Source: a phage. From it: DNA of 64,000 bases. The DNA lies in assembly GCA_024449565.1 (NCBI GenBank), contig GCA_024449565.1_4810.1, one strand, 5' to 3'. The translations under genes and the position numbers were made by a program. Of this stretch, positions 1 through 64,000 are shown in pieces; position 1 is the stretch's first letter; every line of letters begins with the position of its first letter. Below the pieces are notes generated by a model. That model was not told the DNA's origin. It ran no database searches and saw only the letters and a list, made by a program, of their open reading frames with translations.

Positions 1-55
1 AAAAAAAATAAAATTAAATTAGATATATAATTTTAAATTAATTTATTTGAATTCC
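1..55. other. AT-rich tract preceding repeat element A (possible DNA-unwinding element)
   Basis: Positions 1-55 are almost entirely A/T; a similar AT-rich tract precedes the second copy of the element near 14900-14960. Confidence 0.35.
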
Positions 56-150
56 TATAAAGTATCGCGGCAACGCGTATCATCCGTATCATCCGTAAGA
101 TTCTTTTGAAAACAACTACTTACTTGATACGGATGATACGTCATTATACG
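56..150. repeat. Iteron-like repeat element A
   Basis: TATAAAGTATCGCGGCAACGCGTATCATCCGTATCATCCGTAAGA (tandem CGTATCATC) followed by inverted copy TACGGATGATACG and CGTCATTATACG; near-identical element at about 14962-15090. Confidence 0.6.
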
Positions 151-184
151 CGTGAAATCCTGCGGCAATCCATTGCCAGGCGAT

Positions 185-322
185 TCAGTGAATATTAAAA
201 AGCACTCCAGCAACTAAAACGCCAATCAGCATTGAGTCATAAACAGCCCATTTCCAAGAAAGCAAAGAGTTGCAATTAATATTTCGCACTTTAACATAAC
301 GTGACTGAATAATCTTTTGCAT
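185..322 (-). CDS. small hydrophobic protein (45 aa, below the ORF-track cutoff)
   Basis: ATG at 322 preceded by AAAGAGGAAG Shine-Dalgarno; translation MQKIIQSRYVKVRNINCNSLLSWKWAVYDSMLIGVLVAGVLFNIH with hydrophobic C-terminus. Confidence 0.35.
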   Translation of the reverse strand: MQKIIQSRYVKVRNINCNSLLSWKWAVYDSMLIGVLVAGVLFNIH

Positions 323-394
323 AACTTCCTCTTTAGTTCATATCAAATTAATAATTGCACAGTTTAAATTGCGCTTATTTACAACTATCTTAAT

Positions 395-1246
395 TCAGAT
401 AATTGGTATTTTCCTGCACTTGCAGTGTATTGCCCATCCAGGAGGACCGATGTCACCCTTTTTGAACTTAAGTTCTCCACCTACTTCCCATAAGCGTTTG
501 TCATCAAGCTTGAATCTCATGCCGTCGACGTGCTCATGTGATATTCGCGGCTCTTTGCCTGCTCCTGAATGCGCCCACTCAAATTCCTCAACGCCATTCT
601 GTCGCATTCTTTCATCACTTAATACGCAATAAAGTTTGCTCGTTTGGTCTTTGGCGATAAGGTCTACGCGTTTTGCAGAGAAGTGTTTTACATTCCTTAA
701 TGCCGCCTGAATGCCGGACGTGCCTTGCTGGGCTGGGTCAGGCGAAGTCAGCGAAAGCATGACTGCTTCGTACACTCTGTTGTGAATATCCTCGCCGACC
801 TTAGTAACTAGAGTCGTGTTAAACGTCTCGCTTGTTCTAAGAGTGTTCTCAACGAATTTGTTATATGTGGCCTTTGGCGCTTCTATGCCTGCGGACTTAA
901 GGCTTGCGAATGTAGCAGAAGTCGCACCCTTTTCAACTGACTTGATGAAATCTGCGGCGATCTTTGACCCGACACGTGCGAATGCCTTTGCCCATTTCAG
1001 TTGAAGTCGCTTCATCAAGGTCTGAAAAGTTGAATCAGCAGAGTCTTGCGCAAAGAACTTTTTCACCTGCTTCTTTTCAAGCCATTCTGCAATTCCTTCT
1101 TGATAATCATCAATCATCGCATAGCAAAGACCTTTCATCTCACGACGATAGGCCATCGCAATAGCGTTGGATGGGATTATCGGACTGCCGCGCCCGATTC
1201 TATCGGGTGAGCGGCGTTCACGTTTTTTCGAAGCTTTAAAAGCCAT
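395..1246 (-). CDS. head morphogenesis protein (Mu F / SPP1 gp7-like)
   Basis: Immediately downstream of portal; C-terminal HCKC motif resembling the NCRC signature of the Mu F family; start trimmed to ATG MAFKASKK at 1246. Confidence 0.65.
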   Translation of the reverse strand: MAFKASKKRERRSPDRIGRGSPIIPSNAIAMAYRREMKGLCYAMIDDYQEGIAEWLEKKQVKKFFAQDSADSTFQTLMKRLQLKWAKAFARVGSKIAADFIKSVEKGATSATFASLKSAGIEAPKATYNKFVENTLRTSETFNTTLVTKVGEDIHNRVYEAVMLSLTSPDPAQQGTSGIQAALRNVKHFSAKRVDLIAKDQTSKLYCVLSDERMRQNGVEEFEWAHSGAGKEPRISHEHVDGMRFKLDDKRLWEVGGELKFKKGDIGPPGWAIHCKCRKIPII

Positions 1247-1247
1247 A

Positions 1248-3623
1248 TCAACCTTGCTTCGGTGAATTAGTAGGATTATTGAGTGCTCCATATGCTTGAG
1301 AGCAATCACCTTTCAACCACTCCTTGAATGAGTTTACATCTAATTCATGGATTGAATCGAATCCGTTCCAACCGTTACCAAATGATGCCTGATAAGCTTC
1401 TTTCGCTTCTTCTGCTGAATCGAATCCAAGCATACACTTGTGCTCATCAAATTCACCAGAATAATTATCATTTTGGTTAACGATGAATACTTTAGGAGAC
1501 TTCATATTTGGGCCAACAAAACAGTCGACTTCATCACCATCAGCACCCTTGGTGCCTTTGATGAATCCGTAGTGGTGCGGCATTTTGACTGCCCATTCAC
1601 CATCAAGGCTGTTACCCCTACGAATGCTGTTGCGAGGATTCTCGATGCCAAGGATCATCCCGTGCAACTTCATCTTAGGCAGCGACGCGGCATCCATCTT
1701 CCCTACGTTGTGGCGTAAGTTGATGACGTGTCCTTTAACGCTTGGAAGGGTAGACGGTTGCACCGACCGTGAATCTTTTTGAGGGTCAAAATCCACATCC
1801 TGACCCTCTTTCAGGTAGTAATCCGCAATACCCTCCAGACCTTCTTTCAACTGCGTTAGGACATCAACCTGATGGCTTGATTCATCATCGGTATCGTCCA
1901 TGTTGATTTCGACAGGCGCTTTGTCAGGGTTTTCCGCCAACTCACCACGCGCGGCACCCTCTGGCATAATACCTGTTTCGCTATAGAACTGGCCGCCCAT
2001 CTTAACGACATCAGCTTTCGCCTGTTCAATAGCGGCCTTACCTTGCAGGACTTCACCAGCAGACTTGCCAAGCAATGCCATATTCTCTGGAGACATCCCT
2101 GGGGTTTCTTCTGCTGCGTCTTCCGGCAGACGGTTGTAGCCGCTGTTTTTGTCGTCTTTGATGCGGTCGCGCTCTTCATCAGGAGAAATGACGCCAGCAT
2201 CAATAAGAGTTTTGCCAGTGTTGGCTCGCTTATCATTGATTTCTGCAAGTTGAGTAGCAGTAAGTGAGCCAACTGGTTCCCATGCAACCTTAACATCGAC
2301 GTCCACCCCTTCTGATTTGAGAAGGATTTTGTAATGGCGGTCGAGAATTTTTGTCAGGTCATGCTGCTGGCACGTTTCCAACTCTTCGTGATAGCTGACC
2401 ATCTCGAATTCACCAGTGGCGTTAAAGCCTTTTGGCGAAGTCCCAAGCAGTTTGGTCGACGGAACTTTTGCGATTGCGGCCACAAGCTGGTACTGGTTCA
2501 TGATGATACTGTCGAAGTCTGACAAGTTGATGTCAAACTGGTCCATCTCTTCTTTTTGGCCAAGCACTTTGACTGCATAGTTGTCGCGGTACTTGATCCA
2601 CATCATCAGACGTTCTGCAAAAGACCGCTCATTGGCAATAGCCTTGTCAACGTCGGTCCGCAGCGTCGTTGTACGCTTGGACATCGCCAGCAATGGCGCT
2701 TCGTTAGCGGTACGTTCAGCGGCATAGATGCGTTCATAAATCTGCTGAGTCAGAGGAATGCCGCCGTAAATATAAGTCGGCTTGAGAATATCAGCTGGCT
2801 CATCATTGCGCAAGATGATGAGGTGACTTCGATGATAACGTTGTCCGCTGATCACCCAGTATTCTGGATCATAGAAGTGCTGTGATGCAGGGTCTGCGGT
2901 ATTTTCAGACGTCAAAAATGGCATCATCCAATAAGGGTCAACCTGAATGATTCCCTTATAAGACCCCTTTGTCACACCATCAATGTTAAAAGGCTTGCTG
3001 TAATATTCTGGGTCATCGCTACGCACATCAAATATGATGACGCGGATACCAAAAATATTTTTGAATCGTTCGGCTTCAACTAAGTGCTCTTTGATATTAA
3101 ATTCTTTATCAATTTGCTTTAGGCGTTCGCTTGCCTGCACTGACAATTCTGACTCAGAACTGGATTTGACTTCCCAACCTTTACGGACCGCATCGCGGCC
3201 TACCATGGAACACGCCTTGTTCACCAGCCAATGCTGTGCGATGATGGCACAAGCTTGATAGCCGATGAATGACTGTGACAAATACCAGTTTTGAAGTTGA
3301 ATAGGTACTGTGTATGGGTTGACCTGCCCTTCTGAACTAATGTTCTTTAAGGCATTGTCCATAACTTTTTTGGATACTGTTGCGGAATCGACTGAACGGC
3401 CTTTTATGATAGCAACACCGTCGCCATTAATATCAGGCTCATATAAAGGGAAGTCATCAACCGTTTTAAAGGTCGGTCGATTGCTTTCAGTCTTTTCCCA
3501 GCGTTGACCGCTGCCGCGCCTTTCAAGGCGTTCAAACGGTGCCAATGGGTCGCCTGGCGGCATCTCCGCTGGTTCGGCTTCTGGTTGCGTCTTCTCCCAG
3601 AGTTTTATGCCAAGAATTTTCAT
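1248..3623 (-). CDS. portal protein with C-terminal inorganic-pyrophosphatase-like domain
   Basis: Large ORF between terminase and Mu F-like gene; ATG at 3623 with AGGTGG SD (track ORF begins at an upstream TTG); C-terminal about 190 aa contain MPHHYGFIKGTKGADGDEVDCFV and AEEAKEAYQASF, matching the family I pyrophosphatase core. Confidence 0.6.
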   Translation of the reverse strand: MKILGIKLWEKTQPEAEPAEMPPGDPLAPFERLERRGSGQRWEKTESNRPTFKTVDDFPLYEPDINGDGVAIIKGRSVDSATVSKKVMDNALKNISSEGQVNPYTVPIQLQNWYLSQSFIGYQACAIIAQHWLVNKACSMVGRDAVRKGWEVKSSSESELSVQASERLKQIDKEFNIKEHLVEAERFKNIFGIRVIIFDVRSDDPEYYSKPFNIDGVTKGSYKGIIQVDPYWMMPFLTSENTADPASQHFYDPEYWVISGQRYHRSHLIILRNDEPADILKPTYIYGGIPLTQQIYERIYAAERTANEAPLLAMSKRTTTLRTDVDKAIANERSFAERLMMWIKYRDNYAVKVLGQKEEMDQFDINLSDFDSIIMNQYQLVAAIAKVPSTKLLGTSPKGFNATGEFEMVSYHEELETCQQHDLTKILDRHYKILLKSEGVDVDVKVAWEPVGSLTATQLAEINDKRANTGKTLIDAGVISPDEERDRIKDDKNSGYNRLPEDAAEETPGMSPENMALLGKSAGEVLQGKAAIEQAKADVVKMGGQFYSETGIMPEGAARGELAENPDKAPVEINMDDTDDESSHQVDVLTQLKEGLEGIADYYLKEGQDVDFDPQKDSRSVQPSTLPSVKGHVINLRHNVGKMDAASLPKMKLHGMILGIENPRNSIRRGNSLDGEWAVKMPHHYGFIKGTKGADGDEVDCFVGPNMKSPKVFIVNQNDNYSGEFDEHKCMLGFDSAEEAKEAYQASFGNGWNGFDSIHELDVNSFKEWLKGDCSQAYGALNNPTNSPKQG

Positions 3624-3728
3624 TGTTAACGCCACCTGACAGTGAAAGGGAATCAATCTATATTATAAATATTCATGTGTTTGTAAGCAAATGATATGTA
3701 TGGTGATCATAAATAGTTCATAAAATAT

Positions 3729-3757
3729 TTTGCTTTTGTATCATTTTGAGTTATATT
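3729..3757 (+). promoter_or_regulatory. sigma70-like promoter TTTGCT-17-TATATT
   Basis: Hexamers with 17-bp spacer about 30 nt upstream of the 3786 ATG. Confidence 0.4.
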
Positions 3758-3785
3758 TTAGTTAACCAAACGAAAGGAGATTGAA

Positions 3786-4202
3786 ATGAGCACAACAATT
3801 GTATTTGTCGTCCTACACAACGGCGAAGTCGTTAACGTATGCGAATATGAAGAACTGGCAAAGGCCACTGCTGCGAGATACGAAGGTGCTACTATTGACC
3901 CGTGGATTTTAGATGCGCGCAGCGTCTTGCAGGCGACTTTAGATGAGTGGTTGTTGGGTCGCAAGGTCTATCCAGTAGACAACATCGACTCAATTCAAGG
4001 CGAAACAGTATACTTTGAAGATGAATGCGTTCGCGGCATCGGCAAATTTATGGGATTGTGCCCATCTTCATCCAAAAATAAATTCTATCGTATTCAAGTT
4101 GAAGAAAACGATATGTTTGATAAAGTCACGCGCTCGATTGTTCCTGGCGGCGGAACTCCAATCTTTATGGCAGAATCAGACATCAAGGGGATTATCAAAT
4201 GA
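3786..4202 (+). CDS. hypothetical protein
   Basis: AAAGGAG SD 7 nt upstream of ATG; plus-strand gene inserted between minus-strand terL and portal. Confidence 0.5.
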   Translation: MSTTIVFVVLHNGEVVNVCEYEELAKATAARYEGATIDPWILDARSVLQATLDEWLLGRKVYPVDNIDSIQGETVYFEDECVRGIGKFMGLCPSSSKNKFYRIQVEENDMFDKVTRSIVPGGGTPIFMAESDIKGIIK

Positions 4203-4438
4203 GAACTTTAACCGAACTCGATGTTTTGAAAGACGTTGCAGCGGCGCTGGGCGTTGAAGTCTCTGAAAAGTCGACACTGGGTGCTCTGCGTCGTGATTTA
4301 CTCGAAGCCGTCGACCGCAACGATTTTGATCGTAAGTGTTTGCAAAAGAAGATTCGACAGGCAGTAAGGGCGGGTAAGCGATTCCGTGCCAGGTCGTTTG
4401 CCGCAAGAAAGCTCGACCTTCAGCACGGAATGCTTTAA
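4199..4438 (+). CDS. hypothetical protein
   Basis: ATGA overlap with upstream gene; basic C-terminus; a 9-bp stem (4381-4389 / 4423-4431) lies in its 3' end. Confidence 0.4.
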   Translation: MRTLTELDVLKDVAAALGVEVSEKSTLGALRRDLLEAVDRNDFDRKCLQKKIRQAVRAGKRFRARSFAARKLDLQHGML

Positions 4439-4441
4439 TTG

Positions 4442-5902
4442 TTAAAGGTTAGAGAAGAAGCCGGATGCTGCAACAATTGGTTTCATCAACGCCATGATTG
4501 CTGCGTCCGCTTTGTTAGGCGATTTGACTCCACGCTTTGCCATATCCTTTTTCGATTCAACTTTAAACTTACCAAGCACAGACGTGTCTTTGCGCGGCGC
4601 TGACATCTCAAAAAGAAATGTCTCAATTTCTTCCGCAGACCAAGCAGGAATCCCAAGTTCTGGAATGCCGTCTGTGTCGATGGAAATCAGCTCATCAGTC
4701 GGGTATACGGCCTGCCCTGTTGCATACTCATATGTCTTCCTGAATCGTTCGGCAATCTCAGTCCATTTTTGCGCTTTTATGTTTGCGAAATGGTCTTTAT
4801 TGAGTATTTCAACGTGTGGTAACTCAAGGAAGACGTCATCAGGATCATCAACAGCACCTTGCGCGTTGAACGCATTAAATTCGATTCTTGGGAATGTTGG
4901 ATTTTCATGGATTGCATACTCATTAAGCTCATCAAATTTTGAACCAGCAAATGCACCAACACCGATGGCGTCATAGGTAATTGATGCGCCGAATGTTAAT
5001 GCATCTTTCCAAACTCCGCTTGCGGACTTAAGCAATTCATCTTCCAGACCTTCCCATGTCTTGATGCCGCGCAATACGTTGCCCGTGACAAATGCTGTGG
5101 CGTTTAAGTCGTCGCCGTCGTCCGCCACGTCGAAGCCTATACGGTTAGACCCTGACAAGCTCCATCCCAGCGTAGGGTGTTTGTGGAGGTTTAGCGCGGC
5201 TTTGACGAATGCACGGTTGATTACAGATTTGTCGCCGCCAGTCTTCGGAACGCCGCCATAAACGTGCTCTGCCTTTTTTGGGTCGCGCTCGTACATGCCT
5301 GCGATAACGTCCAGCATTGTTTGCGACAAGAATGGATTATCTTGCCAGTTTATCTTTTTAACAATGGCATTCTTCGGCGGTCGCATAACAAAGTTCTGGT
5401 AGACAAAATCGGCCTCTTCATCAGGGTTAAAGATGATCCATATTTCTGACCCTTCTTTACGGATTGTTGGCTCAATAATGTCCCACTGTTCTTCAGTAAG
5501 CGCGTGCGCTTCTTCCAGCCAAAGTACGTCAACACCTTCCGTTGATTTGATTTCATCAACATTACGTGCGATACCATAAAATAGAAATTCAGATTTAGTT
5601 CTTTTATGTTCGATAGAGTTCTTTAATAAATTGAACTCATCTTTGAAATCAGAAATTTCTATTTTGTCTTTTAATAGAGTATATACAGATTCAGAAATCT
5701 TGTTCTGGAATTGTCGAACGCAAAGGAATTTTAATTTGAAGTTTGCCGCCAAATAAATAGCAAAACCAGCGGCATCATGCGATTTGGAAGATGCACGACC
5801 GCCGTATATTACTTTGTATCGCGCTTTCGTCTTCCAGACTTCTTTTAAAGCAGGATTCAACTGGTACATGACTTTCCAATTATGTGTTAGTATTTTATTC
5901 AT
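4442..5902 (-). CDS. terL: terminase large subunit
   Basis: Walker A GGRASSKS near N-terminus, ATPase plus nuclease two-domain length (486 aa), position upstream of portal. Confidence 0.9.
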   Translation of the reverse strand: MNKILTHNWKVMYQLNPALKEVWKTKARYKVIYGGRASSKSHDAAGFAIYLAANFKLKFLCVRQFQNKISESVYTLLKDKIEISDFKDEFNLLKNSIEHKRTKSEFLFYGIARNVDEIKSTEGVDVLWLEEAHALTEEQWDIIEPTIRKEGSEIWIIFNPDEEADFVYQNFVMRPPKNAIVKKINWQDNPFLSQTMLDVIAGMYERDPKKAEHVYGGVPKTGGDKSVINRAFVKAALNLHKHPTLGWSLSGSNRIGFDVADDGDDLNATAFVTGNVLRGIKTWEGLEDELLKSASGVWKDALTFGASITYDAIGVGAFAGSKFDELNEYAIHENPTFPRIEFNAFNAQGAVDDPDDVFLELPHVEILNKDHFANIKAQKWTEIAERFRKTYEYATGQAVYPTDELISIDTDGIPELGIPAWSAEEIETFLFEMSAPRKDTSVLGKFKVESKKDMAKRGVKSPNKADAAIMALMKPIVAASGFFSNL

Positions 5903-5910
5903 ATTATAGT

Positions 5911-5939
5911 TTGCTTGTACAATCTATATCAAGTAAAAT
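5911..5939 (+). promoter_or_regulatory. sigma70-like promoter TTGCTT-17-TAAAAT
   Basis: Hexamers with 17-bp spacer; about 40 nt upstream of an intrinsic terminator. Confidence 0.35.
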
Positions 5940-5978
5940 TATGATTCCAGCTTAGTAGTGGATAAAGGGTGATCTTTC

Positions 5979-6006
5979 GGCCAGATTCTTTCTGGCCATT
6001 TTTTTT
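5979..6006 (+). terminator. rho-independent terminator
   Basis: GGCCAG-ATTCTTT-CTGGCC hairpin followed by an 8-T run. Confidence 0.55.
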
Positions 6007-6026
6007 GATTAAAATTCACAAAAAGT

Positions 6027-6054
6027 TTGCCTTTCTGAAATTCTGCATTATAAT
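6027..6054 (+). promoter_or_regulatory. sigma70-like promoter TTGCCT-16-TATAAT
   Basis: Near-consensus hexamers about 27 nt upstream of the 6081 ATG. Confidence 0.5.
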
Positions 6055-6080
6055 CATATTAACTCAAAACCGGAGGTAAT

Positions 6081-6296
6081 ATGAAACTCATCGACCGCGC
6101 CATCAAAGCCATTGATAATCACTCCACAGCGATTGCTTTCGTAATGGGATTTTGTTTCACTGCTGCGTTTGGCGACGTTCACACATTCAAGTCTGTCATC
6201 TTGTGTTGGTCCATTTGGTCACTTATTTCTCTGGTTTTGATTCTTCCGATGACGTGGCTTGTTCTTACTTGTCTTGAATCTCAAGGTGAAGACTGA
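6081..6296 (+). CDS. small membrane protein, two predicted TM helices (holin-like topology)
   Basis: GGAGGT SD; two hydrophobic segments in 71 aa. Confidence 0.45.
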   Translation: MKLIDRAIKAIDNHSTAIAFVMGFCFTAAFGDVHTFKSVILCWSIWSLISLVLILPMTWLVLTCLESQGED

Positions 6297-6517
6297 TGAG
6301 ACTATCAATCAAAGAGCGGGCAAAGCGGCCCAAAAGGAGTGAGCCAAAGGCCAAATACACATGCGTTGGCGGACCGTTCGACGGTCAAGTGGTGTGGCTT
6401 TCAAAATCTAATCCATCGACGGTTGAGTTCAGCCTTCGTGGAATGCGCGGCAGATACCTGCTAAATAGAGAAACAAGTGGCAGCACATTTGTGGAGTGGA
6501 AAGAAAATGGCAAATGA
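6296..6517 (+). CDS. hypothetical protein
   Basis: Start overlaps upstream stop; AGGTGAAG SD. Confidence 0.4.
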   Translation: MRLSIKERAKRPKRSEPKAKYTCVGGPFDGQVVWLSKSNPSTVEFSLRGMRGRYLLNRETSGSTFVEWKENGK

Positions 6518-6740
6518 ATTAACCTTAACGGTGCCAAAAGAAGTGCTAGACAAGGCATATGCAGATTCTGTAAAAGAATTAGCCGTAGTGCTTGGAATTG
6601 AAAGTGAATTCAACGTTCAGCTTCAATTCCTAAAAGATACTCTTCAAATCAAAGAGAATAGAGAGGCTGGCGGCGGTGCGCCTTTAGCTTTGGCAATAAT
6701 CTATGCGGGATTAATTTTGAAGTCTGGAGATGAACTGTGA
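6507..6740 (+). CDS. hypothetical protein
   Basis: Start trimmed to ATG MANELTL with GGAGTGGA SD. Confidence 0.4.
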   Translation: MANELTLTVPKEVLDKAYADSVKELAVVLGIESEFNVQLQFLKDTLQIKENREAGGGAPLALAIIYAGLILKSGDEL

Positions 6741-6936
6741 ATCGTTGGTGCAGTTGGAAGTTGAAACGTCTTGCCTGGGCCAATGCCGCCAATTCTGCTG
6801 GTGTCATCACCGCTGGCGTTGGGTCGGTATGGGATGGCGAAGGCCGTTGGGACTCGCTGTGTGGCACGCGCCTATTCTTTCGCGTAAAATAATTATCGCC
6901 CTTCCCGAAATGGGAAGGGAATTTAAAGAGGTTATC

Positions 6937-7278
6937 ATGAACAACACTTTGTCACAACTGTTAATCTGGACTATCGCTGCTATCATCGGCACCGTTATTA
7001 TGATGTCAAGTGCAAAGGCTGAAACGGATATTTGCGGCAGACTTATTTCTGAAAACGGCGAAATTTATTATGGCAACTCAAAAGGTGATTATATATCGCC
7101 TGAAGTTTGCGCTCAGAAGAAAGCAGAAATGCAAAAGCAGTATCATGAAGATCAATCTATATCTCAAGCCGCGCTGATTGAATTAAGTATATCAGCCATC
7201 ATCTTTCTAATCGTTTTTATGCTCATTATTAAACCAAATAATGGCAGCCACCGTCATATTCCTCTCAAAAGAAATTAA
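6937..7278 (+). CDS. small membrane or secreted protein
   Basis: Start trimmed to ATG MNNTLSQ with AAAGAGG SD; N-terminal hydrophobic signal-like segment and C-terminal TM segment. Confidence 0.45.
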   Translation: MNNTLSQLLIWTIAAIIGTVIMMSSAKAETDICGRLISENGEIYYGNSKGDYISPEVCAQKKAEMQKQYHEDQSISQAALIELSISAIIFLIVFMLIIKPNNGSHRHIPLKRN

Positions 7279-7316
7279 GGTTATAATACGGTTGTCGACA
7301 AAACGAGGACCGTAAA

Positions 7317-9227
7317 ATGCCAAGGCTAATATTCAAAAACAACTTTGAGGTCGCGCTCGCTCAGCCAGCGACGACTTCAGACACCACAATCACAATCCGC
7401 TCAGGGTCGGGCTTTCCGACCTTGGGCGCAAACGAGCGTGTAGTGGCGACAGTCGTCGACGCTGCAACAGGCCTCCAATTCGAAATCATCACTGTAACAG
7501 CCGTGGTTGGAAACGTGCTAACCGTGCAGCGTGCACAGGAAGGGACTGCAGCGCGTGCATGGAGCGTCGGAGATTTTTTATCCATAAGGGTGACGGCTGC
7601 CATATTGACAAGCACAGTAAGGAATTTTGGAGAATTACCTTCTGGAATAAACTTAAATGCCCTTACTGGTTCTTGGTTCGGTCAATACCAGCAGTCTTCT
7701 AATTCTGCGGCTTCGCAAGTTCTGAATTATCCTGTAGCCCAATCAGGCAGCCTTGAGGTTATTTGCTCGGCAAACAACTCTGGTGACCAATCTTGCACGC
7801 AAATATACAGCACGAATCCTGACAACAAGCAGTACAAAAGAACTTATAATTCAGAAACAAGCACATGGTCTACTTGGGCTAAAATATATAACTCTTCCGA
7901 CGTGATTCCAGTCTCCAATGGAGGGACTGGTGTTTCAGACATAGGATCAATAAGAAGAGCAATATTGGTGCAAGGACTTGAATGTAATGATCAAACTGGT
8001 CCCCAATCATACAACAGCTATCGTTCACCAAATTCAGCATACACATGGAAAATAGATAACTCAGGACTTGTGCAAGTCATAAAGACTTCTGATGGTTCTG
8101 CAGTGCCAATACCTATTGAATCAGGAGGGACTGGTGGAATAACTGCTTATAGTGCAAGGGTTAATCTCTCTTTGGATAGGCTGCGCCAAGAAGGTGCTTA
8201 TACAGAACTGAATTCTGCGAACGGAAGATATAGATTTCTTGTAAATGATTCAGGAGATTGGGGAGGTTTTGATGGTTCCACAAACGGCTGGAAGCCATTG
8301 GCAATAGCGCAGGGAGGGACTGGATCAACCACGTTGGAAGGAGCAAGAACGAATCTGAAAATTGACAGGTTCTTGCAAGGTGATATTGATACAAAAATAT
8401 CAACGCCTGATTCGCAATACAACTTTTTCATCACTGACGCTGATTGGGGTCTTTATGATGTAACATCACTAAATAGAGTTGCACTCCCAATTGTCAGCGG
8501 CGGCACAGGCGGAGTAACTGCTGTTGAATCTTGCAAGTCTCTCGCAGCGATGCATTATAAATACCCAGCGCAAACATCATTTGGGCAGCAATACATGGAG
8601 ACTGGGGTTGGATATTACAGCACTGATCAGTCACCAAGTCCAGGTGGAAGCGGTTCTCCATATAACTATGCCGAGATACTTACTATATCTGAATTTGGTA
8701 ATGGAGCTAACTATTCTCAAATCGCATTTTCAGTGTTGACGGAACAACCGCCGCGATACAGACAAAGGTTTGACTCTAATCCAAGGTTGACTAATTGGCG
8801 AGATTTCCTTATTCGCGATTTGAATACCAGCGTAGACAGCAACGGATTCATAAAAATTGCTTCACCAATAGTCAAAATAAGATTTGATGGATCATTTGAG
8901 CTGAACAGCGAGTCAGAAGGCTGCACAGTGTCAAGAGAAGGAAAGGGGCACTATTTGATAAGCGGTTGCCTCGGATTAAATAGTGATGCCGCCTGGGGAG
9001 GCGTTAACGGCGGCTTTGAAATTCCAGTTGATGTGAATAAACAGCCTAGAATTTGGCTTGACTATAAAGTGAATGAAGATGGATCAGTTGACGTATTCAC
9101 ATATCACAGGGTGCACAATGATGCCCCAGTTTTTGCAAGGAATAACCTTGAAGGTTATGCAGACGGAGACCCAATAGACATACCAAAGGATGCATTTATC
9201 TCTGTGAGGGTGCAAATGCCAAAATAA
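7317..9227 (+). CDS. tail fiber protein (GGTG-repeat type)
   Basis: Four repeats of the (S/E/A/V)-GGTG-x-(S/T) motif (SNGGTGVSD, ESGGTGGIT, AQGGTGSTT, VSGGTGGVT) typical of phage tail fibers; GAGGA SD. Confidence 0.7.
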   Translation: MPRLIFKNNFEVALAQPATTSDTTITIRSGSGFPTLGANERVVATVVDAATGLQFEIITVTAVVGNVLTVQRAQEGTAARAWSVGDFLSIRVTAAILTSTVRNFGELPSGINLNALTGSWFGQYQQSSNSAASQVLNYPVAQSGSLEVICSANNSGDQSCTQIYSTNPDNKQYKRTYNSETSTWSTWAKIYNSSDVIPVSNGGTGVSDIGSIRRAILVQGLECNDQTGPQSYNSYRSPNSAYTWKIDNSGLVQVIKTSDGSAVPIPIESGGTGGITAYSARVNLSLDRLRQEGAYTELNSANGRYRFLVNDSGDWGGFDGSTNGWKPLAIAQGGTGSTTLEGARTNLKIDRFLQGDIDTKISTPDSQYNFFITDADWGLYDVTSLNRVALPIVSGGTGGVTAVESCKSLAAMHYKYPAQTSFGQQYMETGVGYYSTDQSPSPGGSGSPYNYAEILTISEFGNGANYSQIAFSVLTEQPPRYRQRFDSNPRLTNWRDFLIRDLNTSVDSNGFIKIASPIVKIRFDGSFELNSESEGCTVSREGKGHYLISGCLGLNSDAAWGGVNGGFEIPVDVNKQPRIWLDYKVNEDGSVDVFTYHRVHNDAPVFARNNLEGYADGDPIDIPKDAFISVRVQMPK

Positions 9228-9235
9228 TTCACTCA

Positions 9236-9260
9236 AGGCGCTGAAAAGCGCCTTTACTTT
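9236..9260 (+). terminator. putative intrinsic terminator
   Basis: AGGCGC-TGAAAA-GCGCCT hairpin followed by a T-rich tract after the tail fiber stop. Confidence 0.4.
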
Positions 9261-9310
9261 ATGCGCTATTAAGTTATACTCATTATACGTTAACAAGTGA
9301 GGTGAATGAA

Positions 9311-9592
9311 ATGAAATTTGAAGACATCGACAAGGCCCAAAAAGCAAAGGCGCTGCCTAAATATGTCATCTGTGGTATTGACCCTGAAGATAACCGCTTG
9401 GTTTTCTTAAAGCAAGTTGATAGCAATGAATCTGGCGACGCAGCTAATTGGTGCACCCCTTTGTTTGAGACAGCAGAAGAAGCCCAGAAGGTATTGTCAG
9501 AAAGCAATTTACCTAAACACTACAGTGTCGTTTCACAAGATGACATGGCAAAATTAGTGTTTAATTTTTATGGATATGGGAGAAGATTCTAA
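9311..9592 (+). CDS. hypothetical protein
   Basis: Start trimmed to ATG at 9311, 6 nt after GAGGTG SD. Confidence 0.45.
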   Translation: MKFEDIDKAQKAKALPKYVICGIDPEDNRLVFLKQVDSNESGDAANWCTPLFETAEEAQKVLSESNLPKHYSVVSQDDMAKLVFNFYGYGRRF

Positions 9593-9801
9593 TGGAAATT
9601 AAATTATTGTCTGATTTCGTAAAAAGTATTGAAGCCAAAGGCATGACAATCAAGGCTAAGAAAGGCGGCCTTGTTTGCATCGATAAGCAACAAAGTGATC
9701 AGAGTATATCTCTTGATGATATCAAGACAATGCAAAAGCTCAATAAGAAAGGTGATTTACACAAGTTCTTAACGGATATTGGAGCGGTGGACAATGGATA
9801 A
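9592..9801 (+). CDS. hypothetical protein
   Basis: Start overlaps upstream stop; GGGAGAAG SD. Confidence 0.45.
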   Translation: MEIKLLSDFVKSIEAKGMTIKAKKGGLVCIDKQQSDQSISLDDIKTMQKLNKKGDLHKFLTDIGAVDNG

Positions 9802-9892
9802 AGAGGCACGGCGCTTTGCATTTTGGGGCACGGTTTGTGTTGTCGCGCTGTTTGGAATTGCTTATGCAATTGTTTACGCTGCAGCGGCATAG
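9794..9892 (+). CDS. small membrane peptide (32 aa, below track cutoff)
   Basis: GGAGCGGTGG SD then ATG; MDKEARRFAFWGTVCVVALFGIAYAIVYAAAA with one TM segment; its stop abuts the next ATG. Confidence 0.3.
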   Translation: MDKEARRFAFWGTVCVVALFGIAYAIVYAAAA

Positions 9893-9894
9893 TT

Positions 9895-10290
9895 ATGATC
9901 ATCGATATTGAAAAGGCACTCAAGCGTGAATTGACGCCAGGTGCGACCCCTGGCGAAGAAGCCTACTACCGACCGAAAGCGCAGCGCACCAATGAGATTC
10001 CGGTTGTTAAGCGGACAGTGAATAAGAACGGTCAGAGGTCGCGACCGCGCTCTATCCGGTCCGGTGAAAGGCTGAAAACGATTCGCCAGTGTCTACAACG
10101 ACTCGAAATCATGGGTTGCCGCGCTTATATCGACCCTGATGGAAAGGTTCTGGTGAGAATTGGCAATAGTACACAACTACAAGACGGATTGCCCTGTGGC
10201 GAATCCAGACCCATAGCAAAGACCGACCGTGTGGCTACTGGCCGCGAGATTGAGGAAAGTTGGTTGGGTGCTTTCTTATTAAAATATTGA
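9895..10290 (+). CDS. hypothetical protein
   Basis: Start trimmed to in-frame ATG MIIDIEK adjacent to upstream stop. Confidence 0.4.
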   Translation: MIIDIEKALKRELTPGATPGEEAYYRPKAQRTNEIPVVKRTVNKNGQRSRPRSIRSGERLKTIRQCLQRLEIMGCRAYIDPDGKVLVRIGNSTQLQDGLPCGESRPIAKTDRVATGREIEESWLGAFLLKY

Positions 10291-10297
10291 GGATTAT

Positions 10298-10546
10298 ATG
10301 AATCAAAATGAATCAGTAGCGTTCTTACAATGGCTGGAAGGTGTTGTGGAGTATTACGCTCCAAAAGACCGTTTCATCTTTCAAGGCAAAAGTTATAAGC
10401 GCAAAGGACAGGCCCAGAAAGCTGCGCGCAAGTACTGGAAAGAAGTTTATTCAGAGTTCTTTCAGCAGATGGGCATCATCGGCTCGACCGTATCCGGCGA
10501 CCCAGCACAGTTGGTATCGATTGATGAATCCAATCGTCACAATTAA
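10298..10546 (+). CDS. hypothetical protein
   Basis: GAGGAT SD 5 nt upstream of ATG. Confidence 0.45.
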   Translation: MNQNESVAFLQWLEGVVEYYAPKDRFIFQGKSYKRKGQAQKAARKYWKEVYSEFFQQMGIIGSTVSGDPAQLVSIDESNRHN

Positions 10547-10621
10547 TAAATCGATTTGAATGCCGCGCTATGCGGCTTTATTATAGTTATTGTTAATCAC
10601 CCAAATATTGAAGGTAATGAT

Positions 10622-11002
10622 ATGTCAAATAAAAATGATTCTGTGAGTCACACATATACTAAAGGCAGCGGCATTGCTTTTGGTTCCAGCATCAAAATTG
10701 ACGCTCCACCTTGCTATTCTGATGGATTGGAAGTTGGCAACCGCGACTTAACATGGGTTTTACGTCGCCAATCCGATTTAGAAGAGAAGCTGGAAAATAT
10801 TGAGCGTTCTCTTGAAAGTCTTCGCGACCAGCTTTTTGGTTGTCCTGAAGATGAGTCAAAACCTGAATCATATGCAGCCAATCGCGGTTTGATTGATAAT
10901 ATGCTTGCTATTACCGCTCGATCAATTGGTAAAACTGTGTCCATTGAATCATTGATCAGCCAGATTGCGGATGGCTTTGGTGATGCCCATAAGAGCGAAT
11001 AG
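10622..11002 (+). CDS. hypothetical protein
   Basis: Start trimmed to ATG MSNKND with GAAGGTAA SD. Confidence 0.45.
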   Translation: MSNKNDSVSHTYTKGSGIAFGSSIKIDAPPCYSDGLEVGNRDLTWVLRRQSDLEEKLENIERSLESLRDQLFGCPEDESKPESYAANRGLIDNMLAITARSIGKTVSIESLISQIADGFGDAHKSE

Positions 11003-11032
11003 TGGGTGGATGTTGCTTTAACCGTGAATCGT

Positions 11033-11059
11033 GGGTCGCTTAGTGCGGCCCTTTATTTT
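11033..11059 (+). terminator. putative intrinsic terminator
   Basis: GGGTCGC-TTAGT-GCGGCCC hairpin followed by TTTATTTT. Confidence 0.45.
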
Positions 11060-11062
11060 GCC

Positions 11063-11134
11063 TGCCGCGCAGGAGTGTACTGCCGCGCAGGAGTGTACTG
11101 CCGCGCAGGAGTGTACTGCCGCGCAGGAGTGTAC
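11063..11134. repeat. perfect tandem repeat, 4 x 18 bp (TGCCGCGCAGGAGTGTAC)
   Basis: Four identical head-to-tail units read directly from the sequence; a partial fifth unit follows. Confidence 0.9.
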
Positions 11135-11755
11135 TGCAAATTTCCTGTGGGTACAAAATAGTACGGTACTGTCTAGGACTTTTTCTTTGAAAAGTTAGTG
11201 GACCAAATGTGTCGTATTTTGATTAGTGTACCGCAAATTCCATCAAGTAGCAAAACGCACCAAAAGACCCATGCCCTAAAAACCACACGAACGCAATAAT
11301 CAATCGCCGTTACAGTTTCCAGCGTTACAATTAGAAAGCGAATGATTCGATGCATAATAATATGAAGCATAATGATTCGAAAGCTAATGGTTGCGCGTAG
11401 GATGATATCGGGAGGGATTATTCGAGATGCGTGTAATTTCGCATGCGTACTATTTTCGGGCGAAGGGTCGGCATATTCTTCGTTTTAGCTCGGAACGAAG
11501 GGAAAGTTTTGCGCCTTTATAAAACAACGACTTACGCGACCCGCCTTAACGGTCCGATATAGGTGTCTATATAAAACAAGGACTTACGCGATGTTCTCCA
11601 TTTAACGTAATACCTGTTATGCGAACTAAGGCGCATCTCGACGAAGATTGTGCGACGACGAAGGGAAGGATAAAGGAGTTTTCGCGTAGGAGCTCATCGA
11701 GATAGGGACGAAGAAAAGCCGCGACTAAGCGCGGCCTATTAGTAACGGAAGGGTA

Positions 11756-12046
11756 TTATAAGGAGACGATTTTAAAGAAAGAGTAACGGCCTTCGCCTTC
11801 GGATACCGCGATATATTCGCCGCCGAACTCCGTAGCAAAATAAACCTTGCCTTCGATAGTAACGCGGAAGGTAGAAATATCTTCCTCTTCGAGTTCCGTA
11901 AATTCGCTAAAATCGATAGGACTATGAAGCTCCTCGATAGTCGCATCTACGTTAAAGAGATAAACGTTTTTAAGTTTTTCGCCAAATACGTTAGAGTTTT
12001 CGGAAGTTTCGACGCGAGCGGAACGGATAGCGGCCAAAGTAATCAT
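11756..12046 (-). CDS. small acidic protein, paralog family member 1
   Basis: AGGAGA SD; 96 aa, acidic; N-terminus MITLAAIRSARVE and NVDATIEE resemble those of the 12682 and 12154 genes. Confidence 0.5.
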   Translation of the reverse strand: MITLAAIRSARVETSENSNVFGEKLKNVYLFNVDATIEELHSPIDFSEFTELEEEDISTFRVTIEGKVYFATEFGGEYIAVSEGEGRYSFFKIVSL

Positions 12047-12153
12047 AATATTCTCCTAGTTAGTCGGGAGGGTAGCGACCTATTCGCTACCTCATCCCCT
12101 CTCGATATAAAACATTATAGTCTTAGTGTACGAAGAAGTAAAGCACTTTTTCG

Positions 12154-12456
12154 TTATTCTGCGATAAAATATTTATAAGCTTTATCGCCTTCTACGTCGA
12201 TATACTCGACGATAATTAACGCTTCGCCGCGCGGCGTAACCGTCTCGATAAGGGTAACGGCTTCGTCGTCGGTCTTCGCGAAGCGGATTGCGCTACGTTC
12301 GGCGTACTTAATATCATCGAAGGAAAGGCCGACGAAAGCGACCGCGCGGACCTTAATAATGGTAGATTCTAGTTCCGCGTTAACGGCAGCGATAAGAGAG
12401 CGAACGGTTAAACGGTCTTCGTCGTAAGTAAGGATAGAAGAGATTAAAGTAGTCAT
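12154..12456 (-). CDS. small acidic protein, paralog family member 2
   Basis: Start trimmed to ATG MTTLISS with GGGAG SD; same N-terminal pattern as neighbours. Confidence 0.45.
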   Translation of the reverse strand: MTTLISSILTYDEDRLTVRSLIAAVNAELESTIIKVRAVAFVGLSFDDIKYAERSAIRFAKTDDEAVTLIETVTPRGEALIIVEYIDVEGDKAYKYFIAE

Positions 12457-12681
12457 AATAAAACTCCCGATGCTAGTAGAAGGAAGGGCCATCACCCGTC
12501 TCGATACAAACAAGTATACGCGAGTGTACGAAGAAGTAAAGAAAAAAGATAAAATAATTTATCTCATTTTTATCGAAAAAGTGCTTTACTTTTTTCTACA
12601 CTATATTATAATGTACTCATATCGGGACGGGATGAGTTAACGAATAGGTCGTTAACGCCCGTCGAGAACTAGGAGTTTAAA

Positions 12682-12966
12682 ATGGCTATTCTTAACGTTT
12701 CTTCCATCCGTAACGCTATCGTCGAGAACTACGGCGTAAAACAAATTTTATCCGAAGTTTACGCCGCGAACGTAGACCAAACTATCGAGGCGGGTGGGGT
12801 AACGGTCGCCGAGGCTTTTAAACTTTACGCGGCGCTACCGGAATCGGACCGCGAAGCCTTCGAAGTAAACGTTAACGGATACTTCTTCGAAGCGGTCGAA
12901 ATCGGTAACATCTTACTCGTTATGGGCGAAGAAGAATTTGATACCTTCTCCCTCGTCGAAGCGTAA
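12682..12966 (+). CDS. small acidic protein, paralog family member 3
   Basis: AGGAG SD; MAILNVSSIRNAIVE and NVDQTIEA shared with the 11756 gene. Confidence 0.5.
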   Translation: MAILNVSSIRNAIVENYGVKQILSEVYAANVDQTIEAGGVTVAEAFKLYAALPESDREAFEVNVNGYFFEAVEIGNILLVMGEEEFDTFSLVEA

Positions 12967-13046
12967 GAGAGGATTTTTAGAGCGTCGTGCGCGGCGCTTT
13001 AATAAAATTCTTTCGCGCCTAGCGCCCTAACAAATAGGAGTTCATT

Positions 13047-13673
13047 ATGGTTAGCTTAAATCGTTTCTCGACTAGCGGCGACGTTATCGCAACTAAGACC
13101 GCCGACCTCGTTGCATTTTATAATGCAAATTCAGGTTCGAAGCCGATTAAAAAATTTGCGGACCGCCGGACCGCCGAGACTCGCGTAATCGCGCTAATCG
13201 AGTCCTTAAACGCGCTCGATGAGCCGTCCAACGAATCGCCAATCCCCGACGCGAAGCCGCGCGAGGAAGTGTCCAGCGATGTAAAAACGCATAAGGCGCG
13301 TGCGGTCGTTAAAAAGGCAGAGCCGACGCAGGAAGAACTCGACGCGATGAGCGATGAAGAGTATGAAGCCTTCGTTAAGAGCGGCTTAAACGATAGTGCA
13401 AATTGCGTAGTGCAAAATGGAACTCCTTCCCATCGCCGTTCGAATAGCGAAGGTATTGCAAAAAGTTGGGACAATAAGGAAGTGGCGCAAAAGCGTCTCA
13501 CCCGTAACGGCGTTATGGTCGAGGGTGTAGGAGAGTTCAAATCGGTCCGCGCAGCTTTCGCCGCGCTGGGATTACCGGATAGCAAGCACATTCGCTTCCG
13601 TATGAAGCTTAAGGAAGCTGGGCGCTTGAACTTCGAGTTCGGCAACAAGTCCTTTACCTTCCAGATTATCTAA
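13047..13673 (+). CDS. hypothetical protein
   Basis: AGGAG SD; 208 aa; contains two in-frame copies of the TAGTGCAAA(A)T motif. Confidence 0.5.
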   Translation: MVSLNRFSTSGDVIATKTADLVAFYNANSGSKPIKKFADRRTAETRVIALIESLNALDEPSNESPIPDAKPREEVSSDVKTHKARAVVKKAEPTQEELDAMSDEEYEAFVKSGLNDSANCVVQNGTPSHRRSNSEGIAKSWDNKEVAQKRLTRNGVMVEGVGEFKSVRAAFAALGLPDSKHIRFRMKLKEAGRLNFEFGNKSFTFQII

Positions 13674-13723
13674 TCGAATGGCGGCCCTTCGGGGTCGCTT
13701 TTCATAGTGCAAATTGGTGGCTT

Positions 13724-13987
13724 ATGAATACGCTTATTCTCATCGCTACGTTGTCCATCGGAAGTGGTCGCACCTTATCCCTTTATGACCATAGTGCAAA
13801 TTGCGCCTATCCTACGCGCGTTGCGGCGATAGTTAATAGTGCAAATAAGATGCTATTCGAGACTTGCTGGAGGGTCGATAACGAGAAAGGTCGGGTAGTC
13901 TTAGGCTATAGTGCAAATCTGCTGGTGGAGTCGTTCGATTGGACGGTTGAAGGTCGTAAATTGTTACGTAAAGTGACTAAAAGATGA
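13724..13987 (+). CDS. hypothetical protein (questionable; ORF spans three motif copies)
   Basis: ORF with GGTGG upstream, but three ATAGTGCAAAT copies fall in-frame inside it, so coding status is uncertain. Confidence 0.3.
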   Translation: MNTLILIATLSIGSGRTLSLYDHSANCAYPTRVAAIVNSANKMLFETCWRVDNEKGRVVLGYSANLLVESFDWTVEGRKLLRKVTKR

Positions 13988-14101
13988 CTTATAATAATAC
14001 ACTTTCTAACGCGTTTATGGTTACAACCTTCCCCGTCGTATTACCGATGGCCCTAGAAGTGGAGAAAATGTGTTCTAGGGCCGTTTTATAGTGCAAATTG
14101 G

Positions 14102-14575
14102 CTAGTGGCGGGAGAATTGCTCTCCTTCTTTGGCCGCCTCTCCAAAATCCTTGTAGAAATCATCCATGGAACGGCCCATTTTACTATTGCCATTTTCATC
14201 AATCATCGTGATGCCGTAGATGATATTCAGTTCACGAATGGCATTAAGTTTGGCTGATGCCGCGACTTCTGGATCACGCACAAGCTTCACTAGATTGTGG
14301 ATGGAACTCTTTACGCTCCACAATTCCTTCAATGGCATCTCTTCCATACGCTTTTTGTAGCGCATCTTGTAGTACGGATTGCGCTGAGTGCACAGGATTC
14401 GCTGGCCAGTGTAGTTATCGGTCGCAACCTCCATGCCAAATACTAGTGCAAAAGCTGCGCGCATGTCATGGCCTTGAATAACAAGGTCAATGAACTCATC
14501 GAATAATGCCTGATTATGCTCTGCAAATCGCGGGTCTTCAAAGTCTTCAGGCATTGCTACATAATCTTGACTCAT
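14102..14575 (-). CDS. hypothetical protein (possible HTH DNA-binding; small-terminase-like is speculative)
   Basis: Start trimmed to ATG MSQDYVA; the start codon lies inside a motif copy; helix-rich N-terminal segment FIDLVIQGHDMRAAFALVFG. Confidence 0.4.
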   Translation of the reverse strand: MSQDYVAMPEDFEDPRFAEHNQALFDEFIDLVIQGHDMRAAFALVFGMEVATDNYTGQRILCTQRNPYYKMRYKKRMEEMPLKELWSVKSSIHNLVKLVRDPEVAASAKLNAIRELNIIYGITMIDENGNSKMGRSMDDFYKDFGEAAKEGEQFSRH

Positions 14576-14802
14576 AGTGCAAATCCCATAGTGCAAATTA
14601 ATAGTGTGAATTATACAATGAATGAACATTATATTCAAGTGCAGATTGATGTTCAAATTGGCTGTAAACGTACATAAATCATAGTGCTAAATGAATAGCG
14701 GACCGTGATGCGTGGTGTACTGTTTGATACGTATAAAAGAAATCCATCCCTTTCGCCGCTTGCTATGCAAATCAATGACTTAGCCGCTGCTGGCTGGTTG
14801 AA

Positions 14803-15090
14803 GCGTATCATGACGTATCATCCGTATTGCCGCAAGTCTTTGTTTTTACTTATATCTTACGGATAATACGTATAAATATAAGTTCAGTATAAGTATGAGG
14901 ATGTAGAAAAAAATTAATTTAAATTAATTCAAAATGGAGTTAATTGTTTTTTTCAAAGTTGTATAAAGTATAGCGGCGACGCGTATCATCCGTATCATCC
15001 GTAAGATGTACCATTGAACCCAGTCGCGGCGCACCATAGAAGTGTGTGGAGTGAACTACGGATAGGTCCAAATCTTACGTCATTATACGT
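14803..15090. repeat. Iteron-like repeat region B (homolog of element A)
   Basis: GCGTATCATGACGTATCATCCGTATTGCCGCAAG, inverted TTACGGATAATACG, then TATAAAGTATAGCGGCGACGCGTATCATCCGTATCATCCGTAAGATG (near-identical to 56-100) and CGTCATTATACG; AT-rich tract at about 14897-14961. Confidence 0.6.
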
Positions 15091-15374
15091 TTAAATTCTA
15101 TGCGTAAGGTTAGCCAGCTAACTATATCTCCTTTTTAATTTCAAGCGGCAATCCCAGAGACGGCGCACCATGTACACAAACACACCACGGTACACGCTCC
15201 AATTCCTAGTGATTTCCTCTCCAATCCCACAACACCACAGTACAATAATCTTCCAAAACCGCACACATATTCAAGACGCAAAATTCACGTCACAATCCTC
15301 ACTACCAACGACACTCTAATAGATTTACACAAATCAATCGATTTATCCGATAATAAAGACTCACATTCCACAGG

Positions 15375-15399
15375 CAAATAAAAAGGGCCAATCGGCCCT
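15375..15399 (-). terminator. rho-independent terminator (minus strand)
   Basis: GGGCC-AATC-GGCCC hairpin with T-run on the minus strand, directly after the stop of the 15417 gene. Confidence 0.55.
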
Positions 15400-15416
15400 C
15401 TTAACATTAATCATAA

Positions 15417-15869
15417 TTAAAATATAAAATTCTTCACTCCAAGCCTTTTAAATTCTTTCCTTAACATCATATTAAACTTCTTCAATTTAGTTTTATTCAT
15501 CCTTAGCGGATTGTAGGTGAACACCTTTTCTATTACTTCCTCACTCATTTTTGAGCGCATATTAGTTGCGTAATAGTTCTTGAACGTATAAATAAGGTAA
15601 TTTGCTTCAAGCTTAAGTTCAATTACTTCCTCCGATTCATCAAGCTCAAGCAATCCTCTTTGCGTAAGAATATCTCTTAATATATCCTGACATTTCTTGC
15701 AATCACCTTTGCCTAAAAGCGAGTCGATGTAATCGCCGCTGACGCGCTCATCACCGAAGTATGTTGCGCGACCACAAAGGCTTTGCACTTCTCCTTCGTC
15801 AAAGTAGTGCGCGCGATGAGCCCACTTCGGTATGGCCCAACCAGCGGCGATAAGCTTATTACCCATCAC
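15417..15869 (-). CDS. hypothetical early protein
   Basis: Last gene of a tightly tiled minus-strand array; followed by terminator. Confidence 0.45.
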   Translation of the reverse strand: MMGNKLIAAGWAIPKWAHRAHYFDEGEVQSLCGRATYFGDERVSGDYIDSLLGKGDCKKCQDILRDILTQRGLLELDESEEVIELKLEANYLIYTFKNYYATNMRSKMSEEVIEKVFTYNPLRMNKTKLKKFNMMLRKEFKRLGVKNFIF

Positions 15870-16465
15870 CCCTCCTTAACGACCCGATAAGCGATGATGT
15901 CTGAACCATAGCCAAGCAACGTTCTGTTCCAACCGATGCAGTCAGAAAAGACATCGTTAGCGACAATGCCGTCTCTGTATTTGACGTCTACCCGTTTCCC
16001 AGGCACCGGATTCTCACCGCCATGCCACGCTGTCCAAGCATCACCATCATTGCTCTTGACAACACGATAAGCAGCAATGTCGCTGCCATTTAACGCTCCT
16101 ATATGGCCCCAGTGAAGATGGTCAGAAAGTCTTGATAAAACTTTATCAGCCCCATCACGCAGCTTGTATTCAACAATCTCGCCAGGCACCGGATTCAAGC
16201 CACCAAACCACACATTCCACGCTTCTTCCTTCGGCGCATCCTCATCCACGCCTATAGTAGCAACGACGTCGTGCAACTGCTTAACAAGCGCCGACGCATC
16301 ACGGACCTGTGAGCGTAATGCAACCAACTCGCGTTGCGCTTCACTGTATTTCGCTTCCAGCGCGGCATAGTCCTCATATTCAACATAGCCGCCTTCATCA
16401 TCCTTTACAACTTCGCAGGTGCAAGCGTGCTGCGTGCAATAATCAACATCGTAACGTTGTATCAT
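15866..16465 (-). CDS. hypothetical protein with two copies of a W-GG-NPVPG ... DIIAYRVV repeat
   Basis: Internal duplication of a roughly 50-aa module; a third copy is in the 17943 gene. Confidence 0.5.
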   Translation of the reverse strand: MIQRYDVDYCTQHACTCEVVKDDEGGYVEYEDYAALEAKYSEAQRELVALRSQVRDASALVKQLHDVVATIGVDEDAPKEEAWNVWFGGLNPVPGEIVEYKLRDGADKVLSRLSDHLHWGHIGALNGSDIAAYRVVKSNDGDAWTAWHGGENPVPGKRVDVKYRDGIVANDVFSDCIGWNRTLLGYGSDIIAYRVVKEG

Positions 16466-16956
16466 TTTAACTTCTCCAAAATTCCAATAGCGATTTGCGT
16501 CTGTTTCTCAAGCGCAAGACGCAGTATGTCAATTTGCAAGTCACGATGGGCCAGTTCAGCGGCGATGTCAGACTTGCTGTAAAGTCCTTCATGAGTCATG
16601 GCATAGATGTGGCGTGTATAATAGCCGCCCTCGTCGAGTTGCTCGATGTCACGTTGCCCGACTGCGTATTGGTCATCGGTCGATGGCGCTTGGTCCTGAA
16701 TTTTAATTGCCGTCACTTCCTTTAATGAATCGCGTGATGCTGGCCTGTTCTCTTCGAACATCTTTCCATCACCAATTTGCTTGCACCAAAGCGAATCGCC
16801 GATTGCGTATCCCCACTGGCCGCAACAATCGTTCCATGCAGGCTTCCCCTCATACGCCCAGATGGTTCCGTTAGAGTCACGTGCAACGAATTTTGCACGA
16901 GCGTCTATTTCGTATTCTTTGCCTTCAAAATTGATGCGTTGCGTTTTGTTAGTCAT
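16462..16956 (-). CDS. hypothetical early protein
   Basis: Tiled minus-strand ORF, ATGA overlap with neighbour. Confidence 0.45.
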   Translation of the reverse strand: MTNKTQRINFEGKEYEIDARAKFVARDSNGTIWAYEGKPAWNDCCGQWGYAIGDSLWCKQIGDGKMFEENRPASRDSLKEVTAIKIQDQAPSTDDQYAVGQRDIEQLDEGGYYTRHIYAMTHEGLYSKSDIAAELAHRDLQIDILRLALEKQTQIAIGILEKLK

Positions 16957-17285
16957 GATGCATCCTTAGTTGGATAGAATTTAGGGTTTTTCTTATAGAA
17001 CGCCTTGAGCCATGCCTTTGCTTCGGCAATGCTGCTGAACTCTTCCTTGGAGAGTCCGGTGCGGTCCTCGCCTGCGACCTTGAAATGGATGCGCACCTTG
17101 AGCCGAAGGTTGGTTGCTCTCGCGTAGTGGCCTTCATAGCCGTCATGATTAAGACTTACTATCGCGGCGAGCATCTCGCAGTCTTCTTTATCGGGATTGC
17201 CGCTGTAACAAATCGGCCAGCCGCGACGTTGGAATGACCTGTATTGGCCTGTCGGCTCAGGGTCCACGTACCATTTCAATTTCAT
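16953..17285 (-). CDS. hypothetical early protein
   Basis: Tiled minus-strand ORF with 4-nt overlap. Confidence 0.45.
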   Translation of the reverse strand: MKLKWYVDPEPTGQYRSFQRRGWPICYSGNPDKEDCEMLAAIVSLNHDGYEGHYARATNLRLKVRIHFKVAGEDRTGLSKEEFSSIAEAKAWLKAFYKKNPKFYPTKDAS

Positions 17286-17605
17286 TCAAATTTCTCCGTC
17301 TCTTTAATGCACTGTAATACCTCTTCGATGCCCACTTCAACTTGCACATCGCTTTGACGCATCTCATCGATGAATTCATCTTCACAGCGTATCGGGTTAT
17401 GCATCGTTGATATTTCAAACACCTCAACGTGACTGACCAGCGGCAAAAGGTGCTTCCTTACTAATTTGATTAAAACGTCGTGCGAGTCCTTGTCTTTTAT
17501 TTCTGATTCAATATTATTTTCTTCACAGAAAAGTGACACTGTGTCACCATCCATGAATCCGAACTTAGATGCAAGCGATTGCGCGCGCAAGTTAAGAGTT
17601 TTCAT
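17282..17605 (-). CDS. hypothetical early protein
   Basis: Tiled minus-strand ORF with 4-nt overlap. Confidence 0.45.
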   Translation of the reverse strand: MKTLNLRAQSLASKFGFMDGDTVSLFCEENNIESEIKDKDSHDVLIKLVRKHLLPLVSHVEVFEISTMHNPIRCEDEFIDEMRQSDVQVEVGIEEVLQCIKETEKFE

Positions 17606-17943
17606 TTGACCTTCTCCAATTGGAATCTTGTTTCTGGAAAGCCTGCGACAAACATGTCACGGCCCTCGACATCACGCTTCACGAACCAACGCATTCCGCT
17701 TACTACCGTGAAGACAATTTGCCTTCCATCAATAATAAGTCCTTTTGCTTCATAAAGCAAATAGGTCTGACCGACTTTGAAGCTGGACAGCTCTTTGCTT
17801 GCGCTGGTGCACTTGAGCCGCCACTGGGTGAGATTGGATTCGCTCGCCTCGATGTCAACAACCTTACCGCGCAGCGGCGATGTGCGCTGAAGTTCGGCCA
17901 TTTGTTCATCAAATGTCAGCTCACGGCCTTCTTGCTCTTCCAT
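17602..17943 (-). CDS. hypothetical early protein
   Basis: Tiled minus-strand ORF; FKVGQTY motif shared with the 19138 gene. Confidence 0.45.
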   Translation of the reverse strand: MEEQEGRELTFDEQMAELQRTSPLRGKVVDIEASESNLTQWRLKCTSASKELSSFKVGQTYLLYEAKGLIIDGRQIVFTVVSGMRWFVKRDVEGRDMFVAGFPETRFQLEKVK

Positions 17944-18443
17944 TATTCCTCCACGACGCGATAAGCAATGATGTCATACCCCGATTCTTTATGACTCCAA
18001 CGGCATTTTTCGGATTCTGAAGGAAAAATCGTCTTTGTGCCTTGCCTTATTGCCACGCGGACTAATTTACCAGGCACAGGATTGCAGCCGCCAGCCCATT
18101 CAATCCAGCCGTCACTCGCCATCGGTTTATCCTTCAAGCACTCATGCTTCTCACCGATGTGGGCGACAGGTTGACGGCTTCCGTGATAGAATGCAAGCGC
18201 AACATCATGGCTTGGGTGAGTATTAGAAAGGCAAATGTCATCACACCAAAGCTCCATGGTGCGCGACTTAAGGGTCATGATATTGATATACCACTCGATG
18301 GTGTAGTGGTCATTAAGGTTGCCAACGATATAGAAGTTGCGACAAAACACCTTATCGCTATCTGACTTCTCGCGACGATAGCTTTTGATTGCGCCTGCCT
18401 TTACGGCCATTTCCAGTACTGCTTCGAGTTGTTCGATTTTCAT
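17943..18443 (-). CDS. hypothetical protein with one W-GG-NPVPG ... DIIAYRVV module
   Basis: C-terminal WAGGCNPVPGKLVRV ... YDIIAYRVVEE matches the repeat in the 15866 gene. Confidence 0.5.
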   Translation of the reverse strand: MKIEQLEAVLEMAVKAGAIKSYRREKSDSDKVFCRNFYIVGNLNDHYTIEWYINIMTLKSRTMELWCDDICLSNTHPSHDVALAFYHGSRQPVAHIGEKHECLKDKPMASDGWIEWAGGCNPVPGKLVRVAIRQGTKTIFPSESEKCRWSHKESGYDIIAYRVVEE

Positions 18444-18676
18444 TTCTTTACTCCGAGTTCAATTTGATAGCCGATTAACAATTCATTTTCGCCGATGGTA
18501 AATGCATCGACTGGCTGCGACATCACCGCTTTTAAATATACCTTCTTGCGCCGCTTTGCCTTGTACAAACAACGGTCGCCGCTGCGGTTGTAAATATTAA
18601 GCCAGGTGCGTTTACTAATCTTATGAGGCACATGCGGCTTGATGAATAATAAACGGGCTTTAAGATTTGATGTCAT
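18440..18676 (-). CDS. hypothetical early protein
   Basis: Tiled minus-strand ORF. Confidence 0.4.
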   Translation of the reverse strand: MTSNLKARLLFIKPHVPHKISKRTWLNIYNRSGDRCLYKAKRRKKVYLKAVMSQPVDAFTIGENELLIGYQIELGVKK

Positions 18677-18968
18677 AATATTTCCCTCCAGCCATATTCT
18701 CTTTAATTTCTTTTAATGCTGCACGACCTTTCTTTGTCATCACGACTGATGAATATCGGGTGGGGTCTTTCTCTCCTGGCACTTTCCAGTCAACAAGGCC
18801 CAGCCGGAATAAGACAGGAATTGATGGCGCGTTAACGTCGTGAAACAGTGAAGGCCGTTTCTCATAAGCCTTCTTGCAGTCGCCGCGCAACATGTATGAT
18901 GTGCTGTCTTCCATGCGATATAAGGTCTGAATCTGGGCTAGGCTTAATCTCATTGCTGTCTTCTCCAA
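18660..18968 (-). CDS. hypothetical early protein
   Basis: Tiled minus-strand ORF. Confidence 0.4.
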   Translation of the reverse strand: MEKTAMRLSLAQIQTLYRMEDSTSYMLRGDCKKAYEKRPSLFHDVNAPSIPVLFRLGLVDWKVPGEKDPTRYSSVVMTKKGRAALKEIKENMAGGKYYDIKS

Positions 18969-19135
18969 ACTGCGTGTAATGTTTTCTGGTCGAACTTGGA
19001 CAACGTTTCACGCTCCGAAGCCTTAAGGAATCGCGTGCCAAAGAACAGCATGCCTTGCGGCGTTTTAACGAGAGACACGCCTTTGTTACGGTAAAAGCTT
19101 ACCATTGCTGAAGCGTTATGGACTTCGGTACTCAT
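18950..19135 (-). CDS. hypothetical early protein
   Basis: Tiled minus-strand ORF. Confidence 0.35.
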   Translation of the reverse strand: MSTEVHNASAMVSFYRNKGVSLVKTPQGMLFFGTRFLKASERETLSKFDQKTLHAVWRRQQ

Positions 19136-19137
19136 AA

Positions 19138-19440
19138 TTAAATCCCCTTAAAAACAAAGCCGCTGATAACAGATTGATAGTAGGTCACGCCGCGCACCTC
19201 TACAACCTTGCAGCGATGGGCCTGGCCCTTATATTCTATCCACCAGACTTCCATATCAGGCAAGTTGTTGCGACGCGTCAACCAGCCGTGAAACAGCTTG
19301 TATGTTTCGCCGACCTTAAAAGGTTTCAGCGTACCGTAAGAATCAACCTTGAATGCGCAGACAACATCTTTGCTGTCTTTGTGTACAGCGTCATGAAATA
19401 ATCCGCTTCTGCCAAACCTTTCGTCGTAACTCATAATCAT
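19138..19440 (-). CDS. hypothetical early protein
   Basis: AAGGAGA SD; FKVGETY motif shared with the 17602 gene. Confidence 0.45.
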   Translation of the reverse strand: MIMSYDERFGRSGLFHDAVHKDSKDVVCAFKVDSYGTLKPFKVGETYKLFHGWLTRRNNLPDMEVWWIEYKGQAHRCKVVEVRGVTYYQSVISGFVFKGI

Positions 19441-19479
19441 TCTCCTTTGCTTGATGAACTAAGTATAATACAGGCAAAT

Positions 19480-19508
19480 AAAAAGGCAAGCATTTAGCTC
19501 ACCTTTTT
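19480..19508 (-). terminator. terminator-promoter unit (minus strand)
   Basis: Hairpin AGGUGAGC-UAAAU-GCUUGCCU (two G-U pairs) plus T-run on minus strand; TTGCCT then 16 nt then TATACT follows; 30-bp identical copy at 20733. Confidence 0.5.
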
Positions 19509-19511
19509 GAA

Positions 19512-19772
19512 TTAAATATTCTTCGCCTCTTCGTGAAGTCCGACCGACCTTAGTTTGCGCCGCAAGTAAGCTTTCTTTTCGCTCTCCCGCCCTTTCGGAG
19601 TAACGCGCCAGCGTAATGTGTTCTCCAGATTCTTGCGTCGGTTGTGCTCGTCGAGTAGCTCTACCAGTGCCTTTGCGTCGTCGAGTGTTAACACCACGGG
19701 CCGCGACCCATTAACGGCTTGTCGAAGCTTCCGCGCGGCAACGGCCAACTTGGTCATCGGACCCTTGTTCAC
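19512..19772 (-). CDS. hypothetical early protein
   Basis: Tiled minus-strand ORF followed by terminator. Confidence 0.45.
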   Translation of the reverse strand: MNKGPMTKLAVAARKLRQAVNGSRPVVLTLDDAKALVELLDEHNRRKNLENTLRWRVTPKGRESEKKAYLRRKLRSVGLHEEAKNI

Positions 19773-20152
19773 GGCAACTCCTTATTCATAGGCGTGATAG
19801 ACAACACCTTCACTTCAGTGATGTCACGGTTGTATTGGCGCTTGATTTGTAGAATCTGAGATTGGATGCGCGCAATAAAGTGCGACGTGATTCCTTCCTT
19901 AACGTTAATCAAGGCCGCAAGCTGAATTGAGTCGATGTCGCTTCTCAATGTTGTTGGACAGTAAATCGTACTTGGTGCGCCGTAAGCCCGTTGCACTTCA
20001 TAAGCAGAAGCTTTGAATGACACAAGAAACATTCTTTCTTCAAGTTGGCTTTCGCTTCTTGGATTCTTATCGCAACCAGACATGTGTTTCACAAACTCTT
20101 CATGCGGAAGGTGCATGACGTCGTGGCAATAAGGGCAGCGTTTCATTCTCAT
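19769..20152 (-). CDS. hypothetical protein with N-terminal Cys/His cluster (zinc-finger-like)
   Basis: CPYCH ... H ... C pattern in first 30 aa. Confidence 0.4.
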   Translation of the reverse strand: MRMKRCPYCHDVMHLPHEEFVKHMSGCDKNPRSESQLEERMFLVSFKASAYEVQRAYGAPSTIYCPTTLRSDIDSIQLAALINVKEGITSHFIARIQSQILQIKRQYNRDITEVKVLSITPMNKELP

Positions 20153-20385
20153 TTTGCATACTCCATAGCATATTGCTGCAGCTTAAATGCAGCCTTGTTC
20201 AATTGTTTGTGCCTTGCGTACAAGCGCTCACGTTCTTCTTCAGGGCAATCGGCACGAAGAATAGTCATGGCAATACTTGACATCGCATTAAGGGTGCGCT
20301 GAAAAGCCGACACCATGCGCAGCTCATTACGCTTGTTGAAAGACAACTTACCCAGCGCGACATTCATAATTGCACCTCGACACAC
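20149..20385 (-). CDS. hypothetical early protein
   Basis: Tiled minus-strand ORF. Confidence 0.4.
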   Translation of the reverse strand: MCRGAIMNVALGKLSFNKRNELRMVSAFQRTLNAMSSIAMTILRADCPEEERERLYARHKQLNKAAFKLQQYAMEYAK

Positions 20386-20681
20386 GATTCACTAGCCTTG
20401 AAGCTCCATCCTTCCAGACCGACTTCGCCGCAACAGCGCACCTTTGCCCATCCAGTCATGAGCCATTGGTGATACTTTTCGAAGTAGGTCGGCTTTTCTG
20501 AATAACAATGTATGAGGCCGTCATTGTCAATGGCCACGTAACGCGTCCAAGGCGCAACGGGTACAACTACGTCGCCGTGGTCCTCTGGCCAAGGCTTGAT
20601 GTGTACAGCTGTGTTCAAGTCTACGTTTAACACGCTTCCTAACCGCTCGTCTTGTTCCTGGTCGATGCCTAAGTAAATCAT
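20364..20681 (-). CDS. hypothetical early protein
   Basis: Start trimmed to ATG MIYLGID with GAGGTGA SD (track ORF begins at a TTG inside the terminator). Confidence 0.4.
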   Translation of the reverse strand: MIYLGIDQEQDERLGSVLNVDLNTAVHIKPWPEDHGDVVVPVAPWTRYVAIDNDGLIHCYSEKPTYFEKYHQWLMTGWAKVRCCGEVGLEGWSFKASESCVEVQL

Positions 20682-20731
20682 AATCACCTCACTTGTTCGT
20701 CTTGATGAAAAGAGTATAATTATTGATAAAA

Positions 20732-20760
20732 GAAAAGGCAAGCATTTAGCTCACCTTTTT
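20732..20760 (-). terminator. terminator-promoter unit (minus strand), copy 2
   Basis: Same hairpin as at 19480; on minus strand TTGCCT then 17 nt then TATACT follows. Confidence 0.5.
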
Positions 20761-20765
20761 GATAT

Positions 20766-21098
20766 TCATTTTACATAGTGGAGTAGGTCAATCTCTATCT
20801 GTTCACGTGTCCTTGTTATCTTTGTATCACCCGTCCGGTGAGAGAATCGATAGATGGTCAACTCTCCGTCATTTCCTCTGTCAAACTTCATGCTGGCTAG
20901 TCTACAAGCATATATTGCATTAAGCCTTTCGCCATAAGACAGAAGATTGAAGGTCAATACTGTGTTGCCCATTCTTGCATTTTCTTTTATGCACTTCTTT
21001 AAGAAGTAATAAGAATCAGCAAATGCATTGGCCTTCTTCCACACTTCCTTTATCAATCCACGCTCATGCGCGGCGAGTATTTGATCACGGGTCATCAC
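20766..21098 (-). CDS. hypothetical early protein
   Basis: Tiled minus-strand ORF followed by terminator. Confidence 0.45.
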   Translation of the reverse strand: MMTRDQILAAHERGLIKEVWKKANAFADSYYFLKKCIKENARMGNTVLTFNLLSYGERLNAIYACRLASMKFDRGNDGELTIYRFSHRTGDTKITRTREQIEIDLLHYVK

Positions 21099-21331
21099 TG
21101 CACCTCTGTTATTCCGGTGATACGAACGATTACGGTGTCATCTAAATTGAACTGCTGCCGCGCGACGCGCTTGATGTCGTCCTTAAGGTCCGCAATCAAC
21201 TCCCTTGTTAACACTGTACGCTCTGAAACGTCATATTGAACGTCAAAGGTATACTCGCCATAAAATACCGCGCCATTGGGAAGTTGCACGACATAGAATG
21301 CCATATACATGGCGTTAATATAATCTTCCAT
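21095..21331 (-). CDS. hypothetical early protein
   Basis: Start trimmed to ATG MEDYINA, TAATG overlap with upstream stop. Confidence 0.35.
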   Translation of the reverse strand: MEDYINAMYMAFYVVQLPNGAVFYGEYTFDVQYDVSERTVLTRELIADLKDDIKRVARQQFNLDDTVIVRITGITEVQ

Positions 21332-21678
21332 TACACATTCTCCACGGGTCGACGGATGAGTTTGCGTAATCCTTCGGGCCAGACCTTCTTGATGACGGCT
21401 TTTGCTGGGCTGGATGAAAGCTTCTTCAGCTTCAATAGGACACACCCTTCATCATCGTTCGGTTGCACCTGGATAACGACTCGCGCTTGTCGGTCGATGA
21501 CCATGACATCCCCAACGCGGATGTCTTTCACCAACACGCCCATCTCTTTCGTACCGGATATGCCAATCACGTGGTCGCAACGGACTCGCGACGGTATCAA
21601 CGTACCGCCTTCAGCCATCTCACGCACGCGCTTCTTAATCTCTGCGCCATACAACGTTTCATCTTTAACATGAGCCAT
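21331..21678 (-). CDS. hypothetical early protein
   Basis: Tiled minus-strand ORF. Confidence 0.4.
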   Translation of the reverse strand: MAHVKDETLYGAEIKKRVREMAEGGTLIPSRVRCDHVIGISGTKEMGVLVKDIRVGDVMVIDRQARVVIQVQPNDDEGCVLLKLKKLSSSPAKAVIKKVWPEGLRKLIRRPVENV

Positions 21679-22159
21679 GGTCGAGTACCTTATAAAGAGT
21701 GCAAGAAGGACTGCTGAATTCCCTTAATGCATAAGCCACGTTCAAGCTGCCAGGTTCTTTCTTTGCGTTTGTCACTTCCATGCATTGGCAGCCGTTTATG
21801 CTGTATCGTCTTACTACAACAGCATTGAAAATCTGACTGCCGTAATAGACGCAGACGATAACATCACCGACTTCTATTTTATCAGCCGGAACAGGCTTAA
21901 GGCGCGGCTTTTTATCAACATAAGTCTTGATAGGAACTTGTACGCAACGAGATTGATGGTAAATAGGTCTTGTTGCACCCTTGACGTTGCGCTTCAGCAA
22001 TTCATCAATGGCATAGTCAACATCATCACTTTCAAACTCCTTCATGATGAAGTCTCTTACCCTTACACGAAGGTTAACATCTGCTTCTGCACGTCTCAAT
22101 GCGTGTAAAATTTCTTCAGCTTCTTCTTTGTTCAACATTAAAGGGCGATGTATGATCAT
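21665..22159 (-). CDS. hypothetical early protein
   Basis: Tiled minus-strand ORF. Confidence 0.45.
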   Translation of the reverse strand: MIIHRPLMLNKEEAEEILHALRRAEADVNLRVRVRDFIMKEFESDDVDYAIDELLKRNVKGATRPIYHQSRCVQVPIKTYVDKKPRLKPVPADKIEVGDVIVCVYYGSQIFNAVVVRRYSINGCQCMEVTNAKKEPGSLNVAYALREFSSPSCTLYKVLDHGSC

Positions 22160-22161
22160 AA

Positions 22162-22425
22162 TTAACCTCTGATTTGTGACACAAAACGTTTATAATGTTC
22201 TTTGGCCAGGACGCGTGCGCGCTCTTTCGTATGGCCGCTGGCTTCAAGTACGCGGCGAAGCTGCTTGATTGCGTCTGCCTTGCTGATTTTATTATTGCTA
22301 AATTGATATTTATTCATTTCTTCATCTTCTCTCAATTCTGATTCAAAATCCAAACAATCTTCTTCGCCACTTCTCGTTTCGAGAAATAATTTGCACTTGC
22401 CTTTTATCATAAGTTTGTTATTCAT
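22162..22425 (-). CDS. hypothetical early protein
   Basis: Tiled minus-strand ORF. Confidence 0.4.
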   Translation of the reverse strand: MNNKLMIKGKCKLFLETRSGEEDCLDFESELREDEEMNKYQFSNNKISKADAIKQLRRVLEASGHTKERARVLAKEHYKRFVSQIRG

Positions 22426-22643
22426 GCTTCACAAGCCGCCTTAATTTGACGTGGAGTAACGATGACCACTTCACCAACCAGTGACTTGTCATCTTCTTTT
22501 ACCGTATCGATTCGAACGCGATAGTGATTGCGACCGCGCGAATCAGTAAGGTGTTGATCCAGCTCAAGGATGGTTCCTGCACGCATGTGATGTCCTGATA
22601 TCCAACGGATACGGTCGCCAGCCTTAAGGGTTTTCTTGCTCAT
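22422..22643 (-). CDS. hypothetical early protein
   Basis: Start trimmed to ATG MSKKTLK to remove overlap with the 22651 gene. Confidence 0.35.
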   Translation of the reverse strand: MSKKTLKAGDRIRWISGHHMRAGTILELDQHLTDSRGRNHYRVRIDTVKEDDKSLVGEVVIVTPRQIKAACEA

Positions 22644-22650
22644 CTTCAAC

Positions 22651-22929
22651 TCACTTATAATATTTAAACATAGCCGCGCAAAAGTCTTGCATGGCATTCT
22701 TAATTTGCTTCTTAAACAACGGGTCATGCATCGTTTCAACATTCGTCTTAATCCGAACGTGACCGATAACATCAAACGCAGTCGCTGGCATCGGCTCATA
22801 GATTTCATGATCGTTCAAGATTATATCTAGCTTTGACTCAGAAATCACGGGATAATTCTTGCCAGCAGTAAATTGGTCATCAATAGGTGATGTGCACTTG
22901 ACAAAGAATACTTTGTATGTAGTAATCAT
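22651..22929 (-). CDS. hypothetical early protein
   Basis: Tiled minus-strand ORF. Confidence 0.4.
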   Translation of the reverse strand: MITTYKVFFVKCTSPIDDQFTAGKNYPVISESKLDIILNDHEIYEPMPATAFDVIGHVRIKTNVETMHDPLFKKQIKNAMQDFCAAMFKYYK

Positions 22930-23135
22930 AGAGAATCCTTCGGGCCGCAGTAGCGCCCGTCCAGGTAGCGGTCATATTGGATTAAAGCGAATGTTTTCAG
23001 CGAAAGGTTACGGCGCTTAAACAGATGACCAGTTGCTGGATTCTGCTCGTGCGCCGTTGGATAAAGGCGTGACAGGTAGTGGATGAGGACTTGCAAAGCC
23101 CTACGTTGATTTGTTATTCTCCCCTGTGTATTCAT
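22926..23135 (-). CDS. hypothetical early protein
   Basis: Tiled minus-strand ORF. Confidence 0.35.
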   Translation of the reverse strand: MNTQGRITNQRRALQVLIHYLSRLYPTAHEQNPATGHLFKRRNLSLKTFALIQYDRYLDGRYCGPKDSL

Positions 23136-23325
23136 GGCTGAATCTACCCTCTGTCAATATCCGGTCATGGATGACTATACCAGTACAGCGCAGGCGGTTG
23201 GCATTGCTTCGCGCCTTTGCTGCTTGATGAGGATTGAACAAGCCAAACAAACTAGCCTTAAAAGCAAACTGGTAATATTTGATTAAGGTACTAAGTGCTA
23301 ACTCAATCCTGTCTAAATTAATCAT
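23101..23325 (-). CDS. hypothetical early protein
   Basis: Tiled minus-strand ORF. Confidence 0.35.
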   Translation of the reverse strand: MINLDRIELALSTLIKYYQFAFKASLFGLFNPHQAAKARSNANRLRCTGIVIHDRILTEGRFSHEYTGENNKST

Positions 23326-23364
23326 AATATCACCTCGTCAGAAAAGCAAATATTTTGATGATAA

Positions 23365-24012
23365 TTATCCTGTGGCCTGCATATTGCGTACATACTTCTG
23401 CTCTAATGAATAGATGAAGTCGGCGACAGTCAATCCCTTCGTGTGCCATTCATACATGGTGAAGCCTGTATTCAGGAAATAGCCGCGCACTTTATCCATT
23501 GCTTCAGCTTCCTCCATTGAAGCCATCAGCGCGGCGACGTTGTCATAAGAAGGCACAAATCCCTTCTTGCGTAGCGCATTGCGCAAATCTTTAGTTCTGA
23601 ATCCAATCTTGCAAGGGTCATCACGACCAGTAGATGATGCAACCTTTGGTAGCGCAAGGAACTCTTTAAGGAACATTGCAATGTTCAAGTCGCCTGCGTC
23701 ATCAAGCTTCTGGATTCGGTTGCGACCGCGACCCTTGAATTCACTTGCGCGAGGGTGAGTGCCAAAACAGTGCGCACCTTCCAGTTTAGGGTCGATGATC
23801 ATTACATCTTTACCAATGCGCAGCTCTACGTAGTAAAGATAAGACTCATCGACAAGCTTTGTACGCTTGCAAGTGATTGAGTCCTTATCATAACCAAAGC
23901 CACGCAACACGGTTGAAATCATCCGGTTCATTTCTTCGCCGTGAACATCACTTTCTTTGTTCAGTTCACCAAGATGTTGAAAGAATTTAGCGATGTTGAT
24001 TGCTTTATTCAT
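23365..24012 (-). CDS. hypothetical protein
   Basis: 215-aa ORF adjacent to the VirE-like gene. Confidence 0.45.
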   Translation of the reverse strand: MNKAINIAKFFQHLGELNKESDVHGEEMNRMISTVLRGFGYDKDSITCKRTKLVDESYLYYVELRIGKDVMIIDPKLEGAHCFGTHPRASEFKGRGRNRIQKLDDAGDLNIAMFLKEFLALPKVASSTGRDDPCKIGFRTKDLRNALRKKGFVPSYDNVAALMASMEEAEAMDKVRGYFLNTGFTMYEWHTKGLTVADFIYSLEQKYVRNMQATG

Positions 24013-25682
24013 CAGAATTCATCCTTATCTCTTCCCAAAGAACGTTTACGTTCAATAACCTTCTTCAAGAACTCAATATCTTCAGGGTCAGACTCATCGC
24101 GGATAAGATACGCTAAGATGGTCATCAAGTCAGAAATGTATTCCCCTGCTTCATTCTTAATCAGCGGCGTAAAGTAACCGCGCTGGTTGCGATAGGTCGC
24201 AGGTTCAAAGCCAAGCTTTGACATGTGCGGCGCAAGGGTACGAGAGAAAGGCGACTTGCCGCACTTCGCTCTGAATCCCATAGCGATAGCACCACTGGTA
24301 ATGTGCCAGCGTCCGCTGTGATGTCGGTCATAAGGCGCGGTGATGACGACTTCAACAAGGTCGTTGTCAACCATCTCATCACGGATAACGCCTCGCGCAC
24401 GTTCCATTTCATTCTTGCTGAACTCAGTAAGCATGCGAGATGTTTCACCAACAAACGCGTTATAGCCTGCTTCGCCGTGCTTCTCCATCCACGCAGCACA
24501 CTCAGCCATCAACTGCCAAACGTCTTCTTTCAAAGTAGAAAGGTCAGCTTGGAAGTCTTTCGACCAGTTCGGTTGCCCGTCCTTATCAGCGAGTTGGCCA
24601 ACAAAGATAGGATACACACGACGGTTGCCTGTGTCATCACGTTGCATGCCTGCGTATTCGTTGCCGTCCATGATAGCAATCCACTGGCGTGGTTTCACCT
24701 GCGTATCTTCAAATTTGAAGTCCAGGTCGTCTTCCGTCTTAGTCAGGAATGCTTTCATGTTTTCGATGTCGGCCTTTTTAAAGCCTGTCATCTCGCCGAC
24801 GTTCGCGATAATTGAGCGACCCGTAATAGCTCGCAAGAACGGGTTGAAGTTCTGCGCGGCTAAGTTCAACGGAATCGGTGTTGCGTGGCGGTCGTTCATA
24901 ATAGCTTCGCAAAGCAGCTTGCTAAAATAACTCTTGCCTGCGTTCTGGCCGCCGATGAGCGCGATGGAGATTGGCGCTTGACAGCCAGGGTTGGTCAGGC
25001 GGTTGTAGAGCGATAGCCAAAAATACACACCGATTTGTCGGTTTAACTCTGTATCGAACGGTCGGAATAGCTCGATAAGGTATTTCTCGATGCGCGCAGT
25101 ACCGTCCCATTCAGGCAGCTTCTTGTAGAAGAAGTCCATCAGGTCGTCACGCTGATAACGCATGGCCCATTCCTTATAGGATTGAGCGACCTGACGTGAG
25201 TTTGGGTTGGACAGTCCTGCTGCGTCGACAGCGGCAACTATCTCTGTGACTTCTAAGGTACGGTCAGTGAATGTTTCGCCGCGATGGTCGACTAAGCGCC
25301 CACGAAAAGTATCTTTGTGAGGGAATGGAACAACGCCACTTCCCTTATCAAACAACGCGTCGAAAACCGCATAACGGTTCATGTCACTTGTCCGGTCTGC
25401 CTGTAGAACGAAGTCATCTTTGGTCGGCTTGTAGTGAGGGAACTTGATTACCTGAAGTGAGGCGAGCAAGCGTGCTCTTTCAACCAAGTCTTCTTCACCG
25501 TAGCATTCCATGCGCTCTGAATCTTTTTCAACGGCTTTATGTTGAAGGCTGATTTTAGCTCTGGTGCCTTGCTGCTCTGCTGCCTGCATTTCTTCCGAAA
25601 CGCCTGCATCTTGAATTTCGTCAAAGATTGCACCAAATTCATCACCTGTATCCTCTGGAAGATTGTCATTATTAATTGACAT
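24012..25682 (-). CDS. VirE-like / P4-type primase-associated P-loop ATPase (putative replicative helicase)
   Basis: Walker A IGGQNAGKSYFSKLL; 556 aa; adjacent to primase-polymerase-like gene. Confidence 0.55.
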   Translation of the reverse strand: MSINNDNLPEDTGDEFGAIFDEIQDAGVSEEMQAAEQQGTRAKISLQHKAVEKDSERMECYGEEDLVERARLLASLQVIKFPHYKPTKDDFVLQADRTSDMNRYAVFDALFDKGSGVVPFPHKDTFRGRLVDHRGETFTDRTLEVTEIVAAVDAAGLSNPNSRQVAQSYKEWAMRYQRDDLMDFFYKKLPEWDGTARIEKYLIELFRPFDTELNRQIGVYFWLSLYNRLTNPGCQAPISIALIGGQNAGKSYFSKLLCEAIMNDRHATPIPLNLAAQNFNPFLRAITGRSIIANVGEMTGFKKADIENMKAFLTKTEDDLDFKFEDTQVKPRQWIAIMDGNEYAGMQRDDTGNRRVYPIFVGQLADKDGQPNWSKDFQADLSTLKEDVWQLMAECAAWMEKHGEAGYNAFVGETSRMLTEFSKNEMERARGVIRDEMVDNDLVEVVITAPYDRHHSGRWHITSGAIAMGFRAKCGKSPFSRTLAPHMSKLGFEPATYRNQRGYFTPLIKNEAGEYISDLMTILAYLIRDESDPEDIEFLKKVIERKRSLGRDKDEF

Positions 25683-25818
25683 TTAATCCTCCTGATACGG
25701 CTTTGTTATATTGTTGCATGGATATATCCTTTCAGGGTGCGGTAAATAAACGCCAGAAATCTGGCGTTGTATATTAATATAGTAAAACTCAATTTAAAGC
25801 AATATAACTGGTGAACTA

Positions 25819-26109
25819 TCAGCAAGGAAATTGGTCAGCGTATGCCTTTCTCAATTTGTTTACTGATTGAACAGCATGAAGGTATTGGCAATCGGTGAAG
25901 ATGCGGCGCAAATGATCCATAGAAGACAGGTCATCGTTAGTAACCACCAGAATCTCTTCCGAAGGGCAGCCAGCTTCTTTGACAATCTCATTAAGATTTT
26001 CGCCACTAATTTCTTCAACACGTTTCACCTCATCGATACCGTAAACATCAACGGCAACTTCGATGTCGTCATCGCTGATATTTTCACCATAAAGAATTAC
26101 AATATTCAT
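25819..26109 (-). CDS. hypothetical protein
   Basis: 96-aa ORF; start overlaps the stop of a small downstream peptide gene (ATGA). Confidence 0.4.
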   Translation of the reverse strand: MNIVILYGENISDDDIEVAVDVYGIDEVKRVEEISGENLNEIVKEAGCPSEEILVVTNDDLSSMDHLRRIFTDCQYLHAVQSVNKLRKAYADQFPC

Positions 26110-26210
26110 TTACTCACCCCTGCCAAATAATATGCCATATCCAATACATATAATAGCCCCAGGATGATAACAAGGGAAATGATTAATGTGTATTTCTTTA
26201 CGGCTTTCAT
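26106..26210 (-). CDS. small hydrophobic peptide (34 aa, below track cutoff)
   Basis: MKAVKKYTLIISLVIILGLLYVLDMAYYLAGVSK; stop overlaps the next start codon. Confidence 0.3.
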   Translation of the reverse strand: MKAVKKYTLIISLVIILGLLYVLDMAYYLAGVSK

Positions 26211-26228
26211 AAGTATCTATACCTAAAT

Positions 26229-26492
26229 TTACTGTTGAGGATCACCAATGGAGTCTGTCGCATCCCATTCAACGCGTGCTGTGCGTTCTGCTGGTGGGCA
26301 ACCTTCGCCAGCTTGAAGCTCAACAACACCTTCATGAGAGCAGCACTGGCACTCTACAAGGTCGCCATCTTCCCAGGCACCTTCCTCCGCGTTGCGATGC
26401 TGCCGCACCTTGATAACATCGCTTGCACAGTTAGGACAAGTCGAGAGATTGCTGGTAACGTTCCAGGTGAACTCGTTACGGAAAGCACCCAT
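26229..26492 (-). CDS. Cys-rich small protein (zinc-ribbon-like)
   Basis: Start trimmed to ATG MGAFRNE; CPNC ... CQCC pairs. Confidence 0.4.
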   Translation of the reverse strand: MGAFRNEFTWNVTSNLSTCPNCASDVIKVRQHRNAEEGAWEDGDLVECQCCSHEGVVELQAGEGCPPAERTARVEWDATDSIGDPQQ

Positions 26493-26493
26493 G

Positions 26494-26784
26494 CTACACC
26501 TCTTGATCTCTTTGCTGTTGAATCGCGGCTGAAGCTTCGTCAAAATTGACTGGCTCAACGGTGAACGTTGCACTGACCGTAAGGTTTTTAATAGTCAGCA
26601 GCGTATTGAATCGTTCGGCCTGAAGATTCATAGCGACATGCGTGGATACGTTAAGGATTGCCCCAACAACTTCCTCCACTGCGTAGCCTGCAAACAAAGG
26701 AAGAATCTGGTTGACAAGCTTAAGCTCGTTTTCAACACGAAGATTTTGTGCTTCTTCAACGGTCATCATTTTTGGTTCGTTCAT
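26494..26784 (-). CDS. hypothetical protein
   Basis: Tiled minus-strand ORF. Confidence 0.4.
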   Translation of the reverse strand: MNEPKMMTVEEAQNLRVENELKLVNQILPLFAGYAVEEVVGAILNVSTHVAMNLQAERFNTLLTIKNLTVSATFTVEPVNFDEASAAIQQQRDQEV

Positions 26785-26786
26785 TT

Positions 26787-26933
26787 TTATTCCTTAACAA
26801 ATTCAGAGTAGTGTTGGGCCGCAGCCGCTTGATGGTGAGCCATGACTCCTTGAAGGGTCGGAAGCTCTGCTGGTTTAGGTTCTAACGACTTTAACAGACA
26901 TTCAACCTCGATGTTCAATTCTTCGCTTTGCAT
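26787..26933 (-). CDS. small protein (48 aa, below track cutoff)
   Basis: ATG at 26933 preceded by GAGGTGA SD; stop abuts the start of the 26494 gene. Confidence 0.4.
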   Translation of the reverse strand: MQSEELNIEVECLLKSLEPKPAELPTLQGVMAHHQAAAAQHYSEFVKE

Positions 26934-26991
26934 GAATCACCTCTGCTTCAGTTCATAAAATGATTATAGTTGCTATGAAAATAAAAGCAAA

Positions 26992-28074
26992 CTATTTTAT
27001 GCCACCTGCACGACGATTTATCATGTCAAGTTGATTCTCAATATAAGGCATGACGATTGCTTCAACAAAAGCAGTCCAACCTTTCTTGCCTTCCCCTTTC
27101 CGGTGACAGTCGTGGGCGCAACCGAACACAAACTCATGTTCTGCACCAGGAATAGGGCCGCGAAAGTAAGCGCCATACGGGTCGCCGTTGGTGTGTTCTT
27201 CACCCCAAGGACAGATTATGCGGCACTTGCCTGACATGTTCTCGATGACGTCGCCATCAGACCCTTCACCCATTTTGTTGCGCGATAGAATCTGCTGGGC
27301 TATTTTATACCAAACAGCATCATACTTGTATTCATCGACGTCAATTTGAATCTCACGCTTTTGCGGCATGACGACGTGAAAGCCAAATGCCTGACAAATG
27401 TCTTCGATGGTGTAGCGCAATGAGTAGTCTGCATGGACAAGTCGGCAGCGGAACGGGTCGCCGTTCTCATCGACATATTTATAGGGGCCGTCGTGAGTCA
27501 CACGCTTGTTGTTGATGCACCCAGGAACACGGCCCACGCGCGTTACGTCTTTAATCGTGTTGTCGCCGCCCTTCTTGAGTACCATGTTAACGAAAGACCC
27601 AAGGAACGCTTTGAACTGAATAAGATGGTCAATCGGTTCTTTAAAGAAGTACCAAAGCTGGTGGTTGTTCGGTGAAGTCTCGACGATGACAGTCGGCTTC
27701 AGTCGCTCAAAAAAGAATTCCAAATCTAAATCGCCTTTGGACCCTTTACCGTGACCGATGTCGTCGACCATCATCGCCATGCCATGGCCAAAGGCCGACT
27801 CTGTACGCCAGTATCGCATCTCACCCGTCTTTGGGTTGGGAGACTTACGCATTGAACTTATGCAGGCGTAACCGTTCTGATGTTGCATCAGCGGCTTTCC
27901 CAACTTCCAAGGCTTAGGCCAGAAGCTACTGTTAATCTTCTTGCCGCGCTCGTCAGTCTGCACCGTTGCTTCAGGCGCAAACACCGTCATGACGCGCTCA
28001 TCTTCTGGAATGCCTCTTTGGAGTTCTGTTAAAAACTCTTCGATTATTTTTGCTTCTTCTCTTAAACTAGCCAT
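26992..28074 (-). CDS. primase-polymerase-like protein with C-terminal Cys/His cluster
   Basis: 360 aa; acidic MMVDDIGHG segment and CRIICPWGEEH ... FGCAHDCH cluster; sits beside the VirE-like ATPase. Confidence 0.45.
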   Translation of the reverse strand: MASLREEAKIIEEFLTELQRGIPEDERVMTVFAPEATVQTDERGKKINSSFWPKPWKLGKPLMQHQNGYACISSMRKSPNPKTGEMRYWRTESAFGHGMAMMVDDIGHGKGSKGDLDLEFFFERLKPTVIVETSPNNHQLWYFFKEPIDHLIQFKAFLGSFVNMVLKKGGDNTIKDVTRVGRVPGCINNKRVTHDGPYKYVDENGDPFRCRLVHADYSLRYTIEDICQAFGFHVVMPQKREIQIDVDEYKYDAVWYKIAQQILSRNKMGEGSDGDVIENMSGKCRIICPWGEEHTNGDPYGAYFRGPIPGAEHEFVFGCAHDCHRKGEGKKGWTAFVEAIVMPYIENQLDMINRRAGGIK

Positions 28075-28105
28075 CTTTCTTTCCTTCGGTGATCAATACC
28101 TGCAG

Positions 28106-28131
28106 TATAATATTGAGTGATACAAAGTCAA
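28106..28131 (-). promoter_or_regulatory. sigma70-like promoter TTGACT-16-TATACT (minus strand)
   Basis: Read on the minus strand upstream of the 28074 start; divergent from the plus-strand promoter at 28168. Confidence 0.45.
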
Positions 28132-28167
28132 CAATATTTACCATTTAGTTCACAATTTCGATTTACT

Positions 28168-28196
28168 TTGCTTTATACTATATCTGCAATTATACT
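28168..28196 (+). promoter_or_regulatory. sigma70-like promoter TTGCTT-17-TATACT
   Basis: Hexamers with 17-bp spacer upstream of the 28235 gene. Confidence 0.45.
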
Positions 28197-28234
28197 ATCA
28201 GAAAATATTTCCGCACTAACAAAGGTCGCCTGAA

Positions 28235-28561
28235 ATGAACGAAAAAGAGACGAAGCAACGCGAACGTGCAACACACGTCGGAATCGTTGAGTCCTTCCTT
28301 AATACAAGATTGAATTCAAGCCTAACAATCATGCGATTCCTGGGTCAACCAGACAGAATCAAATTTATTTTTGCCGCAAATCCGGTATCGCTGTACATCC
28401 CTGTTGAATCCATGGCGTACTTAGTGCGCGACGAGAAAGGATGGAAGATACCAAACACAACTGTTTTCTTCAGTCATGTTGATGGTGAGATGTTTGAACG
28501 AAAAGAAGATTGCCATTTTATTCCAGTATATCTGGACCTTGACAGCGTAGTGGAGTTATAA
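28235..28561 (+). CDS. hypothetical protein
   Basis: First gene of the plus-strand replication operon. Confidence 0.45.
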   Translation: MNEKETKQRERATHVGIVESFLNTRLNSSLTIMRFLGQPDRIKFIFAANPVSLYIPVESMAYLVRDEKGWKIPNTTVFFSHVDGEMFERKEDCHFIPVYLDLDSVVEL

Positions 28562-29745
28562 TGAACATTCCAGAATTTAATGATGAGCCAGTGATTCAGT
28601 TTAACGCGCAACAAATCGATGCCATCGAGAAGGCCGTTGCATGGTACAAGCGGTTGCAGGACGGTAAAACGACGAAGCGTGTGTTTTTCATTGCTGGCTA
28701 TGCAGGGACTGGTAAAACCTCTATTGCTCGCGAGATTGTGCGTCGCTGTGTCGGTGAGTACGGCGCTATCTATATTGCGCCGACCGGAAAGGCTGCAAGC
28801 CGATTAAAGCAAAAAGGCTGTCGTGGCGCTAAGACCCTTCACCAGTTCATCTATAACGTGCGCGGCGTAAATGACGACAATGAGCCAATCTTTTCGAGAA
28901 AGTCAAAGCTGGATGAAAGGCCGCACCTTGTTGTACTCGATGAAGCGTCGATGGTTGGCGAGTGGGACACAGAGCGCCTTCTTGATCACCGCATCCCTGT
29001 CCTGGCATTAGGCGACATTGGACAAGTCCCTCCGGTAAAAGCCGCTGCCTACTTTACTGAAGATGCCGTTGACGTGCTGTTAACAGAAATCATGCGGCAA
29101 GGGAAAGAGTCCAATATAATCCGCGCCTCCTTCTTCGTGCGCCAAGGCAACCGCCTTCCTCCGCGTGAATACGATGACGTCAAAGTATTGGCAGAATCGC
29201 CGCGCGTTACTGCATTGAAGAAATTCATGGGCGAAGATGATCAAATTATTTGCTCCTATAATAGCACCAAAGATAAATGGAATTCGTTATTACGGCAAGT
29301 GAGCGGACGTATAACGCCAATGCCAGGAATCGGCGAGAAGGTTATTTGCACCTTCAACCAACACGGTCCAGGATTCTGTAATGGCGAGCAGGGGATTGTT
29401 ATTAGCTATGAGCCAGTGCCGGACTTTGAAAGGGATGAAGACGAGTCGAATGAAATGATGTATGTCAACTTGCGCTCATTGACTGATGGTAAAGATATAA
29501 AGGTAAAGATTAATCCTCTTTCCTTCTCTACTGATCAGGAAGTGCGCAAAGAAGCGCAACGTGCTGTTGGAGGCATGGACTATGGATATGTCATCACGGT
29601 GCACAAATCGCAAGGCAGCGAGTGGGACAATGTGTGCGTGCTGGAAGAAATCTTGCGCGGCGTTCCGTACTCCAAGATGATGTACACCGCAATCACCCGT
29701 GCCAAGAAGAATCTGACCGTGTACCGTGATTTGAAAGCGCGTTAA
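28561..29745 (+). CDS. dda: Dda/RecD-like superfamily 1 DNA helicase
   Basis: Walker A GYAGTGKT, Walker B VVLDEASMV, C-terminal VHKSQGSEWDNV and AITRAKKNLTV motifs. Confidence 0.8.
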   Translation: MNIPEFNDEPVIQFNAQQIDAIEKAVAWYKRLQDGKTTKRVFFIAGYAGTGKTSIAREIVRRCVGEYGAIYIAPTGKAASRLKQKGCRGAKTLHQFIYNVRGVNDDNEPIFSRKSKLDERPHLVVLDEASMVGEWDTERLLDHRIPVLALGDIGQVPPVKAAAYFTEDAVDVLLTEIMRQGKESNIIRASFFVRQGNRLPPREYDDVKVLAESPRVTALKKFMGEDDQIICSYNSTKDKWNSLLRQVSGRITPMPGIGEKVICTFNQHGPGFCNGEQGIVISYEPVPDFERDEDESNEMMYVNLRSLTDGKDIKVKINPLSFSTDQEVRKEAQRAVGGMDYGYVITVHKSQGSEWDNVCVLEEILRGVPYSKMMYTAITRAKKNLTVYRDLKAR

Positions 29746-29903
29746 TGTTGACGTAAATTTACGAAAAATAAAACTGAAAATCAGTTTAATTAAAGTGGCA
29801 TTGCCGCCATAGTTTTTAGTTGCTACTGGCGGCGACTGAAGGCATAATTAAGTTATCCCAAACGGGGAATATAAAATAAACTAATTTATTTAAGGACTGT
29901 CAA

Positions 29904-30743
29904 ATGGCCGAAGCAATCAAAGTATTATCTAAAGAAGAAAAACAAGCCGCTGCAGCAGAACGTCGTCGCGTAGCTGAAGAAAAACGTTTGGCTAAAAAGA
30001 AAGAAGCCGAAGAAAAGCGCCAGAAGCGCGAACAGGAAAAACAAGCCAAGCGTGAAGAAGCCGCGCTGAAACGCAAGCAGGCTGCTGACGAGAAGGCTCA
30101 GAAGCGTGCTGAAGAAGCAGCTAAGAAAGCTAAAGAGCGTGCAGAAAAGGCCGCTGCTAAGAAAGCAGAGCGTGAAGCCGCTAAAGCAGCAAAAGAAATC
30201 GAAAAGGCAAAGGCTAAAGAAGAAGCCAAGCGCCTGAAAGCCGAGCAGGCTGCGGCCAAGAAAGCAGAGCGTGATCAAGCCCGTGCTGCAGCGAAGGCCG
30301 AAAAAGAGAAGGCCAAAGAAGAAGCTAAAGCGAAACGCAAGGCAGAGCGTGAAGCTGCTAAGATTGCGGCGAAAGAAGCTGCAGAACAGCAGAAAGAACA
30401 GCGTAAGAAAGAAGCTGAAGAACGTCGCAAAGCCATCGCAGAACGTAAGGCTGCTAAAAAGGCAAACGGTCAGCGTCGTGCAAAAGCCACTCACTTCATC
30501 TACACTGGCAATGGCCTGAGCCAGCCGCAAGAGCATTCCACCCGTGGACGCGTTCTGGCGGCGATCAAAGAAGGCGAAGTTGGCGTGGCACAGTCTATCG
30601 ATGAGCTGGGCGAAAAAGTTAAAGATCAACTGTTTGGCGCTTCCGTTCGCTCCTACCTGAGCAAGCTGGAAGAGATGGGACACATCGAGTTTGTCGATGT
30701 TGAATCCAACGACGATGCTGAAGACGGTGATCAAGCGGAATAA
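29904..30743 (+). CDS. Lys/Ala/Glu-rich low-complexity protein with structured C-terminal domain
   Basis: About 190 aa of KAE-rich sequence then an 85-aa C-terminal domain; preferred-codon usage unlike neighbours; own terminator. Confidence 0.55.
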   Translation: MAEAIKVLSKEEKQAAAAERRRVAEEKRLAKKKEAEEKRQKREQEKQAKREEAALKRKQAADEKAQKRAEEAAKKAKERAEKAAAKKAEREAAKAAKEIEKAKAKEEAKRLKAEQAAAKKAERDQARAAAKAEKEKAKEEAKAKRKAEREAAKIAAKEAAEQQKEQRKKEAEERRKAIAERKAAKKANGQRRAKATHFIYTGNGLSQPQEHSTRGRVLAAIKEGEVGVAQSIDELGEKVKDQLFGASVRSYLSKLEEMGHIEFVDVESNDDAEDGDQAE

Positions 30744-30771
30744 CCTGTAGGACGGTTATATAGCGGTAATT

Positions 30772-30798
30772 GACCCACACTTGATGTGGGTCTTTTTT
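30772..30798 (+). terminator. rho-independent terminator
   Basis: GACCCACAC-TTGA-TGTGGGTC hairpin followed by TTTTTT. Confidence 0.7.
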
Positions 30799-30824
30799 CG
30801 TCTGTACTAAATAGAAATGACTTG

Positions 30825-30853
30825 TTGCTGTAAATTAATTTAGCTATTATACT
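30825..30853 (+). promoter_or_regulatory. sigma70-like promoter TTGCTG-17-TATACT
   Basis: Hexamers upstream of the 30878 gene. Confidence 0.4.
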
Positions 30854-30877
30854 TCTCATATCACCCACAAAGGAAAA

Positions 30878-31873
30878 ATGAACATGAAACAACCTGTAAT
30901 GATTATCGGCGGCGGCTTGGCAGGACTTATTACCGCGTGTCACTTCCCGAACTCCATTGTGTACGAAGCAGGGGAACGAGCGCCACAGCACAAGGCGCTG
31001 CTACGCTTTCGCGGCGAAGAAGTAAGCCGTATTACCGGAATCCCTTTTAAGGCCGTGACAGTTGACAAGGCTGTGTATTTTCGCGGTAACTACTATAACG
31101 ACCATTGCCCAATCAACCTTGCCAATATGTATTCGATGAAGGTCACCAATCAGTTTGGTAGCCGTTCAATCATGAAGCTTAAAACTGCAACGCGTTATAT
31201 TGCGCCGGACGACTTCTATGATCAGCTTGTCGATAAACTGGGTGATCGCATATTCTTCAATACTCCGGTTGACACGCTTTGCGGCTATAGCGAGACGCCA
31301 ATCATCAATACATCGCCGCTGCCAGTCATGATGAAGCTGGCAGGAATTGATCAAAATATTGACTTTTCATTCGATAAAGCAAACATTCGCGTTTACCGCT
31401 TTAAGATTAAACGTAAGTGTGAACTGTATCAAACCATTTACTTTCCTGATTGCTCCGTCAGAACTTACCGTGCATCAATCACTGGCGACACATTGATCAT
31501 TGAAACAATTCCTTTGGTTAGCGTAAGTGAAGCCGCAGTTGAAGCCGCTGGCGGCATTACTCGTTACCGTGACATTAAGTTGCGTGCAGAAGTTGACGAA
31601 GTGTTGACGGCCTTTGGTCTTTCATGGAGTGACATTTCTCTCGAAGAAGTTGAAAAGGTCGACCAGAAGTATGGCAAGATTGTCGACATTCCGAAAGACT
31701 TGCGACACGCTCTACTCCTACAGCTGACCATGGATTTGAACGTATTCAGTGTCGGTCGATTCGCTACTTGGCGAAACATTTTGCTTGATGACGTTGCTCA
31801 TGACCTTGTTGAAGTTGAAAAACTCATCAAAGCAAATAACTATCAAAAATTTGCTTATATTGCTAATAAATAA
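30878..31873 (+). CDS. FAD/NAD(P)-binding Rossmann-fold oxidoreductase
   Basis: N-terminal dinucleotide-binding motif VMIIGGGLAGL; 331 aa. Confidence 0.45.
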   Translation: MNMKQPVMIIGGGLAGLITACHFPNSIVYEAGERAPQHKALLRFRGEEVSRITGIPFKAVTVDKAVYFRGNYYNDHCPINLANMYSMKVTNQFGSRSIMKLKTATRYIAPDDFYDQLVDKLGDRIFFNTPVDTLCGYSETPIINTSPLPVMMKLAGIDQNIDFSFDKANIRVYRFKIKRKCELYQTIYFPDCSVRTYRASITGDTLIIETIPLVSVSEAAVEAAGGITRYRDIKLRAEVDEVLTAFGLSWSDISLEEVEKVDQKYGKIVDIPKDLRHALLLQLTMDLNVFSVGRFATWRNILLDDVAHDLVEVEKLIKANNYQKFAYIANK

Positions 31874-31874
31874 T

Positions 31875-31919
31875 TTGCTTTCTGCTTCAATGGGCGTATA
31901 CTTTAATCATTGAAGCAGA
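31875..31919 (+). promoter_or_regulatory. promoter TTTGCT-16-TATACT inside a 12-bp inverted repeat (operator-like)
   Basis: TCTGCTTCAATG (31881-31892) and CATTGAAGCAGA (31908-31919) flank the -10; no T-run, so not a typical terminator. Confidence 0.4.
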
Positions 31920-31939
31920 ACTCATAAGAGGAAACGAAA

Positions 31940-32386
31940 ATGAAACGCATCACTGGAATCGCGCTTGCCGCAACTGCTATTCTCGGAACCATGTATATGG
32001 AAGCGACTGAAGCTGCCATCCGTACTTCCGATTCAATCGCTGTTTACGATTGCGAAGCGATGGACGGCAAGACCGCAGCGACGACTGGCGCAACAATTAC
32101 CACTTACATCGGTGTGAACGAGCAGGAAGGTCTGAATATTCAGATTCAGGGATTCACCGGAAAAGGCGCCAACCGGACTCCGTGGATGCAGCGTTTCACT
32201 TTCGTTCAGCCTCGTTCGACTGGCGACTTTATTAACCTGATTGGTGAAAACCGTTCTGGTGCAGAAATCTTTACCTCAATGAGTTCTAATAATGAACCAA
32301 AGAAAAGTTTTCAGTTGCTTTATAACGCACAATTCGTTTATCATTGCACCTTCTCTGGTGATCAGCAACTAGTGAATTACCGTTAA
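31940..32386 (+). CDS. secreted or periplasmic protein
   Basis: N-terminal signal-peptide-like segment MKRITGIALAATAILGT; AGAGGA SD. Confidence 0.45.
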   Translation: MKRITGIALAATAILGTMYMEATEAAIRTSDSIAVYDCEAMDGKTAATTGATITTYIGVNEQEGLNIQIQGFTGKGANRTPWMQRFTFVQPRSTGDFINLIGENRSGAEIFTSMSSNNEPKKSFQLLYNAQFVYHCTFSGDQQLVNYR

Positions 32387-32399
32387 TAGGATAATTAAA

Positions 32400-33209
32400 A
32401 TGAAAGTTGAATTAATTCGATACACCCAAGATGCACTTGACCTTTTGCTGGAAACAAAGAACACGCGCATGACTGGTAAGCCAGTCTCTGAGATGACAGA
32501 ATCAGAGAAGCAAGAGCACTGGCGCTACATGCTTGATACAATCAAGTCTCCTTTTGACTTTGTGGACTATATCTTTGATATCACAGCTGTATCAAAGAAC
32601 ATGACCCATCAGATGGTACGCACACGCACAGGCGCATATCAAGAACGCACCAGCCGCGCTCAGGAGTCGTCTGCATTTGATGCGATTCGTCCGAAGGCAT
32701 TCGAGCACCCTTCTGACTGCAATGATGAAAATGCATTTGATGATGTGCACATAAGAAATCACTCATTGGCAGAGAAGTGGGATGATGCGATGGCCACGAT
32801 TGACGCTCTATACCAAGAGCTTCGCGCGGCTGGCGCAGAGATTCAAGATGCACGTGCCGTGTTGCCTTCTAATATGCAAACGCATATCATGGCAAAGTTC
32901 AACTTGCGCACTCTACAACAAATGGCCTCTAACCGCTTGTGCACGCGTACTCAAGGCGAGTATCAAGAAGTATTCCGTGCAATGGTTGCGGAAGTCCTTA
33001 AGGTGCACCCGTGGGCCAATCCTTTACTACAGCCGCAGTGCATCGGTATGGGTAAGTGTGCATTTCCTCGTCACGGTAAGGCCCATTGCCCATGGTATCG
33101 TGATTGGATGGATACGACTGCACAGCAAGAAGAATTGCGCATTCAGTTTTGGGATGCCGCGCCAATCACCAACAATCCAGTTGCTAAAGATGGAGTATCA
33201 AAAGGATGA
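32400..33209 (+). CDS. ThyX-like flavin-dependent thymidylate synthase homolog with non-canonical motif
   Basis: SPFDFVDYIFDI ... THQMVRTRTGAYQERTSR aligns with the ThyX core, but the RHR-X7-S signature reads RTR-X7-TS. Confidence 0.5.
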   Translation: MKVELIRYTQDALDLLLETKNTRMTGKPVSEMTESEKQEHWRYMLDTIKSPFDFVDYIFDITAVSKNMTHQMVRTRTGAYQERTSRAQESSAFDAIRPKAFEHPSDCNDENAFDDVHIRNHSLAEKWDDAMATIDALYQELRAAGAEIQDARAVLPSNMQTHIMAKFNLRTLQQMASNRLCTRTQGEYQEVFRAMVAEVLKVHPWANPLLQPQCIGMGKCAFPRHGKAHCPWYRDWMDTTAQQEELRIQFWDAAPITNNPVAKDGVSKG

Positions 33210-34078
33210 GCATTAAAAACAGCGAAATCTTAAATGTATTCGACCTTGACGGAACGCTGTTTGATGACCGTTGGCGCTTAGACCGCATTAAGGTGGCAGG
33301 TCCGTTGTCAGACTATGATGATTATCACAGCGGTATTGGTTATGATCAGTTCTATCCTCACATTGCATCAGCAGTAGAGTCGGCATCTCTTCGCGGTGAG
33401 GCGGTTGAATATTGGACTGCAAGGCCAGAAAAATACAGACAAGTGACTTTTGAACGTCTGGACAATGTTTTTCCTTTTGATGAATTTACAATCAAGATGA
33501 GAGACTATGGCGACAAACGTCCATCAACTATTATGAAATCTGCATGGCTATCGCACGCATTGCGGCACGGCGATTATCGAATCATCAACGTATTCGACGA
33601 CCGACAAGACGTACTCGCGCGGATGCAAGATGAAGCATTGTATTATAATTCCGTTGCTCAAAATAAAATCGCTTTTACATTTAATCTTTGCAAGGCAGGT
33701 GAAGTGGTGCAACAATTAGCAATTGATCCAAGCGCAACAGGGCAAGAAGAGACTAAGGCTGTGGAAGTTGAACAATCTCCGGCAACTGCCGCCGATATTC
33801 TTGATGCAATGGCAGCAACCTTCCGTGAGCGCAACGCTGTCTATGGCGATAACGCTGTGATGGTAGGTCAGGTTATGCAAGTGCTTTTCCCTAATGGCGT
33901 GACGTTGAAAACGCCGGAAGACTACCACATGTGGCATCTGTTCGAGCTTAAGATTGTCAAGCTTACACGCTTCGCAATCAGCGGCCTGAAGCACGAAGAC
34001 TCTATACACGATGATGGTGTTTACAGCGCCATGTGTGAACGTCTTGTTAACACCCATAATATTAATTTCAATAAATAG
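33206..34078 (+). CDS. HAD-superfamily phosphatase with C-terminal domain of unknown function
   Basis: HAD motif I VFDLDGTLFDD near N-terminus; ATGA overlap with the ThyX-like gene. Confidence 0.55.
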   Translation: MSIKNSEILNVFDLDGTLFDDRWRLDRIKVAGPLSDYDDYHSGIGYDQFYPHIASAVESASLRGEAVEYWTARPEKYRQVTFERLDNVFPFDEFTIKMRDYGDKRPSTIMKSAWLSHALRHGDYRIINVFDDRQDVLARMQDEALYYNSVAQNKIAFTFNLCKAGEVVQQLAIDPSATGQEETKAVEVEQSPATAADILDAMAATFRERNAVYGDNAVMVGQVMQVLFPNGVTLKTPEDYHMWHLFELKIVKLTRFAISGLKHEDSIHDDGVYSAMCERLVNTHNINFNK

Positions 34079-34125
34079 TTTACTTGTGCGTTTCGATGAG
34101 TTATATTTATCTCATCGAAACGAAG
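34079..34125 (+). promoter_or_regulatory. promoter TTTACT-17-TATATT with perfect 12-bp inverted-repeat operator
   Basis: CGTTTCGATGAG (34089-34100) and CTCATCGAAACG (34111-34122) flank the -10; related element at 41010-41055. Confidence 0.5.
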
Positions 34126-34143
34126 TCCAAAAAGGATAAATAA

Positions 34144-34827
34144 ATGAAAAAAGTAATTGTTGTAACTGGCTGCAATTCCGGTCTTGGTAAGTCCATTTTT
34201 GACACCCTTGGCGCTTACGGTCATGAAGTTGTCGGTATTGATTTGGAGAACGGCTATGACATCCGTAACGCGAAACAGATGAAAGAGCTTCTCTCTCAAT
34301 ACGACGTAGAAGGCTTGATCAACTGCGCTGGCGTCAACTCCAACAACTGGTTCGAAGATGTTAACTACGAAGAGTTCAATCGCGTTATGCACACCAACGC
34401 CTTCTCTTTCGTCAACACGACTCAGGCCGCGCTGAAAAGTCTTATTGACAACAAAGGTTTTGTGATCAACATCGTTTCCAACGCTGCGCATATTCCTATG
34501 ACGTCCAGCTTGTGTTATAATGCTTCCAAGGCTGCTGCGCTCATGATTAGCAAGCAGATGGCTCACGAGCTTACGCCTAAATACGGGATCACGGTATTCT
34601 CTATTAGTCCTAACAAGCTACGTGGTACTGGCATGTCCAAACAGATTGAAGATGCTGTTTGCGCGACTCGCGGCTGGACTCCTGAATACGCTGCTGAATA
34701 CCAGAAAAAGGCACTGATGAATGGATTGGAGACTGAGCCGCAAGTAATTGCTGACTTCATTCGCCATATCTTAATTACGGGCGCATGGCGCTTTATGTCT
34801 GGTACTGATATTCCATTTGGGAAATAA
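34144..34827 (+). CDS. short-chain dehydrogenase/reductase (classical SDR)
   Basis: TGCNSGLG cofactor motif, NCAG, and YNASK catalytic Tyr/Lys. Confidence 0.7.
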   Translation: MKKVIVVTGCNSGLGKSIFDTLGAYGHEVVGIDLENGYDIRNAKQMKELLSQYDVEGLINCAGVNSNNWFEDVNYEEFNRVMHTNAFSFVNTTQAALKSLIDNKGFVINIVSNAAHIPMTSSLCYNASKAAALMISKQMAHELTPKYGITVFSISPNKLRGTGMSKQIEDAVCATRGWTPEYAAEYQKKALMNGLETEPQVIADFIRHILITGAWRFMSGTDIPFGK

Positions 34828-34830
34828 ATC

Positions 34831-35001
34831 ATGACTATCAAAGTTGTTGTAGAAGTGATTGGCGACGTAGCAGAAGTGAAGATTGATCAAGAAGGTGTTG
34901 GATTTGAAGTAATAAGAATCGAAAACGCAAAGATTAACCACGAGCGCGTCGGTTCCATTGAGACTTATTCCATCGAAGGCAACACAGTAATTAATCAATA
35001 A
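34831..35001 (+). CDS. small protein (56 aa, below track cutoff)
   Basis: ATG 3 nt after the SDR stop; MTIKVVVEVIGDVAEVKIDQEG ... Confidence 0.3.
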   Translation: MTIKVVVEVIGDVAEVKIDQEGVGFEVIRIENAKINHERVGSIETYSIEGNTVINQ

Positions 35002-35021
35002 TATTTAATTAAGGAAACAAA

Positions 35022-35573
35022 ATGCCACATTTTAAAATTGAACAAATCGCCCTGTCAATCCCAGATGCTCAACGCGCTCAGGACTTCCTGGCTAAAATAG
35101 GCCTGACAGAATGGTTCCATGATCACGTTGTTGCTACTGGTCGCGTATTTGAAGCTGATTACTTTAAAGGTCAGCGCGGCGATTGCACCAATGAAGCTAA
35201 CTTGCGCTTCAACTATCAGGCTGGCAACGGTACTGATGGCGGCGCTGGTAAGCCTCTTGAGCTTGAAATCCTTGACTATACAAAAGGTTGCAACTGGATT
35301 CGCGAAAACATCGAATACATCGATGCGCACGACAATCAGGTTAGCCATCTTGGTATGCACGTGACTGCCGCTGAACTTGCTGAATGGCGCAAGTTCTTTA
35401 AAGAAGAAGGCATTCAGGTTGCGCAGGAAGTTGTGACCGACTCTCACACCAACCCAAACATTGCTGGTCAGCGTCGTTACAACTATGTAATCTTTGATAC
35501 GCGTGAAATCATCGGCGTTGATTTGAAGTTTATCGTGCGGTTGAATCAAGACGGTACTCCGTACACTGCATAA
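35022..35573 (+). CDS. VOC-family (glyoxalase/dioxygenase-like) protein
   Basis: Two beta-alpha-beta-beta-beta-like modules (KIEQIALSIPDAQRAQDFLAKIGL and HLGMHVTAAELAEWRKFF); AAGGAAA SD. Confidence 0.5.
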   Translation: MPHFKIEQIALSIPDAQRAQDFLAKIGLTEWFHDHVVATGRVFEADYFKGQRGDCTNEANLRFNYQAGNGTDGGAGKPLELEILDYTKGCNWIRENIEYIDAHDNQVSHLGMHVTAAELAEWRKFFKEEGIQVAQEVVTDSHTNPNIAGQRRYNYVIFDTREIIGVDLKFIVRLNQDGTPYTA

Positions 35574-35589
35574 CGAATCTTGAATCTGT

Positions 35590-35615
35590 GGCCGTCCTAA
35601 TGGGCGGCCTTTTTG
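35590..35615 (+). terminator. putative intrinsic terminator
   Basis: GGCCGTCC-TAAT-GGGCGGCC hairpin followed by TTTTT. Confidence 0.5.
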
Positions 35616-35627
35616 TAGGAGGCCAAT

Positions 35628-36170
35628 GTGTTATTTCTCCCTTATGACTTCGAAACAACAGGATTAACCGTGCACCCGAAAGCGCCGCTTGGAATGCAGC
35701 CGCGCCCTATTGAATTTGCAGGGTTGTTGACGGACGGCAAAGAGATTCTTGAAACGTTCGAGTTCATAATTAATCCTGAAATTGTGATTGAAGAAATCAT
35801 CACAAAGATTACCGGATTGACAAATGAAGACCTTGAGTGCAATCCACCATTCATCAATTTTGTCCCGCAGCTAAAAGAAATCTTCAAGAAGACGGATGCC
35901 ACTATCGCGCACAACCATGCGTTCGATAAAAACATTCTTGATTATGCACTACAGCGCGAAGGACTTACGCTTGATGATGTTAATTTTCCAGAAATAAACA
36001 TTTGTACAGTTGAGCAAACCTTGCCTATTTTTGGCCGAAGAGTTAAGCTTCAAGAGCTGTATGAATTATATTTCGGAAAATATGAACAGAAACACCGTGC
36101 ATTAGACGACGTAATATTACTGCACAAAGTCTGCCAACAAATTGGCGTATATGACATCTGGAGTAAATAA
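35628..36170 (+). CDS. DnaQ-like 3'-5' exonuclease (DEDDh)
   Basis: Exo I DFETTG, Exo II AHNHAFD, Exo III HRALDD; GGAGG SD; GTG start. Confidence 0.75.
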   Translation: MLFLPYDFETTGLTVHPKAPLGMQPRPIEFAGLLTDGKEILETFEFIINPEIVIEEIITKITGLTNEDLECNPPFINFVPQLKEIFKKTDATIAHNHAFDKNILDYALQREGLTLDDVNFPEINICTVEQTLPIFGRRVKLQELYELYFGKYEQKHRALDDVILLHKVCQQIGVYDIWSK

Positions 36171-39067
36171 TGTTTCCACAATTGAGAGTTCGCAGCGGTT
36201 ACACGTTCAAAGAAGTTTATGGACGGCATCCTGAAATTATAGCACGGCTCAAAGAGTTGGGCTGCGAAGTCGCGGCATTAGTTGATAACAACACATGGGG
36301 TCACGTTCGCTGGGAAAAGGAATGCCAGAAAAATGATATTAAGCCTATGTTTGGAATGGAGATTCCAATCATCGACCCTGATGCGGACCCGAAAAAGGGA
36401 TTCAAACCGAAGGCTTGGATATTGGCCCTTGACTTAAAATCTTTTTACAACGCTACAACACTTGCAACGCAGCGCGGTGGACTTACCCGTGCAGAGTTCG
36501 GTGCGCTTGATGGCGTCGTTAAATTCTGTGGCGGTGCCGTGGAGTTGCTGCGGCCAGAGGACTACGACTATATAGACGTCAACCCATCATCGTTCCTTTT
36601 GGCAAAGCGCCAGGCATTGGCTCATCGTAGCAGTGGAAGGCCGCTGGTTTTAACCGGATACAACCACATGCCTTCACCTGAGCACGTTGACTTTGCTTAT
36701 GCGTGGGAAGTGCGCGACACGGTCAAGCCGCACTGCATCGTTGACGCGGAAGACTTGCGAAAACAGCTTAAAGGCATCTTGACTGAAGATGAACTTGATC
36801 AGGCAACGGCCAATGCTGTTGACATAGCAAACGGCATAGTCGGACTTGACCTGAAATTACGCAAGGCACCGATTATTCACCTTGCTGGTGACATGGTAAA
36901 GCTTGCTCGCGAGGGTATGGAGTACCGTCTAAAAGCAGGTCACATCAAAGAATGGACTCAGGAATACGAGGACCGCTTCAACGAAGAAATTCACCAGATT
37001 CAGCTGAAAGATTTCGACTCATACTTTCTGGTGGTAGCGGACCTTGTACGATTCGCAAAAACAAAAATGCTCGTCGGTCCTGCGCGCGGCTCATCGGCTG
37101 GTTCACTTGTTTGCTATTGCCTCGGCATCACGGAAGTGGACCCAATCCCGTATAAGCTGCTGTTTGCCCGATTCATCGACGTAAGCCGCGCCGACCTTCC
37201 TGACATCGACATCGACTTTGAAGATACCAAACGCTATATGGTGTTTGATTATCTTAAAGAGAAATATGGCGAAATGAACGTTGCAAAGCTTGGCAACATC
37301 AACACGCTTAAGGCCAACTCAGTAATGGCTCAGGTTGGTAAGAAGTTCAACATTGGATATCACGAAACAGCCAACATCAAAAACGCATTGCTTGAATACT
37401 CATCCGGTGACGCCCGTTATGGTCACGGTCTGGAGGATACCTTTGCAACAACGACCACGGGCCAAGAGTTCGTGGCGAAATATCCTGACGCCGCGCGATG
37501 CATGGGTGACCTTGAGATTCACCCTTCCCACACTGGCGTTCACGCAGCGGGAATCATTGTGTGTAATGACCCAATCTCTGATTACTGTACTGTAACTGCA
37601 GAAGGGATTGCGCAAATCGATAAGCCTGACAGCGAATACCTCAACCTTTTGAAGCTTGATGCGCTGGGCCTTCGTACTCTCGGTATTATTTCTGATACAG
37701 GCGTTATTGATGCTGAAACGCTCTACGGAATCAAGCTTGATGATCAAAGCGTCCTTGACATTCTTAACGAAAACAAGATGTCAGGCATCTTCCAGTTTGA
37801 AGGTGATGCTGTACGCTCAGTAACAAACTTTGTTCATGTCGATAACTTTAACAAAATCGACAACCTGACAGCTTTGGGTCGACCTGGCCCGTTGTCATCC
37901 GGTATGGCCCAGAAATACATTGAACGCGCGGCAGGGCGTGCGCCGATTGAATACGACGTGCCGCAGCTTGAGCCGTACTTAAAAGAGACTTACGGCGTGT
38001 TTCTTTACCAAGAGCAAATCATGGCCGTGGTTAAAGAGATTGGTTCATTTGACTGGGCGAAAACGTCCGCTGTGCGTAAGGCGATGTCAGGCCGTAAGGG
38101 TGAAGAATACTTTAACAAGCTTGGCGAGGACTTTGTTGCAGGCGCAATCAATAACGGCGTACCGGAAGCGGATGCAAGAAAGCTTTGGCAAGCAATGGCT
38201 ACGTTCGGGTCATGGGGCTTTAACAAGTCGCACTCCGTGTCATACGCGGTCGTGACCTACTGGACATTGTGGCTTAAGCGACACTACCCGTTGGAATTTG
38301 CCGCTGCCTGCTTACGCGCTGCTAAGGACGAAGACCAGACGATTGCGATATTACGTGAACTTGCGAAGGAAGGCGTGGATTACGTTCCAATCGACCCTGA
38401 TCACTCTTCGATGAACTGGACCATCGCGAACGGAAAGCTAATCGGCGGCATTATGAACGCGAAAGGGTACGGAATGGTGAAGGCGATGAAGTACATCGAA
38501 GCGCGTGAAGCCGGAACCTTAACGCAGAAGCAAAAGGACGCATTGGCCAATGCTGAAGTAAAATATGGCGACCTTACAGAGATGCACACAAAGTTCGGCT
38601 GGGCGTATAATGACCCGTATCTGATTGGCGTGACGTCCGGCGCTTCAATACGCCAGATGAAGGAAGTCGGTGATGACGAGCGCGCAATAGTAATCGGCAA
38701 GTTGACAAAGAAAGTGCTTGCGGACGAGAACGAAGCAACACGCATCCGTAAACGACTTGAGCGCGGCATCTATACAAAGCAAGGCAAGCTTAAAAAGGGT
38801 CTTCAAGCTGATGGCCGCTACGCAGAGTTTGACCAGTACGGGAACAAGCTTGAGACTCAGTTCATCGACCTTATGTGCAAAGACGACTCGACCGACTCGC
38901 CAATGCGCTTCAGGATTCGTCCAGAGAAGTTCCAGAAGTACGGGAAGTACATCGCTGAAAACGTCGGGAACGGCGCATTCTTCCTGATGAAAGGTCGTAA
39001 GCTTGAAGGCATTGACATGTTCATCGTTGACGTGATCAAACAGGTGTATCCAGATGGCAACAAATAA
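36170..39067 (+). CDS. dnaE: DNA polymerase III alpha-type (DnaE family) replicative polymerase
   Basis: N-terminal PHP-like region; GPARGSSAGSLVCYCLGITEVDP ... DIDIDF matches the DnaE catalytic core. Confidence 0.9.
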   Translation: MFPQLRVRSGYTFKEVYGRHPEIIARLKELGCEVAALVDNNTWGHVRWEKECQKNDIKPMFGMEIPIIDPDADPKKGFKPKAWILALDLKSFYNATTLATQRGGLTRAEFGALDGVVKFCGGAVELLRPEDYDYIDVNPSSFLLAKRQALAHRSSGRPLVLTGYNHMPSPEHVDFAYAWEVRDTVKPHCIVDAEDLRKQLKGILTEDELDQATANAVDIANGIVGLDLKLRKAPIIHLAGDMVKLAREGMEYRLKAGHIKEWTQEYEDRFNEEIHQIQLKDFDSYFLVVADLVRFAKTKMLVGPARGSSAGSLVCYCLGITEVDPIPYKLLFARFIDVSRADLPDIDIDFEDTKRYMVFDYLKEKYGEMNVAKLGNINTLKANSVMAQVGKKFNIGYHETANIKNALLEYSSGDARYGHGLEDTFATTTTGQEFVAKYPDAARCMGDLEIHPSHTGVHAAGIIVCNDPISDYCTVTAEGIAQIDKPDSEYLNLLKLDALGLRTLGIISDTGVIDAETLYGIKLDDQSVLDILNENKMSGIFQFEGDAVRSVTNFVHVDNFNKIDNLTALGRPGPLSSGMAQKYIERAAGRAPIEYDVPQLEPYLKETYGVFLYQEQIMAVVKEIGSFDWAKTSAVRKAMSGRKGEEYFNKLGEDFVAGAINNGVPEADARKLWQAMATFGSWGFNKSHSVSYAVVTYWTLWLKRHYPLEFAAACLRAAKDEDQTIAILRELAKEGVDYVPIDPDHSSMNWTIANGKLIGGIMNAKGYGMVKAMKYIEAREAGTLTQKQKDALANAEVKYGDLTEMHTKFGWAYNDPYLIGVTSGASIRQMKEVGDDERAIVIGKLTKKVLADENEATRIRKRLERGIYTKQGKLKKGLQADGRYAEFDQYGNKLETQFIDLMCKDDSTDSPMRFRIRPEKFQKYGKYIAENVGNGAFFLMKGRKLEGIDMFIVDVIKQVYPDGNK

Positions 39068-39476
39068 CCGTGAGCAGAAATACATATTCGTGCCTTTGAA
39101 GAAGCATTCAGAATCGGTATTGAAGCTTCAACGAATCGAGTCGATGACTGGTGATGGCGTGCCGGACGTAATCGGCACCAACCGGAAAGGGCGCGGCTTT
39201 TGGCTTGAAATGAAGTTCTTTGAATCGTGGCCTGCAAGGGCCACCACTGCACCTTTTAGAAATGCATTTGAGAAAGGCCAATGCAGCTTTCTTTCTTCGT
39301 GGAATGATTGGAAATACCCATCATTTGTTCTGCTTAAGGTTGATTCTGAGAAGATGTTTTATTTAGTCCACCCTTCTATTGAATTAAAGCGTTATAATAT
39401 TGCAGACGTTCAACGTGAGATAATCGTGAAGGGAACTATTCATCACATCATCAAGTATTTAGAGGAATTGTCATGA
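39054..39476 (+). CDS. VRR-NUC / PD-(D/E)xK-like nuclease
   Basis: GVPDVIG ... FWLEMKF resembles the PD ... E-x-K motif; upstream partner of the SNF2 helicase. Confidence 0.5.
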   Translation: MATNNREQKYIFVPLKKHSESVLKLQRIESMTGDGVPDVIGTNRKGRGFWLEMKFFESWPARATTAPFRNAFEKGQCSFLSSWNDWKYPSFVLLKVDSEKMFYLVHPSIELKRYNIADVQREIIVKGTIHHIIKYLEELS

Positions 39477-40996
39477 AAACACAAGGGATGCGCCACCAAT
39501 TATTGGCGCTTGATAAAGCAGGTCGCAGAAAATACTTTGCTTATTTTATGGAGCAGGGTCTTGGCAAAACCTGGACTGCTTTGGCAGAGTTTGAAAAACA
39601 CTTCGCCGCTGGCGCATTTGATGCCATGGTTATCATCGCTCCTAACGGTGTACACTCAAACTGGATTCGCCGTGAAGCACCAGAGCACCTTTCCATCAAA
39701 TGGATTGGTCATTACTGGCGCGGCAATGACAAGATGAAAACTAAAAAGGGCAAAGCAATTTGGGAGAAGATGTTTGCTGATCACTATCCTGAAGGTGAAG
39801 TGCCTGCGCGCATCTTCTCATTCAACATTGACACGGTGAATACGCCAGTCGGTTATCAACACATCGAATCGGTCCTGAAGAAGTATCGCTGTTTGATGAT
39901 CATTGATGAATCGACGCGTATCAAAAATAACACAGCCAAACGCTCCATCAAGGTTGTAGAATTGGGACGGCTGGCAAAGGCCCGTCGAATCCTTTCTGGC
40001 ACGCCGCTGCCACGCTCGCCTGCTGATATTTACATGCAGTATCACTTCCTTGAAGCTGGCTTGCTTGGCACCAAATCGTTCCGTGCATTCAACTCTGAAT
40101 TCACAGTACTGCTTGAAGCGCACGACCCAGAGATGCAGGCCATTCTCAAGAAAATCGGCGGCAACGGTTATGGCATTCCGCAAGTGCCGCGCAAAGACCA
40201 GTTTGGTCGACCGATGTACAAAAACCTTGACAAGCTTATCCGGCTGATGGAGCCGCACTATTTCCGCGCGACAAAAGCGGAATACTTGCCGGACCTTCCA
40301 GAGAAGGTGTACAAGTTTATCGACTTCGAGTTGTCGCCTAAGCAGCGCGATGTCTACGATGAACTCAAGAATGAGTACAACTATCTGATGGAGTACAAAG
40401 GGGAAGAAGAAAACGTTAAGTTTGAGATGATCGCATCTCGCACTAAGATGAAGCAGGTGACATCAGGCTTTGTTAAGGTATATGATGAGATGGTCTACAT
40501 GGAAGACAACCCACGATTCACAGCCTTTAAGGATTATGTGGAAGGGGTGCTGGAAGACGACCCAGAGCGCAAATTCATTGTTTGGGCCATCTTTAAGGAA
40601 GAGATGAACCAGATTAAGGACTGGCTTGAGTCTGAAGGCGTGGTCACTGGTGTGTATAACGGTGAGACATCAAAAGAGCAGCGTGAGTTCTTGATTGATG
40701 ATTTCCAGAAGAACACAGTCGAGAACGGTGGGACGCAAGTGTTGGTTTGTCACGCTGCAGCGGCAGGCATCGGGATCACGCTTACCGCCGCCGACTTGGC
40801 AATCTATTATTCTTGCAACTATGACAACGAGTTGCGCAAACAATCCGAAGACCGAAATCACCGCATCGGCACCAAATCAAGCGTGTTGTATGTTGATTTT
40901 ATTGGGGTTGATACCATCGACGAAGAAATTCAGCGTTCATTAAGTATGAAGTCTATGCTTGCTGATCACATCCTCGACGGCAAAAAGATGAATTAA
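39473..40996 (+). CDS. SNF2-family helicase/ATPase
   Basis: Motif I QGLGKT, motif II IIDESTRIKN, C-terminal motif VI QSEDRNHRIGT. Confidence 0.75.
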   Translation: MKTQGMRHQLLALDKAGRRKYFAYFMEQGLGKTWTALAEFEKHFAAGAFDAMVIIAPNGVHSNWIRREAPEHLSIKWIGHYWRGNDKMKTKKGKAIWEKMFADHYPEGEVPARIFSFNIDTVNTPVGYQHIESVLKKYRCLMIIDESTRIKNNTAKRSIKVVELGRLAKARRILSGTPLPRSPADIYMQYHFLEAGLLGTKSFRAFNSEFTVLLEAHDPEMQAILKKIGGNGYGIPQVPRKDQFGRPMYKNLDKLIRLMEPHYFRATKAEYLPDLPEKVYKFIDFELSPKQRDVYDELKNEYNYLMEYKGEEENVKFEMIASRTKMKQVTSGFVKVYDEMVYMEDNPRFTAFKDYVEGVLEDDPERKFIVWAIFKEEMNQIKDWLESEGVVTGVYNGETSKEQREFLIDDFQKNTVENGGTQVLVCHAAAAGIGITLTAADLAIYYSCNYDNELRKQSEDRNHRIGTKSSVLYVDFIGVDTIDEEIQRSLSMKSMLADHILDGKKMN

Positions 40997-41009
40997 TATC
41001 AAAAATAAT

Positions 41010-41055
41010 TTGACTTGTCACGGAAGATGAGTCATAATTACTTCATCGAAACGAA
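41010..41055 (+). promoter_or_regulatory. promoter TTGACT-17-CATAAT with operator-like element
   Basis: Shares GATGAGT ... TCATCGAAACGAA with the 34079 element. Confidence 0.45.
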
Positions 41056-41070
41056 ACAGAGGAATACAAA

Positions 41071-41334
41071 ATGGTACGCATCCTTGAACGTTACAAAAAT
41101 GAATCTACTGGCGCAATCGCTTTCAAACGTCTTTTGGTCAAAGAAATTGACGGTATGTTCCGCGTTGTTAAAGAGTTTGATTATGGCAACGGTGCTGGGG
41201 TGAATACCGTTATTATGCCTGGTATCAAGGCATATAAAACATTAAAAGGCGCTGAGAAGGCTTTGGCGGCTTGGAAGTCTGAACGTTATCAAATGACCCG
41301 TGTTGAAGGTCTAATGCAAGAAGGTAAAATATGA
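41071..41334 (+). CDS. hypothetical protein
   Basis: 87-aa ORF after promoter; AGAGGAA SD. Confidence 0.45.
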   Translation: MVRILERYKNESTGAIAFKRLLVKEIDGMFRVVKEFDYGNGAGVNTVIMPGIKAYKTLKGAEKALAAWKSERYQMTRVEGLMQEGKI

Positions 41335-41582
41335 GCAACAAAGTATTGTTAATTGGTCCGCCAGCTTGCGGCAAAACGACTAGCGCAAAGAATATTGCTG
41401 AAGTCATGGGATTGAATAACATTTACGACATAGGAAAGGGTGGAGAAGACAATTTTAAGTCCGCACTCAAAGATGACAAGGAAGGTCTTTATGTCACTGT
41501 GAAATTACCGCGCGGCATTCGCCGTGAACAATTTGATATTGTAATTGAAGTCAACAGAGGATTTATCGATGTCAGATATTAA
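41331..41582 (+). CDS. small P-loop NTPase-like protein
   Basis: Walker A GPPACGKTT near N-terminus; only 83 aa. Confidence 0.35.
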   Translation: MSNKVLLIGPPACGKTTSAKNIAEVMGLNNIYDIGKGGEDNFKSALKDDKEGLYVTVKLPRGIRREQFDIVIEVNRGFIDVRY

Positions 41583-42126
41583 TTGGGAAGATGATTTGCC
41601 GCAGGTTGCTCCTGAGAGCATTCAAGAGCGCCTTGCGCGCTTAGTATCGGAATTGGCAGAACGCCAAGAAGCTTTGACAGAGCTTGAAGATGAAGCTGAT
41701 ATGCAAAAGCAGCGCATCAGTGAAATCAAAACTGTTCTGCTTCCTGGTGTTATGGATGAGCTTGGCGTGTCCGAAATCAAGCTTGAAGACAAGACCAAAA
41801 TCAAGGTCGAGTCAAAAGTGAATGCTTCAATCAAGAAAGAAAACGAATTAAAAGTTTTCGATTGGCTTGTCAACAACGGTTACGGCGGCCTGATCAAGTC
41901 CAGCGTCACGGCTGAGTTCGGTCGCGAAGAAATCGAACAGGCGCAAGAGATTGTTGCCGCACTGCGTGAAGATGGTGTTGAAGCCACATTGAAACAAGGC
42001 GTTCATTCTGCTACACTGAAGTCGTTTGTAAAAGAACAGCTGGAAGCAGGCAATCCAGTTAGTGAAGATATTAGCGTTTTTGAATACAAAGAAGCTAAAA
42101 TAACCTTGCCTAAAAGCAAAAAGTAA
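41569..42126 (+). CDS. hypothetical coiled-coil protein
   Basis: Start trimmed to ATG MSDINWEDD with AGAGGA SD. Confidence 0.4.
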   Translation: MSDINWEDDLPQVAPESIQERLARLVSELAERQEALTELEDEADMQKQRISEIKTVLLPGVMDELGVSEIKLEDKTKIKVESKVNASIKKENELKVFDWLVNNGYGGLIKSSVTAEFGREEIEQAQEIVAALREDGVEATLKQGVHSATLKSFVKEQLEAGNPVSEDISVFEYKEAKITLPKSKK

Positions 42127-42185
42127 TTTAACCTTTATCTTGAAATCAGGTTGCCACGAAACTTGATACTATAGGAAAATATCAA

Positions 42186-43046
42186 ATGTCTAAGAAAGAA
42201 ACTACCGAAGTTGCAGCGAAAAACACCCAGATGTCCGCTATGGCTGATTTTGTCGACATGACCGATTTTGGCGCTGGTTTTGAAGGTGCCGATGCCGATG
42301 CGTATGCCATTCCTTTTATCGTCGTACTGCAAAAGATGTCTCCGATGGTCGACGAAGATGATCCAAAACACGTGCCTGGCGCAAAAGCTGGTATGCTGTA
42401 CAACACCGTTACTGGTGAGTTGTATGACGGCAAGAAAGGCGTGCAGATCATCCCTTGTGCATTCAAACGCACCTTCATCCTTTGGGGCGGTCGCGAGTCC
42501 GACGATAAAGGCTTTAAAGGTGAATTCACCAAAGAGCACGTTGATGCAGAAGTCGCGGCAGGCCGCGCTGTTGAAATCAACGGTAAGGTGTTTGTTCCAG
42601 ACGAAAACGGCAAAGTGCACGAGAAAAAATCTCCTTACTATGCAGATACACGTAACCACTTCGTCATTCTGTTGAATGAAGAAACGGGTGAATTTGGCAG
42701 CGCCATGTTGTCTTTGACTTCTTCAATGATCAAGCCGTCTCGAATGCTGATGACCGCGCTACAGCAGAAGAAAGTTCAGACTCCGCAAGGTCTGAAAACG
42801 CCGCCGACCTTTATGAACATCGTTCGCATGGGTGCTGCATCCCAGTCCAAAGACGGCAACACCTGGTCCGTTCTGAAGTTTGAGCTGGAAGGTCTGGTGC
42901 AGGACAAAGGTCTGTACGAAGTCGCCAAAGCATTCCACAACGACGTGGTTGGCGGCAACGTTAACATTGACCGCAGCAAGCAGGAAGAAGCAAGCGGTGC
43001 CGCTGGTCCTGTCAATGAAACTCCGACCGACGCAGAAGAGTTTTAA
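42186..43046 (+). CDS. putative ssDNA-binding protein (acidic C-terminal tail ending in Phe)
   Basis: C-terminus ...NETPTDAEEF resembles the acidic F-terminated tails of T7 gp2.5, T4 gp32 and bacterial SSB; weak evidence. Confidence 0.3.
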   Translation: MSKKETTEVAAKNTQMSAMADFVDMTDFGAGFEGADADAYAIPFIVVLQKMSPMVDEDDPKHVPGAKAGMLYNTVTGELYDGKKGVQIIPCAFKRTFILWGGRESDDKGFKGEFTKEHVDAEVAAGRAVEINGKVFVPDENGKVHEKKSPYYADTRNHFVILLNEETGEFGSAMLSLTSSMIKPSRMLMTALQQKKVQTPQGLKTPPTFMNIVRMGAASQSKDGNTWSVLKFELEGLVQDKGLYEVAKAFHNDVVGGNVNIDRSKQEEASGAAGPVNETPTDAEEF

Positions 43047-43103
43047 TCGACAATCAAATCAACAAGGCTGCCGATTGGCGGCCTTTTATTTATCTGGTGC
43101 ATC

Positions 43104-43622
43104 ATGATAGAAAGAATTGTACCGCTCCTGAAGATTCTGGCCCTTGTCGGCGCGTTTGCCGCTGGATCATACGTTGAAGACCTTAAGCAAACCAACGCAT
43201 CACTGGCCAAGGATAATCAATATCTGACATCGCTTAATGAGCGTAAGGACAAGATAAATGCACTCGAAGAGCAAATTGCAACTTTACAGGTTGAATCGGC
43301 ATCGGCATATGAGAAGGGTCGCCAGGAAGCGCAACTGGTTGCTGATGACACTATTGCTCGTTACAAGTCTGGGAATATCAAGCTGCGCGAGCAACTCAGC
43401 TGCTCCCGTGAGTTACTCAGGAGTGTGCCCGACTCTGCGACCACTGGACGCCTCTCTATCCCAGAAGGAAACTGTGGACTATCAGAAGAAGATGTCAGAT
43501 TTCTTGTTCAGTTCGCCGCAGAAACAAATCGATTAAAAGAGAAAGTTAATAGCTTGATTGATACTTATAATCAGGCTAAAATAAAAATCGATCAATTCAA
43601 TGCATCAAAGGAAAATAAATGA
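43104..43622 (+). CDS. Rz-like inner-membrane spanin (i-spanin)
   Basis: N-terminal TM segment IVPLLKILALVGAFAAGSYV then coiled-coil periplasmic domain; contains an embedded +1-frame lipoprotein ORF. Confidence 0.5.
   Translation: MIERIVPLLKILALVGAFAAGSYVEDLKQTNASLAKDNQYLTSLNERKDKINALEEQIATLQVESASAYEKGRQEAQLVADDTIARYKSGNIKLREQLSCSRELLRSVPDSATTGRLSIPEGNCGLSEEDVRFLVQFAAETNRLKEKVNSLIDTYNQAKIKIDQFNASKENK
43309..43536 (+). CDS. Rz1-like outer-membrane lipoprotein spanin (o-spanin), embedded
   Basis: +1 frame inside the i-spanin gene: basic n-region, hydrophobic core, lipobox-like ISSC, Pro-containing mature peptide; start uncertain (43258, 43309 or 43345). Confidence 0.4.
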   Translation: MRRVARKRNWLLMTLLLVTSLGISSCASNSAAPVSYSGVCPTLRPLDASLSQKETVDYQKKMSDFLFSSPQKQID

Positions 43623-44242
43623 AACAGATTTATGCAAACATTCGCCATTGGGCTTCTGACCGTAACATCATCCAAGGTTGCGACCTTAAGGACCAATACC
43701 CGAAGCTTATCAGCGAGTTTGGGGAGTTAACCGACCACGTTGATCAACTCCATGACCTTGTGTTCTTCGACCCTGAAATTGGCTATACAGAGCAGGCCAT
43801 CTGTGACTTGCAGGCCGCAATTAAGGACGACATTGGCGATTGCCTTGTTGTGTTGACCATCCTGGCAGCGCAAAACGGTACTGAAATCGAAAACATTAAT
43901 GGCGGCGGTTGCGCTGATAAAGGTGCTCACCCTCATTCATTTATCCTTCGCCTGGCAAAGACCCTTGGACGACTTGGTGATGCTATTGCCAAGAATCAGA
44001 CCATGGATATTGACGTCACCATCATGGCCGCAGTCGATTACCTTTCCGGCGTAGCTCATGATTATGGCCTTCGCTTATCCGACTGTGCGCAAGCGGCCTA
44101 CGAAGACATCAAGGACCGCAAAGGTGTCATGTACAACGGAACGTTCATCAAATCTACTGATCCAGCTTATGAGCACTCCTGCAAAATGGTAAAGAAGCTG
44201 GAACTTGAAGACCGTGTGATCAGAGAAGTTACAGGACAATAA
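43619..44242 (+). CDS. MazG-like nucleoside triphosphate pyrophosphohydrolase
   Basis: EFGEL ... DIGDCLVVLTILAAQNG resembles the MazG E-x-x-E and helix motifs. Confidence 0.5.
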   Translation: MKQIYANIRHWASDRNIIQGCDLKDQYPKLISEFGELTDHVDQLHDLVFFDPEIGYTEQAICDLQAAIKDDIGDCLVVLTILAAQNGTEIENINGGGCADKGAHPHSFILRLAKTLGRLGDAIAKNQTMDIDVTIMAAVDYLSGVAHDYGLRLSDCAQAAYEDIKDRKGVMYNGTFIKSTDPAYEHSCKMVKKLELEDRVIREVTGQ

Positions 44243-44244
44243 TT

Positions 44245-45207
44245 ATGACAGCATTAAAACCAATGAAGGGTTGCCAACGTAAGCAGATTATCGAGCGCGG
44301 CGAAGATGTGCCGCTGCCTTGCGGACTTTCATTCAAGGTCGATGGCATACGCGCAATGGCGTATGACAACTTGCCAATGGGCACATCCGGCATGGCGCTG
44401 AGAAACGTTCAAATCAAAAAAGAGTTCCTCTTTTTGGGTGAACTAATTCACGGACTTGATGGAGAGCTAATCGACGGCAATCCAAATGACAAGAACGTCA
44501 TGCAACAGGCCTATACTGCATGCATGAATACTGATGCAATCACTAACTTTACATGGTGGGTGTTTGATGACTTCAGCGACCCTGATTTGCCTTTTGAAAA
44601 GCGTTATGCAAACTATCGAGCTAGAGTTGCTGAAGTTAATCAACATCTCATCAACCATGGTCGACGCCCATTCCTTCGCGCTCTCGAATATCGCAACATC
44701 GAAAATATGGAGCAGTACGCGGCAATGCAAATCGAAGCAGACCAGCTTGGCTATGAAGGCTTGTATGGCAAGTCTTGGACGGGCAAATACAAGCATGGCC
44801 GCGCAACGCCAAAGTCACGTGATGTGTGGAAGGACAAGCCGTGGACAGATGAAGAAGGGTTGATCATAGACTTCGTTGAGATGATGGAGAACAACAACGA
44901 AGCATTCATTGACGAATTGGGTCGCACCAAGCGTTCAAAAGAGGCTGAAGGCTTAGTTGCAAAAGGATACCTTGGATCATTTGTAGTTGTCAATCCAAAA
45001 TATGTTGATGAGAAAGGTGAAATGATTCCTTTCCGCGTCTCCGCTGGTTCAATGCCTATGGCAGAGAGAAAAATGCTTTGGGAGAATCGCGAGAATTATC
45101 GAAACAAGTATTTGACATATAAATTCTTTAACTTTGGCATAGTTGACGTGCCGCGCTCTGCCTTGTATAAGTGCTTCCGTGATATTACCGATATGGAGTA
45201 TTTTTAA
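44245..45207 (+). CDS. ATP-dependent DNA ligase
   Basis: Motif I KVDGIR (adenylation Lys), later EGLIID and EGLVAKG motifs; 320 aa. Confidence 0.75.
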   Translation: MTALKPMKGCQRKQIIERGEDVPLPCGLSFKVDGIRAMAYDNLPMGTSGMALRNVQIKKEFLFLGELIHGLDGELIDGNPNDKNVMQQAYTACMNTDAITNFTWWVFDDFSDPDLPFEKRYANYRARVAEVNQHLINHGRRPFLRALEYRNIENMEQYAAMQIEADQLGYEGLYGKSWTGKYKHGRATPKSRDVWKDKPWTDEEGLIIDFVEMMENNNEAFIDELGRTKRSKEAEGLVAKGYLGSFVVVNPKYVDEKGEMIPFRVSAGSMPMAERKMLWENRENYRNKYLTYKFFNFGIVDVPRSALYKCFRDITDMEYF

Positions 45208-45281
45208 CACACTGGATAAATAATTGTTGCGTATAATCTATCGCGCCGTTTTCTAGAATTTAATATACAGTGTATACATAA

Positions 45282-45309
45282 AGCCGGAAATTTCCGGCTT
45301 TTCTTTTAT
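45282..45309 (+). terminator. rho-independent terminator
   Basis: AGCCGGA-AATT-TCCGGCT hairpin followed by a T-run. Confidence 0.65.
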
Positions 45310-45338
45310 TTACTTTCGGCGTATTTACTTTCAAAACC

Positions 45339-45367
45339 TTGAGCCTATACTATTAATATTCATAATC
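45339..45367 (+). promoter_or_regulatory. sigma70-like promoter TTGAGC-17-ATAATC
   Basis: Hexamers upstream of the 45383 gene. Confidence 0.35.
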
Positions 45368-45382
45368 AAAAGGTGAATTATA

Positions 45383-45925
45383 ATGAAAGCGAACAAATTA
45401 AAGATTGTTTTGATCATCATCATGGCTATGCTGACAGTTATATTCTTCACCAAGACTGCATCGGCTGAAAATATGTTTACGCCGCCGAATGGAAGTGCAA
45501 AAGTTTTGACAAGATATTTCAACAATGGGCAGTCATTTGAGTTTTGCTGGAATAAATACGACGTAATAAAAGAAAGATTTGACAAAGAAAAGATGTGCGT
45601 AATGAATGATCGCGGTCGGCAGGTCGTGTCGTTTGTGTTCGGAATGTCAATGGCAAAAGTTGATGCCCCTGAAATCGTTGTCAGGTATAATACATTGGAC
45701 AGCGGCCTTGTCGACAAGACATACCCTGTTGCAGTAGACAGCAGGACAGGCGGCGCACTAATACTCACTCCAGAAGATAAATCAGATGTCGTTAACATGC
45801 TCATCAACAGCAAAGACGTAATCGTGTTTTATCACATTGAAGGCGTATCAGACTACCAAATGGCCTACTATCCACTGCCCTTGAGAGATGCTTCAGGTAA
45901 TGTTAAGACACAGGAAGTGCGTTGA
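45383..45925 (+). CDS. secreted protein
   Basis: Signal peptide MKANKLKIVLIIIMAMLTVIFFTKTASA; AAAAGGTGA SD. Confidence 0.5.
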   Translation: MKANKLKIVLIIIMAMLTVIFFTKTASAENMFTPPNGSAKVLTRYFNNGQSFEFCWNKYDVIKERFDKEKMCVMNDRGRQVVSFVFGMSMAKVDAPEIVVRYNTLDSGLVDKTYPVAVDSRTGGALILTPEDKSDVVNMLINSKDVIVFYHIEGVSDYQMAYYPLPLRDASGNVKTQEVR

Positions 45926-46152
45926 CATGGGTGGTAGTTATGCAGAAAGATTTGGAAGAAAACAAAAGGCTGAAAAAGGCTTTGACGTCTCAAATCTTAT
46001 CCCTGTTGGTAAAGCTTATTGGGGAGTCAATTAGCAACAAGGTGGCACGGGCCGCGATTGTGGGTGCAATTGGTATGGCGGGGTATTATTTCGACTTACC
46101 AGACATTGATACAAGTTCCGCTCCGCCCGTCCAAGTTGAAGCCGTAAAATAA
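45922..46152 (+). CDS. hypothetical small protein
   Basis: ATGA overlap with upstream gene; one weakly hydrophobic segment. Confidence 0.4.
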   Translation: MTWVVVMQKDLEENKRLKKALTSQILSLLVKLIGESISNKVARAAIVGAIGMAGYYFDLPDIDTSSAPPVQVEAVK

Positions 46153-46154
46153 AC

Positions 46155-46177
46155 AAAGGCCCATATGGGCCTTTTTC
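46155..46177. terminator. bidirectional intrinsic terminator
   Basis: A-run, GGCCC-ATAT-GGGCC hairpin, T-run between convergent genes. Confidence 0.65.
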
Positions 46178-46822
46178 TTACATAACTGCTAGTGCATCTT
46201 TGTAACGCTTTCTTCGCAACTCACCGTGGTTTGCTGCGTTCGGCGCGGCCCCGTTAATCCGCTTAACGGTTGAATCAAAATTTCCTGCATCCGCAAGAGG
46301 AATACAGCCGCTATTCTTAAAGAACCATGCCGCGCTGTCAGCAATGTATTTTGGTTCAGTCAGAATATCAGGATTGTTCAATGCATCATAGCCTGATTGA
46401 CGCGTATATTCCGCATAGTTGGCCTTTCCAGTCAGCTGAATGGCACCACGGCCACGGTACTTCCAACCGTCGCCAGATGCTACTGAACCGTTGCCCATGC
46501 GGTTTGCATATGTATTATTGGCGATTTCCACAGGTTTACGGGCAATCGACAGTGCCAATGAGTTCGGGGCACTTCCAGAGCGACCGTTGACGCTGTAACG
46601 ACTAGGCCATGTATTGGCAAGACCTTGAGCGGAATAATTCAGATTTTCCACAAAGGTCTTCAGACTGCCTGTTTCCACTCCTACGTTTGCAAGCAGCGCC
46701 GCGACGGCATTCTTGCTTTTGATTCCGTAGTGCTCACAAGCCTGCTTGAAGGGGTCGACCCATTTTTCAGCAACATCCATGCTGCATCCGGTCCCTTTAG
46801 ATATTACGTTTGCATTAATCAT
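46178..46822 (-). CDS. endolysin, glycoside hydrolase family 19-like
   Basis: GRGAIQLTGKANY signature and upstream GVETGS segment. Confidence 0.7.
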   Translation of the reverse strand: MINANVISKGTGCSMDVAEKWVDPFKQACEHYGIKSKNAVAALLANVGVETGSLKTFVENLNYSAQGLANTWPSRYSVNGRSGSAPNSLALSIARKPVEIANNTYANRMGNGSVASGDGWKYRGRGAIQLTGKANYAEYTRQSGYDALNNPDILTEPKYIADSAAWFFKNSGCIPLADAGNFDSTVKRINGAAPNAANHGELRRKRYKDALAVM

Positions 46823-46830
46823 AAATCACC

Positions 46831-48615
46831 TTATGCGCTTCTGTACCAGCCGTTCAAGACGACATATCGCGGCAGAGTTGAAACAGCCGTCGGCACGGAC
46901 TGTCCTGCATCGCCAGTGTTACCGACCACATCGTGAGTGTGAGCGGGAAGTGTATAGCTGTGGCTGTGATTTCCGGAAAATTGAATATTCAAGCCATGGG
47001 TGTGTGAACCAGAAGATTGAATATTGTGGACATGGTTGCCGTTAGTTGAAGTGTTGAATTTGTAGTTATCATAATCCGTCTTTCTGCTTCCAATGTTGTT
47101 GTTTGTTCCATCATAAACTCCGTATCGAGCTTGGTCGGCAAACGCCTCGCCCCATCCGCTGTCGTGATGGTGGTTACCAGCTGCATCCATACCGTGAGAG
47201 TGAGCACCGTTTTGGCTTGTATCACCTATGTGGTTATGGTTGCCTGCGTCTCCAGTGGTATTTGACCATGGACCACTTTGTCGCGTGGTAATGTTCACGC
47301 TGTGATTGTGGAGTGGAAGCATTGCAGCGGTAAGGGTAACAGAGTCTGCACCGCCTGTATCAAGACCGTTTCGCGCCGTGCCAGACGTGCGAATCACCAT
47401 GTTATCAGGCAACCTTGTCCATACCTGACCGTAAGCGCCCAGTTTAGTATTTGGGTTAGTCCCGTTGGTAAGGAATCGAGTCTCACCAACTTCGAATACG
47501 TCGCCCATGGTAATCAACTTCGCGGCAAGCGCGTCAAGTTGCCTTTTGGTAACAAATTGCTGCGGCTCCGTAGCATCAACGCCGATTTGCGCCGCGCCGA
47601 ATGCCTGAAGAAGACGCCAAACAGTGCCGTCATAGATGATGGTGAATGGCAACAGGCCTACGATAGCGCCAGCTGGCAACTCGCTGCCGTCGAATCCAAG
47701 AACGGCAACTTTGTTTACACCAATGGTCACGGTGACAGGTCCGGTAGTCGTCACATCATTGACGATTGTCAGGCGACTACCTGCTGACGGAGGCCATGAA
47801 TACCCTGCTGGAACGGTAAGGATTATGTCTTGCGCTCCTTTACCTGATGCAAGATTCGGCGTTCCAATTTGCACGTCTTGAACAGTGGCATTTTGAATCC
47901 AAGCACTCCAAGCACCAGAAGTATAAGAGCGAGTAAACAAATAGCCATTCATTGATGTATATTGCTGCAAGGCAAAGGTTTGCGCATCGACCTGCCAAGC
48001 GCAGACCTGCAGCCGACCTGCAACCTTCGTTGCGCCAACTGCATTCGGGATGTTAGAGCACAGAGCGGCGACGGAATCGGATTGAATCACGATAGTTGTG
48101 GAAGTCGTGATATTATCGAAGTCCACAAAACTTGAAATCAATCCACGAACAAAGTACGGGTTTTGCGCATCGCCGCCAGCAGGCATCGGAATGTATTTTC
48201 GCGCTTCGCTGGGCAGCGTTAATTCCTGCCAAGATTCCGTTTCTCCGTTGGCTGGCACGGCGCTTGTGTTGCCGTCGACCACGCTTTGAAAGATGCGCCA
48301 CTCAGGCGCTGAAGGCGTTCCAGAGTTGCTTACTACGATGGCGTTTTTCGGGTATCCATCCGGCTTCAAGTCAGAAGAGAAATATTGTTGAGCGCCATGA
48401 TCTTGAATAAACATAAGGTTGTCTGTAATCAAATTCAGCAACCAGTTCATGGATTCGCGCTCAACAGCTTTCGCGGCGACGTTTCCAGCCTCCAGGGCAA
48501 GCGCATAGTCAGGGGTGTAGCCGCGCTGGAAGTTCACATAACCACTTGGGCTTGCATCCGGCACCACGGATACATCACCGCTTTGCGCGAAAGGTCTGTT
48601 AATAAGTGTTGGCAT
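46831..48615 (-). CDS. tail fiber protein with C-terminal HxH repeats
   Basis: Start trimmed to ATG MPTLINR with AGAGGA SD; NHNH, AHSHG, NHHHD, HVHN, HTHG, HSHS, HTHD runs near C-terminus. Confidence 0.65.
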   Translation of the reverse strand: MPTLINRPFAQSGDVSVVPDASPSGYVNFQRGYTPDYALALEAGNVAAKAVERESMNWLLNLITDNLMFIQDHGAQQYFSSDLKPDGYPKNAIVVSNSGTPSAPEWRIFQSVVDGNTSAVPANGETESWQELTLPSEARKYIPMPAGGDAQNPYFVRGLISSFVDFDNITTSTTIVIQSDSVAALCSNIPNAVGATKVAGRLQVCAWQVDAQTFALQQYTSMNGYLFTRSYTSGAWSAWIQNATVQDVQIGTPNLASGKGAQDIILTVPAGYSWPPSAGSRLTIVNDVTTTGPVTVTIGVNKVAVLGFDGSELPAGAIVGLLPFTIIYDGTVWRLLQAFGAAQIGVDATEPQQFVTKRQLDALAAKLITMGDVFEVGETRFLTNGTNPNTKLGAYGQVWTRLPDNMVIRTSGTARNGLDTGGADSVTLTAAMLPLHNHSVNITTRQSGPWSNTTGDAGNHNHIGDTSQNGAHSHGMDAAGNHHHDSGWGEAFADQARYGVYDGTNNNIGSRKTDYDNYKFNTSTNGNHVHNIQSSGSHTHGLNIQFSGNHSHSYTLPAHTHDVVGNTGDAGQSVPTAVSTLPRYVVLNGWYRSA

Positions 48616-48625
48616 TGCCGTTCCT

Positions 48626-51364
48626 CTACACGATGTATTTAATTTTTGATAAAAGGGTTGATGCCCAATCACCAGTTAAGTCAGTTATGTTCATGCTTGA
48701 AACATAACCGCCAGCAGCACTTCTTGGAAAGTTTACTGTCGCTACAACATCCCCATTCGAAGCTATCAATTGAACTCCAGTCGCCAGTGACCCTGGGTTT
48801 TTGATGTATATAGAAGTTGCAGTTTTCTTTGCAAAGTCTTCGCTTGTTGAAATCGCAAGCGCATTCATCGTATTACCAGAAACAAGCATCAAGCTTAAAA
48901 TATCAAGTTCAAGAGTCGTACCAACTTCGGTCGGCAAGTCTTTCCCTGATATCAAGCCAATGCTTATTCCACCTGTCGAACCATCCCAAGTCGTTCCTGC
49001 AACAATCTCAGCGGCAAGGTCAACTTCGATACGTTGCAAATCACCTGCGCCTATGCTGTAGAATTTAGGGATATAGCCGCCCATACCATCCGGTACGGTT
49101 ACGAAAAGTTTTTGACCGTTTACCGTGTTGTTTTTAACTATTGCGATAAATGACAAAGGACCAGTCAGGCTGCCAGTGTATTTAGTAGCAAGTACAGCGC
49201 GTGCATAACCGGACGCTGGCACAGTTCCTATTGTAGCGGAAAGCTTGAATGATGGGAACTGGTTGGGCGCACCGCTGATTGGCGTCGCCGTTACCGTGTT
49301 ATCTCCGTCCTTGACGATATTGCCAAAAGATGTGCCGTCATTGGGCTGTGTGTATCGCCAGTAGTTTGTGATCGCGGCACGTGGGATTTCACGACCAAAG
49401 TCATCTCTTGATGCTTTTGAGATTGAATAGTCGTTGACAAGTGCGCCGTCGATAACTTGGTTCACACCTTTCAGAGATTCAAGCTGTCGTATTACGCCTT
49501 TAAAGTTGTTCAGCGGCCACTCGTTTATGCCGCCAACTCTGATGATGCCGTCAGTGTTAATCCATGCGACACCTTCCGTTTCGAATCCTACTCGCGTGTC
49601 TGTTATGTTGCTGACAGTCAAATCAATATCAGATAAGTCTGCGACTTCTTGGTAAAGCTGCCAACGTATTCCGGCATTTGCTGGCAAGAATCCTTCATTC
49701 CTGTCGCCAACTAGCGTCTTAAAGTTGTCGGATAAGTTGTTGGCGAAATAAGGCCCGATGACATATTCCATGTAATAGTCAGCGGTCGGCGGCGGCGGTA
49801 CGCCGTCCAATCGGCTAACGTTCCATGAGCGTCTGATGCCGTCAGTCTCTGCAATCAATGTTGCGTTTCCTGGGTACGGGTAGCCGCCGATTGAACCAGA
49901 GTATGCAAGCGATGAACCAGGCTGCATGAATGATTCACCTACCACGCCATCCCTTGTTGTCAACGGACCGTTTGCGCAAGATATGTTGTTGAGCGTTCCT
50001 GCCGTAACAGACAGGATTGCCGTTCCATCTGCAGGAGGATTTTGAGTCCCATAGAAATAAGGCTCAGGCCCATTAGGATTTTGAACAGGGTCGCAAACAC
50101 AAATGGAGTATCCAAAAAGAAGCGCATCAGACCCTTCAGGCAATTCGCGAGTCTGGGTTGATCCAGCGGCAGTTGCTTTCAACTCAATTGAAAAGCTTGT
50201 TTTCACCCCAGCCGTCGCGTTTGCAGTTTGCTCTACAATCCAGATTCTGTACCAATCGCCGCCGATTGCCTTGATGCCACCACGATTTGATTCCCTTCTC
50301 ACACCGTCGAACTTGCCTGTGATGAAATAACTCAAAGAAGAGTCAAGGTTGAACTGCCCAGTCACTGGGTCGAAAAGTTTTCCATTACTCGATGCATCAC
50401 TGTTCTCTGTTACGGAAACAGAAGCCACGTTTTCAGAAAGCACTTTTATGTAGAAGCTATAGCAAACGTTGACACCAGCCTGAGAAGGAAGCGCAATAGA
50501 TTGGGCGCTTGGATTATTGGCCAAAGAATACACAGGCTCGCCGCTGGAAGCGGTCTTGATGACCCGTACTGCGTTGGCGAAATTCTCTATGGCCTCTCCT
50601 GGGTAGTCACCGCACAGTTGTCCGTAATAGTCAGGGCCGCCATATTGTCGTGTATCGCCGCCGACAATACCAGCGCCGGAACCATTGCCCCATGAATACC
50701 AGTCTGGGTGCGCCATCCGTGACACGGTGCCTGACACTCCGCTGATGGTAAGTCCTGCGTTGTTGCCATGGCTTAAAAGTATCTGCTTATAATCGTGCTG
50801 AATCTCAGTTGACCCTTGCCAGTCGTACAGAAGGAATGAGCCATTGGTTGATTCAGACGAAGACACCGCGCCTTGAGTATTGTCGGTCACATATGCGTAG
50901 CGTGATGAAGAATAATCCCAAGCCTCTCCACGGTTGAAAATCCACTTAAGCATGCGGTTGATACTTTCGATGCGGCCATCACTTGTAAGCGTCAGATAAC
51001 GAAGCTTAAGAAGTATGCGTGCTTCTTCGATATTCTTTACAACCTTCCCGCCAGCACCAAAGAAGTTGCCGCCGATGTTGTCCGCACCTTCAAAGTTGTC
51101 GCGCGTCGGTCCAAACGCCCAGTTGTGCTCATAATTGCTTAAGTCCACAAAGTCTCTTGGTATGCAAAGAATGTCGCACCAAATATAAATGCCCATTGCA
51201 TCACAAGTATCAATGTTGAATATGTTCTTGTACCAGTCAATCCAAAACTGATCTTGATATCGCTCGTACCAGTCACTTTTCTTTTGCACCAAAGATGTGA
51301 TGTTTGGCGCATTGTTCTGCATCCACTTAAGGTTTTGCAACAGGTTTGTGTCAAACTTTTGCAT
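48626..51364 (-). CDS. large baseplate/tail protein (912 aa)
   Basis: Position between baseplate J-like gene and tail fiber; Gly/Ser/Thr-rich C-terminal half. Confidence 0.45.
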   Translation of the reverse strand: MQKFDTNLLQNLKWMQNNAPNITSLVQKKSDWYERYQDQFWIDWYKNIFNIDTCDAMGIYIWCDILCIPRDFVDLSNYEHNWAFGPTRDNFEGADNIGGNFFGAGGKVVKNIEEARILLKLRYLTLTSDGRIESINRMLKWIFNRGEAWDYSSSRYAYVTDNTQGAVSSSESTNGSFLLYDWQGSTEIQHDYKQILLSHGNNAGLTISGVSGTVSRMAHPDWYSWGNGSGAGIVGGDTRQYGGPDYYGQLCGDYPGEAIENFANAVRVIKTASSGEPVYSLANNPSAQSIALPSQAGVNVCYSFYIKVLSENVASVSVTENSDASSNGKLFDPVTGQFNLDSSLSYFITGKFDGVRRESNRGGIKAIGGDWYRIWIVEQTANATAGVKTSFSIELKATAAGSTQTRELPEGSDALLFGYSICVCDPVQNPNGPEPYFYGTQNPPADGTAILSVTAGTLNNISCANGPLTTRDGVVGESFMQPGSSLAYSGSIGGYPYPGNATLIAETDGIRRSWNVSRLDGVPPPPTADYYMEYVIGPYFANNLSDNFKTLVGDRNEGFLPANAGIRWQLYQEVADLSDIDLTVSNITDTRVGFETEGVAWINTDGIIRVGGINEWPLNNFKGVIRQLESLKGVNQVIDGALVNDYSISKASRDDFGREIPRAAITNYWRYTQPNDGTSFGNIVKDGDNTVTATPISGAPNQFPSFKLSATIGTVPASGYARAVLATKYTGSLTGPLSFIAIVKNNTVNGQKLFVTVPDGMGGYIPKFYSIGAGDLQRIEVDLAAEIVAGTTWDGSTGGISIGLISGKDLPTEVGTTLELDILSLMLVSGNTMNALAISTSEDFAKKTATSIYIKNPGSLATGVQLIASNGDVVATVNFPRSAAGGYVSSMNITDLTGDWASTLLSKIKYIV

Positions 51365-51370
51365 AGTTCC

Positions 51371-52642
51371 TCACACAAATTTAACGTTGATGAAGCCGCG
51401 CATAGTATTCGCCTTATCCCAAGGGTTGGCAATCCACTCGCTGCCGTAATCGGATGGATAATTTGGCGCTGCCTGTCCGCTTTTTACTGCTGCAATTTTG
51501 CAATCTTTGATATAAAGTCCTGGATATTCGCAGGATACTGCTGAAGCAATTTCAAAAGAAGATTGAGATTGACCCACTGCATATCCTTGCTCGCCGTTAA
51601 AATTGCCATTGCCGTAATTCAGTACAGCGGCAATAATAGACTCTGCATCAGCGGTCGCCGTTCCTCTTGAAACGGTTATGTCAACATACAAGTCATATAT
51701 CACTGCAGTATTAAATTTGACAAAATAAGACAGTTGCGATTCTTCGTCGACAACTTCTATTCCATCAGGCGAGTTGACTGGATCACCTTGATTAGCAGCG
51801 CCAAAGTCCCAAGGTTGACCGCCCATCTTCGCCTTGAATATCGTCTCCGCAAACACTTGCTTGTCAAATGTTCCGCTTGCGCACACCCAAACACCGTTAG
51901 GCGTTGAGAAGGTGATGCCGCGCACCGTTCCAGGCGCTCCTGTGTCGTTCTCAACGACCATCACAGATTCTACACCGTCGACCGACATGGCGCGAGCGCG
52001 AATGGCACCAAGCGATGCAATGCCCTGCTGGTAAAGACGCTTAACACGAGCGGCCTTTAATGCTCCGTCGCTCATGTATTGTGTTCCTGGCACGGTCGTT
52101 GTTGCCGACGTTGAATAAGTTCTTGACCATCCGATGACATCATAACCTTGCACCACTGTAAACTCTTCATCAGGCGCAACAGTGAATGATCCATAATCTT
52201 TTGACGCAAGAGTCATATTGCTTGTCTTGCCAGTCGAAGTGATTTGAACGTCTTCCAGAACATACCAGTATGTACCATTTGAATCAGTAAGAAGACTTCC
52301 AGCAGGAATTTCCAGCAGCGGCGTTCCCTCTGCAGTCACACCTTTCAACATCGTGCTTACGTTCTTTGTGCGCTCGATACCAAGAAGCGCCGCGATTGCA
52401 TCAAGATATACTCCATATGAGTAGTTAGGGTTGATGAGACTTCCCAATTCGGCATTGTTCTTCATCACTGAAGTTCTTGCCAACGTTTCTGTTGCGATTA
52501 GAGTGCCTTGCGGCGTCGAAGCATCAACATCAAGCCCGACCCCTAAAGACTCAATCCATTCACCTTGAACATCAGCCAATAAATCTGCCGTGTCAATGGT
52601 GATCACACCAGTGCTTACTATGTAAGAATATTGTGCACTCAT
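51371..52642 (-). CDS. baseplate J-like protein
   Basis: 423 aa; position and size fit the gpJ/gp47 family; recognised by gene order and general sequence character. Confidence 0.55.
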   Translation of the reverse strand: MSAQYSYIVSTGVITIDTADLLADVQGEWIESLGVGLDVDASTPQGTLIATETLARTSVMKNNAELGSLINPNYSYGVYLDAIAALLGIERTKNVSTMLKGVTAEGTPLLEIPAGSLLTDSNGTYWYVLEDVQITSTGKTSNMTLASKDYGSFTVAPDEEFTVVQGYDVIGWSRTYSTSATTTVPGTQYMSDGALKAARVKRLYQQGIASLGAIRARAMSVDGVESVMVVENDTGAPGTVRGITFSTPNGVWVCASGTFDKQVFAETIFKAKMGGQPWDFGAANQGDPVNSPDGIEVVDEESQLSYFVKFNTAVIYDLYVDITVSRGTATADAESIIAAVLNYGNGNFNGEQGYAVGQSQSSFEIASAVSCEYPGLYIKDCKIAAVKSGQAAPNYPSDYGSEWIANPWDKANTMRGFINVKFV

Positions 52643-53367
52643 TCTATCATATTCCCAGTTCTGTTTCCAGGCCCGTTACCGATATGCCCGTGAGTGGATA
52701 CATCAATGCCGCCGACCGTTGTGCCAGTCGGAAGCGTTGCCGTCGTTCCTTCTTTGCCTTCTATCCCACCATTGAATGTTGCCTTTCCATTTACTATCAA
52801 TTGTTGATCGATAGTGGTTATCGGGGTCTTGACGTTTACTCCAGCAGACGCAGTTATGTTTATTGAGTCATCGCTTAGTGCAATTCTCACAGCGCCGCTG
52901 AGGGATTGAATTACCATTGACCCTGCATCCTCTCCGCTTATGGTGTATTTTCGGAATACATCCGGTATGAACAGTCCATCAGCGAAAGTTTTTACACGGC
53001 CATTGGTAGGCGCGGTCGGCTTCAATTCTTCAAGGAATGTCGACAACTCGCGGTCGCCAGCGAATATCCAGCCCAAGTCGCCTTCCTTCAAAGGGAAGTT
53101 GATCACGAATCCGCCGCCGCCGATTGCCAGTACCGGAATTGACACCAAAGGTTGACGCTCCACTGGCTTATCATCAAGACTTACGAAATGAATAACAGGT
53201 TTTATGACTGCTAAATTTTTCTTGCGGTCATAAGATATTACTTGCGCAGGAATCATACCATCAGTGGTATACTTGCCACGGTCCAGCATTCCCTGAAGCG
53301 CGGCAAACATACTTGATTTGTCAGTTTGGTTGGGGCTTGTAAGTTGGGTTAACTTTTCTGCCATCAT
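52639..53367 (-). CDS. baseplate protein (spike/gpV-like, tentative)
   Basis: Start trimmed to ATG MMAEKL with AAGGAG SD; Gly-rich C-terminus; position upstream of J-like gene. Confidence 0.4.
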   Translation of the reverse strand: MMAEKLTQLTSPNQTDKSSMFAALQGMLDRGKYTTDGMIPAQVISYDRKKNLAVIKPVIHFVSLDDKPVERQPLVSIPVLAIGGGGFVINFPLKEGDLGWIFAGDRELSTFLEELKPTAPTNGRVKTFADGLFIPDVFRKYTISGEDAGSMVIQSLSGAVRIALSDDSINITASAGVNVKTPITTIDQQLIVNGKATFNGGIEGKEGTTATLPTGTTVGGIDVSTHGHIGNGPGNRTGNMIE

Positions 53368-53414
53368 AGACTCCTTATATCTGATCAACAAATTATAATC
53401 TATAAGGAGTCTAT
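53366..53414 (-). promoter_or_regulatory. 14-bp perfect inverted repeat sequestering the RBS and start codon
   Basis: ATAGACTCCTTATA (53366-53379) and TATAAGGAGTCTAT (53401-53414), 21-nt loop; the 3' arm on the mRNA contains the AAGGAG SD and the first two bases of the ATG. Confidence 0.5.
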
Positions 53415-53424
53415 AAGCAATATT

Positions 53425-53946
53425 TTAGCGATTTGACTTTGATTCTTTAATGGCAGCTTCGTTTGAGTAGGCTTCATTAAGTGATTTTGCTATTAAACCA
53501 TCAAACATGGCAAATGCATCACGCAGTGAATAGTATTCTTCCAACTCCTTTAAAGATGCAAGGCCGTTATTTATTAGACTTGCAACCATTGGCTCAAGAT
53601 AATTAGGCTCTACTGTCGGTGCATCCGCCAAGAATCTATTTGGAATTTTGGTGCTTTTCCAATCGCTAAGGAATCCAAAGTTGTGCTTTTTAACGGCTTC
53701 CATCAATACTTTCAACACAAGATTAGGCGGCAAGTGATTAGGAATACTTTTCACTTCCTCACTAATTACTTTTTCAGAATTAAGCCTTACTTTGGACCCG
53801 TCGTATTTGATTACATAACATTCACTCAATAATTCAAGTGGGGTTAATATACTTATGTCATCGACCATTTCAAATGCATCTATTGCGCTGAATTGATGAA
53901 TTTCATAAGTTACGCCAAACAAGTCGATTATTTTATTCTTTCTCAT
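53425..53946 (-). CDS. hypothetical tail/baseplate protein
   Basis: Tiled ORF within the tail module. Confidence 0.45.
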   Translation of the reverse strand: MRKNKIIDLFGVTYEIHQFSAIDAFEMVDDISILTPLELLSECYVIKYDGSKVRLNSEKVISEEVKSIPNHLPPNLVLKVLMEAVKKHNFGFLSDWKSTKIPNRFLADAPTVEPNYLEPMVASLINNGLASLKELEEYYSLRDAFAMFDGLIAKSLNEAYSNEAAIKESKSNR

Positions 53947-53948
53947 AT

Positions 53949-54821
53949 TTATGCCGATGGTGCAACGCCGCCCGTCACCGTAAATATATCATCACGACTC
54001 GCTAAATCATATTCAAGTTGCATGATGACAAATGTGGTGTCGTTCAAGCTTGGGTTTAAGACTGATTTGAATTTAACACCTTGTGCAAGCTTCAAATCTG
54101 CGTTATACATACAAGTGAAGTCTGCACCCCACTCGTTCCACATCGGTATTCCGACAAATTCCTCAATGACTGTAATCTGGTCTGGATTTAGAATTTTGTC
54201 TTTATCCTTAACAATTAACGTATCGTCATCAATGTATGCCGCGATTGAGTTGCGTTGATAGTTCTGGATCTCAAGCAGCAGCGCAGCAGCAACATATGTT
54301 GTTCTTCCTGGGTTCACAAGTCGCTGATTGTTAATCGACGTGTCACAAATAACAGTATCGATGCCCATTTGTTTTGCAGACCATTCCACAAACTCTTTGA
54401 AAGTCGGGTTGGATGGCGCGGCTTGAGTTATGAACTTCGTTCTGTTTATTTGGTTGGTGTAACAAGTGATTCTGATGACAATATTCGGCGGCGGTGCTGT
54501 GATCTCAACTGTCGTCACCTGTCCCTTGTATACCAAGTTGCTGCTGATTACGCTCCCTTCTCTGTATCCAGCTTCAATAGTCACGTTAACATAGTTCGCC
54601 GCCAACTGACCTTGATCACGCAGACGTTTGTTGAATGCCGTGAAGTTGGAAAGCAGGTACTCTCTCAAGTACCCTGTCAATCCTGCGACTTCAATCGTGG
54701 CCTTATTCTGAACGGAAAGTGCTGCCTTTTTGATTCGGCATCTAAGCATCAATCCTTCATCAAGCACTTGGCTTGTGCCATCCGGCATAGATAAGGTGAC
54801 TTTAAGGATTCTCTTTTTCAA
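53949..54821 (-). CDS. tail/baseplate protein (hub-like, tentative)
   Basis: 290-aa ORF immediately downstream of the tape measure gene. Confidence 0.4.
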   Translation of the reverse strand: MKKRILKVTLSMPDGTSQVLDEGLMLRCRIKKAALSVQNKATIEVAGLTGYLREYLLSNFTAFNKRLRDQGQLAANYVNVTIEAGYREGSVISSNLVYKGQVTTVEITAPPPNIVIRITCYTNQINRTKFITQAAPSNPTFKEFVEWSAKQMGIDTVICDTSINNQRLVNPGRTTYVAAALLLEIQNYQRNSIAAYIDDDTLIVKDKDKILNPDQITVIEEFVGIPMWNEWGADFTCMYNADLKLAQGVKFKSVLNPSLNDTTFVIMQLEYDLASRDDIFTVTGGVAPSA

Positions 54822-54825
54822 ATTA

Positions 54826-57006
54826 TCACCACTTCAAAGGTGTAGCAGTAAGGTTGTTTATGTCATTGATATCATCTTGTTCAAGCACTCGTTTCGTTTC
54901 GAATGCCGTGCTGCGTGGGTCTTGAGCGCCGTTGACGTTGATGACAACGTTTTTCTGACCCATAGTAATATCACGCCCACCAGGTCGACTATTCGCGGAA
55001 AGGTCGCCGCCGTATTTCTGGAATGCCTCAAGTTGGAATGCAGCAAGACGAGCATTCTTCATCGCTTCGGCTTGAATGTTCGGTCTTACACCTGGAGTTG
55101 AAGCCAGTTGCATGTTTTTAATATAATCCCTTTGCGTTCCAAGTTTAAGGTAAGTTTGAGCAAAGTCAATATCGCCTTTGTTAACTTGCCCTTGCATCAA
55201 CTGCTCAACTGGCACGTTTAGGTATCCTGCAACGGCTTCTTGCAACTGTCTGTATTGCACCGTTTGGCGGGATTGGCCTTGTACTGGTGCATAACGGCCC
55301 TTTGGTGCTTCCGCTCCGCTACCGCTAAGTACTGGAGTAACTGGTGCACCTTGCGGCGCTCCTGTGGCGTATTCTCCATTCGCCTGTCGGTCGAGAGCGG
55401 CCATTACCTTGCCAGGGTATGCACGGGTGTTCTTTCCCCATCCGCTTCGGTCATATCCACCGTGATACATAGTCAGCGCAAGATTCCAATCGCCATTGGC
55501 AGCTGTTAAATATTCCTTGAGAAGTTGAGCGCCGCCCATAATGTTTTGTCTTGGGTCGTTACCGTCTGTGATACCAAGTCCCTTGAAGTTGGAAGGCATT
55601 ATTTGCATCAATCCGGTCGCGCCTGCTCCGCTCACAGCGTTAGGGTTGAATCCAGATTCGACTTCTGTGACGGCCTTCATCATCGCAACAGGGATTCCAT
55701 AACGCTTGGAAGCTTCCTCATAGATTGAGTCATATGCAGTCGGATTTCCTGACCCCAAGTTGTTGCCTACGGTCGCACCAGTGCTTAGTGCTGGTGTGCC
55801 AGGCATTGCGGATTGGCCTGCGCTTCGTCCTATCTCACCAGCCCATGCAGCCCACGCTTGTCGCTCATCAATAACACCAGCAAAGGTTGAAACGGCGCTT
55901 GAAAACAGGTTGATGTCGCGAGTGAAAAGTGCTTGCGCAGAGCGTTGTTCAGCCGCGTTTTGCTCCTGGTTCCTCTGGCGCTTCACATCGCCGTCAGCCA
56001 TCTGAGTTATCCATCTATCAACGGCACGCTCGTGACGCTCGTTAACAGCCGCCTGTTTATCGAACGGGTGTTTCAAATCAGCGATGAAATTGTCGACAAA
56101 TTCAGACCATCCATCAGACATCCTTTGGAACATCATCTGGAATCCTTCGACTGTATCGGCAGTCTTGCTGACAAGCGTCGAGAATGCTGGCATCACGTTC
56201 TCGCCGATTACCAGTTCAATGCGTCGCCAGTCTTCTTGAATTTGGCCCATGCTGTTTCGTATCGTTTCAAGCGCAGCCTGCTGTCTTTGCAGCTTCGCCG
56301 TTTCTTCGTCGCTTATACGGGTGCTTTCTTTGACTGATTGATTTCGCTCACGAAGCGCACGGACTTCATCGGCGGTAAAACCTGCCAGAGCACCAATAGC
56401 ACGAGCGGTTTGCTCATTCACACTTCTCAGCTTTGTGCCAATTTCATCAAGCAGCTGGTTTGTGTCTTTGATGCCGCCGTTACTGTTGAAAGGACTGGTC
56501 CCCATCTTGTTCAGCAGCAAGTTATCCTTGTTCATCACATCTGGGTTGGTGTATGCGTTGAATGCGAGATTAGAAGCCTTGCTGATTAAATCCCTTGACC
56601 CTTGCGCACCAAGAACTCCGCCTGAACTTTCATTCAATTGTCGCTGTAATTGCTCTACGCCAATTGGTGAAAGACCTGCTTCAAATCCAAGCTTCCTTTG
56701 CGCTTCGTATTCTTTTCGAACATCAACGATAGATTTGACTACGACAGCCAATCCTGCGACAACAGGGACGAGCGCGGCAAAGCGATAAGTAAGCCGCGCA
56801 AGGATTCCGTCAATAGACCCCAGTTCAGCTGTGAGAGGCTTCAACTCACCAAACACATCCTTGAATGCTCCAGTGAAGTCTTTGCCAGCGGACTTTGCCT
56901 TTTTGTTTGTCTGATCAACCTTATCTTGCAATTGCTCAAGACGATTGATGGACTCTTTCAAGTCCACCGTATATTGAAGAACAAATTTTTCTAATGAGTC
57001 AGACAC
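54826..57006 (-). CDS. tail tape measure protein with lytic transglycosylase (SLT) domain
   Basis: Coiled-coil-rich N-terminal two-thirds; C-terminal EVESGFNPNAVSGAGATGLMQIM SLT motif; GTG start with AAGGGG SD. Confidence 0.65.
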   Translation of the reverse strand: MSDSLEKFVLQYTVDLKESINRLEQLQDKVDQTNKKAKSAGKDFTGAFKDVFGELKPLTAELGSIDGILARLTYRFAALVPVVAGLAVVVKSIVDVRKEYEAQRKLGFEAGLSPIGVEQLQRQLNESSGGVLGAQGSRDLISKASNLAFNAYTNPDVMNKDNLLLNKMGTSPFNSNGGIKDTNQLLDEIGTKLRSVNEQTARAIGALAGFTADEVRALRERNQSVKESTRISDEETAKLQRQQAALETIRNSMGQIQEDWRRIELVIGENVMPAFSTLVSKTADTVEGFQMMFQRMSDGWSEFVDNFIADLKHPFDKQAAVNERHERAVDRWITQMADGDVKRQRNQEQNAAEQRSAQALFTRDINLFSSAVSTFAGVIDERQAWAAWAGEIGRSAGQSAMPGTPALSTGATVGNNLGSGNPTAYDSIYEEASKRYGIPVAMMKAVTEVESGFNPNAVSGAGATGLMQIMPSNFKGLGITDGNDPRQNIMGGAQLLKEYLTAANGDWNLALTMYHGGYDRSGWGKNTRAYPGKVMAALDRQANGEYATGAPQGAPVTPVLSGSGAEAPKGRYAPVQGQSRQTVQYRQLQEAVAGYLNVPVEQLMQGQVNKGDIDFAQTYLKLGTQRDYIKNMQLASTPGVRPNIQAEAMKNARLAAFQLEAFQKYGGDLSANSRPGGRDITMGQKNVVINVNGAQDPRSTAFETKRVLEQDDINDINNLTATPLKW

Positions 57007-57009
57007 AGT

Positions 57010-57426
57010 TTACCCCTTGTTTGGAGTCTCGCCGCTGAGGAATGGCGCGATTAATCGCATCGATTCGCCAATAAATGCTGCAGCCATTTCGCCGCCAACC
57101 TGTTCCCAGTATCCTTCACGTTCAGCGTGAGTCTCTGGGTTGATTCCGTTTTCCATCAACACCGCTTCGAAAACCAATTTTAAGTTTTCCCAGTCGCCAA
57201 GATGGTTGTCAATAAGTGCGCCAGTGCTCAGAGGAATTTCTTGCCCGACATCAAGTTCAACCTTCGCAAAGCTTAATACTTCCATTGTGTATTCTGAACG
57301 AAAGGCGGGGTCTTTTGACATCGCAAATTCGATGAATCGGCGCTGTATGTTCCAACCTTCCATCGCAGTCATTTTGCTGATTTTAATTTCTACTTTGCGA
57401 CCAGTTTGTTTATTGGTGATCTTCAT
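57010..57426 (-). CDS. tail assembly chaperone (tentative)
   Basis: Small gene immediately upstream of tape measure; AGGAATAT SD. Confidence 0.4.
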   Translation of the reverse strand: MKITNKQTGRKVEIKISKMTAMEGWNIQRRFIEFAMSKDPAFRSEYTMEVLSFAKVELDVGQEIPLSTGALIDNHLGDWENLKLVFEAVLMENGINPETHAEREGYWEQVGGEMAAAFIGESMRLIAPFLSGETPNKG

Positions 57427-57427
57427 T

Positions 57428-57988
57428 TTATATTCCTACTGTTGATTTTATTTTATTATATAACGAACTCACAGTTGTAGTCAAACTGACTGGCTCTTTA
57501 ATAGCCACGCCATTTGACGATTCATCTGCGGACTGTTTAGGGTCAAAGCTTCCTTGAATACTAAATGACGTCTGTTCAAATGTTATTACAATTGAGACTC
57601 CATTCAGGTTTTCTTCTGACTGAGTTATTTCGACATCAGACATCGACATTTTGCTTGCAATTATGCTTCGAGAAGTTATTGAAAATGTAACTTCATCATT
57701 GTCGAATGTATTAATTATGTTTTCAATAGTCGATTGGTCATTGCAAATTACGTTTAGCGCCATGTGCGCTGGCATTATTACTTTTGCCGCCTGTAGATTG
57801 CTTACTGAGGATATGCTTGATACTTCCACCACCTGCATTGCCGTTCCAGCAAGTGGAAATTGAGTGGTTTCTGCTGGTGATGTTATTTCTGCAGATACTG
57901 GAGAAAGCTTTGTCCATACAGGAATCCCTGTTGACTCATTCGTTATGGTCAAAGATTGACCAGAGAGCAGAATCGAAACAAAGTCCAT
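57428..57988 (-). CDS. hypothetical tail protein
   Basis: Tiled ORF within the tail module. Confidence 0.4.
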   Translation of the reverse strand: MDFVSILLSGQSLTITNESTGIPVWTKLSPVSAEITSPAETTQFPLAGTAMQVVEVSSISSVSNLQAAKVIMPAHMALNVICNDQSTIENIINTFDNDEVTFSITSRSIIASKMSMSDVEITQSEENLNGVSIVITFEQTSFSIQGSFDPKQSADESSNGVAIKEPVSLTTTVSSLYNKIKSTVGI

Positions 57989-58521
57989 CAGAACATCCCC
58001 TTGATGCCATTCATCACCTTTGTTGCAACGCCAGTGACGCTGGCAGTGGTTTCTTTTATATAAGCTATGCCGCGCTCGATGACAGTTGAGTCGGCTGCTT
58101 GCGCTGTTTGAATAGACACATCCTGCTGTGTTAATATTTCGTGGAATACCAGTTGTATGGGTTGTGAAGTTATATTGTCAGCATCTTGGCTGAAATTGTT
58201 ATTTTGCAGCACCATACGTTCAAATATTAGCCCACGAGAATTTATTGTGTATATCGTGGACCTGTTTTGCAACATCTTTGCGATTGCGTCGGACGCGCTT
58301 TTTGTCTGTGCTATTACAGTCACAGTCAATATTCTAGGCATTTTGACTCTGCCATCGACGATATAGCTTCCGTCTTCCCTTTGGTTTTTGAATATCTTTG
58401 CTTGGAGTCTTATTTTAACGTTAACAATCGCCCAACCAAGCGTTGACACTTCCCCAAGGTTGAAGCTTCTTATTGTGAAGCTTCTGTTGGAAAGACTATA
58501 TGACAATAAATCGATAGCCAT
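57988..58521 (-). CDS. hypothetical tail protein
   Basis: Tiled ORF within the tail module. Confidence 0.4.
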   Translation of the reverse strand: MAIDLLSYSLSNRSFTIRSFNLGEVSTLGWAIVNVKIRLQAKIFKNQREDGSYIVDGRVKMPRILTVTVIAQTKSASDAIAKMLQNRSTIYTINSRGLIFERMVLQNNNFSQDADNITSQPIQLVFHEILTQQDVSIQTAQAADSTVIERGIAYIKETTASVTGVATKVMNGIKGMF

Positions 58522-59018
58522 TAAATTGACCCCAATATGCTCTGCACCACGCCTTTTGCAATTTGCGATGTGCTCTGTGCGCCGCCGTAGCTGGCAAACA
58601 CGAATGTGTATCTGTTTGTCTTACGACGACCGGACTGCTCAATGGAGTCGCCAAGCGGACCGCTGATGATGGTCCCGTTCGAAAACGCCACTCTGCCGCC
58701 ATCAGGATATGTAATAAGCATTGATGTGACATCCTGGATAGGAAGCCACTTGAATCCGCCTTTACGAGCGGAAAGCAAAAGCTTTAGGTTTATGTCGTCT
58801 TCAGTGTTTGGGATCACTGCAATGGATACGCGAACGACGGCGGCCTTGTCATAAATACAAATGCCGCCGTCATAAGTAAGTTGATAGCCTACTGATTCAA
58901 CTTCCTCAATAATTAGCGAATCCTGGTCATCAGACAAAGAACTGATATTCAGCCCAACAGGAAAAGATTGGAGAGCGACAATTCTAATGCTTGTGCCAAA
59001 TCCACTAATATTGACCAT
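58521..59018 (-). CDS. tail tube-like paralog
   Basis: N-terminus MVNISGFGTSIRIVA nearly matches MINVSGFGASIRLVA of the 59969 tube gene; similar length. Confidence 0.6.
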   Translation of the reverse strand: MVNISGFGTSIRIVALQSFPVGLNISSLSDDQDSLIIEEVESVGYQLTYDGGICIYDKAAVVRVSIAVIPNTEDDINLKLLLSARKGGFKWLPIQDVTSMLITYPDGGRVAFSNGTIISGPLGDSIEQSGRRKTNRYTFVFASYGGAQSTSQIAKGVVQSILGSI

Positions 59019-59020
59019 GT

Positions 59021-59287
59021 TTACTCCGCAGATGCAGATTTAACTGCTGCAAGAATTTCATCCTTATAAGAAAGACCTTTGATGTCAATCTCATGTTCCT
59101 TTGCATAAGCCTTCAATTCAGAGACGCTCATTGAATCAAAATCAACTTTCGATTCTACTGCCTTCTCTTCAACCTGTTCTTTCTTCTCCGCAACAGGGTT
59201 TGAAGTCTTTTTGAATAATTCCGATGCGTCTTCAAATTTTTCTCCAAATTTCATGACGCCATTAGCAAAATGAATTACTTGTGCCAT
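59021..59287 (-). CDS. hypothetical protein
   Basis: 88-aa ORF between the two tube paralogs; Lys/Glu-rich with short helical C-terminus. Confidence 0.4.
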   Translation of the reverse strand: MAQVIHFANGVMKFGEKFEDASELFKKTSNPVAEKKEQVEEKAVESKVDFDSMSVSELKAYAKEHEIDIKGLSYKDEILAAVKSASAE

Positions 59288-59643
59288 TATTGATTACTCA
59301 CCTTTATACGTTCGCCATAAATAGTCACCACTTCAGCGGTGAATCCAAGAATACCGTTTTGGATGGTGACAGTCAATGAGTCGATTCCGGCAACGTCTGC
59401 TTTCTTCAGAATAGCATCTGCAATCGACTTTCTCGCACCGTCTTCATCAACGGGCGATTTGAAAACAGTGCCCAAATAATCGACTCCGTTTTCAACATCG
59501 TACAAGTCTTCACCAAGTCGCATTTGATGCGCCGCCTTGATAACTTGTACCATGGCCTTTTCTCCTGACAGAATATTCAAATTTCTTCCATCAGGCAGAA
59601 ACAGGTCATTGTTATCATTAACTTCAATCGTTAGAGTTGTCAA
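59287..59643 (-). CDS. hypothetical tail protein
   Basis: Tiled ORF within the tail module. Confidence 0.4.
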   Translation of the reverse strand: MTTLTIEVNDNNDLFLPDGRNLNILSGEKAMVQVIKAAHQMRLGEDLYDVENGVDYLGTVFKSPVDEDGARKSIADAILKKADVAGIDSLTVTIQNGILGFTAEVVTIYGERIKVSNQ

Positions 59644-59969
59644 ATTGCAAACTCCGCTTCAGCAGTTTTCTGGAATTCAGCCAACTCAGATTCTGACATG
59701 TAATATAAATTACAGCCGCCAGAGTTAAAATGCTCATAATCGGGTACGCTGTCAAAAATAAAGTTGCCGTACCCAATCATGAGATATTTATAAGGCACCA
59801 TTGGTATACCACCAAAACAACGTACCCCCTGAATCAACAATTCGCCATTGCGGTAAACATCTGCGCACATGTGCTCAATTGCGGCGAATATGTGCAGCTG
59901 CCAATAAGCACCGTCAACGTTAAAGCTGATATTCTGGTTAGGTACACTGTCAAGTGGTATTTGATACAT
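59640..59969 (-). CDS. hypothetical tail protein
   Basis: Tiled ORF with 4-nt overlap. Confidence 0.4.
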   Translation of the reverse strand: MYQIPLDSVPNQNISFNVDGAYWQLHIFAAIEHMCADVYRNGELLIQGVRCFGGIPMVPYKYLMIGYGNFIFDSVPDYEHFNSGGCNLYYMSESELAEFQKTAEAEFAI

Positions 59970-60436
59970 TATAAAATCTCTTGGTTGCTCACGCCAGTTT
60001 TGACTACGTTCTCAAACTTAAAGCGATATTGACGTGTTTTTACACGACCCTGAGACTGGATGCCAGGAATCACTGAACCAGTCGTCAAAGTTCCCTTGTT
60101 CAGTGTGATGACCATGCCAGAAGGGTAGGTCAGAATAAGGGTGATCACGTCTTTCGCAGAGTTCTTGCGCTTGCCTACACGGTTAGCCGCTGCCAGAACA
60201 TCTAAGTTTACATCGCTTTCAGAAGTAGGGATGATGTTGACGCCTACTTCAAGAGGGTTGGCACGGTTCCAGACTACCAAGTCACCGTTCAATCCCATTG
60301 CCGCTTCAGAGATTTGAAGATCAGGCGCGTCAATCGGATCAGCATCATCTGCGAAATCAGAAAGAGTTACACCATTTGGAAAAGTGTTTGATGCCACTAA
60401 ACGAATCGAAGCGCCAAAACCGGAAACGTTAATCAT
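59969..60436 (-). CDS. tail tube protein
   Basis: 155-aa gene immediately downstream of sheath. Confidence 0.65.
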   Translation of the reverse strand: MINVSGFGASIRLVASNTFPNGVTLSDFADDADPIDAPDLQISEAAMGLNGDLVVWNRANPLEVGVNIIPTSESDVNLDVLAAANRVGKRKNSAKDVITLILTYPSGMVITLNKGTLTTGSVIPGIQSQGRVKTRQYRFKFENVVKTGVSNQEIL

Positions 60437-60483
60437 TACAGATTCCTCTCAGAGAGATGGCCGCCAGTTACGGCGGCAATTAT

Positions 60484-62022
60484 TTAGATAAGAACGTCAC
60501 GACCTTCAACGCGACGCACAGCATCATCTTTAGAGTAGATTAGCGTGTATGTTGCATAGTATTCGGTGCGCCCATCGGAGGTGGTTTCAGTATCAAAGTC
60601 TACAGTCAGCCAGTAACCGATAGTTTCAACCTGCCGCCAAGCAGTGTTGTCACCGGAAGTTTGCGTGATGTATTGTTTCTGAATCTCAGTCAGCGCCTTG
60701 CCAACAGAGATGGTGCCGTTAACCTTTGCATTGTCAACAGCAACTTGAATCATGGCTTGTACAGTCGCTTTACCTTCTTCGTTTGCAGGCACGCGACCAA
60801 GATTCAAGAACATGCTGAACAGCTGAGAAGTGATAGCAGATTTAAGCCACATCTCGTTGGCATAAGTATTCATGTCAACTGCTGCGGTAGACCCGCCCAT
60901 CAATACGCCGCGCTGGAAGAATGCCAAGGTTTGTCCGGCCTGCTGAGTTGCACCGATGTAGTTAGCACGGTTTTGATCAGCAGTATCTGCGCGAGAGTCA
61001 GTTGAAACAGTCACATTGCGAGTATCAAACTGATAATACATGTAGTTTTGAGTTGCATTCACAGTATTATAGTTTGTTGCCGCGAGGATTTCAGCAGGTG
61101 CTTGGTCGATGTAATCGTTTGCAAGGTTAGTTGCACGAATCATCATGCCAACGCCTGAGTACCCTTTCAGAGCGGTATAGTATGACCCGATATTAGCGAA
61201 CGAAGTCGAGAATAAATACATGTACATATTATTCTGCGAATGAGTCCACGCTGCCACAGCGGTAATCTCTTCCAGAGTTCGGTCTGCTCCAGCGAAAAGG
61301 AATGAGCCGAAGTTGTTGGAGATTTCCACAGATGCTGCGATTGCTTCTACCGGACTTGAAACGCCCTGGCCTGCAACGGTTACGGTGCCAGTGGTGGTCC
61401 AACCCAATGCTTGAGACGGGTCTGTCGGTTGGCCTGTGACGTTGATAGACAGATTGCCTGCACCAGCAGTCGACGGCGCTGCTTCCAGCGTGAACTGCTG
61501 AGTATTAGCGTTCCAATACACTTCTGCATCAGCAAGTGCAGGCACCGACGTACCGCCTTCTGCTGCAAATTTAGTATTGATTGCCGTTTCCAGAAGTTCA
61601 GCCACATTCGCCAGACTTGTTGCCGCTGAAAGGTTAATTGCGTCAGTCAGGTAGTCTGTGCCATCATAAGTAATGCTTAAGATAGCGCCAGTGAATGCTT
61701 GAAAAGTAGCAAGCACTTTAGGCTCAGTATCACCGATTACCATTGCTGGAATCGCAGTTGAAACAATTCGCGAGAAGCTGATTGAATCAGGCGAGTTAAT
61801 TTGCTTGCTGATGAATCCAAAATATGATGCTGCGCGCTTATATTCTTCGGAAGAATAACCGAAATATGATCCAACAGCATCAGCCGTTGAAAATTCTGCT
61901 ACAATGCCTGGCGGCAGAACTGTATTAGAAGTCATGACGCGAAGCGACAGTTTGCGAACTGCAACAGCCGCGCCTGCTCCGACCCCTGATACAATTTTAA
62001 TATAACGAGATTGACTGATCAC
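60484..62022 (-). CDS. tail sheath protein
   Basis: 512 aa; position upstream of tube; GTG start with AAGAGGA SD. Confidence 0.75.
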   Translation of the reverse strand: MISQSRYIKIVSGVGAGAAVAVRKLSLRVMTSNTVLPPGIVAEFSTADAVGSYFGYSSEEYKRAASYFGFISKQINSPDSISFSRIVSTAIPAMVIGDTEPKVLATFQAFTGAILSITYDGTDYLTDAINLSAATSLANVAELLETAINTKFAAEGGTSVPALADAEVYWNANTQQFTLEAAPSTAGAGNLSINVTGQPTDPSQALGWTTTGTVTVAGQGVSSPVEAIAASVEISNNFGSFLFAGADRTLEEITAVAAWTHSQNNMYMYLFSTSFANIGSYYTALKGYSGVGMMIRATNLANDYIDQAPAEILAATNYNTVNATQNYMYYQFDTRNVTVSTDSRADTADQNRANYIGATQQAGQTLAFFQRGVLMGGSTAAVDMNTYANEMWLKSAITSQLFSMFLNLGRVPANEEGKATVQAMIQVAVDNAKVNGTISVGKALTEIQKQYITQTSGDNTAWRQVETIGYWLTVDFDTETTSDGRTEYYATYTLIYSKDDAVRRVEGRDVLI

Positions 62023-62034
62023 GTCGGTGTCCTC

Positions 62035-62520
62035 TTATTTAATGACTTGGCTGCTGACAGATTGCCACATGAGGCTAGTGTGAATCAAAGGCTTGTCGAA
62101 TCCCTTCACACGTACAGTATATCTGGCGTTTGGTTGCCACGGTCCGTTTTTAATTGATTCGACAATCTTTGCTTCCATCGCAAGCCCAATTTGACCCAAT
62201 GCCTGTCTAGCGTCTATTTTACCGGAAAAAATCTTTTTAGCAATTTTATTCTCTATTTCACTGCGCTCACTAACGAATAATTCATAGGCATATCTCATGA
62301 ATGGTCTGGGTGGCACTTCTACCCTGACTGGGCCTTGTCCAAAGTTCAAAACGGCTATGTGACCAAACTCGTTAAGCCGCGCGACTTCTGACACCAGTAT
62401 GCCTTCTCCACCAGTTTCTGAAGGGTATCTGGTAGAATCAAACCATCCTGCCTCAACAGTAAGACCCTTCATAGATTGAAGTGCCTTAATCTGTTTTTCT
62501 ATCATTTTTGATTTTGTCAT
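62035..62520 (-). CDS. hypothetical neck/tail completion protein
   Basis: Start trimmed to ATG MTKSKM; upstream of sheath. Confidence 0.4.
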   Translation of the reverse strand: MTKSKMIEKQIKALQSMKGLTVEAGWFDSTRYPSETGGEGILVSEVARLNEFGHIAVLNFGQGPVRVEVPPRPFMRYAYELFVSERSEIENKIAKKIFSGKIDARQALGQIGLAMEAKIVESIKNGPWQPNARYTVRVKGFDKPLIHTSLMWQSVSSQVIK

Positions 62521-62521
62521 A

Positions 62522-63103
62522 TTACACCGGAACGTCACCCAAATCATTATTAACAGCTCTTGCCACTGCAGGAGTATCAATTGAAATTGCGTTTCTGTGA
62601 AGTATTACCAAATCAAAAGAAGGGAATGATTCAAACTGCGACATGTCATCATAAAACTTTTCATTATTATTCATGTCGATTCGATATACTGATGCTTGAT
62701 GCTTTTTGAACCAATCTCTCAGATTGGCTTTATGAGTTATGAATCTTGCTAAATAAGTCAAAACATCATTAGCTGTAGGCTTTTCTGGATTGCCAGGGAC
62801 TTCTGGAAATAAGCCGCTAATTTGAAAACGTGTTGCGTATATTTGATCTTCAATATCTTTAAATTTGCCATTGACGAATTGAGATTCATCATTGACAAAT
62901 TCATTCTTTCTCATCGACCAACCGAATGGAACTGAGAATAAAAGGTTAAACCAAATCTGATCACCAGTCGGAATGCCCTGTTGAGTCGGTTGATACTTTT
63001 TCTGGACCGGAACAGCAGAAAGGTCTGCACGACTATACGCCGCCAGACCTTCTTCAATTCGCGTCGCCAGCATGTCAATCAGGTCGACATCTGTCATATA
63101 CAC
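62522..63103 (-). CDS. hypothetical virion protein
   Basis: Tiled ORF upstream of sheath. Confidence 0.4.
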   Translation of the reverse strand: MYMTDVDLIDMLATRIEEGLAAYSRADLSAVPVQKKYQPTQQGIPTGDQIWFNLLFSVPFGWSMRKNEFVNDESQFVNGKFKDIEDQIYATRFQISGLFPEVPGNPEKPTANDVLTYLARFITHKANLRDWFKKHQASVYRIDMNNNEKFYDDMSQFESFPSFDLVILHRNAISIDTPAVARAVNNDLGDVPV

Positions 63104-63104
63104 C

Positions 63105-63491
63105 TCAAGTAGACACTGGAAAGCTTTGTTTTACTTCCACGGCAAGGCAAGACGTCCAACCATCTTGGTCAAACCATGTCGTTTCATCTTCCATCTTGTA
63201 CGTTTTGCCACCAAACACAAAATAGTCGCCGGAAGCGTCGCGGTCAAGGTCAACAATGTCTTTGTCCACCCAGATTTTGACATAGTTCTTTTGAAGCTCT
63301 AATCCAAGCTCAACGTATTGGTTTCGAAGAACAGCCTGCACCGAAGCAAGTAGGGTGATTGGTTCTTCATATGTAGTGACATAGTTGCGCATCTTATCAA
63401 GGGTGCGCCCCTTGTACATGTAATATTGAATCGGTTGGCGACCGATGACCTTTGTCGCAACTCGATATAAGTTTACGCCAGGAATCCTCAC
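63105..63491 (-). CDS. hypothetical virion protein
   Basis: Tiled ORF. Confidence 0.4.
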   Translation of the reverse strand: MRIPGVNLYRVATKVIGRQPIQYYMYKGRTLDKMRNYVTTYEEPITLLASVQAVLRNQYVELGLELQKNYVKIWVDKDIVDLDRDASGDYFVFGGKTYKMEDETTWFDQDGWTSCLAVEVKQSFPVST

Positions 63492-63943
63492 CAGAATACC
63501 CCACCAATTTTACGAAAGCCTTCGCGCTCTGGAAGCCCACCGAATGACAAGCCGCCAACGGCCAGTGCTTGCAGAAGCGCCCAAAGCGCCATGCCATAAG
63601 GAGTGCTTGAAAGCCAGTATTCCCAACCATCACTCGCAGGCGGCGCTACCTTATTCACGGTGATGTCACCGATTGTTGCACCAGTCACGAAGCCGCCTTG
63701 TTCAACTCCGTCACCAGAAGACACAGACACCTGTTGGTCTGCGGCTATGCATAAAAGATGAGCCGTCATATATTCCAATGCCAGCTCCAATTTACTGCCA
63801 TTTAAAACACGACAAGGACTGTCTTGTGATTCAATAAATTCACATGCCATGTCATAGAATACTTGAAGCGTTGTGTCAGGGAATTTGACCTGATCAGCAA
63901 ACTGTGGAAATTTTATTCTGAACTTTTCGTAATCTAATGACAT
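63488..63943 (-). CDS. hypothetical virion protein
   Basis: Start trimmed to ATG MSLDYEKF with AAGGTG SD. Confidence 0.4.
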   Translation of the reverse strand: MSLDYEKFRIKFPQFADQVKFPDTTLQVFYDMACEFIESQDSPCRVLNGSKLELALEYMTAHLLCIAADQQVSVSSGDGVEQGGFVTGATIGDITVNKVAPPASDGWEYWLSSTPYGMALWALLQALAVGGLSFGGLPEREGFRKIGGVFW

Positions 63944-63957
63944 GGCATTCACCTTAT

Positions 63958-64000
63958 TTAAACGCGGAACAAATCATCTTCTTGTTCGCCGCTCAATTTA
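63958..64000 (-). CDS. C-terminal fragment of a gene continuing beyond the window
   Basis: Open frame reading ...KLSGEQEDDLFRV then stop at 63958-63960; start lies outside the window. Confidence 0.3.
   Translation of the reverse strand, partial: KLSGEQEDDLFRV

What the first reader, a model, noticed from the sequence alone, without database searches (positions are those of the whole stretch)
1..150. Two homologous iteron-plus-AT-tract elements about 14.9 kb apart
Positions 56-150 and about 14962-15090 share a near-identical 45-bp core with tandem CGTATCATC units, inverted TACGGAT(G/A)ATACG copies and CGTCATTATACG, each preceded by an AT-rich tract. Region B holds an extra partial copy at 14803-14880. 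Direct and inverted binding-site copies beside an AT-rich tract is the classic origin architecture; alternatively these are packaging signals or repeated regulatory regions.
Basis: partly seen in the sequence, partly recalled or inferred. Interest (0 to 1): 0.65.

Follow-up and report, generated by a model that had tools for sequence, protein, structure and literature searches.

The report
Paired origin-like repeats; one is genome end
This E. coli phage carries two related, roughly symmetric DNA elements with short repeats on both sides of an AT-rich core: one is where the packaged genome begins, and both look like loading sites for the phage's own replication helicase, which gives testable candidates for the unknown replication origins of PB1-like therapeutic phages.

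Summary
The window is a Wifcevirus (PB1-like E. coli myophage). Positions 1-150 are only the right half of element A; 14,800-15,090 is the whole of element B. The "extra partial copy" at 14,803-14,880 is B's second arm. Each element is about 300 bp and roughly two-fold symmetric. CGTATCATC units, tandem on one side and inverted on the other, flank cores that are the window's most AT-rich stretches.

B is the concatemer junction. Two independent records place the left virion end, the start of a 3,673-bp direct terminal repeat, at 14935|14936. The cut lies in a 16-bp motif that A lacks, 360 bp upstream of the small terminase gene. A sits in the gap upstream of the head protease operon.

The same pair occurs at the same two places in five genera, each with its own repeat unit (A-B alignment z = 29-43). 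One lineage-specific protein therefore probably reads both.

The best candidate is the phage's 556-aa helicase, a full-length structural homologue of SaPI Rep1. That family loads itself at origins built in this way.

So A and B are most likely two origins, and B is also the packaging start. Terminase-binding arrays and late-operon regulatory regions remain rivals. Nothing here is experimental.

The parts
1..55 (.). Right part of the AT-rich core of element A. The core and the left arm lie before the window start.
   Evidence: 65 of 80 bases are A+T. This stretch is invariant in 7 Wifcevirus sequences. The left continuation is seen in Mansfield at L001 11870-12000.
56..75 (+). Box TATAAAGTATCGCGGCAACG, shared with element B (14962-14981).
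   Evidence: Repeat family D3; A-B alignment.
76..101 (+). Inner right array of A: CGTATCATC twice, then the partial unit CGTAAGAT.
   Evidence: Nearly invariant in 7 genomes; one substitution in Mansfield.
126..150 (-). Inverted units GATACGGATGATACG plus the box TACGTCATTATACG. They pair with 76-90 as a long inverted repeat.
   Evidence: Folded as single-stranded DNA, 70-152 gives -19.5 kcal/mol, z = -7.0. Repeat families D8, I3 and I17.
185..322 (-). Small ORF (45 aa; Mansfield gp027), the last gene before element A in the direction of transcription.
11263..14935 (-). Direct terminal repeat, 3,673 bp. In the standard genome orientation it runs from 14935 down to 11263.
   Evidence: Mansfield annotation from PhageTerm, and the WFH record, which carries both repeat copies. 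Both boundaries are identical in the two (PMC6753283; PMC6563267).
14102..14656 (-). Small terminase gene (TerS). The likely start codon is at 14575; the ORF is open from 14656.
   Evidence: phmmer match to the small terminase of PDB 7UXE, E = 1.1e-32. Mansfield annotation. Sigma-70-like sites at 14656-14610.
14804..14826 (+). Outer units of B's left arm, inside the terminal repeat: CGTATCATG and ACGTATCATCCGTA.
   Evidence: Invariant in 4 genomes and in WFC.
14856..14870 (-). Inner inverted unit of B's left arm: CTTACGGATAATACG.
14871..14961 (.). AT-rich core of element B.
   Evidence: The most AT-rich 80-bp window of the 64 kb, 66/80.
14928..14943 (-). Cut-site motif TTCAAAATGGAGTTAA. The virion left end lies between 14935 and 14936.
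   Evidence: Mansfield record position 1 and WFH record position 1 map to the same point. The motif is unique in the window and absent from A at up to 3 mismatches. It is conserved in WFC with one mismatch, and exactly in a relative whose helicase is 75% identical.
14962..15007 (+). B's right arm, outside the terminal repeat: box TATAAAGTATAGCGGCGACG, CGTATCATC twice, then CGTAAGAT.
15056..15089 (-). Degenerate inverted unit CTACGGATAGG and the box TACGTCATTATACG of B's right arm.
   Evidence: Its hairpin potential is weak, z = -0.7.
24012..25682 (-). SaPI-Rep-type (VapE-like) helicase with a C-terminal winged-helix domain. Candidate reader of the repeat units.
   Evidence: Pfam PF05272, E = 1.6e-28. 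PDB 7PDS: E = 4e-11 for the single sequence and 2.8e-23 for a profile. AlphaFold model pLDDT 85.8; Foldseek against 7PDS E = 1.6e-16 over about 480 columns.
26992..28074 (-). RepB'-type primase in the same replication module.
   Evidence: Pfam PF16793, E = 4.6e-36.

Best explanation
A and B are two paralogous copies of one kind of protein-DNA assembly site. Each is about 300 bp and roughly two-fold symmetric. Its A+T-rich core is flanked by 9-bp CGTATCATC units, which point one way on one side and the other way on the opposite side.

Shown: B is the concatemer junction. Terminase makes the left-end cut at 14935|14936 inside B's core. The cut lies in a 16-bp motif that A lacks, 360 bp upstream of TerS, and it starts the 3,673-bp terminal repeat.

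Inferred: the shared arms are iterons read by the winged-helix C-terminal domain of the phage's own SaPI-Rep-type self-loading helicase (window 24012-25682). Hexamers would load on either side of the easily melted core. The RepB'-type primase and the DnaE-type polymerase would then start bidirectional synthesis.

On this reading A, which is the better preserved copy, and B are two replication origins, and B has also become the packaging-initiation site. A is not cut because it lacks the cut motif.
For: B as the physical end:
- Mansfield's PhageTerm repeat and the WFH record, which carries both repeat copies, give the same left and right boundaries.
- Kyle, MTx and Ab27 records begin at the syntenic spot.
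- By arithmetic from a shared terminator, JG024's pac coordinate 59,376 maps onto Ab27 nucleotide 1.

One shared reader of both elements:
- A-B paralogy spans both sides of the cut in Wifcevirus, Kylevirus, Pbunavirus, Myosmarvirus and Bcepfunavirus, with z = 29-43.
- Each genus has a different repeat unit: CGTATCATC, GGTTATTT, GGTAATTT, ACTTTTCG and TAACTA.

Purifying selection:
- A's core and inner arrays are essentially invariant in 7 genomes (one substitution in about 100 columns), while the flanking coding DNA is 94-96% identical.
- WFC's B diverged around the units but kept the units and the cut motif.

The Rep link:
- The helicase matches Pfam PF05272.
- Sequence and profile searches hit SaPI1 Rep1, PDB 7PDS.
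- The predicted structure aligns with Rep1 over nearly its full length. Its C-terminal alpha-beta-alpha-alpha-beta-beta segment is the most divergent folded part of the family, 25% identity against 58% for the ATPase.
- SaPI origins are 6-12 short iterons 3' of rep, with an AT-rich centre and at least two iterons on each side in opposite orientation (PMC9371898).
- B lies 230-370 bp 3' of the helicase operon in Ab27, MTx and BcepF1.

A against B:
- A has more units and far better inverted-repeat arms than B (z = -7.0 and -6.1 against -0.7 and -1.8).
- A lacks the cut motif.
- E217 TerS, a homologue at E = 1e-32, showed no appreciable DNA binding in vitro.
Against: - There is no replication-initiation or binding experiment for any member of this group.
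- GC skew follows the direction of transcription and does not switch at A. In Pbunavirus the skew minima lie inside replication genes.
- B is adjacent to TerS in 5 of 5 genera, but adjacent to the helicase in only 3 of 5. In this window about 9 kb of small ORFs separate them.
- The unit is 9 bp, whereas SaPI iterons are 5-6 bp.
- The AT core of A is conserved base for base. That is more than a simple unwinding element needs, and it hints at a promoter or another specific site.
- A sigma-70 promoter was predicted in the A core of JG024.
- A packaging cut placed inside an origin is unusual.
Confidence: 0.5

Rival explanations
1. The arms are binding arrays for the small terminase. B is a pac site of the SPP1 or P1 type, with contacts on both sides of the cut. 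A is an uncut second pac-like site, used for example to pair two sites as in the T4 'twin-ring pac synapsis' model, or to hold terminase near the head genes.
For: - The cut lies in B's core.
- TerS follows B directly in all five genera.
- A and B are direct repeats that bracket TerS, TerL and portal.
- E217 TerS is reported to form higher-order oligomers, and the T4 model invokes two apposed pac sites.
Against: - A has more and better-arranged units than B, yet no record or study places an end at A.
- The conserved cut motif lies outside the shared arms and is absent from A.
- E217 TerS showed no appreciable DNA binding in vitro.
- Only the T4 case offers a precedent for a conserved second pac-like site.
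Confidence: 0.2
2. The elements are regulatory regions of two late operons, TerS and protease-scaffold-capsid. The AT core holds promoters or UP elements, and the units are operators for a phage transcription factor.
For: - Both elements lie upstream of co-oriented late operons.
- A sigma-70 promoter was predicted inside the A core of JG024 and PB1, and conserved AT-rich intergenic boxes were noted there.
- The core is conserved base for base.
Against: - In Wifcevirus the consensus-like promoters lie downstream of the shared parts, not within them.
- The regions upstream of TerL and portal carry no units.
- A 300-bp symmetric architecture with 5-9 units is unusual for an operator.
Confidence: 0.15
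3. The elements are a non-functional duplication kept similar by gene conversion, or two copies of a small mobile inverted-repeat element.
For: A and B share near-identical stretches, and each element has inverted ends.
Against: - The same two syntenic positions are occupied in five genera whose proteins are only 30-45% identical.
- The elements are more conserved than the neighbouring genes.
- The window and L001 hold no further copies.
Confidence: 0.03

Closest known systems
SaPI (staphylococcal pathogenicity island) origins with Rep self-loading helicases
   Same: - Short iterons on both sides of a central AT-rich region, in opposite orientation.
- The iterons are lineage-specific and are read by a divergent C-terminal winged helix.
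- The origin lies 3' of rep in three of five genera here.
- The phage helicase is a sequence and full-length structural homologue of Rep1.
   Different: - The units are 9 bp rather than 5-6 bp.
- There are two copies per genome, 15-20 kb apart.
- One copy contains the packaging cut.
- In this window the origin is 9 kb from the helicase gene.
- Binding has not been tested.
Phage P4 ori and crr, bound by the alpha primase-helicase (from my own knowledge)
   Same: Two separate clusters of short direct and inverted iterons, kilobases apart, are read by one primase-helicase of the same broad class.
   Different: In P4 only ori fires and crr acts in cis. Neither P4 site is a packaging site. No P4-type primase fusion is found here.
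pac sites of SPP1 (pacL/pacC/pacR) and P1 (from my own knowledge; the SPP1 point also appears in PMC9611059)
   Same: Repeated contacts lie on both sides of the site where terminase makes the first cut, next to or within the terminase genes. This applies to B.
   Different: Those phages have no second conserved copy elsewhere in the genome. Here the cut defines the precise boundary of a terminal repeat in Wifcevirus.
T4 gp16 'twin-ring pac synapsis' between homologous sites in genes 16 and 19 (PMC9611059)
   Same: Two homologous sites in direct orientation bracket the large terminase gene.
   Different: The T4 sites are short and lie within coding sequence. There is no evidence here that TerS binds either element.
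T7 ends: repeat arrays beside the terminal repeat, and the secondary origins phiOL and phiOR (from my own knowledge)
   Same: Origin-like, AT-rich elements and short repeat arrays sit next to the boundaries of a terminal repeat.
   Different: The T7 origins depend on phage RNA polymerase promoters. T7 has no internal paralogue of the junction.

Membership tests
SaPI-Rep-type origin (self-loading helicase plus iteron/AT-rich ori) | The genome encodes a Rep-family (VapE-like, SF3-related) helicase. | tested here: met
   PF05272, E = 1.6e-28. PDB 7PDS: E = 4e-11 for the sequence and 2.8e-23 for a profile. Foldseek E = 1.6e-16.
SaPI-Rep-type origin (self-loading helicase plus iteron/AT-rich ori) | The helicase has a C-terminal winged-helix DNA-binding domain. 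| tested here: met
   This is a prediction only. The model shows alpha-beta-alpha-alpha-beta-beta at residues 436-504 with pLDDT 83-92. Alignment to Rep1 covers about 480 columns of its roughly 450 residues. The domain is the most divergent folded part of the family.
SaPI-Rep-type origin (self-loading helicase plus iteron/AT-rich ori) | At least two short iterons on each side of a central AT-rich region, in opposite orientation. | tested here: met
   A has 3 units to the left and 2 (plus a partial unit) to the right, in inverted orientation, about 98 bp apart. B has 2 units to the right, and to the left 1 inverted inner unit plus 2 outer units.
SaPI-Rep-type origin (self-loading helicase plus iteron/AT-rich ori) | The origin lies immediately 3' of the rep gene. 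| tested here: not met
   In this window B is about 9 kb from the helicase gene and A is much further. The feature is met for B in Ab27, MTx and BcepF1.
SaPI-Rep-type origin (self-loading helicase plus iteron/AT-rich ori) | Rep binds the iterons and melts the core, and replication starts there. | not testable with these tools
   This needs EMSA or footprinting, marker-frequency sequencing, or plasmid replication assays.
Terminase initiation (pac) site / terminal-repeat boundary | A physical end of virion DNA maps inside the element. | tested here: met
   Met for B only. Two independent records give the same position, 14935|14936. The syntenic site is the end in Kyle, MTx, Ab27 and JG024. For A no end is reported, and the window start there is an artefact.
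Terminase initiation (pac) site / terminal-repeat boundary | The small terminase binds the repeated units. | not testable with these tools
   The literature reports that the homologous E217 TerS showed no appreciable DNA binding in vitro.
Classical iteron origin (plasmid or lambda type) | Direct repeats of 17-22 bp in helical phase beside an AT-rich region, often with DnaA boxes. | tested here: not met
   The units are 9 bp at 9-bp spacing and lie on both sides in inverted orientation.
Sigma-70 promoter region | Consensus -35 and -10 hexamers within the shared sequence. | tested here: not met
   Sites matching 10 of 12 positions lie downstream of the shared parts. Inside them there is only one weak 9-of-12 site. 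A promoter was predicted in the Pbunavirus A core by others.
Known structured RNA or tRNA | A match to an Rfam family or a tRNA model. | tested here: not met
   No match in the whole window.

The most novel reading that the evidence does not exclude
Origin and packaging site are mechanistically coupled. The terminase cut is placed in the unwinding core of a Rep-type origin. Helicase loading at B then drives the strand-displacement synthesis that duplicates the 3.7-kb terminal repeat as far as a separate right-end signal, the GAATCATT repeats. A acts as the main origin, or as a cis partner like P4 crr. This would be a new way to make long direct terminal repeats. It could also explain why PB1-like relatives switch between headful and exact-end packaging.
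Probability: 0.12. Interest if true: 0.8.

Novelty: new variant of a known kind. Interest (0 to 1): 0.55.

Why it matters
PB1-like phages (Pbunavirus, Wifcevirus) are among the phages most used in therapy. Their replication origins are unknown, and published accounts of their packaging contradict each other.

This analysis offers:
- two precise candidate origins;
- a candidate initiator, the Rep-type helicase;
- an exact cut motif.

It shows that the pair is conserved across five genera, with repeat units that have changed in step in both copies. That turns the following into direct experiments:
- where replication starts;
- what terminase recognises;
- how the 3.7-kb terminal repeat is made.

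It also matters for genome engineering and rebooting, because both elements must be kept intact.

Tried and rejected
1. **Window start as a physical end at A: rejected.** Position 1 is the lexicographically smallest 31-mer on both strands. A 68.5-kb IMG/VR contig ends at the position equivalent to window 101, consistent with a terminal overlap of about 100 nt that could not be confirmed. This is assembler behaviour.
2. **GC and AT skew as an origin indicator: uninformative.** The skew tracks gene orientation, with extremes at 14.1 kb and 28.4 kb, and does not switch at A.
3. **Known RNA families or tRNAs: none found**.
4. **A shared promoter: not found.** No consensus promoter lies in the shared parts.
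5. **GCGGC(A/G)A boxes: too short to judge.** Six of 63 copies lie in A plus B, but the motif is common in coding DNA.
6. **Chi sites protecting the ends: not supported.** One correctly oriented Chi lies at 13921, but three in the window is not above chance.
7. **Covariation to separate helicase from TerS: no discrimination.**
   - In the closest divergent relative, both proteins diverged alike, 75% and 69.5%.
   - In BcepF1 an unannotated TerS turned out to sit directly after the element.
8. **A third copy: none found.** None is present in the window or in the 4 kb missing from it.
9. **Mobile element or plain duplication: rejected.** Synteny holds across five genera.

Full report
**Identity of the window**

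The first 6 kb match 29 Wifcevirus records (ECML-117, FEC19, WFH, Mansfield and others) at 94-96% identity. These are PB1-like E. coli and Shigella myophages of 66-72 kb (PMC11990801). The window covers all but about 3,966 bp of the circular map. Window position 64000 corresponds to Mansfield locus 8034, and window position 2 to locus 12001.

**Check of the observation**

- Exact CGTATCATC occurs six times, and only at 76-140 and 14814-14999.
- The shared core is 56-101 against 14962-15007: 46 nt with two mismatches, inside a 66-nt repeat at 85% identity.
- The two AT tracts are two of the three most AT-rich 80-bp windows of the 64 kb.

The description is incomplete in two ways.

- In relatives, the DNA left of window position 1 continues the AT core. 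It then carries TACGGATGATACGGATGATACGGATAC, the inverse of the right array, and a further strong hairpin pair. So A is an element of about 300 bp with rough two-fold symmetry, and the window holds only its right half.
- The 'extra partial copy' at 14803-14880 is the corresponding second arm of B.

The window begins inside A because position 1 is the lexicographically smallest 31-mer on either strand, which is an assembler convention for circular contigs. An IMG/VR contig of 68.5 kb ends at the position equivalent to window 101, consistent with a terminal overlap of about 100 nt, although the contig's start was not held. Neither fact is evidence of a physical end at A.

**Where the elements sit**

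All flanking genes are on the minus strand.

- A fills the roughly 416-bp gap between a 45-aa ORF (185-322) and the head maturation protease, which opens the scaffold, capsid and tail operon.
- B lies between the terminator of the early and replication gene block (about 15380-15400) and the small terminase gene.
- The ORF at 14102-14656 matches the small terminase of PDB 7UXE at E = 1e-32.

**B is the genome end**

- Mansfield's record starts at its PhageTerm-predicted left end. Its last base maps to window 14936 and its first to 14935 (PMC6753283).
- WFH was assembled independently with a 3.7-kb repeat at both ends (PMC6563267). It starts at exactly the same nucleotide, and its internal junction shows the intact element.
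- The right repeat boundary, GGGTCTTT|TGGTGCG, is also identical in both and maps to window 11263|11262. The terminal repeat is therefore 11263-14935, or 3,673 bp.
- The right boundary has no CGTATCATC units. It carries GAATCATT-type repeats instead.
- The 16-mer spanning the left cut, TTCAAAATGGAGTTAA at 14928-14943, is unique in the window. It has no copy within three mismatches in A.
- That 16-mer is retained in WFC with one mismatch, and exactly in a relative whose helicase is only 75% identical, although the flanks have diverged.

**The pair is ancient and changes in step**

TerS homologues lie 350-600 bp from the record start in Pantoea phage Kyle, Serratia phage MTx (PhageTerm repeat of 3,566 bp) and Pseudomonas phage Ab27. 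In each, the DNA on both sides of the genome end is collinear with a segment in the long gap upstream of the head protease gene. Local alignment z-scores are 36, 43 and 42, against 29 in Wifcevirus.

The repeat unit differs by genus:

| Genus (phage) | Repeat unit |
|---|---|
| Wifcevirus (this window) | CGTATCATC |
| Kylevirus (Kyle) | GGTTATTT |
| Pbunavirus (Ab27) | GGTAATTT |
| Myosmarvirus (MTx) | ACTTTTCG |
| Bcepfunavirus (BcepF1) | TAACTA |

Burkholderia phage BcepF1 shows the same pair, with z = 31.

For Pbunavirus two studies agree on the end:

- Essoh et al. saw a single fixed read end and set Ab27 nucleotide 1 there.
- Ipoutcha et al. placed the JG024 pac site at 59,376, supported by a pac fragment. 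That lies 317 bp past a terminator shared with Ab27, which puts it at Ab27 nucleotide 1 if there are no indels.

**Selection**

- Across seven Wifcevirus sequences, A's core and inner arrays are essentially invariant: one substitution, in Mansfield, in about 100 columns. Neighbouring coding DNA is 94-96% identical.
- B is 97-99% identical in four genomes.
- In the divergent WFC lineage, the part of B outside the terminal repeat has been largely rewritten. It still keeps ATCCGTATCATCCGTAAGAT, TTACGGATAG, a GACGTATCATGACG copy and the cut motif.

**Who reads the units?**

The window encodes a 556-aa VapE-like protein at 24012-25682.

- It matches Pfam PF05272 at E = 1.6e-28.
- It hits PDB 7PDS at E = 4e-11. 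A profile of 33 homologues hits it at 2.8e-23.
- 7PDS is SaPI1 Rep1 bound to DNA.
- An AlphaFold model (pLDDT 85.8) aligns with all six Rep1 chains over about 480 columns, with E = 1.6e-16 and a target TM-score of 0.61.
- The model ends in an alpha-beta-alpha-alpha-beta-beta segment at residues 436-504, which is the winged-helix order.
- That segment is the most divergent folded part of the family: 25% mean identity against 58% for the ATPase.

SaPI Reps are self-loading initiator-helicases (PMC9371898).

- Their C-terminal winged helix reads lineage-specific short iterons.
- Their origins hold 6-12 iterons just 3' of rep.
- The origins have an AT-rich centre, with at least two iterons on each side pointing in opposite directions.
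- Two hexamers are thought to load on either side of the centre.

That is the architecture of A and B. In Ab27, MTx and BcepF1, B begins 230-370 bp after the helicase operon. In Wifcevirus and Kyle, accessory ORFs have been inserted between them. A RepB'-type primase lies in the same module.

**A against B**

- A has eight or nine units, and excellent inverted repeats in both arms: -19.5 kcal/mol with z = -7.0, and -12.3 kcal/mol with z = -6.1.
- B has five or six units and weak arms, with z = -0.7 and -1.8.
- If the arms existed for terminase, the true pac site should be the better copy, and A should be cut. It is not cut in any record, and it lacks the cut motif.
- The homologous E217 TerS showed no appreciable DNA binding in vitro.

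**Against the origin reading**

- There are no experiments.
- GC skew simply follows transcription.
- B-TerS adjacency holds in five of five genera. This includes an unannotated TerS found in BcepF1 by tblastn at E = 3e-26. Helicase-B adjacency holds in only three of five.
- The core of A is conserved base for base, which is more than an unwinding element needs.
- A sigma-70 promoter was predicted inside the Pbunavirus A core.
- In Wifcevirus, however, the consensus-like promoters lie downstream of the shared parts, and the TerL and portal upstream regions carry no units.

**Verdict**

- It is well supported that B marks the left end of the packaged genome.
- It is well supported that A and B are functional paralogues read by a lineage-specific protein.
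- That this protein is the Rep-type helicase, so that both elements are origins and B doubles as the packaging start, is the best-supported inference, at about 0.5.
- Terminase arrays (about 0.2) and late-operon regulation (about 0.15) remain open.

In the papers I could search, I found no description of the A/B pair or of the Rep link.

Noticed in passing
window 323-394: The source phage lacks the roughly 920-bp 'head fiber' gene (Mansfield gp026, WFH gp023), which all 29 related records carry right beside element A. Window 340 to 395 maps to Mansfield locus 12339 to 13260.
   Followed up: partly
window 11062-11151: An 18-bp tandem repeat, CTGCCGCGCAGGAGTGTA, is present in 3.3 copies about 110-200 bp outside the right end of the terminal repeat. 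WFH and Mansfield have a single copy.
   Followed up: no
window 11262-11400; L006 7020-7169: The right boundary of the terminal repeat, GGGTCTTT|TGGTGCG, is identical in Mansfield and WFH. It is preceded by GAATCATT-type repeats. The same motif family sits at the right repeat end of Pantoea phage Kyle, so it may be a separate right-end signal conserved across genera.
   Followed up: partly
window 15100-15400: This is the most G-poor 200 bp of the window (13 G), between B and the upstream terminator. The composition, but not the sequence, is kept in WFC, Ab27 and MTx: GT-rich on the standard strand before the cut and CA-rich after it. Kyle has two CCACCAGC sites (the complement of Chi) within its first 330 nt.
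   Followed up: partly
window 12124-12156 and 12571-12603: A 33-nt inverted repeat, 88% complementary, brackets the ORF at 12154-12513 (minus strand) inside the terminal repeat.
   Followed up: no
window 13393, 13907, 14087, 14574; L017 15190-15220: ATAGTGCAAAT boxes recur inside the terminal repeat. The same box occurs three times just upstream of TerS in a relative whose helicase is 75% identical. They may be promoter or operator sites.
   Followed up: no
BcepF1 record EF153632.1 20088-20543, minus strand (L022): A small terminase homologue (tblastn E = 3e-26) is not annotated in the record. Small ORFs gp058-gp061 are called on the opposite strand in its place.
   Followed up: yes
window 14653-14811, minus strand: The 52-aa ORF annotated as Mansfield gp001 starts inside a repeat unit of B's left arm and overlaps the sigma-70-like sites upstream of TerS. 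It may not be a real gene.
   Followed up: no

Follow-up and report, generated by a model that had tools for sequence, protein, structure and literature searches.

A pyrophosphatase-like InPase domain at the C-terminus of the portal protein of a Wifcevirus phage

In this study, a phage portal gene was found to encode a protein of 791 amino acids that comprises the following three parts: a portal core, an acidic linker of approximately 110 residues and a C-terminal InPase domain. The window that was analyzed, a stretch of 64,000 nucleotides, derives from a PB1-like myovirus of E. coli that belongs to Wifcevirus. It is almost certain that the fusion is real and that its last part is a member of the Pfam family PF18823. 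The best explanation of the data is that the InPase domain is a metal-dependent phosphohydrolase, which would be held in twelve copies in the capsid and would serve early infection (probability approximately 0.55). The portal-InPase architecture is already known from Pfam PF18823, PHROG 4660, UniProt names and the work of Iyer, Burroughs, Anand, de Souza and Aravind (2017, J Bacteriol, PMC5512222), who defined InPase in phage polyvalent proteins. The present work adds purifying-selection figures, an AlphaFold model with fold matches in the PDB and a re-reading of published virion mass spectrometry (MS) data in which the domain is present. Its value lies in a well-supported experimental lead and not in a new kind of biology; the family has more than 9,000 cluster representatives at E<=1e-10.

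The portal-InPase gene and its neighborhood

The complete gene occupies 1248..3623 on the minus strand in the ORF list, with 791 codons and a TGA stop codon (1248..1250). The start was placed at the ATG at 3623, which gives a length equal to that of the genes annotated in six Wifcevirus genomes, and a ribosome-binding site, AGGTGG, was read from the sequence 8 nt 5' of this ATG (3632..3637, minus strand), at the position equivalent to that of the site annotated in phage Mansfield. The mechanical ORF, in contrast to the true gene, started with a TTG located 33 nt further upstream (1248..3656, 802 aa); no ribosome-binding site was found for its 11 extra codons (LIPFHCQVALT, window 3624-3656), and this extension is annotated in no relative. 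The DNA was 93-96% identical to that of ECML-117, WFH, WFC, FEC19, vB_Eco4M-7, Mansfield and 23 other records, and 788 of the 791 portal residues were identical to those of ECML-117 gp34. Database names for the gene are inconsistent, and include 'minor head protein' and 'hypothetical protein'.

The gene lies in a head and packaging module. A MuF-like head morphogenesis gene (395..1246, minus strand) starts 1 nt after the portal stop codon, matches PF04233 Phage_Mu_F with 30.9 bits (cut-off 29.6) and is annotated as 'head morphogenesis' in relatives; the gene of the large terminase subunit (4442..5902, minus strand; PF04466 Terminase_3, E 3e-37) lies upstream in the same module. Together with homology to PF06381, this position between the terminase and MuF-like genes supports the assignment of the protein to the portal class. 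The tRNA and Rfam scans of the window gave no matches, the PADLOC defence models gave no match, and NCBIfam gave only a sub-threshold match to a portal family.

Two minor features were observed near the start of the window. At 341-394, a 54-nt AT-rich stretch stands in place of a whole 921-nt 'head fiber'-like gene (ECML-117 gp36 / WFH gp023, PF11133; compare L004 340-1259). In the six relatives inspected, this gene lies between the MuF-like gene and a gene for a 45-aa membrane protein; judged from a shared alignment gap of ~866 bp, it is presumably present in all 29 Wifcevirus records, and its product has been seen in virion MS of relatives. The junction at 341-394 was found in no record of the phage collection. 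In addition, an imperfect inverted repeat lies in the intergenic region at ~73-153, with arms of roughly 'cgcgtatcatccgtatcatccgta' and 'tacggatgatacgtcattatacgcg'; it surfaced as reverse-strand BLAST matches, is conserved in phage WFH and may be a terminator or regulatory hairpin.

The preliminary description of this DNA had proposed that the portal ORF ends in a pyrophosphatase-like domain (1248-1820) with no stop codon in between. Both statements hold, as the frame is uninterrupted in the window and the domain was recovered by a PF18823 match, a fold model and a motif alignment with hhalign. Moreover, the comparison with independent genomes revealed neither a stop nor a frameshift; the window and its six relatives, seven genomes in all, share the same 791-codon ORF with zero indels. 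Summed over the 21 pairs of these genomes, the InPase domain contained 516 synonymous versus 46 non-synonymous differences (dN/dS 0.015), and the dN/dS of the portal core was 0.007.

The InPase domain and classical family I pyrophosphatases

The InPase domain spans aa 649-771 (1311..1679, minus strand), and has a compact, family I pyrophosphatase-like fold. It matched PF18823 with 157.5 bits (E 2e-46, cut-off 26.8) over model positions 12-135 of 135, and it is followed by a C-terminal tail of low pLDDT (aa 772-791 plus the stop codon, 1248..1310, minus strand). The core motif, whose codons were read directly, runs from Y685 through D695, D697 and D700 to V703 (1515..1571, minus strand). Both strings quoted in the preliminary description are present, YGFIKGTKGADGDEVDCFV being this motif at aa 685-703 and AEEAKEAYQASF being aa 737-748. 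In the family alignment of 68 sequences, the residues E661, R668, Y685, G686, D695, D700, D726, E727 and K729 were invariant in the homologs that cover them (66-68 of 68), and all of them are found in the window; the position of D697 was acidic in 64 of the 68 homologs.

The same alignment formed the basis of an AlphaFold model of the domain (pLDDT 85.7, pTM 0.80; >90 across the domain), in which the β-barrel fold of pyrophosphatases (PPases) was found. Family I PPases accounted for all 50 matches listed by Foldseek with this model (best E 1e-4). Furthermore, a profile search of PDB sequences returned the portal of phage Pa193 first and then PPases only. Iyer et al. (PMC5512222) described the InPase fold as compact and lacking an insert of all solved PPases, a β-hairpin between core strands 1 and 2. 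The window protein belongs directly to the PF18823 family of Iyer et al., with a predicted fold that is likewise compact and the same conserved acidic residues; it shows no difference in kind, and is the Wifcevirus ortholog.

The InPase family is very large. Among 1.84 billion cluster representatives, a threshold of E<=1e-3 gave 11,269 matches, and one of E<=1e-10 gave 9,396; proteins of 2,000-6,400 aa account for many of them. The domain is present in 471 phage records. The fold had been described as shortened, which is correct in that the segment equivalent to E. coli PPase residues ~110-153 appears to be absent. The further suggestion that the domain may be degenerate did not stand, as the dN/dS of 0.015 and the intact state of all family-invariant residues rule out a degenerate remnant, and the short form is the norm of the family.

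The pyrophosphatase family PF00719 gave 18.2 bits with the whole protein and 20.8 bits with the domain alone, below its cut-off of 23.5, and matched only 26 residues, though a pyrophosphatase-like profile, PF18823, was hit well above its own cut-off. When the family profile was aligned with E. coli PPase by hhalign (probability 94%, E 1e-7), Y685, D695, D697 and D700 were paired with Y55, D65, D67 and D70 of the E. coli enzyme. The E. coli PPase sequence used was identical to that of 1faj, and its numbering was confirmed via the D65N, D97N and D42N mutant entries. The alignment was confident over aa 677-704 only; the flanks were of low confidence because the PPase profile was shallow, the listed homologs of E. 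coli PPase all being at least 82% identical. In these low-confidence parts, the invariant E661, R668, D726/E727 and K729 have the order and strands expected for E20, K29, D102 and K104, and the D97 position may lie at Q717/N718/D719. These results show that InPase is a shortened relative of the family I pyrophosphatases and keeps the carboxylates D695, D697 and D700 of the metal-binding cluster, presumably also D726/E727, in addition to E661, R668, Y685 and K729.

Several differences from E. coli PPase (PF00719, EC 3.6.1.1; 1faj/1i40) were observed. InPase has ~125 instead of 175 residues, apparently lacks a counterpart of helices A/B, which carry Y141 and K142, and possesses an extra C-terminal strand and helix; it is also fused to a virion protein, whereas E. 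coli PPase is a free cytoplasmic oligomer. Judged from the low-confidence part of the hhalign alignment and from the domain length, no counterpart was found for R43, Y141 and K142, with G675 lying opposite R43 and the equivalent of residues ~110-153 absent. We take these three residues to be phosphate-binding in the E. coli enzyme, and the residues missing from InPase are presumably, for the most part, those that hold the leaving-group phosphate. Those that are kept match the sites that classical PPases use for the metals and for the electrophilic phosphate. PPi is possibly not the substrate, since the counterparts of R43, Y141 and K142 are apparently lacking; as far as can be judged from sequence comparison, the substrate is more likely to be a different molecule, or to cover a wider range, than PPi.

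Portal core, linker and presence in virion preparations

The N-terminal region (aa 1-121, 3261..3623, minus strand) lies upstream of the Pfam portal domain and is followed by the portal core (aa 122-468, 2220..3260, minus strand), which matched PF06381 Phage_portal_3 (E 3.4e-88, 296 bits). The core is homologous to the solved portals Pa193 gp19 (9b41, E 2e-250) and E217 gp19 (8fvh, E 2e-189). The next region, the portal C-terminal crown and barrel helix (aa 469-539, 2007..2219, minus strand), is the last part with a cryo-EM counterpart; the alignment with 8fvh stops at approximately aa 539, and AlphaFold predicted a helix at aa 512-539. The Pbunavirus gp19 proteins of E217 and Pa193 are orthologs over the full length, with the same order of portal core, barrel, linker and InPase, and their motif HHYGFIKGTKGADGDEVDCFVGPN is identical to that of the window protein; they differ in that the host is Pseudomonas and not E. 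coli, in their length (765 versus 791 aa) and in their divergent linker.

In the cryo-EM structures of E217 and Pa193 (8fvh, 9b41), the portal was modelled for residues 94/97-528 of 765 only. The N-terminal ~93-96 residues, which are equivalent to aa 1-121 of the window protein, are invisible; the C-terminal barrel helix points into the head, and residues 529-765, the equivalent of the linker among them, have no density. This invisible C-terminal part corresponds to aa ~540-791 of the window protein. A dodecameric portal ring at a unique capsid vertex has been seen by cryo-EM for the Pseudomonas phage orthologs only. The pyrophosphatase-like domain is mentioned in neither the E217 nor the Pa193 cryo-EM paper, and the cryo-EM literature on therapeutic PB1-like phages appears to have overlooked it.

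The linker (aa 540-648, 1680..2006, minus strand) was recognized by its composition as an acidic, low-complexity segment with one semi-conserved amphipathic helix at aa ~582-602. Apart from this helix and the barrel helix, the AlphaFold pLDDT was <50 across aa 482-642. Among diverse portal fusions and between genera, the length and sequence of the linker vary widely; within the genus, its dN/dS of 0.028 denotes strong purifying selection. The combination of conservation in the genus, predicted disorder and hypervariability between genera suggests that the linker does more than act as a spacer.

Shotgun MS data for vB_Eco4M-7 and ECML-117 were published by Necel et al. (2020, PMC7048862); the phage preparations that they used also contained a few non-structural proteins. 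Their supplementary tables contain peptides from every part of the portal-InPase protein. N-terminal peptides (aa 12-32 and 45-53) were present in the data of these two Wifcevirus relatives, as were peptides of the portal core; the linker was represented by six peptides in ECML-117, and the InPase domain by six as well. Among the latter are GADGDEVDCFVGPNxK, which contains the catalytic motif, and the tryptic peptide closest to the C-terminus (aa 772-789). This C-terminal peptide, GDCSQAYGALNNPTNSPK, was found in both published virion proteomes. In near-identical phages, the InPase domain is made and occurs in virion preparations, and with its fusion to the portal in the head module its occurrence is virion-associated. 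The preliminary description had pointed to virion proteomics for a full-length or processed product; peptides were found from all parts of the protein up to its C-terminus, and these data, being shotgun data, are blind to whether the domain is cleaved from the portal or still joined to it. All observed portal peptides were fully tryptic, and no cleavage site was found among them. One candidate for natural cleavage, TGIMPEGAAR (aa 550-559), is semi-tryptic with respect to the window and was rejected, as vB_Eco4M-7 has K549 for E549, which makes it an ordinary tryptic peptide.

Proposed role and alternative explanations

We propose that the portal core builds the dodecameric DNA channel and that the flexible acidic linker of ~110 aa would follow the barrel helix, so that twelve arms of linker and InPase would occupy the capsid interior next to the portal, on its upper side, and would escape cryo-EM because of their mobility; this arrangement is inferred from the geometry of E217 and Pa193. 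InPase would be a divalent-metal-dependent phosphoanhydride hydrolase that is produced late, enters the capsid together with the DNA and acts when the next infection begins; there it may clear pyrophosphate or destroy a host molecule derived from nucleotides. The domain is probably catalytically active. That plain PPi is the substrate seems rather doubtful, and release into the host can be put forward tentatively. The tether of ~110 aa measures ~40 nm when fully extended and cannot span the tail of ~150 nm; action in the host cytoplasm would therefore need proteolytic release from the portal. The comparative data fit the picture of Iyer et al. (PMC5512222), who reported portal fusions, naming BcepF1.124, and proposed that InPase is packaged and injected in order to clear PPi or attack nucleotide-like host molecules of the infection response. 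A literature search for the domain name returned Iyer et al. 2017 only, and no enzymatic activity is reported for any PF18823 member.

A more specific proposal, which we regard as unlikely, is that the portal is an effector platform from which the twelve InPase domains would be cut at the linker, either while ejection takes place or earlier by the prohead protease, and would leave with the leading end of the DNA; in the newly infected cell they would hydrolyze a host immune signal or alarmone derived from nucleotides instead of plain PPi. A substrate of this kind fits because the metal and electrophilic-phosphate site is kept and the leaving-group phosphate site is apparently lost. If true, this would be the first demonstration that a portal protein bears an active enzyme which is injected and counters host defence, and it would give a function to the invisible 237-residue C-terminus of therapeutic Pbunavirus portals.

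It is improbable that InPase is a non-catalytic structural module, a former enzyme fold reused in the capsid that never leaves the portal and that would, for example, bind Mg2+ or DNA phosphates, organize the first or last DNA end, sense headful pressure or aid procapsid assembly. The covalent attachment of the domain to a structural protein, with twelve copies beside the packaged DNA, would suit a structural role, as would the failure to detect a cleavage site in the MS peptides and the apparent lack of counterparts of R43, Y141 and K142; the purifying selection on the linker also suggests a role for the whole C-terminal arm. However, the residues conserved across the 68 diverse homologs are catalytic metal ligands and residues of the general acid/base type, and InPase is found thousands of times away from portals, as a standalone protein or within giant multi-enzyme polyvalent proteins, where a portal-specific structural role makes no sense.

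Similarly, there is little likelihood that InPase works in the producing cell, where removal of PPi or a nucleotide by-product late in infection by unassembled or assembling portals would promote late transcription and the replication of DNA, while the virion would carry the domain only incidentally. The portal is a late protein, of which presumably more copies are made than the 12 that go into a virion, and this agrees with such a role. In its favour, too, PPi clearance relieves product inhibition of polymerases according to Iyer et al. (PMC5512222). This explanation nevertheless gives no reason for the fusion to the portal end that faces the capsid interior; at the same position, toxin domains directed at the host, such as an ADP-ribosyltransferase, are attached in relatives, and the InPase family is associated with packaged, injected proteins. 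A further argument against it is that E. coli possesses an essential PPase of its own with high activity. Neither the structural nor the producing-cell explanation accounts well for the conservation of catalytic residues in non-portal contexts or for the appended toxin domains.

An origin of the fusion in faulty sequencing or assembly, where a frameshift or the loss of a stop codon would have joined the separate genes of a portal and a pyrophosphatase-like protein, was prompted only by the odd architecture and the inconsistent annotations. Nothing was found in its favour, and it can be dismissed, as six independently sequenced Wifcevirus genomes share the indel-free 791-codon ORF across the 516 synonymous differences, the 765-aa Pbunavirus portals have the same layout, PHROG 4660 spans the whole fusion uninterrupted (aa 27-788 of the 802-aa mechanical ORF) and the linker that joins the two halves is covered continuously by MS peptides.

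A packaged phosphohydrolase for early infection would resemble the MuF-toxin fusions, P1 DarA/DarB and T4 Alt, in which a late-expressed enzyme domain is likewise carried on or with head components for the next cell. It would differ from them in that the carrier is the portal, and release would require cleavage, since the portal is a fixed structural ring. InPase sits on the portal of PB1-like phages that are used in phage therapy, whose C-terminal third was left unexplained by cryo-EM, and its substrate and fate, once shown, would clarify a widespread component of phage particles.

Other contexts of InPase were also observed. According to PHROG and BFVD matches, the domain also occurs in proteins classed as DarB-like, as "mega" and as virion structural, and one PHROG family with InPase is labelled 'DarB-like antirestriction'. 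Of the standalone InPase genes, one is located between portal and capsid genes, and the context of another (L009) offered nothing informative. At locus L007 (4289-8699), a DarA_N protein of 954 aa is followed by a gene for 284 aa, and a standalone InPase gene (232 aa) overlaps the latter at its end; holin and LydB genes lie upstream, in an arrangement that resembles the phage P1 lydAB-darA operon, and a GmrSD_N gene is found nearby on the opposite strand. Some relatives carry a third domain after the fusion: the metagenomic protein P0125 (1191 aa) combines portal-InPase with an ADP-ribosyltransferase exoenzyme toxin domain (PF03496), and the metagenomic protein P0128 (1106 aa) combines it with a bacterial-type topoisomerase IB (PF01028 and PF21338). 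P0123 contains two InPase copies.

What the first reader, a model, noticed from the sequence alone, without database searches (positions are those of the whole stretch)
3786..4438. Two plus-strand genes inserted between terL and portal on the minus strand
Large terminase and portal are normally adjacent and co-transcribed. Here a divergent promoter region (3624-3785) and two plus-strand genes split them, ending in a hairpin just before the terL stop. This looks like a moron-type insertion.
Basis: inference. Interest (0 to 1): 0.4.

Follow-up and report, generated by a model that had tools for sequence, protein, structure and literature searches.

The report
Conserved two-gene cassette between terL and portal
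The two opposite-strand genes between the large terminase and portal genes of this E. coli Wifcevirus phage are real, but they are the shrunken remnant of an old accessory-gene cassette that all PB1-like phages carry at this spot, not a recent 'moron' insertion.

Summary
Two translationally coupled plus-strand genes, gA (3786-4202, 138 aa) and gB (4199-4438, 79 aa), lie between portal (1248-3623, minus) and terL (4442-5869, minus). A 162-bp AT-rich divergent control region precedes them, and a 9+6-bp hairpin (4381-4431) lies at the convergent junction with terL.

The 'moron-type insertion' reading does not hold.
- Both genes are in all 29 Wifcevirus genomes and in every metagenomic relative examined.
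- Their base composition is normal.
- They are under purifying selection (dN/dS 0-0.10 within the genus).
- No relative examined has terL next to portal. Each has an opposite-strand cassette there: Wifcevirus 2 genes, a sister lineage 4, Kylevirus 5, Vibrio JSF39 6, Myosmarvirus 7, Pbunavirus 14-16.

gA is the positional orthologue of the first cassette gene as far out as Pbunavirus (phrog_5124). gB recurs in Kylevirus-like phages, flanked by a trypsin-like protease gene and a DUF2786/DUF7168 gene that Wifcevirus has lost.

The true TerS is elsewhere (14102-14656).

Function is inferred only: a host-sigma70-transcribed, non-virion accessory operon. gA has a small beta-barrel domain and gB is SAP/HeH-like with a basic tail. 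Ordinary; low interest.

The parts
1248..3623 (-). Portal gene (791 aa) with a C-terminal InPase-like domain. First gene of the head-morphogenesis operon.
   Evidence: Pfam Phage_portal_3 E=3.4e-88 and InPase E=2.1e-46. phrog_4660/146. Annotated as portal / minor head protein in relatives.
3624..3785 (.). 162-bp AT-rich divergent control region between portal and gA.
   Evidence: 27.8% GC. Nearly invariant in close relatives. Shows conserved blocks in the divergent relatives L012 and L015 (alignment A5).
3662..3690 (-). Predicted sigma70-like promoter for portal: -35 TTGCTT (3690-3685), 17-nt spacer, -10 TATAAT (3667-3662).
   Evidence: Both hexamers are conserved in alignment A5. The equivalent site was detected independently in L015 (TTGATT-17-TATAAT) and in Kyle (TTGATT-18-TATAAT). 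The phage 14-1 record annotates a sigma70 promoter upstream of its portal gene. Prediction only.
3730..3757 (+). Predicted sigma70-like promoter for gA-gB: -35 TTGCTT, 16-nt spacer, -10 TATATT.
   Evidence: Hexamers conserved in the window, L006, L012 and L015. The scan of L015 reports TTGACT-16-TATAGT at the aligned position. Prediction only. An alternative candidate, CTGACA-17-TATATT at 3636-3664, is not conserved in L015.
3786..4202 (+). gA, 138 aa. N-terminal beta-beta-alpha-beta module, a disordered linker, and a C-terminal small SH3/Sm/Tudor-like beta-barrel. Positional orthologue of the first cassette gene in Kylevirus and Pbunavirus, and possibly JSF39.
   Evidence: - Present in 29/29 Wifcevirus records.
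- dN/dS 0.06-0.10.
- phrog_5124 E=1.4e-3; phiKT28_019 is phrog_5124 at 8e-89.
- BLASTP against phiKT28_019 E=7e-7.
- Kyle gp028 bridges the two: 2.7e-8 to gA and 3.6e-6 to phiKT28_019.
- The HiBiT-tagged gp35 phage is viable (PMC11074155).
4199..4438 (+). gB, 79 aa. Four-helix protein with a SAP/HeH-like N-terminal helix-loop-helix and an Arg/Lys-rich C-terminal part. Translationally coupled to gA (ATGA overlap).
   Evidence: - Present in 29/29 records at 96-100% identity.
- dN/dS 0-0.05.
- Only 4 clusters among 1.84 billion representatives.
- Homologues in L012 (66%), L015, L013, L014 and Kyle gp026, always inside the terL-portal cassette.
4381..4431 (+). Stem-loop at the convergent gB/terL junction, followed on the + strand by GCUUUAAUUGUU. 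Probable (partial) terminator of the gA-gB transcript.
   Evidence: Perfect 9-nt arms. Folds on both strands. The outer stem is invariant in 6 relatives, with no informative covariation. It is absent from the gB gene of L012, where gB is not the last cassette gene. It was not reported by the simple terminator scan.
4442..5869 (-). terL (475 aa from ATG 5869; the longest ORF starts at 5902). A lone minus-strand gene flanked by plus-strand cassettes.
   Evidence: Terminase_3 E=3.2e-37. 64% identical to Pbunavirus TerL, with alignments starting at residue 12. Mansfield annotates the 475-aa form.
5903..5932 (-). Predicted sigma70-like promoter for terL: TTGATA-18-TATAAT (11 of 12 matches).
   Evidence: The same element is at the same place in L015 (TTGATT-18-TATAAT), L012 and Kyle (TTGAAA-18-TATAAT).
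5979..6007 (+). Plus-strand intrinsic-terminator-like hairpin plus T-run, between the divergent terL promoter and the cassette-1 promoter.
   Evidence: Positional equivalents in L012 (13601-13618, with one compensatory stem change) and L015 (10769-10796). Its role in stopping plus-strand transcription that runs antisense through terL is inference.
14102..14656 (-). Small terminase (TerS) homologue. Context: it shows that neither gA nor gB is the missing TerS.
   Evidence: tblastn with E215 gp55 gives 39% identity, E=1e-34. E215 gp55 matches PDB 7UXE 'Small terminase' at E=2.6e-125.

Best explanation
gA and gB form a small, self-contained plus-strand operon. It is the reduced Wifcevirus version of an ancient opposite-strand accessory-gene cassette that sits between terL and portal throughout the PB1-like myophage lineage (Pbunavirus, Myosmarvirus, Kylevirus, Wifcevirus, Vibrio JSF39-like phages).

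**Shown**
- The cassette position is conserved and gA (phrog_5124-like) is its first gene, divergent from portal, in the Wifcevirus-like lineages, Kylevirus and Pbunavirus (the JSF39 link is faint, and no gA homologue was detected in Myosmarvirus).
- The closest outgroups carry gA, a trypsin-like protease, gB, sometimes a 106-aa gene, and a DUF2786/DUF7168 gene.
- Wifcevirus retains only gA and gB, now fused into one translationally coupled pair.
- Both genes are under purifying selection but evolve 5-10 times faster than terL and portal.
- terL, portal and the cassette each have their own conserved sigma70-type promoter.

**Inferred**
- Host RNA polymerase starts at about 3764 from the promoter at 3730-3757, transcribes gA-gB, and is stopped, at least partly, by the stem-loop at 4381-4431 where it meets the convergent terL gene.
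- Any read-through would run antisense across terL to the strong plus-strand terminator at 5979-6007.
- The products are non-virion accessory proteins: gA has a small SH3/Sm/Tudor-like barrel (protein or nucleic-acid binding), and gB has a SAP/HeH-like helix-loop-helix plus a basic tail (nucleic-acid binding).
- They most likely act early or in mid-infection in host takeover or regulation, as do the products of the Pbunavirus cassette, which encodes the RNA-polymerase-alpha-binding protein gp12 of phage 14-1. They are unlikely to act in DNA packaging.
For: **Window identity.** The window is a Wifcevirus: 29 records at 92-96% identity.

**Ubiquity.** gA and gB are in all 29 records. The same layout is seen in metagenomic relatives.

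**Graded series by TerL identity to the window**

| Lineage | TerL identity | Cassette |
|---|---|---|
| L012 | 90.5% | 4 genes |
| L015 / Kyle | ~77% | 5 genes |
| MTx | ~66% | 7 genes |
| phiKT28, 14-1, E215 | 63% | 14-16 genes |
| JSF39 | 54% | 6 genes |

**gA homology to the Pbunavirus first cassette gene.**

**Shared cassette genes.** DUF2786/DUF7168 is in the cassettes of L012, L015, Kyle, MTx, JSF39 and phiKT28 but absent from the window.

**Gene properties.** Normal GC; purifying selection.

**Promoters.** Conserved in relatives.

**Hairpin.**

**TerS is elsewhere.**. PMC9611059 states that E217 TerS lies far from TerL.

**Not virion proteins.** gp34 and gp35 are not among the entries shown of the virion mass-spectrometry list of vB_Eco4M-7 (PMC7048862).

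**Tagging tolerated.** The gp35-HiBiT phage gave 336 plaques against 332 for the untagged phage (PMC11074155).

**Pbunavirus precedent.** 14-1 gp12, which lies in the Pbunavirus cassette, is reported to bind the RNAP alpha subunit, and 14-1 has 26 sigma70-like promoters (PMC10914365).

**Folds.**
Against: - No transcript data exist for any Wifcevirus, so promoter use, timing and termination are all predictions. The 14-1 papers read here give no per-gene timing.
- The gA link to Pbunavirus rests on weak scores (E about 1e-3 to 1e-7) plus synteny. The JSF39 link is weaker still: 1.1e-3 over 41 residues.
- The hairpin lacks a classical U-tract, was not called by the terminator scan, and shows no covariation.
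- The conserved position between two packaging genes is also what a packaging or assembly role would predict.
Confidence: 0.7

Rival explanations
1. Moron-type insertion: a foreign promoter-genes-terminator unit recently dropped between terL and portal genes that were previously adjacent.
For: - The unit has its own predicted promoter and a terminal hairpin, and lies on the opposite strand.
- Cassette content at this locus does change between genera, so the locus tolerates gene gain and loss.
- gA in one sub-lineage (L006, L007) has dS 1.13 against 0.38-0.45 for its neighbours, which hints at allele exchange.
Against: - Present in 29/29 genomes and in all relatives.
- Normal GC and strong purifying selection.
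- No relative has terL adjacent to portal.
- gA has positional orthologues in Kylevirus and Pbunavirus.
- The nearest outgroups have more genes here, not fewer.
Confidence: 0.05
2. Packaging or head-assembly accessory genes. gB would be a DNA-binding helper and gA a terminase-, portal- or prohead-associated factor, kept between terL and portal because they work with them.
For: - The position between terL and portal is conserved across several genera.
- gB looks SAP/HeH-like with a basic tail, so DNA binding is plausible.
- E217-type TerS showed no DNA binding in vitro (PMC9611059), which leaves room for a helper.
Against: - The genes are on the opposite strand with their own promoter.
- gB is absent from Pbunavirus, Myosmarvirus and JSF39, which share the same TerS, TerL and portal.
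- They evolve far faster than the packaging genes.
- They are not in the entries shown of the virion mass-spectrometry list.
- Their cassette neighbours in relatives are a protease, a methyltransferase and an RNAP-binding protein, which are typical takeover genes.
Confidence: 0.12
3. The main role is at the transcript level. Convergent or antisense transcription from the gA promoter insulates the portal operon from terL read-through, or damps terL expression early, and the proteins themselves are secondary.
For: - There is no canonical terminator on the minus strand after terL.
- The hairpin is followed by a weak U-rich tract on the plus strand only.
- A conserved strong plus-strand terminator lies just beyond the 5' end of terL in the window, L012 and L015. 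This makes sense only if plus-strand transcripts cross terL.
Against: - Both ORFs are under clear purifying selection at the protein level and keep their RBS and translational coupling.
- An antisense role would not need conserved proteins.
- No transcript data are available.
Confidence: 0.1

Closest known systems
Pbunavirus (PB1, 14-1, E217/E215, phiKT28) opposite-strand gene block between terL and portal (14-1 gp04-gp17)
   Same: - Same position and orientation: convergent with terL and divergent from portal.
- The first gene, 14-1 gp17 / phiKT28_019 (phrog_5124), is the homologue of gA.
- terL is likewise a lone gene, with TerS about 7-8 kb away behind another opposite-strand block.
- Predicted terminators lie at the terL junction.

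   Different: The Pbunavirus block has 14-16 genes rather than 2. It includes DUF2786/DUF7168, the DUF6011 protein gp12 (an RNAP-alpha binder) and a methyltransferase, and it has no gB homologue.
Kylevirus (Pantoea phage Kyle gp024-gp028) and the metagenomic contigs L015 and L012
   Same: gA homologue first and gB homologue inside the cassette, in the same order and on the same strand. The sigma70-like promoters for terL, portal and the cassette are conserved.
   Different: These carry a trypsin-like protease between gA and gB, a DUF2786/DUF7168 gene overlapping the terL stop codon, and in some cases a 106-aa gene. There is no hairpin at the end of gB.
Morons of lambdoid and other temperate phages (an autonomous promoter-gene-terminator unit inserted between late genes)
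   Same: A compact unit with its own predicted promoter and terminal stem-loop, embedded among morphogenesis and packaging genes.
   Different: It is not sporadic, not compositionally foreign, and not in a temperate phage. Its flanks are not adjacent in any relative, and it is conserved with positional orthologues across genera.
SAP / HeH (LEM, Rho-N-like) helix-extended-loop-helix DNA-binding modules (compared with gB)
   Different: No Pfam SAP or Rho_N match. The scores are low and the model is only moderately confident. gB has two further helices and a basic tail.

Membership tests
Moron (autonomous accessory transcription unit inserted in a phage late region) | Own promoter and terminator flanking the gene(s) | tested here: inconclusive
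   A conserved sigma70-like promoter is predicted at 3730-3757 and a stem-loop at 4381-4431. The hairpin is not a canonical intrinsic terminator, and there are no transcript data.
Moron (autonomous accessory transcription unit inserted in a phage late region) | Sporadic distribution: present in some genomes and absent from close relatives, in which the flanking genes are adjacent | tested here: not met
   Present in 29/29 Wifcevirus records. All metagenomic and cross-genus relatives have a cassette at this place, and none has terL next to portal.
Moron (autonomous accessory transcription unit inserted in a phage late region) | Nucleotide composition differing from the surrounding genome | tested here: not met
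   GC is 44.4% (gA) and 50.4% (gB) against 45.7% for the window, 43.8% for terL and 47.1% for portal. GC3 is similar.
phrog_5124 (Pbunavirus 14-1 gp17 / phiKT28_019-like protein, unknown function) | Significant sequence or profile similarity over most of the protein | tested here: inconclusive
   - gA against phrog_5124: E=1.4e-3, residues 4-98.
- phmmer against phiKT28_019: 1.5e-4.
- Pairwise BLASTP: 7e-7, 25% identity over 93 aa.
- Kyle gp028 bridges the two: 2.7e-8 to gA and 3.6e-6 to phiKT28_019.
- 14 invariant columns over the full length in alignment A3.

Weak but consistent.
phrog_5124 (Pbunavirus 14-1 gp17 / phiKT28_019-like protein, unknown function) | Same genomic position: first gene of the cassette, divergent from portal | tested here: met
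   Window, L012, L015, Kyle, phiKT28, 14-1 and E215; the first cassette gene of JSF39 also hits phrog_5124, but only faintly (1.1e-3 over 41 residues).
Small terminase (TerS) | Homology to a characterised TerS, or being the only candidate in the genome | tested here: not met
   Neither gA nor gB matches any PDB chain convincingly. The E217-type TerS homologue is at 14102-14656.
SAP/HeH DNA-binding domain (gB) | Helix-extended loop-helix fold with the family sequence signature | tested here: inconclusive
SH3-like small beta-barrel (Sm / Tudor / KOW) (gA C-terminal domain) | Five-stranded small barrel fold | tested here: met
Anti-phage defence or known named bacterial protein families | Profile match in PADLOC or NCBIfam | tested here: not met
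   No hits for gA or gB at E<=0.1.

The most novel reading that the evidence does not exclude
gA would be a lineage-wide regulator. It is the one gene that always sits head-to-head with portal, from Pbunavirus to Wifcevirus. In this reading it uses its Tudor/KOW-like barrel to bind host RNA polymerase or nascent RNA. Together with plus-strand transcription that runs antisense through terL to the conserved terminator at 5979-6007, it would time the switch from early cassette expression to terL and portal expression. gB would be a SAP-like DNA-binding partner. This would be a previously undescribed timing device in the therapeutically important PB1-like phages.
Probability: 0.08. Interest if true: 0.5.

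Novelty: new member of a known kind. Interest (0 to 1): 0.2.

Why it matters
- **Annotation.** In PB1-like phages, terS, terL and portal are each separated by opposite-strand accessory cassettes. This non-canonical order is ancestral and is not a sign of recent horizontal insertion.
- **Engineering.** The locus is a conserved hot spot where accessory genes are gained and lost, with gA as a fixed anchor. That is useful for choosing payload sites in Wifcevirus and Pbunavirus therapeutic phages; gp35 (gA) already tolerates a tag.
- **Follow-up targets.** The work picks out two small uncharacterised protein families for study.
- **Limits.** Beyond these points the finding is ordinary.

Tried and rejected
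- **gA or gB as the missing small terminase.** Rejected. E215 gp55 is the E217 TerS (PDB 7UXE), and its homologue in the window is at 14102-14656.
- **phiKT28_012 as TerS or a gB relative.** It is a 195-aa cassette protein with a weak blastp hit to gB (E=0.056). It has no PDB match and belongs to a different PHROG.
- **Database scans for gA and gB.** Pfam, PHROGs, NCBIfam, PADLOC and PDB sequence searches gave nothing significant except the weak phrog_5124 hit.
- **Rfam on 3300-6300.** No match.
- **Covariation in the hairpin.** The outer stem is invariant, and the inner-stem changes are not compensatory. This is uninformative.
- **Inverted repeat 3689-3696 / 3739-3746 as an operator.** The second arm is not conserved in L012 or L015, so it is probably chance in AT-rich DNA.
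- **P0008 as a '73% identical' gA variant.** It is a frameshifted copy, not a distant homologue.
- **DUF2786, trypsin-like or gp12-like genes elsewhere in the window.** None found.
- **Literature.** No temporal expression data for the 14-1 cassette genes or for any Wifcevirus were found. The supplements of PMC10914365 are not held. The E217 terminase paper is not held. The DUF2786 literature is uninformative.
- **tblastn with the intermediate L015 gA.** It did not extend the family beyond Wifcevirus in the isolate collection. The Foldseek search of BFVD did pick up Kyle gp028.

Full report
**What the window is.** The first 8 kb match 29 Escherichia/Shigella phage genomes of the genus Wifcevirus (ECML-117, WFH, WFC, FEC19, vB_Eco4M-7, Bas98-101 and others) at 92-96% nucleotide identity.

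**The observation**

The ORF list and the sequence show the following:
- Portal lies at 1248-3623 on the minus strand (Phage_portal_3 E=3e-88, with a C-terminal InPase domain).
- A 162-bp intergenic region spans 3624-3785.
- gA lies at 3786-4202 (+, 138 aa), with AAGGAG 6 nt upstream of its ATG.
- gB lies at 4199-4438 (+, 79 aa), and its ATG overlaps the gA stop codon.
- Three bases further on is the stop codon of terL (4442-5869 or 5902, minus; Terminase_3 E=3e-37).

The intergenic region is 27.8% GC against 45.7% for the window. A hairpin with perfect 9-nt arms (4381-4389 / 4423-4431) and an inner stem lies in the last codons of gB. The only correction is that the hairpin is inside gB, not after it.

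**Are the genes real?**
- Both are annotated as hypothetical proteins in ECML-117 (gp33, gp32) and Mansfield (023, 022).
- Both are found by tblastn in all 29 Wifcevirus records: gA at 94-100% and gB at 96-100% amino-acid identity.
- Within the genus dN/dS is 0.06-0.10 for gA and 0-0.05 for gB, against 0.003-0.015 for terL and portal. They are functional proteins, but they evolve roughly 5-10 times faster than their neighbours.
- In vB_Eco4M-7 the 138-aa protein (gp35) was chosen for HiBiT tagging. The tagged phage was fully viable, with 336 plaques against 332 for the untagged phage (PMC11074155).
- gp34 and gp35 are not among the entries shown of that phage's virion mass-spectrometry list, whereas gp32 and gp36 are (PMC7048862).

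**Is it an insertion?**

Comparative evidence says no. Every relative I could find has an opposite-strand cassette at exactly this place. It is convergent with terL and divergent from portal. None has terL adjacent to portal. The series, ordered by TerL identity to the window:

| Lineage | TerL identity | Cassette between portal and terL |
|---|---|---|
| Wifcevirus | - | 2 genes: gA, gB |
| L012, a 72.5-kb metagenomic contig | 90.5% | 4 genes: gA (54%), trypsin-like protease, gB (66%), DUF2786/DUF7168 |
| L015 and Pantoea phage Kyle (Kylevirus) | ~77% | 5 genes: gA, protease, gB, a 101-106-aa protein, DUF2786/DUF7168 |
| Serratia phage MTx (Myosmarvirus) | ~66% | 7 genes, including DUF2786/DUF7168 |
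| Pbunavirus (phiKT28, 14-1, E215) | 63% | 14-16 genes, including DUF2786/DUF7168, the DUF6011 protein gp12 and a methyltransferase |
| Vibrio phage JSF39 | 54% | 6 genes, the last being DUF2786/DUF7168 |

In phiKT28, 14-1 and E215 the first cassette gene, the one head-to-head with portal, belongs to phrog_5124 (phiKT28_019, E=8e-89). The evidence linking gA to that family:
- gA hits the same PHROG at E=1.4e-3.
- gA aligns to phiKT28_019 by BLASTP at E=7e-7.
- Kyle gp028 bridges the two, at 2.7e-8 to gA and 3.6e-6 to phiKT28_019.
- The first JSF39 gene also touches phrog_5124, at 1.1e-3.

gB is a much narrower family. An exhaustive phmmer search of 1.84 billion representative proteins found four clusters. 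All of those whose context could be read lie inside this same cassette, downstream of the protease gene.

The window has no DUF2786, protease or gp12 homologue anywhere. The base composition of gA and gB is unremarkable. The parsimonious history is that the Wifcevirus ancestor had gA-protease-gB-DUF2786 and lost two genes, leaving gA fused to gB by an ATGA overlap. This is a reduction, not an insertion.

**The wider layout**

terL is a lone gene in this lineage. The E217-type small terminase (PDB 7UXE, identical in family to E215 gp55) lies about 7 kb upstream of terL in Pbunavirus, behind a block of 19 opposite-strand genes. PMC9611059 notes the separation.

Its homologue in the window is at 14102-14656 on the minus strand (39% identity, E=1e-34). 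It is separated from terL by a plus-strand block, 6081-13987, that includes a tail-fibre gene. So terS, terL and portal share a strand, and each is isolated by an opposite-strand cassette. Neither gA nor gB is the missing TerS.

**Transcription signals (sequence-level predictions only)**

I aligned the control region of the window with those of L006, L012 and L015. Two back-to-back sigma70-like promoters stand out as conserved footprints:
- On the plus strand, TTGCTT-16-TATATT at 3730-3757.
- On the minus strand, TTGCTT-17-TATAAT at 3690-3662, for portal.

The consensus scan of L015 independently reports both at the aligned positions: TTGACT-16-TATAGT and TTGATT-17-TATAAT. Kyle has the portal promoter.

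terL has its own strong promoter, TTGATA-18-TATAAT at 5932-5903. It is conserved in L015, L012 and Kyle. Because its -10 abuts 5902, the real terL start is probably the ATG at 5869, as Mansfield annotates.

The related Pbunavirus 14-1 relies on host RNA polymerase. It has 26 sigma70-like promoters plus 11 with a phage-specific motif. Its gp12, which is encoded in the terL-portal cassette, is reported to bind the RNAP alpha subunit (PMC10914365).

On the plus strand the gB hairpin is followed by a moderately U-rich stretch. On the minus strand it is not, and no canonical terminator follows terL.

A strong plus-strand terminator at 5979-6007 sits between the terL promoter and the next plus-strand promoter. 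Positional equivalents exist in L012, with one compensatory stem change, and in L015. This suggests that some plus-strand transcription crosses terL in antisense. That is inference.

The gB gene of L012, which is not at the end of its cassette, lacks the hairpin. This is consistent with the hairpin serving the convergent junction in Wifcevirus.

**The proteins**
- No Pfam, NCBIfam or PADLOC family matches either protein.

These folds suggest binding to protein or nucleic acid. They do not fix a function.

**Most likely mechanism.** gA and gB are a host-RNAP-transcribed, non-virion accessory operon. By analogy with the Pbunavirus cassette I rate an early or middle role in host takeover or regulation as most likely. 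I give 0.7 to the whole statement, which rests mainly on the well-supported evolutionary and architectural part. The functional part alone deserves about 0.3-0.4.

**Rivals**
- A true moron insertion: 0.05.
- A packaging or assembly accessory role: 0.12. This is suggested by position and by the DNA-binding look of gB. It is weakened by the opposite strand, the fast evolution, the absence of gB from Pbunavirus, Myosmarvirus and JSF39, and the genes' absence from the virion mass-spectrometry entries shown.
- A mainly transcript-level insulation or antisense role: 0.1.

**Verdict.** The feature is an ordinary, lineage-conserved accessory cassette in its most reduced form, encoding two uncharacterised small protein families. 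Interest is low (0.2).

Noticed in passing
window 341-394 (compare L001 840-1759): A 54-bp stretch stands where every relative examined carries a 920-bp gene for a 306-aa head-fibre-like protein (ECML-117 gp36; weak Pfam Phage_head_fibr hit). The relatives include all 29 Wifcevirus records, judged from the piece structure of the matches, and L005, L006 and L012. This phage appears to be a natural deletion variant lacking that gene.
   Followed up: partly
window ~6005-6012 (compare L001 7372-7636): The 76-aa gene just upstream of the terL promoter is absent from the window and from L006 and L007. In relatives it is ECML-117 gp30, probably equivalent to vB_Eco4M-7 gp32, which is listed among virion mass-spectrometry proteins in PMC7048862. 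This gene, unlike gA and gB, really is sporadic among close relatives.
   Followed up: partly
window 14102-14656 (-): Homologue of the E217-type small terminase (PDB 7UXE): 39% identity, E=1e-34. It lies 8.2 kb upstream of terL, behind a plus-strand block that includes a tail-fibre gene. terS, terL and portal are each isolated by opposite-strand cassettes, as in Pbunavirus.
   Followed up: yes
window 5979-6007 (+); L012 13601-13627; L015 10769-10806: A strong plus-strand intrinsic-terminator-like hairpin plus T-run sits between the divergent terL promoter and the cassette-1 promoter. It is conserved in position in two divergent relatives, with a compensatory change in the stem. This implies plus-strand transcription antisense to terL.
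   Followed up: partly
window 5869-5932 (-): The longest terL ORF starts at 5902, but the -10 of the conserved sigma70-like promoter (5908-5903) abuts that codon, and homologue alignments begin at residue 12. The real start is probably ATG 5869, giving 475 aa.
   Followed up: partly
window 1248-3623 (-), residues 660-782 of the product: The portal protein carries a C-terminal InPase domain (PF18823, E=2e-46). The same domain is found in large polyvalent or ejected phage proteins, for example DarB-like PHROGs.
   Followed up: no
L006 6001-6417 and L007 966-1382 versus window 3786-4202: gA in this Wifcevirus sub-lineage has synonymous divergence dS 1.13 from the window. The adjacent gB, terL and portal have 0.38-0.45. 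This suggests allele replacement by recombination at gA.
   Followed up: no
L005 10001-10471: The gA copy on this metagenomic contig is frameshifted after about residue 97, giving a 156-aa product. This is either an assembly error or a pseudogene.
   Followed up: no
L012 10411-11019; L015 7353-7952; L016 (Kyle) 9775-10320: A trypsin-like serine protease gene (Pfam Trypsin_2) overlaps both gA and gB in the sister lineages. It also hits the PADLOC RT-Protease_XI models (about 1e-8) and, much more weakly, the LmuA model (2.4e-4). A phage-encoded protease that resembles protease modules of defence systems may deserve a look.
   Followed up: no
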